Below are positions 1 to 64,000 of a DNA stretch of 64,000 nucleotides, one piece after another (the first letter of the stretch is position 1; each line of letters opens with the position of its first letter). Below the pieces are notes generated by a model that was not told the origin of the DNA, did not search any database, and saw only the letters and a list, made by a program, of their open reading frames with translations. Source of the DNA: Felis catus (Eukaryota); assembly GCF_018350175.1 (NCBI RefSeq), contig NC_058368.1:930001-994000 (forward strand). The letters are read 5' to 3'. Made by a program: the position numbers and the translations under genes.

Positions 1-900
1 TTTGATGTGCAGCAGCATCATTGGCTTCTACCAACTAGATGCCTGGCAAAATCTGCCAGGCATTATTCTAATTGCTTTGCATTTATTAACTGACTAATTT
101 TCATAACGATCTTTGAAGGTAGATATTATTGTCATTTTTTTAGACTTTATTTTTTAGAGAAGTTTTAGATTCACAGCAAAATTAAGAGGAAGGTACAGAG
201 ATTCCCCATATATTCCTAGCTCCTACATATGCACAGTCTTCTCCATTATCAGCCTAACGGACAATAATAGCACCTCTGTTACAGTTGGTGAACCTCCATT
301 GACACATCGTGATCACACAGAGTCCAATGGGGTTCACATGGTGGTGTACGTTCTGCGGGTCTGGAAAAATTTATGATGACATGTATCCACCATTATAGTA
401 TTGTACAGAGTACTTTCAATGCCCTAACACTCCTCTGTGGGGGCACCTGGGTAGCTCAGTCGGTCAAACATCTGACCCTTGATTTCAGCTCAGGTCGTGA
501 TCTCACAGTCATGAGATCCAACCCTGACATTGGGCTCAGTGCTGGGTGTGGAGCCTGCCTGAGATTCTCTCCCTCCTGCTCCCTCTGCCCCTTCCCTGCT
601 CTCTTAAAAAAAAAAAAAAAAGTAAAAAGTAAAACTCTGTGCTCCACCTACATCCCTCTCCCCATCCAACCTCTGGCAACCACTGATCTTTTTATTGTCT
701 CTATAGTTTTGTCTTTTCTAGAAGTCATATAGTTGGAATCATACAGTGTGTACCTTTGTAGACTGCCTTCTTTCGCTTAGTAATATGCATTTAGGGTTCC
801 TCTATGTATTTTCATGGCTAAATAGCTCATTTCTTTGTAGTATGGAATAATATTCCATTATCTGATATTCCATTATCCATTCCAATATACCACAGTTGAT

Positions 901-1112
901 TTTTTTTTTCAACGTTTATTTATTTTTGGGACAGAGAGAGACAGAGCATGAACGGGGGAGGGGCAGAGAGAGAGGGAGACACAGAATCGGAAACAGGCTC
1001 CAGGCTCTGAGCCATCCGCCCAGAGCCTGACGCAGGGCTCGAACTCACAGACTGCGAGATCGTGACCTGGCTGAAGTCGGACGCTTAACCAACTGCGCCA
1101 CCCAGGCGCCCC
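901..1112 (-). mobile_element. Young SINEC_Fc-type CAN-SINE
   Basis: Full tRNA-like head, (CT)n and A tail; TSD taccacagttgattt at 888-902 and 1113-1127. Confidence 0.92.
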
Positions 1113-2900
1113 TACCACAGTTGATTTATCCATTCACTTACTAAAGGACATCTTGGTTGTTACCAAGTTTGGCGATTATGAATGAAGCTGCCATAGATAT
1201 GTGTGCAGGTTTTTGTATGGATATAAGTTTTCAACATTTTCGGGTAAATACCTAGCAGTGAGATAGCTGGATCATGTTAACAGTATGTTTAGTGTTTGAG
1301 AAACTGCCAAACTGTCTTCCGAAGTGGCTATACTTTGCATTCCCACCAGCAGTGAATGAGTGATCCTGTTTCTCCACATCTTTACTAGCATTGGTGATGT
1401 CAGTGTTCTAGATTCTGACAATTCTGCTCAGGGTGTAGTGGTATCTCCCTCTTGTTTTAGTTTGCATTTCCCGGATAATATCCATATGGAGCATCTTTTC
1501 TTTTTTCTTTTTTTAAGTTTATTTATTTATTTTTGAGAGAGAAAAAGAGTGTGAGTGAGAGAGGGGGAGAGAATCCCAAGCAGGCTCTTCACTGTAAGCG
1601 CAGAGCCTGAAATGGGGCTCAAACCCACAAACTGTGAGACCATGACCTGAGCCAAAATCAAGAGTCAGATGCCTGACTGGGCCACCCAAGTGCCCATGCA
1701 GCATCTTTTTGTCTGCTCACTGGCCATCAATATATCTTTTCTGAGGTGTCTGTTAAAGCCATGGGCTCATTTCTCAATCAGGTTGTTTCCTTATTGTTGA
1801 GTTTTAAAAGTTATCTGTATACTTTGGATAATAGTCCTTTATCAGATGTCTTTGGCAAATATTTTCTGGCAACCTATGGCTTGTCTTTTTATTCTCATGA
1901 CAGTGTCTTTTGCAGAGTAGAAATTAAAAAAAAAATTTTTTTAGGTTTATTTATTTATTTTAGAGAGACAGAGAGAGTGAGCAGGAGAGGGGCATAGAGA
2001 GATGGGGAGAGAGAATCCCAAGCAGGCTCCACACTGTCAGCGTGAAACCCGATGTGGGGCTCGAACTCACGAACCATGAGATCATGACCTGAGCTGAAAC
2101 CAAGAGTCGGATGCTTAACAAACTGAGCCACCCAGGCACCCCATAATTTTTATTTTTAATGAAGTTCATCATAAATTCTTCTTTCTTTCATAAATTATGC
2201 CTTTGGTTTGGTGTTGTATCTAAAAAGTCATCACCAAACTAAAAGCCATTTAAATTTTCTTCAGGGGCACATGGGTGGCTCAGTTAAGTGTCAGACCTCG
2301 GCTCAGGTCATGATCTCATGGCTCCTGAGTTTGAGCCCCACGTCAGGCTCTGTGCTGACAGCTCAGAGCCTAGAGCCTGCTTCAAATTCTGTCTCCCTCT
2401 CATCTCTGCTCCTCCCCCACTCTCTCTCTCAAAAATAAACATTAAAAATTTTTTGTTAATGTTGTTCCATTTTTCTTCCACGGTTTTTATAATTTTGTTT
2501 TAATTTAGGTCTGTGATCCATTTTGAGTTAATTTCTGTGAAGAGTGAGTGTAAGGTTTTTGTGTGTGTAGATTCTCTCCTTTGTAGAAATATGTGGATGT
2601 CCAGTTGTTCAGCACCATTTTTTGAAAAGACAATCTTTGTTCCATAGTATGTATTACCTTTGTCCTTTGCCAAAGATCAGTTGAATTGTTTTTATGATGG
2701 TCTATTTCTGGGCTCTCTATTGTCTCACTGATTTGTCTATTCTTTCTCCAGTACAGTATTTTTTTGATTAATGTAACTTTATAGTAAGTCTTGAAATTGG
2801 GTAGCATTAGTTCTCCAACTTTATTCTTTTCCTTCAATATAGTGTTGCCTATTCTGGGTCTTTTGCTTCTCCACGTATACTTAAGAATCCGATTGTCTAT

Positions 2901-3119
2901 GGGGCGCCTGGGTGGCGCAGTCGGTTAAGCGTCCGACTTCAGCCAGCTCACGATCTCGCGGTCCGTGAGTTCGAGCCCCGCGTCAGGCTCTGGGCTGATG
3001 GCTCAGAACCTGGAGCCTGTTTCCGATTCTGTGTCTCCCTCTCTCTCTGCCCCTCCCCCGTTCATGCTCTGTCTCTCTCTGTCCCAAAAATAAATAAACG
3101 TTGAAAAAAAAAAAAAAAA
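2901..3119 (+). mobile_element. Young SINEC_Fc-type CAN-SINE
   Basis: TSD aagaatccgattgtctat at 2883-2900 and 3118-3135. Confidence 0.92.
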
Positions 3120-6100
3120 GAATCCGATTGTCTATATCAAAAATAAAATGTGTTGGCATTTTGATTGGGATTGCATTGAATCTGTGGAACAAATTGGGAA
3201 GAACTGACATCTTGACAATATTAAGTCTTACTATCCATGAACATGAAATAATTCTCCATTTATTTAGCTTTTCTTTGATTTCATTTATCAGAGATTTGTG
3301 GTTTTCTTCATATAGATCTTGTAATTTGTTATATCTAAGTATTCCATGTTTTCAGGCACTGATGTAAATGATATTGTATTTTTAATTTCAAATTCCACTT
3401 GGTCATCGCTGGTATATTAAAAAAAGTAATTAACTTTTAAAATCATTTTTGTGTCCTGCAACCTTGCTATACTCATGTCATCTGCAAACAAAGACAGTTT
3501 TATTTCTTCTTTCCCAATCTCTATGCCTTGTTTCTCCTGTTTCTGTCTTACTGCATATCTAGGACTTCTAGAACAATGTTGAATGGCAGTGGAGAGGATA
3601 TCCTTTCTTTGTTCCTCATCTCAGTAGGAAACACTTGGGTTTCTTACCATAAAGCATGATGTTAGCTATAGGTTTCTTGTAGATATTCTTCATCAAGTTG
3701 AGGAGGTTACCATCTGTTGCTAGTTTACTGAGAATTTTTTTAAAAAATGAATGTTGGACTTTGTCAAATACCTTTTCTGCATCTATTAATAAGACCATGT
3801 GATTTTATTCTTAAGCCTGTTGATGTGATGAATTACATTAATTGATTTTTGAATGTTGAACCAGGCTTGCATACCTGAGATAAACCCACTTGCTTCTGAT
3901 GTACCATTCTCTTTACACATCGTTGGGTTCAATTTGATAATATTTTGTCAAGGATGTTTTTATCTATGTTCCTGTGAGCTATTGGTTTGTAGTGTTTTTT
4001 TTTTCCTTGCAATGTGTTTGTCTAGTTTGGTATTAAGGTAATGTGAGCCTCATAGAATGAATTAGGAAGAATTCCTTCTGCTTCTACTCTCTGATAGAGA
4101 TTATAGAGAATTGGTATAATTTCTTTCTTACCTGTTTAGTAGACTTCACTGGTGAACCCAACTGGGACTAGTGCTTTATTTTTTGGAAGATTATTAATTA
4201 TACTAGCTTGGGTAGGTCAGTCAGTGGAGTCTCCAACTCTTGATTTCAGCTCAGGTCATGATCCCAAGGTCATGGGATTGAGCCCCACATTGGGCTCCGT
4301 GTTTAGCATGGAGCATGCTTAAGATTCTCTCGCTCCCTCTCCCTTTGCCCTTCCCTTGCTCATGCTCTTTCTCTCTCTCTCAAAAAAAAAAAAAAAAAAA
4401 AAAAAAAAATGCAGGCCTATTCAGATTGCCTATTAGTTTTTGTGTGATTTTTGGCAGACTGTTCCTTTGCAGGAATTAGTTCATTTTATCTAGGCTATCA
4501 GGGTGTCTGTGTGGCTCAGTCGGTTGAGCATCCCACTTCAGCTCAGGTCATGATCTTGCGATTTGTGAGTTCCAGCTCTGCATCAGGCTCACTGCTGTCA
4601 GAGCAGAGCCTGCTTCAGATCTTCTGTCCCCCCCACCTCTGCCCCTCCCCTGCTCTCTCAAAAAAAAAAAAAAAAAAAAAATCTAAAAAAAACCACCTAG
4701 GGGCACCTGGGTGGCTCATTCAGTTAAGCATCCAACTCTTTGACTCTTGGTCTAGGCTCAGGTCATGATCTCATGGTTTTATAAGTTCGAAGCCCATGTT
4801 GGGCTCTGTGCTGACAGTGCAGAGCCTGCTTGGGATTTTTTTTTTTTCTCTCTCTCTCTCTGCCCCTGCCTTACTTGCACTGTCTTTGTCTCTCTCAAAA
4901 TAAATGAGTTTTAAAAAAAAACCTAGGCTATCGAATATGTGGGCATAGAAGGGTTAATGGTATATCTTCATTATCTTTTTAATATCCACGGGATCTGTAA
5001 TGATGTCCCCTCCTTCATTTCTGATATTAGTAATTTGTGTCCTTTCTCTTTCTTCCTAGTTAGCCCGGCTAGAGGCTTATTGATTTCACTGAGCTTTTCA
5101 ATGAACTAACTTTTGGTTTTATTGATTTCCTATAATATCTTCTTTTCAATTTAAGGTGGCTCAGTTGGTTGAGTGTCTGACTTTGGCTCAGGTCATGATC
5201 TCGCAGTCCATGGGTTCAAGCCCCACTTTGGGCTCTGTGCTGACAGCTCAGTCTGGAGCCTACTTCAGATTCTGTGTTTTCCTCTCTCTCTCTCAAAAAT
5301 AAATAAACATTAAAAAATATTTTTTAAAATATCTACTTTTCATTTTAATTGATTTCTACTGTAGTTCTTATTTCTTTTCTTCTGCTTACTTTGATTTTTT
5401 TAATGTTTCTTTTGCCGGGGGGTTGGGGAGGAATGTGAGTGGGGGAGGGGCAGAGAGAGACGGAGACACAGAATCTGAAACTGGCTCCAGGCTCCGAGCT
5501 GTCAGCACAGAGCCCGACACTGGGCTCGAACTCACAAGCTGTGACCTCATGACCTGAGCCAAAGTCAGACGCTCAACTGACTGAGCCACCCAGGTGCCCC
5601 TCTTCTGCTTACTTTGGATTTAATTTGCTTTTCTCTTTCCAGTTTTCTAACATGGAACCTAGATTATAGATTAGACTTTATTTTTTAATTTATGCATTCA
5701 AGGCTATAAATTTTTCTCTAAGCAGTTTTTGCTGCATCCTAGAAATTTCGATAAGTTGCATTTTCATTCCCCTTCAAAATATTTTTAAATTTCTCTTGAG
5801 ATTTCTTCTTTCACTCATGTGTTATTCAATCTCCATGTATTGTAGGATTTTCCAGTTATCTTCCTGTTATTGATTTCTGTTAATTCCACTGTGATCTGAG
5901 ATAACATATATAATTTTTATTCTTTTAAATTTAAGGTATTTTTTATGACTGAGAATGTGATCATTCTTGGTGCATTCACCATGTGATCACCATGTGATCT
6001 TCAGAAGAATGTGTACTCTGCTATTGTCTGGTGAAGTAGTCTATTGATGTCAATTATATCCAGTTGAAAGATGGTAGAGTTCAACTGTGTCCTTACTGAT

Positions 6101-6289
6101 TTTCTGCCTGCTGGATCTGTCCATTTCTGATAAAGGTGTTCAAATTTCCAACTGTCATTGTGGATTCATCTATTTCTCCATGCAACTGTATCCATCATGA
6201 ATTTTGATACTCTGTTGTTAGGCACATTAAAAGTTAAAGATTATTATGTCTTCTAGGAAAACTGACCCTTTTACAATTATGGAATGCCA

Positions 6290-9200
6290 AGGAAAAATGG
6301 GAAAGATGGCAGAGTAGTAAGATCCTGAGGTCACCTCCTCCCATGAATCCACCATGGTTGTGAGTACACAAAGAGAAACTCTTTCTGAGAATGACCTGAA
6401 GACTAGCAGAACAGTTTTTCCACAGCTAAAGATATAAACAAAAAGCCACAGGGTAGGATGGGCAAAGACACTGTCTAATCAGAAACCAAACCCCTAGCAT
6501 GGCAACCCATAAGCAAGAGGTATGTCACCTGCAAAGAGGTATTCCCTAAGGAGTAAGAATTCAAACTTCACATTGGGCAACCCCTGCCCTGGGGAATCTG
6601 AGCCAGGTAGATTAGCTCCCATAACGTCTGTCTATGAAAATGAGTGGGGCTTACCTCCAGGAGAGCCAGAGGGCTAGCGGAAACCAAAACAGTACTCTTA
6701 AAGGCCTTGCACACAATTTCACTCACTTCAAGGCCCAACAAAGAGGTACCGGTGTGAAAAGAGCCTGGGCCGAAAGTGAAAATTTATTGACTGATTTAGA
6801 ACATGTGCCAGAGGGGCAGGGATCTATAGAAACTTTCTCTGGGCATGGAAGGACTGATGAGTGTCATTTTTTTGCCCTCTTTCAGTCTAGTTGCCCTAAT
6901 GCTGATAAGCACCAGTTCTGACCATCTACATCTAAGTTGCTAGCACTACTCACGCCTCCAAAATGAGTTTTTGCCCTTCAATACCCAGCAGGCAGCCTCA
7001 TCAGGGAACACTACCCCTCCAAGTAACTCCTGATCCAATGAACGAGGGCCACCTTAGCCCAACAGCACACCCTCAACAGTCAGGGGCCGGGGTGGGGGAA
7101 AATCCCACCTACCAGCATGTCCACAACACCTGCAGCCATGTGTTGGAAGTGAGACACTCGGTGTAGGCTAACCCAGCCACCAGCACACCCACACCAATCA
7201 TGGCCAGGTCTCACAGCCCACCAGTACACTGGCAGTAGTCATGACCCAATCAATCACAACAGTAAGGCACATGCAGCCCATACAGGGAACACCACTGGAG
7301 TGCCTGGTTCTTGTAACCAGAAAGAAATTGTACCTTCTACATAAGGCCACTACCTTTAAGACCACAAGACATAGCTGACCTACCTAATACATAAAGACAA
7401 ACACAGAGAGTCAGATAAAACGAGGAGACAGAGAAATATGTTCCAAACAGAAGAACAAGACAAAACCTCAGAAAAAGAACTAAAAAAAAAAAAAAAAAAA
7501 AAAGAGATAAGCAATCTACCTGATAAAGAGTTCAAAGTAATGGGGATAAAGATGCTTACCGAACTTGGGAGAAGAATGGATGAACTCAGTGAGAACTTTA
7601 GCAAAGAGATAGAAAACATAAAACAAACTAATCAGAGCTGAAGAATACAATAAGTTAAATTAAAAATACACTAAAGGAGTCAATAGTAGATTAGAGGATA
7701 CAGAGAATGAATCTAAAGACAGGGTAGTAGAAATTATTCAAGTGGAACAACAAAAAGAAAAAGGAATTTCTTAAATTAGGGTAGGTTAAGGGACTTCTAT
7801 GAAAACATCAAGGATACTAACATTTGCATTACAGGGGTCCAAGAAAGAGAAGAGAGAGAAAGAGACAGAAAACTTATTTGAAGAAATAATAGCTGAAAAC
7901 TTCCCTAACTTGGAGAAGGAAACAGACATCCAGATTCAGAAGCCATCAAGAACCCCAAACAAAATGAACACCAAAAGATCCATGCCAAGATACATAATAA
8001 TTAAAGTCACAAAAATTAGAGAATCCTAAGAGCAGCAAGAGAAAAGCAACTAGTTACATAGAAGGGATCACCCATAAAACTGTCAGCTGATTTTTCAGCA
8101 GAAAATTTGCAGGCCAGAAGGGAGTGACATGATATATTCAAAATGCCAAACAGAAAAAAAATCCCTACAGTCAAAAATATTTTACCCAGCAAGATCATCA
8201 TTCAGAATTGAAGAAATAAAGAGTTTCCCAGACAAATACAAGTTAAAGGAGTTCATCACTGCTAAACTGGTCTTAGAAGAAATATTAAACGATTGTTTTA
8301 AGTCAAAAAGAAAAGGCCACACCACCAGAAGTAAGAAAATTATGAAAGAAAAAATTTCACTGGTAAAAGCAAACACATAGTGAATGTAATAATCTTTTAT
8401 AAAGCTAGTATGAAGGCTAAGAGACAAAAGTAGTAAAAACAACTATATCTGCAATAATTAGTTAAGGGATGCACAAAACTGTAAGATGTGAAACTTGATG
8501 TCAAATACAGAAAATGTGTTGTGAGGGAAGTAAAATTGTGCTTTTAGAATGTGTTTGACCTTAAATGACCATTAACAAAACAGATTGCTATAAACAAAGG
8601 ATGTCGGGGCGCCTGGTGGCTCAGTCAGTTAAGCATCTTGACTCTTGTTTTTGGCTCAAGTCATGACCTTATGGTTCATGTGTTCGAGCCCCACATCAGG
8701 CTCTGTGCTGTCAGTGCAGGGCCTGCTTGAGTGTCTCTCTCTCTGCCCTCTCCCCCTGTTCACACTTTCTCACTCTATCTCTCAAAAATAAATAAATAAA
8801 CATTAAAAAAATTTTTTTATGTTTATTAATTTTTGATAGAGAGAGAGAGAGAGAGAGAGAGACAGAACATGAGCGGGGGAGGGGCAGAGAGAGAGGGAGA
8901 CACAGAATCCGAAGCAGGCTCCAGGCTCTGAGCTGTCAGCACAGAGCCCAACGCGGGACTCAAACTCACAGACCGTGAGATCATGACCTGAGCCGAAATC
9001 AGACGCTCAACCGACTGAGCCACCCAGGTGCCCCAACAAACATTTTTTTAAAGGGTGCTATTTGCAAACATCATGGTAACCACAAATCAAAAACCTATAA
9101 TAGAAACACAAAAAATAAAGAGAATCCAAGTATAACAATAAAAAAGTCATCAGATCACTAAGAAAGACAGCAAGAAAAGAATAGAGAAGAACTACAAAAA

Positions 9201-12200
9201 CAACTAGAAAACAAAACAAAAACAACTATCAGTTATTACTTTCAATATAAATGTACTAAATCCTCCAATGAAAACACATAGGGTGATTACATGAATAAAA
9301 AAAGAAAAAAGAAAAAAAAACCACTCATGTTTATGCTACCTAAAAGAGATTTACTTCAGGCACACACATAAGAGACTGAAAGTAAAGACATAGAAAAAGA
9401 TATTCCAGGCAAGCAGAAATGAAAAAATAAAGCTGGGAACCACTACTTACACAAAATAGACTTTAAAAAAATAATATGACAATGGGGTTCCTGGGTGGCT
9501 CAGTCTGTATGGCGGTTGACTTCAGCTCAGGTCATGATCTCACGGTTTGTGAGTTCAAGCCCAGTGTTGGGCTCTGTGCTGACAGCCTGGAACCTGAGGA
9601 CTGCTTCAAATTCTGTGTCTCCCCTTCTCTCTGCCCCTCCCATGCTCATGCTCTATCTCTCTCTGTTTCTCAATAATAAATGTTAAAAAAATTTTTTTAA
9701 TAAAAAAATACTATAACAAGAGACAAAGAAGGGCAATGCATAATGATAAAGCAATTAAGCCACTAAGAGAATATAACAATTGTAAATATCTATAAACCCA
9801 ACATAAATGCAGGGGCGCCTGGGTGGCTCAGTCGGCTGAGTATCCGACTTCAGCTCAGGTCATGATCTCACAGTCCATGAGTTCGAGCCCCGCATTGGGC
9901 TCTGTGCTGACAGCTCGGAGCCTGGAGCCTGCTTTGGATTCTGTGTCTCCCTCTCTCTGACCCTCCCCCATTCATGCTCTTTCTCTGTCTCAAAAATGAA
10001 TAAATATTAAAAAAAAAAAAAAAAACCCAATATAAATGCACCTAAATATATAAAACAAACATTAACAGACATAAAAGTAGAAATCAACAGTAATAATAGT
10101 AGGGAACTTTAACAGCCCACCTACATCAATGGATCAGCCAGACAGAAAAATCAGTATGGAAACAATGTCTTTGAACATTAGGCCACATGGACTTAATATA
10201 TATAGAACATTCCACCCCAAACCAGCAATATACACATTCTTTTGAAGTAGACAAGCAACATTCCACAGGATGGACCTACATGTTAGCCACAAAACCAATC
10301 TCAGTAAATTTACGGAGACTGAAGGGCACTTAGGTGGGTCAGTTGGTTGGACTCAGTTGGGCTAACTCTTGATTTCAGCTCAGGTCATGATCCCAGGTTT
10401 GTGGTATCAAGCCCCACATGAGGCTCCACACTGAGTATGGGAGCCTGCTTGAGATTCTCTCTCTCTCCCTCTCCCCTGCTTGTGCTCCCTCTGTCTCAAA
10501 AAAAATTTTTTGTAAGAAGATTGAAATCATATCAAGCATCTTCACTGACTAAAGTAATAAGAAAGTAGGAAAAAAAAATGGAAAAAAACCACAAACATTT
10601 AGAGGCTAAAGAACATGCTACTAAACAACCAATGGGGCAACAAATAAATCAAAGAGGAAATCAAAAAATATATGGAGGCATACAAAAATTGAAACACATT
10701 CCAAAATCTTTGGGATACAGCAAACAAACAAAAATCTCTGGGATGAAGCAAAAGCAGTTCTAAGAGGAAAGTTTATTGCAATACAGGTCTACCTCAGGAA
10801 ACAAGAGAAACTCAAATAAACAATGTACCCTTACACCTACAGTAACTACAAAAAGAACAACAAAGCCCAAAGTAGGAGGAAGTATATAATGAAGATCACA
10901 GCAGAAATCAGTGATATAGAGACTGAAAATAAAAAAATAAAAGATCAAGGAAATTAAGAACTGATTCTTAAAAAGAAAAAAAAAAAAAAAGAACTGATTC
11001 TTTGAAGAGATAAACGAAATTGATAAACTTTTAGCCAAACTCATCAAGAGAAAAAGATAAAGGGCCCAAAGGGCCCAAATAAATATAATGAAAATATAAT
11101 GAAATATAAATATAATGAAAGAGGAGCAGTTACAACCAAGACCATGAAAATACAAAAGATTGTAAGAGGCCACTACAAAAAATTATATGCCAACAAATTG
11201 GGCAATATAGAAAAAATGGACAAACTTCCACAAACATACATTCTTCTAAGACAGAATCAGGAAGAAATACAAAATTTGAAGACTGATTACTAGTAGTGAA
11301 ATTGAATCAGTAATCAAAAAACTCCATAAACAAAAGCCCAGGACCAAATGGCTTCATAGGTTAATTCTACCAATTTTTTTTTTTTTTTTTTTTGAGAGAG
11401 AGTGTGCAAACAGAGAACACAAGGGGGACAGAGGTTCCAACGTGGGCTCCACTGTAACAGCAGCAAGTCCGACTTGGGGCTCAAATCCACAAATCATGAG
11501 ATCACCACCCAAGTGAAAGTCAGATGCTCAACCAACTGAGCACCCAAGTGCCCCAATATTTATTATTTCTTAATTTTTTAAAAGTTTTTATCTATTTATT
11601 TTGAGAGAGCAGGGGAGTGGCAGAGAGAGAAGGAGAGAGAGAATCCTGAGCAGTGGCAGTGCAGAGCCTGACATGGGCCTCAAGCCCACTAACTACAAGA
11701 TCATGAGCTATGCTGAAACCAAGAGTCAGATGCTTAACTGACTGAGCGTCCCCTAACAAACATTTAAAAAATAGTTGATATCTATCCTTCTCAAACTATT
11801 CCAAAAAACTGAAGAGGAAGGAATGCCTCCAAATTCATTCTACAAGTCTAGCCTTACCCTAATACCAAAAGAAGACAAAGGCACTACAAAAAAGAAAATT
11901 ACAGGCCAATATACCTGATGAATACAAATGCAAAAATCCTCAACTAAATATCGGCAAACCAAATTCAACAATACATGAAAAGAATCATTCAACATGATCA
12001 AGTGGAATTTATTCCAGGGATGCAAGGATGTTTCAATATCAGAAAATCAATCAATATGGGGTGCCTGGCTGGCACACTTATAAGAGCATGTGACTCTTGA
12101 TCTTGGGGTTGTGGGTTTAAGCCCCATGTTGGATGTAGAGGTTCCTTAAAAAATAAAACCTTTAGGGACACCTGGATGGCTCAGTTGGTTATGCGTCTGT

Positions 12201-12470
12201 CTCTTGATTTGGGCTTAGGTCATGATCTCACAGTTTGTGAGTTGGAGCCTTGCACTGGGCTCTTTGCTGACAGTGCAGAGCCTGCTTAGGAATCTCTCTC
12301 TCCCTCTCTCTCTGCTCTCACCTCCTAGTGCTTGCTCTCTTTCTCAAAATAAATAAACTTAAAAACAAATTTTTAAAAGGCAATCCCAGCATCAAAAATT
12401 ATAAAATACATAGGAGTAAACTTAATGAGACAGAAGATTTGTACATTGAAAACTACAAAACACTGTTGCT
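6290..12470 (+). mobile_element. Decayed L1 with 5' UTR, ORF1 relics (~7430-8380) and ORF2 relics (~9200-12470), interrupted by SINECs
   Basis: ORF1-like EISNLPDKEFKVM..., LFEEIIAENFPNL, YPARSSFRIE; ORF2-like YKKLYANKL..EKMDK; frameshifts and stops throughout. Confidence 0.85.
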
Positions 12471-12799
12471 TTGAAACAACTACACTGGTTGGTTTGGTTA
12501 CAAGATAAATTAGGAAAAAATATGTCTCACTTCATATTCATAAGGTAAAATGAAATAGGGATGTATTGTGTTGTTATATACATATAATTAAAAATCCATT
12601 TCCAAATTAAATTTAAGGCCTATAGAGAATGGAAGGTGATGAAACACAGTATATAAATCAGGTATGTGTGAAACATGGCTATGGCATCTGTAGAACACAA
12701 AAATTCAGCAGTGGCAGGTAGGATTTTGTTGTCACCAGCAGCAGCAAAAACAGAAGCACACATATGCTGAATTCAGTTGGAAGGAATCCATTTCCCAGG

Positions 12800-12950
12800 C
12801 GCAGTGTTTCTCAAAGTGTGATCTGGCAACAGCCTGCACCAGAATCCCCTAAAATACGGTAAAAGTGAAGGTTCCAGAGCCACATGTCAGACATTTGCAG
12901 TTTAAATAAGCTCCCAAGGTCTTAGGTTCTCTAAAATTTAAGAACACTTC
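12800..12950. mobile_element. MER5A-like hAT MITE
   Basis: cagtgtttctcaaagtgtg...ttaaataagctcccaagg...aaatttaagaacact. Confidence 0.65.
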
Positions 12951-13842
12951 TCCAAATCTCTGAAAACAATTGTTTTTTCTGAGAAAGCCACGGGAAATAT
13001 TTGTCTGTACCAGCAAATTAAGGATGGTAACTTATTTAATGTTCTGAGATTATATCGTCTAAAAACATTATATTTTTCACTTTAATATTTTAGGCTTTGA
13101 TAAAAAAATATCAAAGATATAAACTAACTTATTGTTTAGTAAAGAAAAGGTGTTTTCTTGGAATGAAACAGTTCTTCCTACCAAAAAAAAAACCAAAAAC
13201 CAAAAACCAAAAAAAAAAGACCAGGATATAACAAATGTATCCCTTGTCCTAGTACTCCTTTCCTAAATCAACTCAATTTCACTAAAGGCCTGGTTTTTTG
13301 TTTTGTTTTCTGACAAACAAAATGTAGAATGAAGGTGGGAATAATGAACACCTGTACAAACTGTTGCTTCCTAACTTCTGTGTTTTCCATGTCTTGGCTC
13401 TCTGAATATGCACTAAGTTAGGGTCTCACAGGTCCTCCCACTCTGCACTAAGTCAGCTGATCACCCCTTCTAAGGCACCTTGGCCATTCTTTGCATCAGA
13501 TGACATAGTACTTGTCTTTAAACTTTTCATATACCTCCCTAGGCTAATTCCTTTCACAGTAATGACTGCTTTTTTTAAAGTTTATTATTTTTTATTTTAT
13601 GAATTAAAAAATATTTTTTAACATTTATTCATTTTTGAGAGACAGAGACAGAGTAGAGGGTGAGGGTGAGGGGCAGAGAGAGGGAGACACAGAATCTGAA
13701 GCAGGCTCCAGGCTCTTCAGCACAGAGCCCAATGCGGGGCTAGAACCCACGAACCATGAGATCGTGACCTGAAGTTGGACACTCAACTGAGTCACCCAGG
13801 TACACTATAACCTTCTTATGTTTTAAATGTCCATGGGATCTT

Positions 13843-14073
13843 GGGGCGCCTGGGTGGTGCAGTCGGTTAAGCGTTCAACTTCAGCCAGGTCACGATCTCG
13901 CGGTCCGTGAGTTCGAGCCCCGCGTCAGGCTCTGGGCTGATGGCTCAGAGCCTGGAGCCTGTTTCCGATTCTGTGTCTCCCTCTCTCTCTGCCCCTGCCC
14001 CGTTCATGCTCTGTCTCTCTCTGTCCCAAAAATAAATAAAAAACGTTGAAAAAAAAATTAAAAAAAAAATAAA
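13843..14073 (+). mobile_element. Young SINEC_Fc-type CAN-SINE
   Basis: TSD taaatgtccatgggatct at 13824-13841 and 14074-14091. Confidence 0.92.
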
Positions 14074-17000
14074 TAAATGTCCATGGGATCTCAAGTGATT
14101 CTTTTTTTTTTTAAGTAATCTCCAGACCCAACATGGGGCTCAAACTCATGACCCCAAGATCAAGGATTCCACACTCCACTGAGCCAGCTAGTTGTCCTTC
14201 CACTGATTCTTGATATTGGTTATTTTTACTTTTTAAAAATTATTTATTTTGAAAAAGAGTGTTTGCACACACATGAGCAGAGGAAGGGCAGAGAGAGACA
14301 GAGAGGGAATCCCAGGAATGCTCCATGTTGTCAGCTCAGAGCTCGTCTCGATCTCAAACCATGAGATCATGACCTCAGCCAAAACCAAGTCAGATGCCTG
14401 ACCAACAGAACCACCCAGGTGCCCCTATTAAGTTCGTTTTTATTAATTTGTAGGCACATGAATTATTAAAGTCTTTTTTTTTTAAGCTTAAAATGTGGGG
14501 CTTGAACTCATGACCCTGAGATCAAGAGTCACATGCTCTATCAACTGAGCCAGTGAGGTGTCCCATGAAAGTCTTTTAGTATCTACATGTGTGAGGTGAG
14601 TCTGATTTCCCAGGTTTTAGGTCTCCCTTGCTTTATTTATCTGTATAGAAGCAAACCGGATTATCTGCTCTTCATTCTAGATGTGACTTCCAGAACGCTC
14701 TAGATTTAAAATCACTGTTGCTTTAAAAAAAAAAAAAAAATCATTTACAAGCTTTTGAAAACCTTTTATTGTCCTCAATATTACACCACTATTTTCCTAA
14801 CCTAATTTTCTGAACACAAAGACTTGGGTACTTGGCTTAGATTCTTCTTTCAGCCATAGTTATATTCTCAAATTCTTAATCTCATCCTAACACGGGCATA
14901 CTTTATAATTCAAAATTATAGAACACTATTCCATTTCTACAATTTTGTACTTCATGTTGTTTTTGTCTACAACTTTTCCCTATTATCTGCCACTCATGAT
15001 TGCAGCTACCAATACATGATGTGCCAAGGAGTTGCAGTTTTAAAATAAAAGCAATGCGGAACTTCAAAGCTTTGAAACAGAAGAGTGACATGACCTGAAA
15101 TTATAAAGCATTACTCTTTATTGACGTCTTTACTTCAATCACTTATCCACTTTTCCATCCTATGTAGCAAATTTTACCTTGTATATATAAAATAGCTATT
15201 AGCGGCTCTTACTGGCTTTCAGCACTGAGATGGGGCAGGGGTGAGTCTAGGAATCACAGGAAGAAAATGGCAAAATGTAAGAATTTTAAAGACAGAAAAT
15301 CTGAAAAAATTTACAAAAATATTTTCACTTGCCTTCTGTGAAATGAGAAAACCAATAGATTGCCATTTCTTTTCTTTTTTTTTTTAAGTTTACTTATTTT
15401 GAGAGAGACAGAGACAGCACAAGTAGGGAAAGGCAGATAGAGAGGGGGAGGAGGAAATCCTAAGCAAACTCATGAACTGGGAGTTCATAACCTGAGCTGA
15501 AACCAAGAGTCAGACGCTTCACCAACTGAGCCACCCAAGTGCCCCTGCCACTTCTTATGGACTGTTATTCTGAATTGTCTTTACTAATTTTTGATATTAA
15601 ATTAGTGGCAGGAGATAATATTTCCTAATGCCTGTTCTCAATGAAATTAAAAAGATGAAAACAAATGCTGGGTATAGTCCAGATCACTGCTGACAAATTC
15701 TTCTGTAGGGAAAGTAGGAGATGGTAACAAGACTTGAACTGTTTTCTTCCTTTTATAGTGAGAACATACTCATCTTATAAAAAAACAAAACAAAACAAAA
15801 CTTGGGGCACATGGATGGCTCAGTTGGTTAAGCATCTGGCTTCGGCTCAGGTCATGATCTCATGGTTCTTGAGATCGAGCCCTGTGTCCAGCTCTGCACT
15901 GATGGTGCGGAACCCGTTTGGGATTCTCTCTCTCCCCCTGTCTCTCCTTCCCCACCCCCTCTCTCTCAAAATAAATAAATAAACTTAAAAAAACAAAAAC
16001 TTGATAAGGCGGAAAAAAGTCATTCCCCTGCCTGGAGATGTTTGTTTTTATTATGTTCTGAATTTAGTTGATTTTTCCCTCAACATTTTATGAATATTAT
16101 GAAAAATTTTACACAGCAAAAAGTTGAATGAGAAATTTACAGTAAATATGGAAAAACCCAGCCTCTAATTTTTTTTTTTTTTTTTTTTAAGATTTTGAAA
16201 GAGAGAGAGAGAGCTGAAGGGACAGAGAGGGAGAGAGCAGGAATCCCAAGCAGACTCCACACCATCAGTGTGAGTCCCATTACAGGGCTCAAACTCACGA
16301 ACCATGAGATCATGACCTGAACCGAAATCAAGAGTTGGACGCTTAACTGACTGAGCCATGCAGGCACCCAAGCATCTACGTCTTTTGAATTTTTTCAATG
16401 TTTATTATTATTTTTTTGAGAGAGAGAGAACACATATGCACATATGTGAGCAGAGGAAGGGCAGGGAGAGAGGGAGAAAGAGAATCCCAAGCAGGTTCTG
16501 TGCTATTGGCACAGCCTGATGCAGGGCTCCAACTCATGATCACGAAATTACGACTTGAGCCAAAATCAAGAGTCAGACACTCACCAATTAAGCCATCCAG
16601 GCTCCCCCAAATTTTTCACATTTAACTCATTACTACATCAAGAGCTTATGGTGCCTCATAGTATGTTGAAAAAATAAATAAGAATACATAAATAAATAAA
16701 TAATTAATTAATTAATTAAAATAAGAATTTAAAGGACAGGATTTAATTTTGTTTTCTCAATGGATAAATTTGATGTTTTTGCAAATTATCTTAAGTAGCC
16801 ACTGGTTGATTTAATTAGTTTGCTCAGATACCACTGATAGCAAGCGTCTATCGAATATAACCATATAATGTCATTCAATTAGCGGTAAGTTTTAGTGAAA
16901 TAATGGGCACATTAAACATTTGGAAAGGAACTTCAAATCCTGTGTTATATTCTCTAGAGTATTCTCTTAGGCCTTTAAGAGTAAATTGGATTTTTGGTAA

Positions 17001-17501
17001 CGTCCCAAAGCCTCATTCAGATCCAACTCTGAAAGACTGAAATGGTCGAGTTGTCAAAAAACAAAATGGTTATAATACATTAATGATAATGATTTTTGTG
17101 GGTCCTCTAATAATAGTTTTAAGCACTGGCATCAGTGACAGAGTCTCCAAGTACTCCTAGTGTCACTCACCAAAAAGAATACACCTAGTTCTGCTCTAGT
17201 CATTGTTCATTTGTCATTCTGTTTCAAAGCTTTGAAACAAAGCCCAGAATATGTAAGAATTTAATATATGATAAAGTCGGTATCCGAAATCAGATATAAA
17301 GGGAGAATTACTAAATATATAGTAATGGGAGCACTGATCATTTGAAAAAGTGGACAGCCTTAATTTTCATTAGTGTGTTTCTCAAATTTCAAGCATGTAG
17401 TCTTCAGAAGAAAAAAAAAATTGCCACAAAACCTAAAGGTTAACTTAATATATTTTTAATATTTCTTATATTTGTACTAACATAAAAATAGGTATACACT
17501 C

Positions 17502-17917
17502 TTTATTCTTATACTTCTCACACAAGAATAAAATCTAAAATATTTATAAATTAAAGTAAATAAAATGCAAAGTAATCACCTTAATATGAAGTAACAAATA
17601 ATGCCATTTTGCCCAAATAATAAAACAATGTTTTGCCCAAAAGAAAGAAATCGCAGGTATTTGGTTTAATAGCAAAAAGCTGCAGTTTCGGATTCCATTC
17701 TACTCTCAAACTGTTTCTAAATGTTTTTACTTTAATAATAATGAGAATGTTCACATAGTATCTTGTTCAAACTATTACTGATAAATCTAAGCCTTTCTCT
17801 CCTTTTTTCAAAGTAATCAGAACAGAAAATTAACCAAACCTGTCAAATGTTAGCCCTCAAATGCCAATTTTAAAAGGTGTGAATTGATAGAATGAAAAAG
17901 TAACAATTGCCTTTATT
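17502..17917 (-). terminator. Candidate ZMYM5 polyadenylation signals (AATAAA at 17917-17912 and 17507-17502)
   Basis: tttatt on the plus strand ~200 and ~610 nt past the stop codon; which is used cannot be told from sequence. Confidence 0.4.
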
Positions 17918-18118
17918 GAAACCTGCATTAATTACTATTGAATCCAATTAGCTTTAGAATTTGAAACAGAAACATTCTTTACTAGTTGCTATTATACTTA
18001 TTGCTAATGAACTGTTGAAAGTTATAGGAGCTTCACAACAACAAATGGTACTGTTAGGGTTACAGATCTTTTCTGAATAAATGTATAACTTTGTTATGTC
18101 AAAACCACATCAGGTATA

Positions 18119-40842
<22,724 letters not shown>

Positions 40843-41659
40843 GCCAAAGAACCTGTAACAGAGGAAAGTAAATAACAAAAGTTCTAGTATATTATGATCA
40901 TTGTGTTTTATTGCAATGAAATAGCACAAATGAAATTTTAAATTCTGGTGAGTTTTATCCAACCCTCAGGGAAAATATTGTTACTCATTTTGTTTTTCCT
41001 CTCTCATTAACCATTTAATGCCTACCTCAGAGTTTGATGGAAATTAATCATCCAATTTGTAGTAGTCCTTAAAAAATGCACTCATAGTACTCAATTTAAC
41101 TTACCCTTTACAATGAAAAAAAAATCTAAGCCTTCTTTTGAAATAGGAAATAGTAACAAAATCATCCTATCAAATACCAATCACCCAGGATCCAAATACA
41201 ATCACTATACTATACTTTTGTCTACTAAAATAAGTGACTATCATCTAATCCTTATTGCTCTAGCGTCTTTGTCACTGTTTTTCAAATTCTCCGCTTCTAA
41301 CATAACTTTGATTAAATCTTCCTTATCCTTGTCCAGAAATTGCCAGACATTATGCTACGGGTTTTTCATGTAAAATTCTGAAAACAGCTCCATAATATAG
41401 GTATAACTTAATCTACTTTACAAATCAGGAAAGCAAAACCAACTAAATTGTTCTAGGTAAGACTGAGTAGAACTTAAACCCCAGGCCCTAACTCTAGGCC
41501 TCAAATTCTTAGCATTCATTTATATTCAACAAATACTTCTGTGAACCTGCTCTGCACTAGGGTATGACGAAGGAAAGGATCCAGCAGACAGACATAATTG
41601 AAGAATCTGGAAAAGTAAATAACCAATGAAGCAAGGATCTTAAAAGTAGACAGGAGACC

Positions 41660-41888
41660 AGGCGCCTGGGTGGCGCAGTCGGTTAAGCATCCGACTTCAG
41701 CCAGGTCACGATCTCGTGGTCCGTGAGTTCGAGCCCCGCGTCAGGCTCTGGGCTGATGGCTCGGAGCCTGGAGCCTGTTTCCGATTCTGTGTCTCCCTCT
41801 CTCTCTGCCCCTCCCCCGTTCATGCTCTGTCTCTCTCTGTCCCAAAAATAAATAAACGTTGAAAAAAAAATTAAAAAAAAAAAAAAAA
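41660..41888 (+). mobile_element. Young SINEC_Fc-type CAN-SINE in ZMYM5 intron 2
   Basis: TSD aaaagtagacaggaga at 41642-41657 and 41885-41900. Confidence 0.92.
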
Positions 41889-44800
41889 GTAGACAGGAGA
41901 TATGTGCACAGGTGGTAATGAAACTGATTATGAGTAAAAAAATCACCTCTATCTGAAAGACAAGGAAAAGCTAAGTATAACTGGAATATTTGTAAGTACA
42001 TAGAAATGATAAATGAAAAGCTGAGGTAAGTTTATATATGACAGCCTCAATGTTCTTAGAATTTCAAGAATAAAGAACGTGGGAACTGTATGGATATTAA
42101 ATTAAGTAAACTCATTTCATATGGCAGTCTTCATTCCATTTTAAACAACTCATACTGAAATATGTTACATAACATTTCTATTAAAAAATTTTCCCAACTA
42201 ATTTTAATTGATAATAAAATCATGCAATATGTAAAGTTTATTCTTAGTATGTGTTATATCTTTAAATATTAACTCAGTTAATGCTTATAAAAGTGAAGTG
42301 AAACTATTCTTTTTCCCATTTTACCCATTAGGAAATGAAGACTCAGAAGATACGTAATCAGCATAGCCTGTTCAAATGTCCAAAGGATAGAGTTAGGATT
42401 GAAATCTAAGAAATCTGACTCTAGAATCGATTTCATAGCCAGTATATTATATGCAATTAACGTATAAAACAATTTTTAGAAATTACTTATCTTTTATTAA
42501 GAGGAATTTATTAAAACAAAATCAACATTCAGAAAGTCTATTTTAAAGAAAGGATAACAAATCTAAGAGACTACTTTAAAAGGGTTATAGAAACCACAAA
42601 AGTTGGGATCATGATTAACATTCATCCAGTAAACTGGTTACATGGTTGATTTTCAAAGGAAAGAGGCAATAATTTAGCCTAAACTGAATTATGACATATA
42701 AGAGCTGTTATACATGAATTCTCTTAGTCCTTTCTATCTATATTTGAATAAACCTACAACAGAGAAGAACAACTTCTGGAAAAGGGCTATTGCTGACGCC
42801 ACAGTATCCTCTGGTGACATGTCTTAATCTTTTCAAAGAAAATAAAAGAAAGACCATTCTTCATGCTTTGCTCACTGCAGTCCTCCATCTCTGAAAAAAG
42901 ATTTAAGTATTCATCTACTCTCAAATCACAGATTATAAAAAAGTTAAACTACTGCTAAAACTCACTGTGCATATAATTTGACCAAATACTTTAATTTCAG
43001 AAACAGAAGACTACAGAAAAGTTTTGACTACTTCTATAATATCCAAAAACAGAAAAAGTTACTTTAGCGATTAGTTGTGTGGCACTGAGCAAATTACTTC
43101 ACCTCATTAATTAAGTTTTCTAAACTATAAACTGTAAATGGGGATAATATACAATTCCAAGGTTTTTATTCAGATAACTGGGCATGTAAGTCCCTGGCGT
43201 CTGCTTGGATCATATTAAAGAAAGTAAAAAAAGTTAAATCCCTCTCCTATGAGAAGGTATTCAGGCAAATACTTTGCTTACATCCTGGGATTTCAACAAG
43301 TGTCTAATCTTAAACATTTAGCTAGTCTCCTTTGGTATCTTAATCATCTACAACTGATAACCAATGTTTAACATATTTTCATTTTGATACAATGAAAATT
43401 AATATAATCTCAAGTAATGGAAAAGGAAAGGAAAATCTGCACAGAGAAATTTGATAAAAGATTATAACACCACCATGCAAAAAAGTTAGGCTGCAGACAG
43501 ACTATCTCTAGGTAATTGGTAACAACTTTGTAAAATTAACAGGGTATTTAATTAGGGGTACAGATAAGACTTATTAAAACAAAGAAAAGAGGGGCGCCTG
43601 GGTGGCTCAGTCGGTTAAGCGTCCGACTTCGGCTCAAGTCATGATCTCACAGCTGGTGAGTTCAAGCCCCACATCGGGCTCTGTGCTGACAGCTCGGAAC
43701 CTGGAGCGTGCTTCCGATTCTGTGTCTCCCTCTCTCTCTGACCCTCCCTTGTTCATGCTCTGTCTCTCTCTGTCTCAAAAATAAATAAACATTAAAAAAA
43801 AAAAAATTAAAAAACAAAAAACCAAGAAAAGAGTGTTTTGCCCTTTTGTATTTACCTTTAGTGACATCTCAGTTGTTTTTATTTCCTGAAGGAAATTAAA
43901 AATTTGTGGCAAAATATATATAACATAAAACTTGCCATTTTAACCATTTTTAAGCATACATGGTCAATTTTTAAAATATGCTTTTTAAAAGTTGCAAAAG
44001 TTTTTGTTATATTCTTATCAGTTGAGTGATTTAATAGCCATTCAATTTTCAATGTTTACATACAATTACACAAAATTTACATTATTACAAAGAATCTGTC
44101 AGTGGTTTAAAGCTAAAATAGAAACATTGAGATGTTAATATGACAAGATTAGCACATATAAGAAAGGTAAACTAACTTGCTCTATGAATCTACAAAAATT
44201 AAAATCAACAGTAAAGTATTTAAAAATAATTAATTATTGGGGTACTTAGCTAGCTGTCACTAGAGCATGCGACTCTTGATCTCAAGGTTGTGAGTCTGAG
44301 CCCCATGGTGGGTATAGAAATTACTTAAAAATAAAATCTTAGGGAAAAAAATGACACCATAAAAAAAATTATGGTTTCAAAGGTTCATTTTTTTGGCCAT
44401 CTATATTCTGTAGGCTCTATAAAAGATAATTAGGACATAGGTTACAAAAACGGTTAAGAATTTTTTTTTAATGTTTATTTATTTTTGAGAGAGAGAGAGA
44501 GAGATTGAGAGACAGAGCATGAGAATAGGAGGGGCAAAGAGAGAGGGAGACAGAATCTGAAGCAGGATCCAGGCTCTGAGCTGTCATACAGAGCCTGACG
44601 TGGGGCTCGAACTTGTGAACCACAAGATCATGACCTGAGTCAAAGTTGGATGCTCAACCGACCAAGCCACCCAGGTGCCCCACAAAAACCGTTAATCATT
44701 AATTAGTCCTAGAACATGTCCTACTGCATCTTTGTGGACTTATATTGTCACAGAACAGGTCTTACTATAAAAATATTTATATATTTACATAAAAAGAATC

Positions 44801-47029
44801 TCAACTCGAAAGCCAACTCATGTTTAGTGAGTATCTGCTATAAGCATTCCCATTTGAGATCAGAAACAAAATAAAGGTGTGCTATGATTCTGGAGGTATA
44901 AAAATGTAATCAGATAGGATAAAGAAGACTCAAATGAACAACTACAACAAATAGCAAGAGAATTAGTAAAGTGTCCAAGTACAAAATTACTATCTAGAAA
45001 TCAATAGCCTGGTAGGGATTCAGTCGGTAGATTAATCACACACAACTAACTTCACTCCTTTCTAAAACCCCCATAAACAATGGTAAGGTTCCTACACACA
45101 AGGAAAGGAAGAACAAGAAAAAAAGCAACAAGATTTTGTAAGCTGAAGAGCAAATGGATGAGTAACTACTTCGGTGGATCTGAGACAGCCAAACTAAAAT
45201 AGTGATGGAACAAGCTAAGAGAAACTTCCTGATTATGCCGTAGAATCTTCAAAAGGCTCAGAAACCAGGAGGTGCAGGTATCTCTGGAACAGGGGATGGG
45301 GGAGCTAAAATGAGGTTGGGAGATCCTAGAACTATATTGTCTCCCTCCATGTTGATGATGACAGGTTCTTCCCTACCCTGGCACAAGGTTCTAGACTTTT
45401 ATTCTTTGGATAGAACAGAAGATTTTTGTCTGGGGTTCACCAAGCATGGATGAATGGTTCAATATCATGCATACGAAATGTTTCCTCCCACTTGATTCCC
45501 ACAGAGGTGGCATCCAGACCTTTATCTTTCAGGACCTGACTCTTCCCTGGAAGACTTCTTTCTCAGGAACACTCACCTATGTTTTAAAAACAAAAATCGT
45601 TTTAAGTTTATTTGAGAGAAGAGGGGACAGAGGATCCGAAGGGATTCCCCTTAAGCAGGGGAAGGGCAGAGAGAGAGGAGGACAGAGGATCCGAAGCAGG
45701 CTATGTGCTGACAGCAGAGCCTGATGCGGGGCTCAAACTCATGACGACCTCAGCTGAAGTCAGACGCTAAACCGACTGACCCACACAGGCGCGTCAGAAA
45801 CACTCTTCTCTATGAAATTAGGAACCAACAAAAACAGGAAAAGACCTAAAGATAATGACTCTAGAGATTCTCCATCAATTGGCCAAAAGAACCATTCTAC
45901 AGTGAAGTTCCCAAATTGAAAGCCCAACCACACTTTTCTGATTTGCTTTCTAGTTCCGAATTCTTAATCACAAGTAGACCAGTCAAGAATTATGAAATAT
46001 CTGAGGAAAGCTTCTAATAGGAATAGTTAAAAGAGGAAAAAAAAAGAACGATAGATAAATGCAGGAAAAACAAACGTAAAATGAAAAACTACAAAATTAT
46101 CAGTACTCTATCTGGGTGATGAGTAAAGATCATAGAAAATTAACTTTTTTTTGTGGTTTCTATGTCTAATGTGGGGCTTGAACTTACAACCTCTAGATCA
46201 ACAGTTGCATACTCTACCAACTAAGCCAACAGGTACCCCCCAAATTAACATTTCTAACATAATAAAGAGCCTCTAGATATTAAAAGCTTAGCAGAAAGGA
46301 AAAACTTATGGGAAGCTTGGGTGGCTCAGTCAGTTAAACATCTGACTTCAGCTCAGGTCATGATCTTATGGTTCATGAGTTCAAGCCCCACGTGGAGCTC
46401 TGCGCCATTAGCATGTGCGCACGTGCACTCTCTCTCAAAAATAAATAAATATTTTAAAAATAAAACAAAAGGGAAAACTTAGTTTTAAGTTGAAAGATAA
46501 TCCTGAGGAAATCTCATGTAATAAAAAAAACAAAAACACAAAAACCTAGAGGATAAGAATTACAGTTACCATTAACAGTATGTATGTGTATATGTGTGTG
46601 TCCCAAAACTTATGGACCAGGCACTTTACCTATTTTTATAGTCAATTAAATCTTAACAGCAATCTTGGGAAGATATACGTAATTTACTCATTTATAAAAT
46701 GCCCATAATAAATGTTCATTTATTTACCTTTATTTAGTTTGCACTTTCCAAATATATAAGATAGCAGAAATTTGTTGTTAATGTTTTGAAATTTTATTTA
46801 CTTTTTAAGTATTCTCTTTAAAAATTTTTTTTTCATGTTTATTTATTTTTGAGACAGAGCATGAGCATAGGAGGGGCAGAGAGAGAGGTAGACACAGAAT
46901 CAAAAGCAGGATCCAGGCTCTGAGCTGTCAGCACAGAGGCCGACGTGGGACTCGAACTCATGAACCGTGAGATCATGACCTGAGCTGAAGTCAGACGCTC
47001 AACTGACTGAGCCACCCAGGCACCCCACT

Positions 47030-47522
47030 TTTTTTTTTTTAATATATGAAATTTATTGTCAAATTGGTTTCCATACAACACCCAGTGCTCATCCCAAAAG
47101 ATGCCCTCTTCAATACCCATCACCTCCCCTCCCCTCCCTCCCACCCCCCATCAACCCTCAGTTTGTTCTCAGTTTTTAAGAGTCTCTTATGCTTTGGCTC
47201 TCTCTCACTCTAACCTCTTTTTTTTTTTTTTTTCTTCCCCTCCCCCATGGGTTTCTGTTAAGTTTCTCAGGATCCACGTAAGAGTGAAAACATATGGTAT
47301 CTGTCTTTCTCTATATGACTTATTTCACTTAGCATCACACTCTCCAGTTATATTCATGTTGCTACAAAGGGCCATATTTCATTCTTTCTCATCGCCACGT
47401 AGTACTCCATTGTGTATATAAACCACAATTTCTTTATCCATTCATCAGTTGATGGACATTTAGGCTCTTTCCACAATTTGGCTATTGTTGAGAGTGCTGT
47501 TATAAACGTTGGGGTACAAGTG
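47030..47522 (-). mobile_element. Young 5'-truncated L1 3' end with 18-bp target-site duplication
   Basis: TSD ccaggcaccccacttttt at 47016-47033 and 47523-47540; poly-T tail at the left end. Confidence 0.9.
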
Positions 47523-49267
47523 CCAGGCACCCCACTTTTTAAGTAATTTCTATGACCAACATGGGGCTTGAACTCATGACCCTGAGATCAAGAGTCAAAT
47601 ATGCCTCACTGACTGAGCCTGCCAGGCACCCCAAGATAGCAGCAATTTTAACTCCAATCTGGCTGGCACTAAACCCTAGTTCTTTATACTACATCATGCT
47701 GCAAATACCTAGGAATACTCTGAGAAAAATGGCTTTTCTAAGTGATAATAACTGAGTCAGTGACTTGTTACCCTGTCAAACTCACCCCTCACTGGTTCCC
47801 TTTTTCTATGAATACCCAGCAGAGCTCTAGAACAGTGCCTACATCCCATCACCTCACAAAACTCCAGGGAATGTGAAATATCACCACGCAGGGATTATAG
47901 AAAAATTACTGAATTAAAACAATATCCATTCCTGAAAGCTAGACAGCAGTCTACATCCTGACAGTGTCCTCGATCTAACTAACTAAAAAGGTGTACTGTG
48001 AAGAATAACAGCATTAAGTGCAAAGACAAGACTGGTAAGGAGAACAAGGCCAAAGAGAAGGCAGGAGTACTACCATGTGAGTTATTCTAATCACAAGTTT
48101 CATTTCAATCGCCAACTGTAAGGTGTTGGAACAGCTTTAAAGAACAAAATAGGCAGGACCTAAAACTGTACTGAATCCCAGATAATAGATGTGGAATCAG
48201 TGATTCTTTTTTTATAGTCATCATCTTCAGGGGCGACTGGGTGGCTCAGGTCATGATCTTGGGGTTCGTCAATTCGAGCCTCATGTCAAGCTCTCTGCTG
48301 TCAGCACAGAGCCCACTTGGGATCCTGTCTCCCCTTTTCTGTCCCTCTACCGTTTGCGCACGCGTGCATGCACACTCTCTCTCTCTCAAAACTAAACATT
48401 AAAAAATCATCATCTTCAGACTCCTAATAAAATTACTGATTCAAGCAAGGATTGGTGTTAAAAAACAATTAACTGACAGAGAATTGGGCATTTTATTGCA
48501 CCAAAATGAAACATTACATAGATTACTTCCTGGTACAAAGAAAAATACATTAACATCATAATGGAGAGATCCAGCTGTCACTACCAATTCGTGGTCAATC
48601 TCAGAACTAAAAGTAGTGTGACAACCAGATTATGTACCTCCTGATGTGATGCTGGCTGGAGGACTATCAGGGCACTTAAATAGAAAGCTTTCTCAGATGT
48701 AAGACAAACATACAAAAAAATACTCTCTTCATCAACCTTAAAAGAACAGAAAATTCAGAGTATTTTTCTTTCTTTTTTTAATGTTTATTTTTGAGAGAGA
48801 GAGAGCACCAGTGGGGGAGGGACAGAGAGAGTGAGGGGGACAGAGGATCCCAAGCAGGCTGTGTGCTGACAGGCTGACAAGCAGCAAACCCGATGGAGGG
48901 CTTGAACACACAAACCACCAAATCATGACCTGAGCCAAAGTCGGAGGCTCAATTACTGAGCCACCCAGGTGCCCCTACATTCTTTCTTAATCCAACAGCA
49001 AAGAAAAAAAATATTTTTATCCACTGAGAAGGTGGGGAAAAAAAGTTACACTCAAAGCATTTAAAGTGAAACATACTTTAAATCCTATCCAGTGGTGTAA
49101 GTATCAGCATACATTCCCAGTGCTTTCCCAGGGATTACCCTGACTTGGCTCTGGGGACAGGGCCCATCTAAGCAGCTAGCTCTCTGCCATCAAGATAACA
49201 GAAAGATAAATCGACTAACCATTGCACTAAGTGCATTTAAATTAAAAAGCAGGATAAAATTACTCAC

Positions 49268-49336
49268 AAATGGTATGTCTTCTTCCTTAATTTCTGCCAA
49301 AGCCCCACCAGACTGGCCTGAAGGTGATTCCTGATC
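49268..49336 (-). other. ZMYM5: ZMYM5 non-coding exon 2 (69 nt, 5' UTR)
   Basis: Acceptor ctctctcctgtcattctag|GATCAG and donor ATTT|gtgagt in non-repetitive sequence between the CpG island and exon 3. Confidence 0.75.
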
Positions 49337-50404
49337 CTAGAATGACAGGAGAGAGAGCTGCGAAACTATTTAATTACAGCCCATCTGGACGTAGCACCAA
49401 CTCCTAACCACCAGAGGGAGGAAGCAAAGGGTAAGAAGTCAAGGAGTTTCCGTGCTCTTCTTCCCTCCCCCAACCCAGAGCGGTGGAGAAGCGAGGTTTA
49501 AAAAAAAACACACAAAAACTACTATAGGGATCTAAACGACTAGATGTAGCTAAATCTCGTTCCTCAAATTACAGAATGGGAGGTGGAGAACAAGCCTGCT
49601 CTAAGGGAAGGGGAGGGCGGGGTTGGTGGAAGGCAAAAGGTTCCCTCGACGCCAGCAAGAGAGTTGTATTCCCTCCTAAATTTGCCCACCCAGCGCTATC
49701 CCGGTCAATCGGGACACCAGTTCGGAGGTAAGGAGCGGCTCACGTCACCGCCGGGTGAAATCTCCTACATTTGCCCCAAGCAGTTGCTCTGACTCGGAGA
49801 CTTTGCAGTCCCTGTCCGCCATTAGAACTCGCCCAAATTAGACAAGACGAGAAACTCCAGGGAACAGAAGAGGGACGGAGGGGACCCGGTGGGGGAAGAG
49901 GCAGCACCCTCGCCCCGAAAAACTTGGGGACCTCGGGCTACCGCGGAGACAGTGGGAGCGCAGCCCCGAGAGCGGGAGAACGAACTGAGGCGCCCCTCCC
50001 CCACCTTTCTACCTCCTCCGCCCCCCCCCCCCCGCAAGAAAGAAAGGGAAAAATACCCCGCGACCTCCCACCGCCCCGGCCCGGGCAACCCCCGCCCCCC
50101 GAGCGACCCCCGCCTCTGGCGTCCGCCTCACCCAGCCCTCCCGGCCTCGCCCTCACTCTCGCAGCCCTTCGGGCCGCACGCGAAGACGCCTGTGACAAGA
50201 GCGGAGCCCGGAGCAGACCCCGAGGCCCCGACGCGGTAGCGGCAACTGCGGCGGCGCCGCGGGGTATTAACCCCGGGTCTGTGGGAGGCTCACGCATCTC
50301 CGCCTCCCCAGTCGCCTCCACCTCCTCCTCCCGAGGCTGCGCTGCACCCAGCCACCCCTACTACCGGCGAATCTGGACTGCAAAGACAGCGGGGTAAGCC
50401 TCAC

Positions 50405-50560
50405 CCGGTTCTGGCTGCGGCTCCGCGGAACGAACCCCCACTCCCCTGACCCACCCCCAGTCCCACCCCGCCATCCGCCACACGCACAACTCCGCTTGGT
50501 CCAGTCCCGGGTTTAGCGCTGGTGAGGAGGAGGCGGAGGAGACGGAGGCGGCGGCGGTGC
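50405..50560 (-). other. ZMYM5: ZMYM5 non-coding exon 1 (5' end approximate)
   Basis: Donor CCGG|gtgagg at 50405/50404 inside the CpG island, just downstream of a CCAAT box and GC boxes; TSS not determinable from sequence. Confidence 0.6.
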
Positions 50561-50577
50561 GGCCGAGCCCGGAGAGG

Positions 50578-50674
50578 CCCCGCCCTCCGCGCCCTCAATG
50601 GCTGGCCGGAAAGGCGGGCCGCGGCGCCTCGGGCACGTCCATTGGCTACATCTGCCTTCCTTCAGGACCCGCCC
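50578..50674 (-). promoter_or_regulatory. Proximal promoter: GC boxes (50578-50585, 50668-50674) and NF-Y-type CCAAT box (AGCCAATG, 50640-50647)
   Basis: Motif matches on the minus strand immediately upstream of predicted exon 1. Confidence 0.6.
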
Positions 50675-53600
50675 TCGGGGGGTGGTCCGAAAGGCTGTCC
50701 GTCAGGCGCAGGCCACACCCCCCCGGCGTCGCCTTTCCACTCCCCCCCTCCGCCCGCTCTCGGCCCTCGGCCGCGTCCCCTCCCCTCCTTACCCCCGCCT
50801 CCCACCCCGCCCCCACCCCCGGGTCCGTCAGGGTCAGGCAGCCCGAGTTTCGCCGCCCGCTGCACCGGCCACGGGCTCCGGCCCTGGGCGCCCGGGGTGC
50901 CCTCCAGGGCCCGGGACGGCCCGCGAATCTGAGGCCGTGGCCGCCTGCCCTGGCTCGGGCCTGGGCGCCCAGGCTGCTGCAGCCGCTCCCAACGACCCTG
51001 CCCGAGGAGAGACACGGCCTCGATGTCCCCAACGCCCTCCCTGTCCAGTTCCTGAAGGCCCCCGAGAGGGGCGAGCCCGGGCACGGGCTGGAGCGATTGA
51101 AAGTGGGAGGTCGGGGCAGCGGGTGAAGTGGGTTCCCGAACGTGCCGCGGGGAGTGGGAGCGCTTCCACCCTCGCCTCACCCCCGTGGGGAATAGTCCCC
51201 CCACCTCCCGTCATGGCTGCGGGAGGAGACGACGTCCTCCATTTTGTCGGGACTGCTGTGGGAACTTGGGACCAGTTCAAAACCAGACCCCGTGGGGCTG
51301 GGAAACTTGTTCCCGCGAAGCCCCAACTGGGCTCCGCCATTCGGCCGGGGGGACGGCCCCTGATGCCGGCGTCTGCGTCTGAGGGGCCCTGGGGGACGGG
51401 CGCCACGGTGGAGGGACCCAGACGCCGCTCCCCGCCTCCATCAACCAAGATGGAGGAAGCTGCGGGCTCCCCTGGAGCTGGGCTCCCGCCTGTTGGAAGG
51501 GCCGGAGCCTCCCCTCGGTGCGTCCCTCGCCGCTGCCGTCGTCCTCCTCCGCGGCCTCTTTCGGTTGCCCTCCCCCAGCCTCTACCCGGCCTCCCCACTG
51601 CCTTCCACCATCGCCTGGTCCTCAACGGTCGATGGGGTCTCCACTCCACCGCCTGCTCCATCGCTTCGCCCAACCGGGGCCGGCCTGGCTGCGGGGAGCC
51701 GAGCGAAGGTGCGCGGCGTTGCGGCGCGCCCCGGGGCGGGTGTGCCCGGAGAAGCCACATCGACGATGGGGCTTCTCTTTTGTTCATCGTCTACACCTAC
51801 GTCTTCGGCGCACGTCAGGGTGCCGTGCGACATCCAAGATTCCATGTAAAGATGAAAGCGAGGCCTCTTTCGTCTCACCCTAGCGGTTGTTCGTGGGATT
51901 ACAACGGACGGTGTTGACAAGTTGGTAAAAAACCATTACAGATGACACAAACGGATTTTAAAAACCGATTGAACCCCCTCATTACTTTTTCTGGGATATG
52001 GTAAAGACACAGGCCTATTGAGTGACAGACACAAATCATCTAAGGCAAAAGCATGGTCATAGATGGACGAGAGTCTTTATATGTAGTGCTGGATTGCATG
52101 GACGTCCCTAATGTCACCAAGATTTTTATGTTTTAACTCCTCAATTATTGTTTGGAAATAAATGAAGCAACAAAATGTATTACCAACATTTCAATAACTG
52201 TGCAAATTATAACCATCCCTATCCTGTTTAAGCACGTGGTAAAGGCAAGCCAGAGAGGTACGTTGGATTAACAGGGTAGAGTTGTATAGACAATTTAAAG
52301 TAAGGTCTGTGTCAGAGACGTTAGATACTAGATTCAGTAGTCACACGTCACGTATTTCTGGAGGCATTATCTTGCCCACAATTCTCTGGCACTGATACTG
52401 TTCAAAGATGAAAAAATGATAACATTTGTTTCTCTATAATGACAAGAGTAAGAGGTCCATAGATACTTTCCTTGATATGCTGCCGTGATTTCAAGGAATG
52501 TTGAATTAGAACAACAAAAGTCGACATTGGTGATAATATTTACTTCAGTACATTTGAAGTATTTTCTGAATAACTTTTCATTATTAAAGGTAGACACAAT
52601 GATTCCTATACAGACCACAAGAGCAAACCTAAGAGGCTCTATGATAAATTACATCGAGCTTCCAAGGACAGAAGAGTTGCATTCAAATTCTTGTCTGCTA
52701 CTAATTACAAACCCATGACTATCCTCACTTCCACCTCACTTGCTATTTTGTAATTAAATAATGCAGGATGTTGTAAGGTCCAAATAAAAAAAAAATGTGA
52801 CACTGATAAGTAACTACAAGGCAATGCTGTTTATTATGGATCTTTTGATAATTAAAGACTGACTGCCCATGGAAAGGCAGAGAGACATTGTGATTAAGAG
52901 TACACTTTCTGGAGTCAGATCACCTGCCTTTGACTATCATCAGCTAGCTAGGTACTTAAACTCTCTCATTCTTAGTAGCTGCTATATTGGACAGCATAGA
53001 TAAGAAATATTTCCACCATTACATAAAGTTCTATAGTAAATCACTGCAGTCATCTTAAATATTGGGAGAGTGGGGGGAAAGACAGAAAAACCAATCGGCC
53101 ATCTTAAGCTTCCAATCTGTTCCTTCTTTCCTAGTCTTCCTTATTTTATTGCCTAAAATATATTTTTGTTTTGTTGGTGGTGGTTTATCAGGATAAGCAT
53201 TTATTCCCTCAGTCACTTTTCTCATCTATCCTTCACCCCACAAGTGTTTTGATCCAATATTCTATGAAATACTTGGATCATGATTTTTTGTTGTTGTCGT
53301 TGATCATGATTTTAGAATTATATACTAAGCCACTTTCCAGGAGTAAATTTTGGTTTCAAGTATATTTTCTCAAAGCTTCTTCGTTTTATGTACTGATTCC
53401 AAGCATTAAATCTTTTCTTCTTCTTTTTTCAAATGTTTATCTATTTTTGAGAGAGAGAGCTAGTGGGGACAGGGGATAGGGAGGGACAGAGAGAGAGAGA
53501 GGGAAACAGGATTCCAAAGTGGACTCTGTGTTGACAGCAGACAGCCTGATGAGGGACCTGAACTCATGAACAATGAGATCATGACCTGAGCCAAAGTCAA

Positions 53601-53714
53601 AAGCTTAACCGACTGAGTCACCCAGGCACCCCAAATCTTTTCTTTTGTATTACAATAAAATACATTAATTTTACATTAAAGATATTTTTGTTTCATCAAA
53701 GTATTGTTATGAAG

Positions 53715-54132
53715 AATTTTTTTCTTTTTTCTAATGTTTATTTATTTTGAGAGAGAGCCAACCATCAGGTGGGAGTGGGGGAGGGGGAGAGAGAGAAGAG
53801 AGAGAAAATCCCAAGCAGGGATGCAGGGCTCAATCTCACCAACCATGAGATCATGACCTGAGTTGAAATCAAGAGTTAGTCTCTTAATCAACTGAGCCAC
53901 CCAGGCACCCCAGAGAATTTTTTTTTTTTCAACGTTTATTTATTTTTGGGACAGAGAGAGACAGAGCATGAACGGGGGAGGGGCAGAGAGAGAGGGAGAC
54001 ACAGAATCGGAAACAGGCTCCAGGCTCTGAGCCATCAGCCCAGAGCCTGACACAGGGCTCGAACTCCCGGACCGCGAGATCGTGACCTGGCTGAAGTCGG
54101 ACGCTTAAACAACTGCGCCACCCAGGCGCCCC
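53715..54132 (-). mobile_element. Two adjacent SINECs (older 53715-53911, young 53920-54132)
   Basis: agaattttttt occurs at 53713, 53914 and 54135, bracketing both elements. Confidence 0.85.
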
Positions 54133-54189
54133 AGAGAATTTTTTTCTTGATGTACCACTGAGACACTTGGGAATTAATAATAATAAAAG

Positions 54190-54440
54190 CTAAAATTTAT
54201 GAATTTCTTACAATGTTATAGGTGTAATTCTAACTGCAATATGTGTGATAATTCATTAAATCACAAGGAAATGCTCTAAAGTATTTTTATTAATCCATAT
54301 TTCAATATTACCCACATTTAAAAGATGATTAAACTGAGACTGAGAGAGTTTAAGTAACTTGCCCATGATCGTACAGCTAGCTGGTGACAAAGTTAAGATC
54401 AAACAGGCAATCTGGCTCTAGGGAATATATTCTCAGTCAC
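54190..54440. mobile_element. MIR SINE relic (others at ~29520-29710, 42300-42420, 43070-43200)
   Basis: MIR core text cccacatttaaaagatgattaaactgagactgagagagtttaagtaacttgcccatgatc. Confidence 0.7.
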
Positions 54441-55075
54441 AATGTTTGCCTTTCCATGAGCAGTATGTCAAAAGATCAATATTTAATAACATTGCTTTGT
54501 TGTTCTTATTAAGCAGTTATTAAACAGAGACAAAAGACCCAAGTGGTCACATATGATAACAGAATTAAGGTTACGCAAATTCTGTTTATTTTTTTACAAT
54601 GACTGTGTTATTATCACTTATTTATAACCTGTTGTTTAAATGAAGTAATATGTAGTTTCCCAAAGGGTTGCAGACCTGAACTGCACAGGAAGCAAGCTTT
54701 AAAGGTTTAGAATTATTATAAACTCACTCTTAAAACAAAGATGTACAAATAAGTTGATGTGTATTATAGGGTGATAGTGGTATTGGGAGTTTTCTGAATT
54801 AACCTGTATGTAAAATACAATGTTTGTTAAATGAAAACCAATAAAAACATGTTAATTTGAATTTACATGTTTATTATTAATACTCAACAGTACCTGCAGT
54901 AATTATTTTGTACCGAGGCCAACAAAAGAGATCATTTTAAGAATATTTTACCACTGATATTAATTAAAATTGCCTGACCATAGTGATAATAAAATGCAGA
55001 CTAATTCTTAGATTTTATCATTGTCTTTAAATTCCCTACAGACACTGCAACTCCCAATTGAAAACTCCCACTGCT

Positions 55076-55500
55076 GGGCACCTGGGTGGCTCAGTCAGCT
55101 AAGTGTCCAACTCTTGATTTCAGCTCAGGCCGTGATCTAATGGTTCAGGAGTTTGAGCCCTGAGTTGGGCTCCATGCTGACTGTGGAGCCTGCTTGGGAT
55201 TCTCTCTCACTCCCTCTCTTTCTGCCCTTCCCCTTCTTGCACATGCTCTCTGTCTCTCAAAATAAATAAACTTTAAAAATTTTCTAACAAGGGGCGCCTG
55301 GGTGGCTCAGTCGGTTGGGCGTCCGACTTCGGCTCAGGTCATGATCTCATGGTCCGTGAGTTCAAGCCCCGCGTCGGGCTCTGTGCTGACAGCTCAGCTT
55401 CGGATTCTGTGTCTCCCTCTCTCTCTGACCCTCCCCTGTTCATGCTCTGTCTCTCTGTCTCAAAAATAAATAAACATTAAAAAAAAAATTTCTAACAAAA
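55076..55500 (+). mobile_element. SINEC with a second SINEC inserted in its tail
   Basis: Outer TSD aaa(c/t)tcccactgctg (~55062-55076, 55501-55515); inner TSD aaaaattt(t)ctaacaa (~55275-55290, 55484-55498). Confidence 0.8.
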
Positions 55501-55687
55501 AATTCCCACTGCTGCCTACCCCTCCACGGCATGATATAAGACGTATATAATTGTATACATTTGTGTATATGCATTTTATATAGTTATGTATATACATATA
55601 AGTAAAATAATGGGCATATTATATACAGTCAAGTAAGAAGGTACAACTGTCATATACATACATGTACCTTCAATATAGCACTTTCAG

Positions 55688-56075
55688 TTGTTTGAAGGCT
55701 GCCCTCCCCAAAAGATATGTTCATCCAGAACCTGCAAAAGTAATCTTATTTGGAAAAAAAGGTCTTTGTACATATACTTAAGGATCTTAAAACAGAACGC
55801 ACAAAGGAAAAGTCCATGTGAAGACAGAAGCAAAGATTGGAGCTATGCTGCCACAATATAAGGAATGCTTGAGAAACCAGAAGCCGGAAGAGGCAAGAAA
55901 TAATTCTTGAATTTTGGAGGGAACTCCAAAACTAGAGTTTTGGAGGGAGCACGGCCCTGCTGACAGCTTGATTTCAGAATTCTGACTTCTAGAACTGTGA
56001 AAGAATAAAATTATGTAGTTTTAAGCCACTAAGTTTGTAGCAATTTGTTATGGTAGCTCTTAAAAACTAATATAT
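55688..56075 (+). mobile_element. MLT1-family (ERVL-MaLR) solo LTR
   Basis: ttatttggaaaaaaaggtctttg...gaagccggaagaggcaag...ggagcacggccctgctgacagcttgatttcag...agaactgtgaaagaataaa...ttttaagccactaagtttg. Confidence 0.85.
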
Positions 56076-57259
56076 AGCTACAATATAGCTATAAAGCAAA
56101 ACAAGGAAATGAAGTAAGACTTAGATAAATCAATGAACAGTTATTATTTGAGGATTTTAACATACCCACTCTCAAAACCTGATACACCGAGGAAATTAAA
56201 AAATATGATGAGATTAAAAAAAAGGATCTGACTAACCCAGTTAATGTGTATATGAAGAATTAGCAAAGAGAAAATAGATATTTTTTACATTAAAAATATT
56301 TACAACAATAGATCAGATTTGGCCCTAAAGTATCCCTAATGAATTCTAAAAATCAATATCATAGATACCATATTCTCCCACCGTAATCTAATAATACTTA
56401 GGATTAATAACAAAATTAATAAGCCCTAGATATTTGAATACTAAATAAATGATTATTAAATACTATTGGGGTAAAGGGAAATTATCAAGAAAATGAAGAA
56501 ATACTTAAGAATGAAATGGTAGTAAGAGTACAAAATGTTAGGGGCGCCTGGGTGTTTTAGTCAGTTGAGCGTCCAACTTCAGCTCAGGTCATGATCTTGC
56601 AATCTGTGAGTTTGAGCCCCATGTTGGGCTCTGTGCTGACAGCTCAGAGCCTGGAGCCTGCTTTGGATTCTGTGTCTCCCTCTCTCTCTGCCCCTCCCCT
56701 GCTCATGCTCTGTCTCTCTCTCTGTCAAAAATAAATAAACATTAAAAAAAAATTTTTTTAGAATACAAAATGTTAAAATATATGAGAAAACCCGAAGCAA
56801 ATATAAAGGGAAGTTGTAACTTAAAATGTATTTATCGGGAAATTTTTCCTCTTCAAAATCTTCCAGCCTTCACACAGTCAAATTCCAAAGCCATTTGCAC
56901 ATTTTTAGGAATTTATAACAGCGTCACCCCCTTCCAGGCGCCAAAATCTTGTTTCATTTATCTTTTCTTTAGTTTGCTAATTTATGAACTATCCTTATTA
57001 ATATCTTCCTTTTTATTTATTTGCATTTTCTCTGTTGACCTTTTCTACTTACTTATTTAAATGTTTCACAGATTACTCCTAGTAGAAATTTGGACTTTCA
57101 GGACACTATTGGTAAGGGATAAGAAAAAAGTTAGAAACATGTTAATGTAATCACTACAGGGGAAAACGTATTTTATACATATTTCTACTGGCAGAAATAT
57201 ATATTTCTCTGATACAACATAAGAGAAGAATTGGCAAAACAGGTAAAATCACATACAGT

Positions 57260-60200
57260 TTATATTTTATTTTATTTTTTTCCTTTTAATTATTTTTTAA
57301 ATTTAAATCCAAGTTAGTAAACATATAGCACTAATAATGGTTTCAGGAATAGAATTTAGTGATTCATCACTTACAGATAACACCCAGTGCTCATTCCAAC
57401 AAGTGCCCTCTTTAATGCCCATAGACCATTTAGCCCATCTACCCGACACCCTGCCAGCAGCCCTCCTTTTTTTCTCCATATTTAAAGGTCTCTTATGGTT
57501 TGTCTCTCTGTTTTTATCTTACTTTTGCTTCCCTTCCCCTATGTTCATCTGTTTTGTTTCTAAAAATTCACATATGAGTGAAATCATATGATATTTGTCT
57601 TTCTCTGACTTATTTTGCTTACCATAATACATTCTAGTTCCATCCACATTGTTGCAAATGAAATAGTTCTATTTTTAATTTTTTGAGGACCCTCTTTACT
57701 GTTTTCCAGAGGGGCTGCACCAGTTCCCATTCCCCCCAGTAGTGCAGAAGGATTCCTCTTTCTCTGCATCCTCGCCAACATCTGTTGTTGACTGAGTTGT
57801 TAATTTTAGCCATTCTGAGAGGGGTGAGGTGGTATCTCGTGGTTTTGACTTGTATTTCCCTGATGATGAGTGATGTTGAGGCTCTTCTCATGTGTCAGTT
57901 GGCCATCTGGATGTCATCTTTGGAGAAGTGTCTATTCATGTCTTTTGCCCAATTCTTCACTGGATTCTTTCATTTTTGGGTGTTGAGTGTGACAAGTTCT
58001 TTATACATTTTGGATACTAACCCTTATCTAATATGAAATTTGCAAATATCTTCTCCAATTCTGTTGATTGCCTTTTAGTTTTGCTGATTATTTCCTTCAC
58101 TGTGCAGAAACTTTTTGTCTTGATGAGGTCCCAATAGTTCATTTTTGCTTTTGTTTCTCCTTGCCTCTGGAGATGTGTTGAATAAGAAGTTACTGTGGCT
58201 TGGCAAAACAAAAACAAAAACAGATACTCAGATCAATGGAACAGAATAGAGAACCCAGAAATGGACCCACAAACATAGAGCCAACTAATCTTTGACAAAG
58301 CAGGCAAGAATATCCAATGGAATAAAGACAGTCTCTTCAGCAATTGGTGCTGGGAAAACTGGACAGTGACATGCAGAAGAATGAACCTGGACCACTTTCT
58401 TACACCATACACAAAAATCATCTCAAAGTGGATGAAAGACCTAAATGTAAGACAGGAAGCCATCAAAATCCTAGAGGAGAAAGCAGGCAAAGACCTCTTT
58501 GATCTTGGCCACAGCAACTTCTTATTCACCACGTCTCCAAAGGCAAGGGAAACAAAAGCAAAAATGAACTACTAGGACCTCATCAAAATAAAAAGATTTT
58601 TCACAGCAAAGGAAATAATCAGCAAAACTAAAAGGCAACCGACGGAATGGGAGAAGATATTTGCAAATAACATATCGGATAAAGGATTAGTATCCAAAAT
58701 CTATAAAGAACTTATCAAACTCAACACCCAGGGAAATACAAATCAAAACCACAATGAGATACAACCTCACCCCTCTCAGAATGGCTAACATTAACAACTC
58801 AGGCAACAACAGATGTTGGCAAGGATGAAGAGAAAGAGGATCTCTTTTTGCACTGCTGGTGGGAATGCAAACTGGTGCAGCCACTCTGGAGAACAGTATG
58901 GAGGTTCTTCAAAAAATTAAAAACAGAACTACTCTATGACCCAGCAATCGCACTACTAGGTATTTATCCAAGGGATACAGGTATGCTGTTTAGAAGGAAC
59001 ACATACACCCCAATGTTTATAGCAGCACTACCAACAATAGCCAAAGTATGAAAAGAACCCAAATGTCCATCGCTGGATGAATGGATAAAGAAGATGTGGT
59101 ATATATATATACAATGGAGTATTACCCAAGAATCAAAAAGAATGAAATCTTGTCATTTGCAACTACATGATGGAACTGGAGGGTATTATGCTAAGCAAAA
59201 TTAGTCAGAGAAAGACAAATATTATATGACCTCACTCATATGAGGACTTTAAGACACAGAACAGATGAACATAAGGGAAGGGAAGCAAGAATAATATAAA
59301 AACAGGGAGGGGACAAAACATAAGAGACTCTTAAATATGGAGAACAAACAGAGGGTTATTGGAAGGGTTGTAGGAGGGGGAACGGGCTAAATGGGTAAGG
59401 GGCCTTAAGGAATCTACTCCTGAAATCATTGTTGCACTATATGCTAACTAATTTGGATGTAAAATAAAACAAAATAAAATAAAATAAAATAAAATAAAAT
59501 AAAATAAAATAAAATGTTATCGTACTAGTATAACAATGGTTGAAAAATTCCCATCTTATTTATATTTTTTGGCAATGCAAAACTTATTTGGGGAGGTTTC
59601 AAAGAGAAAAACAATGTCTAGCATCAGTTTCATTCACTGAATTTTATTGCATTTTGGATATGAAAATTCCTTTCACACTTTTTTCCATCTCAAGAGATTG
59701 TGACTCAGTTTTTCTCCCAGTTTATATAGTTGGAGAACTCTGGAGAACCAGGCATGACTGTGGTTTGAAACACTTTGGTGCAGCACAGTAAAGAAAGCTG
59801 TGCTGAAATGAGAAATAGATGCAAAACCATGATCAGTGTTCAAATACGCCTAATAAAACATGGTACAATATTAAAAAAAAAAAAAGAAGAAGTTGCCACA
59901 GCCAAGGTCAGAGAGGTTGTTGCCTGTTTTCTCCTCTAGGATTTTGATGGCTTCCTTTCTTATGTTTAGGTCTTTCATCCATTTTGAGATTATTTTTGTA
60001 TGTTGTATAAGAAAGTGGTCCAGGTTCATTTTTCTGCATGTCACTGTCAGGTTTTCCCGGTACCACTTGCTGAAGAGACTGTCTTTTTTCCATTGGATAT
60101 TCTTGCCTGCTTTGTCAAAGATTAGTTGGCCATAGGTTTGTGGGTCCATTTCTGGGTTCCATTGATCTAGTGTCTGTTTTTGTGCTAGTCCAATACTGTC

Positions 60201-63200
60201 TCAATGATTATAGCTTTGTTATACAGCTTGAAGTCTGGAATTGTGATGCCTCCAGCTTTGGTTTTCTTTTCCGGATTGCTTTAGTTATTTGGGGTCTTTT
60301 CTGATTCCATACAAATTTTAGGATTGTTGTTCTAGCTCTGTGAAGAATGCTGGTGTTATTTTGATAGGGATTGCATTGAATATGTAGATTGCTTTGGGTA
60401 GTATTGATATTTTAATAATATTTGTTCTTCCAATCCTTGAGGATGTAAGGTTTTTCCATTTTGTTGTGTCTTCTTCAATTTCTTTCATAACCTTTGTCTA
60501 GTTTTCAGTGTATAAGTTTTTCACCTCTTTGGTTAGGTTTATTCTTAGGTATTTTATGGTTTTTGGTGCAATTGTAAATGGGATTGGTTCCTTGATATTT
60601 CTTTCTGCTGCTTCATTATTGGTGTATAGAAATGCAACCAATTTTTGTGTGTTGATTTTATGTCCTGCAACTTTGCTGAATTCATGTATCCATTCCAGCA
60701 GTTTTGGGGTGGAATCTTTTGGGTTTTCCACATAGAATATCATCTTGTTTGCAAAGAGTGAAAGTTTGACTTCCTCCTGGCCAATTTGTGCCTTTTATTT
60801 CTTGCTGTTGTCTGATTGCTGAGGCTAGGACTGCCAACACTATATTGAATAACAGTGGTGAAGAGTGGACATCCCTATTGTGTTCCTAACTTAGGGTGAA
60901 AGCTCTCAGTTTTTTTTTTGAGGATGATGTTAGCTGTGGGTCTTTCATATATAGCCTTTATGATCTTGAGGTATGTTCCTCTATCCCTACTTTCTTGAGG
61001 ATTTTTACCAAGAAAGGATGCTGTATTTTGTCAGATGCTTCTTTTTCTGCATCTATTGAGAGGATCATGTGATTCTTATCCTTTCTTTTATTAATGTGAT
61101 GTATCATGTTGATTGACTTGCAGATATTGAACCAGCCCTGCATCCCAGGCATAAATCCCACTTTATCATGGTGAATAATTCTTTTCATGTATTGTTGGAT
61201 CCAGTTTGTGAGCATCTTGTTGAGAATTTTTGCATCCATGTTTGTCAGGGAAGTTGGTATGTTGTTCTCCTTTTTAGTGGGATCTTTGTCTGGTTTTAGA
61301 ATCAATGTAACGCTAGCCTCATAGAATGAGTTTAGAAGTTTTCCTTCCGTTTCTATTTTTTGGAACAGCTTCAAAAGAATAGGTCTTAACTCTTCTTTAA
61401 ATGTTTGGTAGAATTCCCCCTGGAAAGCCATCTGCCCTGGACATTACTTTGTTGGGAGGTTTTTGATTACTGATTCAATATCTTTCCTGATTAGGGGTCT
61501 GATCAAGTTTTCTGTTTCTTCCTGTTTAAATCTGTTTAAGTCTGGTAGTTTATATGTTTTTAGGAATTTTTCCATTTCTTCCAGATTGCCCAATTTATTG
61601 GCATATAATTCCTCATAATATTCTTTTATTATTTGTATTTCTGCATTGTTGTTTGTTATGTCTCCTCTTTCTTTTATTTTTAATTTTTAATTTTTTATTT
61701 ATTTTTACATTTATTTATTTTTGAGAGACAGAGAGAGACAGAACACAAGAAGGGGAGGGGCAGAGAGAGACAGACACAGAATCTGAAGCAGGCTCCAGGC
61801 TCTGAGCTGACAGCACAGAGCCCAACGCGGGGCTCGAACTCACAAACTGTGAGATCATGACCTGAACCGAAGTCAGACGCTCAACCAGCTGAACCACCCA
61901 GGCGCCCCTGTCTCCTCTTTCATTCGTGATTTTTATTTATTTCTGTCCTTTCCTTTTTCTTTTTGATCAATCTGGCTATGGGTTTATAAATTTTGTTAAT
62001 TCTTTCAAAGAATTAGTTCCTGGTTTTATTGATTGGTTCTACTGTTGTTGTTTTTTTTATTTCGATATCATTGATTTCTGCTCTAATCTTTATTATTTCC
62101 CTTCTGCTGCTGGTTTTTGGTTTTATTTGCTGTTCTTGTTCCAGCTCTTTTAGTCGTAAGGTTAGGTTGTGTAATTGTGTATTGTGTATTTGTGTATCTT
62201 TAGGAAGGCCTGAATTGCTATATACTTCCCTCTTATGACTACCTTTGTTGCATCCCTGAGGTATTGGGCTGTCGTGTTTTCATTTTCATTGGCTTCCATG
62301 TACTTTTTAATTTCCTCTTTAATTTCTTGGTTAAGCCATTCATTCTTCAGTAGGATGTTCTTTAATCTCCAAGTATTCATGGTCTTTCCAAATTTTTTCT
62401 CATGGTAGATTTGAGTTTCACAGTGTTGTGTTTTGAAAAGATGAAAGGTATGATCTTGATCTTTTTGTACTTGTTGAGGGCTGATTTGTGACCCAGTTTG
62501 TGATATATTCTGGACAATTTTCCATGTGCACCGAAGAAGAATGTGCATCCTGCTTCTTTAGGAGGAAATGTTCTGAATACATCTGTTAAGCCCATCCAGT
62601 CCAGTGTGTTATTCAAAGCCACCGTTTCCTTGTTGATTTTCTGCTTAGATGATCTGTCCATTTCTATCAGTGGGGTTTTGAAGTCCCCTACTATTATTAT
62701 GGCATTATTATCAATGAGTTTCTTTATTTTTGTGATTAATTGATTTATGTATTTGTGTGCTCAATGTTGGGGACAGAAATATTTATAGTTGTTAGAAATT
62801 CTTGGTAGATAGACCCCTTAATTATGATATAATGCCCTATTTCATCTCTTGTTACAGTCTTTATTTTAAAGTCTAGTTTGTCTGATATAAGTATGGCTAC
62901 TCCAGCTTTCTTTTGATGACCATTAGCATGATAGATAGTTTTCTATCCCCTTACTTTCAATATGCAAGTGTCTTTAGATCTAAAATGAGTCTCTTGTAAG
63001 CAACATATAGATGGGTCTTCTTTTCTTATCCATTCTGATACCCTGTGTCTTTTGATTGGACCATTTAGTCCATTTACATTTAGAGTGAGTGCTGAAAGAT
63101 ATGAATTTATTGCCATTGTGTTGCCTGTAGAGACGGAGTTTCTGGTGGTATTCTCTGGTCTTTTCTAGTCTTTGTTTCTCTTGGTCTTTTTTGTTTTGTT

Positions 63201-64000
63201 TTGTCTTTTCTGCACTCAAAGTGTCCCCCTTAAAATTTCTTGCAGGGGTGGTTTAGTAGTCACATCTTTAGTTTTTGTTTATCTGGGAAACTCTTTATCT
63301 CTCCTTCTAGTTTGAATGACAGCTTTGCTGGATAAAGAATGCTTGGCTTCATATTTTTCCAGTTCAGCATGTTAAATATATCCTACCACACTTTCTGGCC
63401 TGTCAAGTTTCTGTGGACAGGTCTGCTGTGAACATGATCTGTCTTCTCATATAGGTTAAGGACTTTTTTTTCTTTTGTTGCTTTAATAATTCTTTCCTTG
63501 TCTGTGTGTTTTGTGAATTTGACTATGATATGCCTTGGTAATGGTCGATTTTTGTTGTATCTAATGGGAGTTCTCTGTGCTTGTTAGATTTTGATGTCTG
63601 TGTTCTTCCCCAGATTAGGAAAGTTTTCTGCTATAATTTGTTTACATAAACCTTCTGCCCCCTTCTCACCTTCTTCATCTTCTGGGGCTTCTATGATTCA
63701 GATGTTATTCCTTTTTTTTTTTTTAATGTTTATTTATTTATTTTTGAGAGAGAGAGAGAAAGAGAGGACACAAATAGGGGAAGGGCAGAGAGAGGGAGAT
63801 ACTGAATCTGAAGCAGGCTCCAGGCTTTGAGCCATCAGCACAGAGCTCAATGTGGGGCTCAAACCCATCACCTGTGAGGCTCATGACCTGATCTGAAGTT
63901 GGACGCTTAACTGAGCCACGTAGGCACCCCAGATGTTACTCCTTTTTAATAAGTCACTGAGTTCTCTAAGTCTTGTATTGTGATCTTTGGCCTTTGTTTC
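57260..64000 (-). mobile_element. Long carnivore L1 (3' UTR at ~57260 through ORF2 to ORF1 at the window end), interrupted at 58200-59886
   Basis: Successive ORF2 peptides on the minus strand (57634..57891, 59871..60149, 60498..60743, 60958..61431, 62162..62548, 62377..62661); the sequence resumes at 59887 where it broke off at 58199. Confidence 0.9.
58200..59886 (+). mobile_element. 5'-truncated L1 with 3'-transduced unique sequence, nested in the opposite-strand L1
   Basis: ORF2 C-terminus and 3' UTR 58220-59460, (AAAAT)n tail to 59515, unique 59516-59872 with AATAAA at 59852, second poly-A 59873-59885, degenerate 16-bp TSD. Confidence 0.8.

What the first reader, a model, noticed from the sequence alone, without database searches (positions are those of the whole stretch)
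58184..59902. L1-in-L1 insertion carrying a ~357-bp 3' transduction, with TSDs decayed by opposite-strand CpG mutation
Seen: the minus-strand L1 stops at 58199 and resumes at 59887. Between these points lie a plus-strand L1 3' end with its (AAAAT)n tail (to 59515), then 357 bp of non-L1 sequence (59516-59872) with AATAAA at 59852-59857, then a second poly-A 15 nt later. The flanks are aagaagttactgtggc (58184-58199) and aagaagttgccacagc (59887-59902). Both derive from one 16-mer, aagaagttgccgcggc: two CpG>TpG changes plus one G>A on the left, two CpG>CpA changes on the right. Established: L1 transcripts that read through their weak poly(A) signal copy downstream flank to new loci. Inference: the unique block is a tag from the source L1 locus elsewhere in the genome, now ~8 kb upstream of the ZMYM5 promoter.
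Basis: partly seen in the sequence, partly recalled or inferred. Interest (0 to 1): 0.7.

Follow-up and report, generated by a model that had tools for sequence, protein, structure and literature searches.

The report
Nested L1 carrying a 3' tag
An old LINE-1 jumping gene landed inside another LINE-1 in a cat-family genome and apparently brought 357 bases of neighbouring DNA from its previous home, a real but textbook kind of event.

Summary
The structure is real. A 5'-truncated plus-strand L1 (58200-59515), a 357-bp non-L1 tag with AATAAA and a second poly(A) interrupt a minus-strand L1. The two host halves overlap by 16 nt in L1 register at an endonuclease-type site, and are equally diverged (5.0% vs 5.8%). 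New support for 3' transduction: assembled contigs from two DNA runs of different studies both show a second version of the tag's 5' part with the same 8 differences, too many for an allele. That suggests a source or sibling copy elsewhere. Its flanks and 3' half were not seen, so the source L1 is not shown. The CpG story needs correcting. Among 120 related L1 fragments, 106 have Ser and 2 have Gly at the key codon, so the family has one CpG here, not two. A rough model favours (2-34x) the second CpG arising after duplication, on the right copy only. One opposite-strand CpG decay stands. L1 3' transduction is textbook, documented in dogs, and this scan noted similar L1 cases elsewhere in this genome. 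Ordinary; low interest.

The parts
57277..58199 (-). Host L1, 3' portion (end of ORF2, 3' UTR, tail); carries a deletion of about 215 bp near 57660 relative to the L1 at 27827-29262
58184..58199 (+). Left target-site duplication copy; begins at a degenerate L1 endonuclease site (bottom strand TCTT/AT)
58200..59460 (+). Inserted 5'-truncated L1 (end of ORF2 and 3' UTR); internal deletions of 115 bp after 58728 and 54 bp after 59411, neither with GT-AG ends
59460..59515 (+). First tail, decayed to a 5-nt-period A-rich microsatellite
59516..59872 (+). 357-bp non-L1 tag (34% GC); no match elsewhere in the window, no Rfam or Pfam family, no protein homologue for its longest frame
59521..59642 (+). 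Part of the tag for which a second version (8 differences, all within 59560-59612) is present in contigs of two DNA runs
59852..59857 (+). AATAAA, 15 nt before the terminal poly(A)
59873..59885 (+). Terminal poly(A), 13 A, followed by one G
59887..59902 (+). Right target-site duplication copy (5 of 16 positions differ from the left copy)
59887..64000 (-). Host L1, 5' portion (ORF2 with RT domain at 60961-61443 and endonuclease domain at 62946-63164; two SINE-like insertions); runs out of the window

Best explanation
Partnered L1 3' transduction into an older L1. (1) Inferred: a source L1 elsewhere was transcribed past its own weak poly(A) signal and was cleaved 15 nt after an AATAAA in its downstream flank, 357 nt beyond its tail. 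(2) Inferred from hallmarks seen in the sequence: ORF2p nicked the bottom strand of a resident minus-strand L1 at TCTT/A, primed on the new poly(A), copied tag, tail and about 1.4 kb of L1, and stopped. Second-strand cleavage 16 nt away made the duplication. (3) Seen: both elements then decayed (deletions, microsatellite tail, 5 of 16 differences between the duplication copies). The most likely history of those differences starts from the family state with one CpG, lost on opposite strands in the two copies. A T>C then created, and a G>A destroyed, a second CpG on the right copy alone, and one non-CpG change hit the left copy.
For: 16-nt overlap of the host halves in L1 register, starting at an endonuclease-type site with poly(A) next to the right copy. 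Host halves equally diverged in three-way comparison: host-only changes 14 of 279 sites right of the insert vs 23 of 399 left of it, Fisher p=0.73. The insert has fewer private changes than the host (40 vs 74 of 973 sites, p=0.001; ORF2 only 26 vs 37 of 678, p=0.20), as nesting requires. One AATAAA in the tag, at the expected distance from the terminal poly(A). In 2 of 2 whole-genome-sized runs laid (X1, X7; different studies), a second 113-nt path with the same 8 differences; P(>=8 in 113 nt) is 1e-10 to 2e-5 for heterozygosity 0.2-1%. Its 6.6% divergence (8 of 122 nt) fits about twice the insert's private branch of 3.6-4.7%. Only 4 contigs per DNA run were laid at 80% likeness, so the tag is not a high-copy young repeat. 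Family codon counts in 120 relatives and the likelihood grid for the TSD history.
Against: The source locus itself was not seen: no L1 upstream of the second copy and no flank lacking poly(A) downstream of it. Over 59643-59861 only one path, identical to the window, was laid in both DNA runs. A 6.5%-diverged copy staying identical there has P of about 4e-7, so the second copy either stops matching near 59643, was simplified away, or was withheld by the tool's filter. The contig shared by both paths has about the summed depth in X1 (21.5 vs 9+11.9) but not in X7 (14.6 vs 15.9+6.2). X7 is marked as a possible source of this DNA. Five differences in 16 nt is high: 34 of 1801 16-nt windows between L1 copies in this window reach it. 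No orthologous empty site could be examined (no genome held).
Confidence: 0.8

Rival explanations
1. Bipartite chimera: reverse transcription began on the poly(A) of an unrelated cellular RNA (or a local template) that supplied the 357 bp, then switched to an L1 RNA near its tail; one insertion, one duplication.
For: Gives the same outer anatomy. The second copy's upstream flank was not seen. Earlier scan notes report L1 chimeras with locally copied DNA in this genome (unchecked).
Against: The L1 keeps its complete 3' end and tail directly before the tag, the order expected of read-through. In known U6/L1-type chimeras (recalled) the L1 part is 3'. No second copy lies within this 64-kb window. 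No coding or RNA-family signal in the tag.
Confidence: 0.1
2. Two successive insertions at one site: first an orphan tag with poly(A), later an L1 at its 5' junction.
For: The 16 nt spanning the tail/tag junction (59511-59526) match the left duplication copy at 9 of 16 positions.
Against: Outside the tail the match is 6 of 11, a score reached at 14 of 347 positions along the tag. By contig arithmetic, 59521 onwards is shared with the second genomic copy, so it belongs to the tag and not to a target site.
Confidence: 0.04
3. The two minus-strand halves are different L1 elements joined by rearrangement, and the 16-mers are merely homologous L1 sequence, not a duplication.
For: 5 of 16 mismatches; the left 16-mer is closer to the insert's own copy of this L1 site (1 mismatch) and to the third L1 (2) than to the right 16-mer.
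Against: The overlap is 16 nt, in the usual duplication range, and starts at an endonuclease-type site next to the poly(A). The halves do not differ in divergence (p=0.22, 0.44 and 0.73).
Confidence: 0.03
4. Sub-question only: the host already carried two adjacent CpGs at insertion, and all four copies decayed, both C>T on the left and both G>A on the right.
For: Needs only CpG transitions plus one other change after insertion. CpG loss at the neighbouring Arg codon is common: H, C or Y in 81 of 120 relatives, R in 33.
Against: Needs a private change seen in 2 of 120 relatives, survival of both CpGs until insertion, and four decays in a set pattern. It is 2-34 times less likely than the one-CpG ancestor in all 20 parameter sets tried. 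The model is crude, and the 120 relatives are the best-scoring of 2004, so they lean towards the query's residues.
Confidence: 0.2

Closest known systems
Partnered L1 3' transduction (Moran 1999, Goodier 2000, Pickeral 2000, seen only as reference-list entries; described in passages of PMC13141329, PMC7980453, PMC13756887)
   Same: L1 3' end, tail, unique downstream sequence, second poly(A), one duplication around the whole; tag usable to trace the parent
   Different: An old, decayed, apparently fixed felid-type copy rather than a dimorphic young one; the target is itself an L1; parent not located here
Canine LINE-1 3' transductions, including 'parentless' ones (PMC7980453: 18 among 1,121 dimorphic LINE-1s, 17 not next to an L1; PMC13141329: about 1.8% of loci)
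   Same: Carnivore L1, same mechanism and same test (map the tag back)
   Different: Those are over 95% identical to their source; here the second copy is about 93% identical and only partly seen
Nested retrotransposon insertions (nested LINE-1 and SINE variants in dog assemblies, passage in PMC13756887)
   Same: A younger element interrupting an older one with its own duplication
   Different: Here the duplication lies in L1 ORF2, so the family state of the target can be read from relatives

Membership tests
L1 insertion by target-primed reverse transcription | Target-site duplication flanking the whole insert | tested here: met
   16-nt overlap of the host halves in register with an uninterrupted L1; 11 of 16 identical
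L1 insertion by target-primed reverse transcription | Endonuclease-type site at the nick (consensus TTTTT/AA per PMC13141329) | tested here: met
   Bottom strand reads TCTT/AT, a degenerate match
L1 insertion by target-primed reverse transcription | 3' poly(A) next to the duplication | tested here: met
   13 A and one G before the right copy
Partnered L1 3' transduction | Non-L1 sequence between the L1 tail and a terminal poly(A), with a poly(A) signal | tested here: met
   59516-59872 matches no L1 in the window; AATAAA 15 nt before the poly(A). No repeat library (Dfam/RepeatMasker) was available, so an old repeat is not excluded
Partnered L1 3' transduction | A second genomic copy of the tag | tested here: inconclusive
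   Second version seen for 59521-59642 in 2 of 2 DNA runs laid; not seen for 59643-59861
Partnered L1 3' transduction | The second copy lies directly downstream of a same-strand L1 and lacks the terminal poly(A) | not testable with these tools
   No genome held; contigs break at the tail and no loose ends were listed
Nested insertion in one host L1 | Both halves from one element, older than the insert | tested here: met
   Host-only changes 14/279 vs 23/399 (p=0.73); insert-only 40/973 vs host-only 74/973. The host's own duplication was not checked because its 5' end is outside the window
Nested insertion in one host L1 | Empty site in an outgroup with one copy of the 16-mer | not testable with these tools
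Processed pseudogene or RNA-gene retrocopy | Tag homologous to a coding or structured RNA gene | tested here: not met
   No Pfam hit for 2 of 2 tag frames tried; no candidate for the 85-aa frame among proteins of 46-149 aa; one Rfam hit at E=2.2, 10.1 bits against a cut-off of 95; folding z=-0.97. A pure 3' UTR end is not excluded by these tests

The most novel reading that the evidence does not exclude
The transduced AATAAA lies on the plus strand 8-9 kb beyond the CpG island of a minus-strand gene. It may have been co-opted as the 3' end of a divergent (upstream antisense) transcript from that island: a terminator imported by L1 transduction. Four runs on record as RNA hold 27-70% of the tag's words, and one gives a 212-nt contig identical to this copy at depth 2.4. 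Strand is unknown, DNA carry-over is not excluded, and a single-cell RNA run (about 1 in 100 read) showed one partial read and no pile-up of ends.
Probability: 0.07. Interest if true: 0.4.

Novelty: new member of a known kind. Interest (0 to 1): 0.15.

Why it matters
As a known mechanism it adds one dated example of an L1 3' transduction in a cat-family genome. The tag could be used to find the parent of a long-dead L1. A duplication inside L1 ORF2 is a small teaching case, because the family sequence lets the mutation history of the two copies be tested, and the most parsimonious-looking history turns out not to be the most likely. It opens no long-standing question. It would matter more only if the imported poly(A) signal shapes a transcript from the neighbouring promoter.

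Tried and rejected
Own-genome search for the tag: no genome held. Exact 23-nt tag pattern in JGI metagenome contigs: 0 hits. Degenerate L1-site pattern: 0 hits in viral contigs; 2 hits in metagenome contigs whose flanks do not resemble L1, both dropped. Scan index by sequence and near this place: nothing. Tag as structured RNA: rejected. Tag as coding: no support (only proteins of 46-149 aa were candidates). Second version as an ordinary allele: rejected by density; an allele made by gene conversion from a paralogue would still need a paralogue. Twin-priming inversion: rejected, because the opposite-strand L1 parts overlap the insert fully and are 9-11% diverged from it. The insert's two deletions as splicing: ends are not GT-AG. 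Insert and third L1 as sister copies: not supported, host-only sites do not exceed third-L1-only sites in ORF2 (37 vs 38 of 678). Gene conversion between insert and host: a few shared non-consensus residues, about what chance gives; not pursued. Szak 2003 (PMC156586) is not held.

Full report
Observation. The sequence is as described. A minus-strand L1 runs from its tail near 57277 to 58199 and resumes at 59887, continuing to the window's end. Its right part carries Pfam RVT_1 (60961-61443, E 2e-10) and Exo_endo_phos (62946-63164, E 5e-7); the other 7 of 9 frames scanned had no hit. Between the halves lie a plus-strand L1 3' portion (58200-59460), a 5-nt-period tail to 59515, 357 bp with no other match in the window, a single AATAAA at 59852, 15 nt, 13 A and a G. 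The SINEs and L1s look felid to me (recalled), and an earlier scan note calls the genome cat (unchecked). The name ZMYM5 rests on my recall of the peptide encoded at 40252-40965.

Is the 16-mer a duplication? The window holds an uninterrupted third L1 (27827-29262) covering the same site. Against it, the left host half ends 16 nt past the point where the right half starts. The overlap begins at a bottom-strand TCTT/AT site with the poly(A) beside the right copy. The halves behave as one element: host-only changes are 14 of 279 sites on the right and 23 of 399 on the left (p=0.73). The insert has fewer private changes than the host: 40 vs 74 of 973 sites, p=0.001. Most of that gap comes from the 3' UTR; for ORF2 alone it is 26 vs 37 of 678, p=0.20. 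Against this reading, the two copies differ at 5 of 16 positions, which only 34 of 1801 windows between L1 copies here reach.

The CpG history. I searched with the insert's 98-aa frame over this site: 2004 proteins passed E<=1e-20 among 3332 candidates, and only the best 120 were listed and counted. At the first codon they read H 57, R 33, C 21, Y 3, other 6: the signature of one ancestral CpG. At the second they read S 106 and G 2. The insert's own copy, the third L1 and the left copy also read S. So the family has one CpG here. I compared two histories in a crude model. In the first, the host gained the second CpG before insertion and all four CpG copies then decayed in the observed pattern. 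In the second, the family state was duplicated and the right copy alone gained and lost the second CpG. The second was 2 to 34 times likelier in all 20 parameter sets. The opposite-strand loss of the CpG at positions 13-14 stands in both histories.

Is there a source? No genome is held, so I used public runs. Of 24 listed, 20 hold the tag and 14 hold all sampled words. I laid 4 of the 24 on 59496-59910 at 80% likeness. In both whole-genome-sized runs (X1, X7; different studies; X7 may be the source of this DNA) four contigs were laid. These were a 39-nt piece ending at 59559, two 113-nt paths over 59530-59642, one identical to the window and one with the same 8 differences in both runs, and a 249-nt piece 59613-59861 identical to the window. 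The path ends sit exactly 30 nt from the first and last difference, as for a bubble at word length 31, and the shared piece then starts at 59521. Eight differences in 113 nt is far beyond allelic levels (P 1e-10 to 2e-5 for 0.2-1% heterozygosity). Eight in 122 nt (6.6%) is about twice the insert's private branch of 3.6-4.7%. I read this as a second genomic copy, source or sibling; it is not inside this window.

Limits of that evidence. No second path was laid over 59643-59861. An identical run of that length is not credible for such a copy (P about 4e-7), so it stops matching there, was simplified away, or was filtered out. That the 249-nt contig stops at 59861 in both runs may mark a further branch point near the poly(A) signal, but this is inference. 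Depth of the shared piece matches the sum of the paths in X1 (21.5 vs 20.9) and not in X7 (14.6 vs 22.1). No loose ends or joints were listed, so neither flank was seen.

What the tag is not. Rfam gave one chance-level hit, folding is no better than shuffles (z=-0.97), and the longest frame found no homologue. Only four contigs per DNA run were laid, so it is not a young high-copy repeat. An old repeat or a bare 3' UTR end is not excluded. A third copy of the target site at the tail/tag junction was considered: 6 of 11 matches outside the tail, reached at 14 of 347 tag positions, and the stretch is shared with the second copy.

Expression. One RNA run gave a 212-nt contig identical to this copy at depth 2.4. 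A single-cell run, about 1 in 100 read (12.9 million records), gave one partial read and no pile-up of ends. This shows neither transcription nor use of the signal.

Mechanism and comparison. The best account is read-through of a source L1 into its flank, cleavage after the flank's AATAAA, and target-primed insertion into an older antisense L1, followed by neutral decay. The anatomy and the second copy are shown; read-through and the source's structure are inferred. I read keyword passages (not whole texts, no supplements) of PMC13141329, PMC7980453 and PMC13756887. They describe the same mechanism in dogs: 18 transductions among 1,121 dimorphic LINE-1s, about 1.8% of loci in a later set, and nested LINE-1/SINE variants. 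Their supplements list canine loci and were not opened. Three literature searches, seen as listings only, showed no paper on this locus or on felid transductions among the 20, 15 and 6 titles listed, which does not show absence. The scan's own index lists similar L1 cases in this genome, including one with two 3' transductions 226 kb away (unchecked).

Verdict. A real, ordinary nested L1 insertion with a probable 3' transduction (0.8). The double-CpG refinement is probably wrong in detail. New member of a known kind; interest 0.15.

Noticed in passing
window 27810-29460: The third L1 (minus strand, 27827-29262) has a SINE directly at its 5' end (about 29263-29445, same strand), and one 16-nt direct repeat (15 of 16 identical; 27810-27825 and 29445-29460) flanks the whole SINE+L1 unit. 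Either the L1 inserted into the SINE's A-tail or this is a SINE-L1 chimera.
   Followed up: partly
window 58201 and 29262: The insert and the third L1 are 5'-truncated at the same L1 nucleotide, and both carry the same base change a few codons later, where the host and 5 of 5 relatives covering the site read His. They are otherwise no closer to each other than to the host. Coincidence or a truncation hot spot; unexplained.
   Followed up: partly
window 58190-58225: The 5' junction looks stuttered: short repeats of the L1's first bases and an expanded A-rich unit. The one non-CpG change in the left duplication copy sits where the target resembles the L1 truncation point, so part of the left copy could have been shaped during 5' attachment; the third L1 has the same change independently.
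   Followed up: no
window 59608-59612: Four of the eight differences of the second copy cluster in 5 nt, where the window has an A run and the other version reads like a splice-donor motif; no exon was identified.
   Followed up: no
window 57977-58730 and 58214-60183: Insert and host form inverted repeats 86-88% identical only 0.3-1.4 kb apart, a setting in which the insert's and host's internal deletions (58728, 59411, 57660) may have arisen.
   Followed up: no
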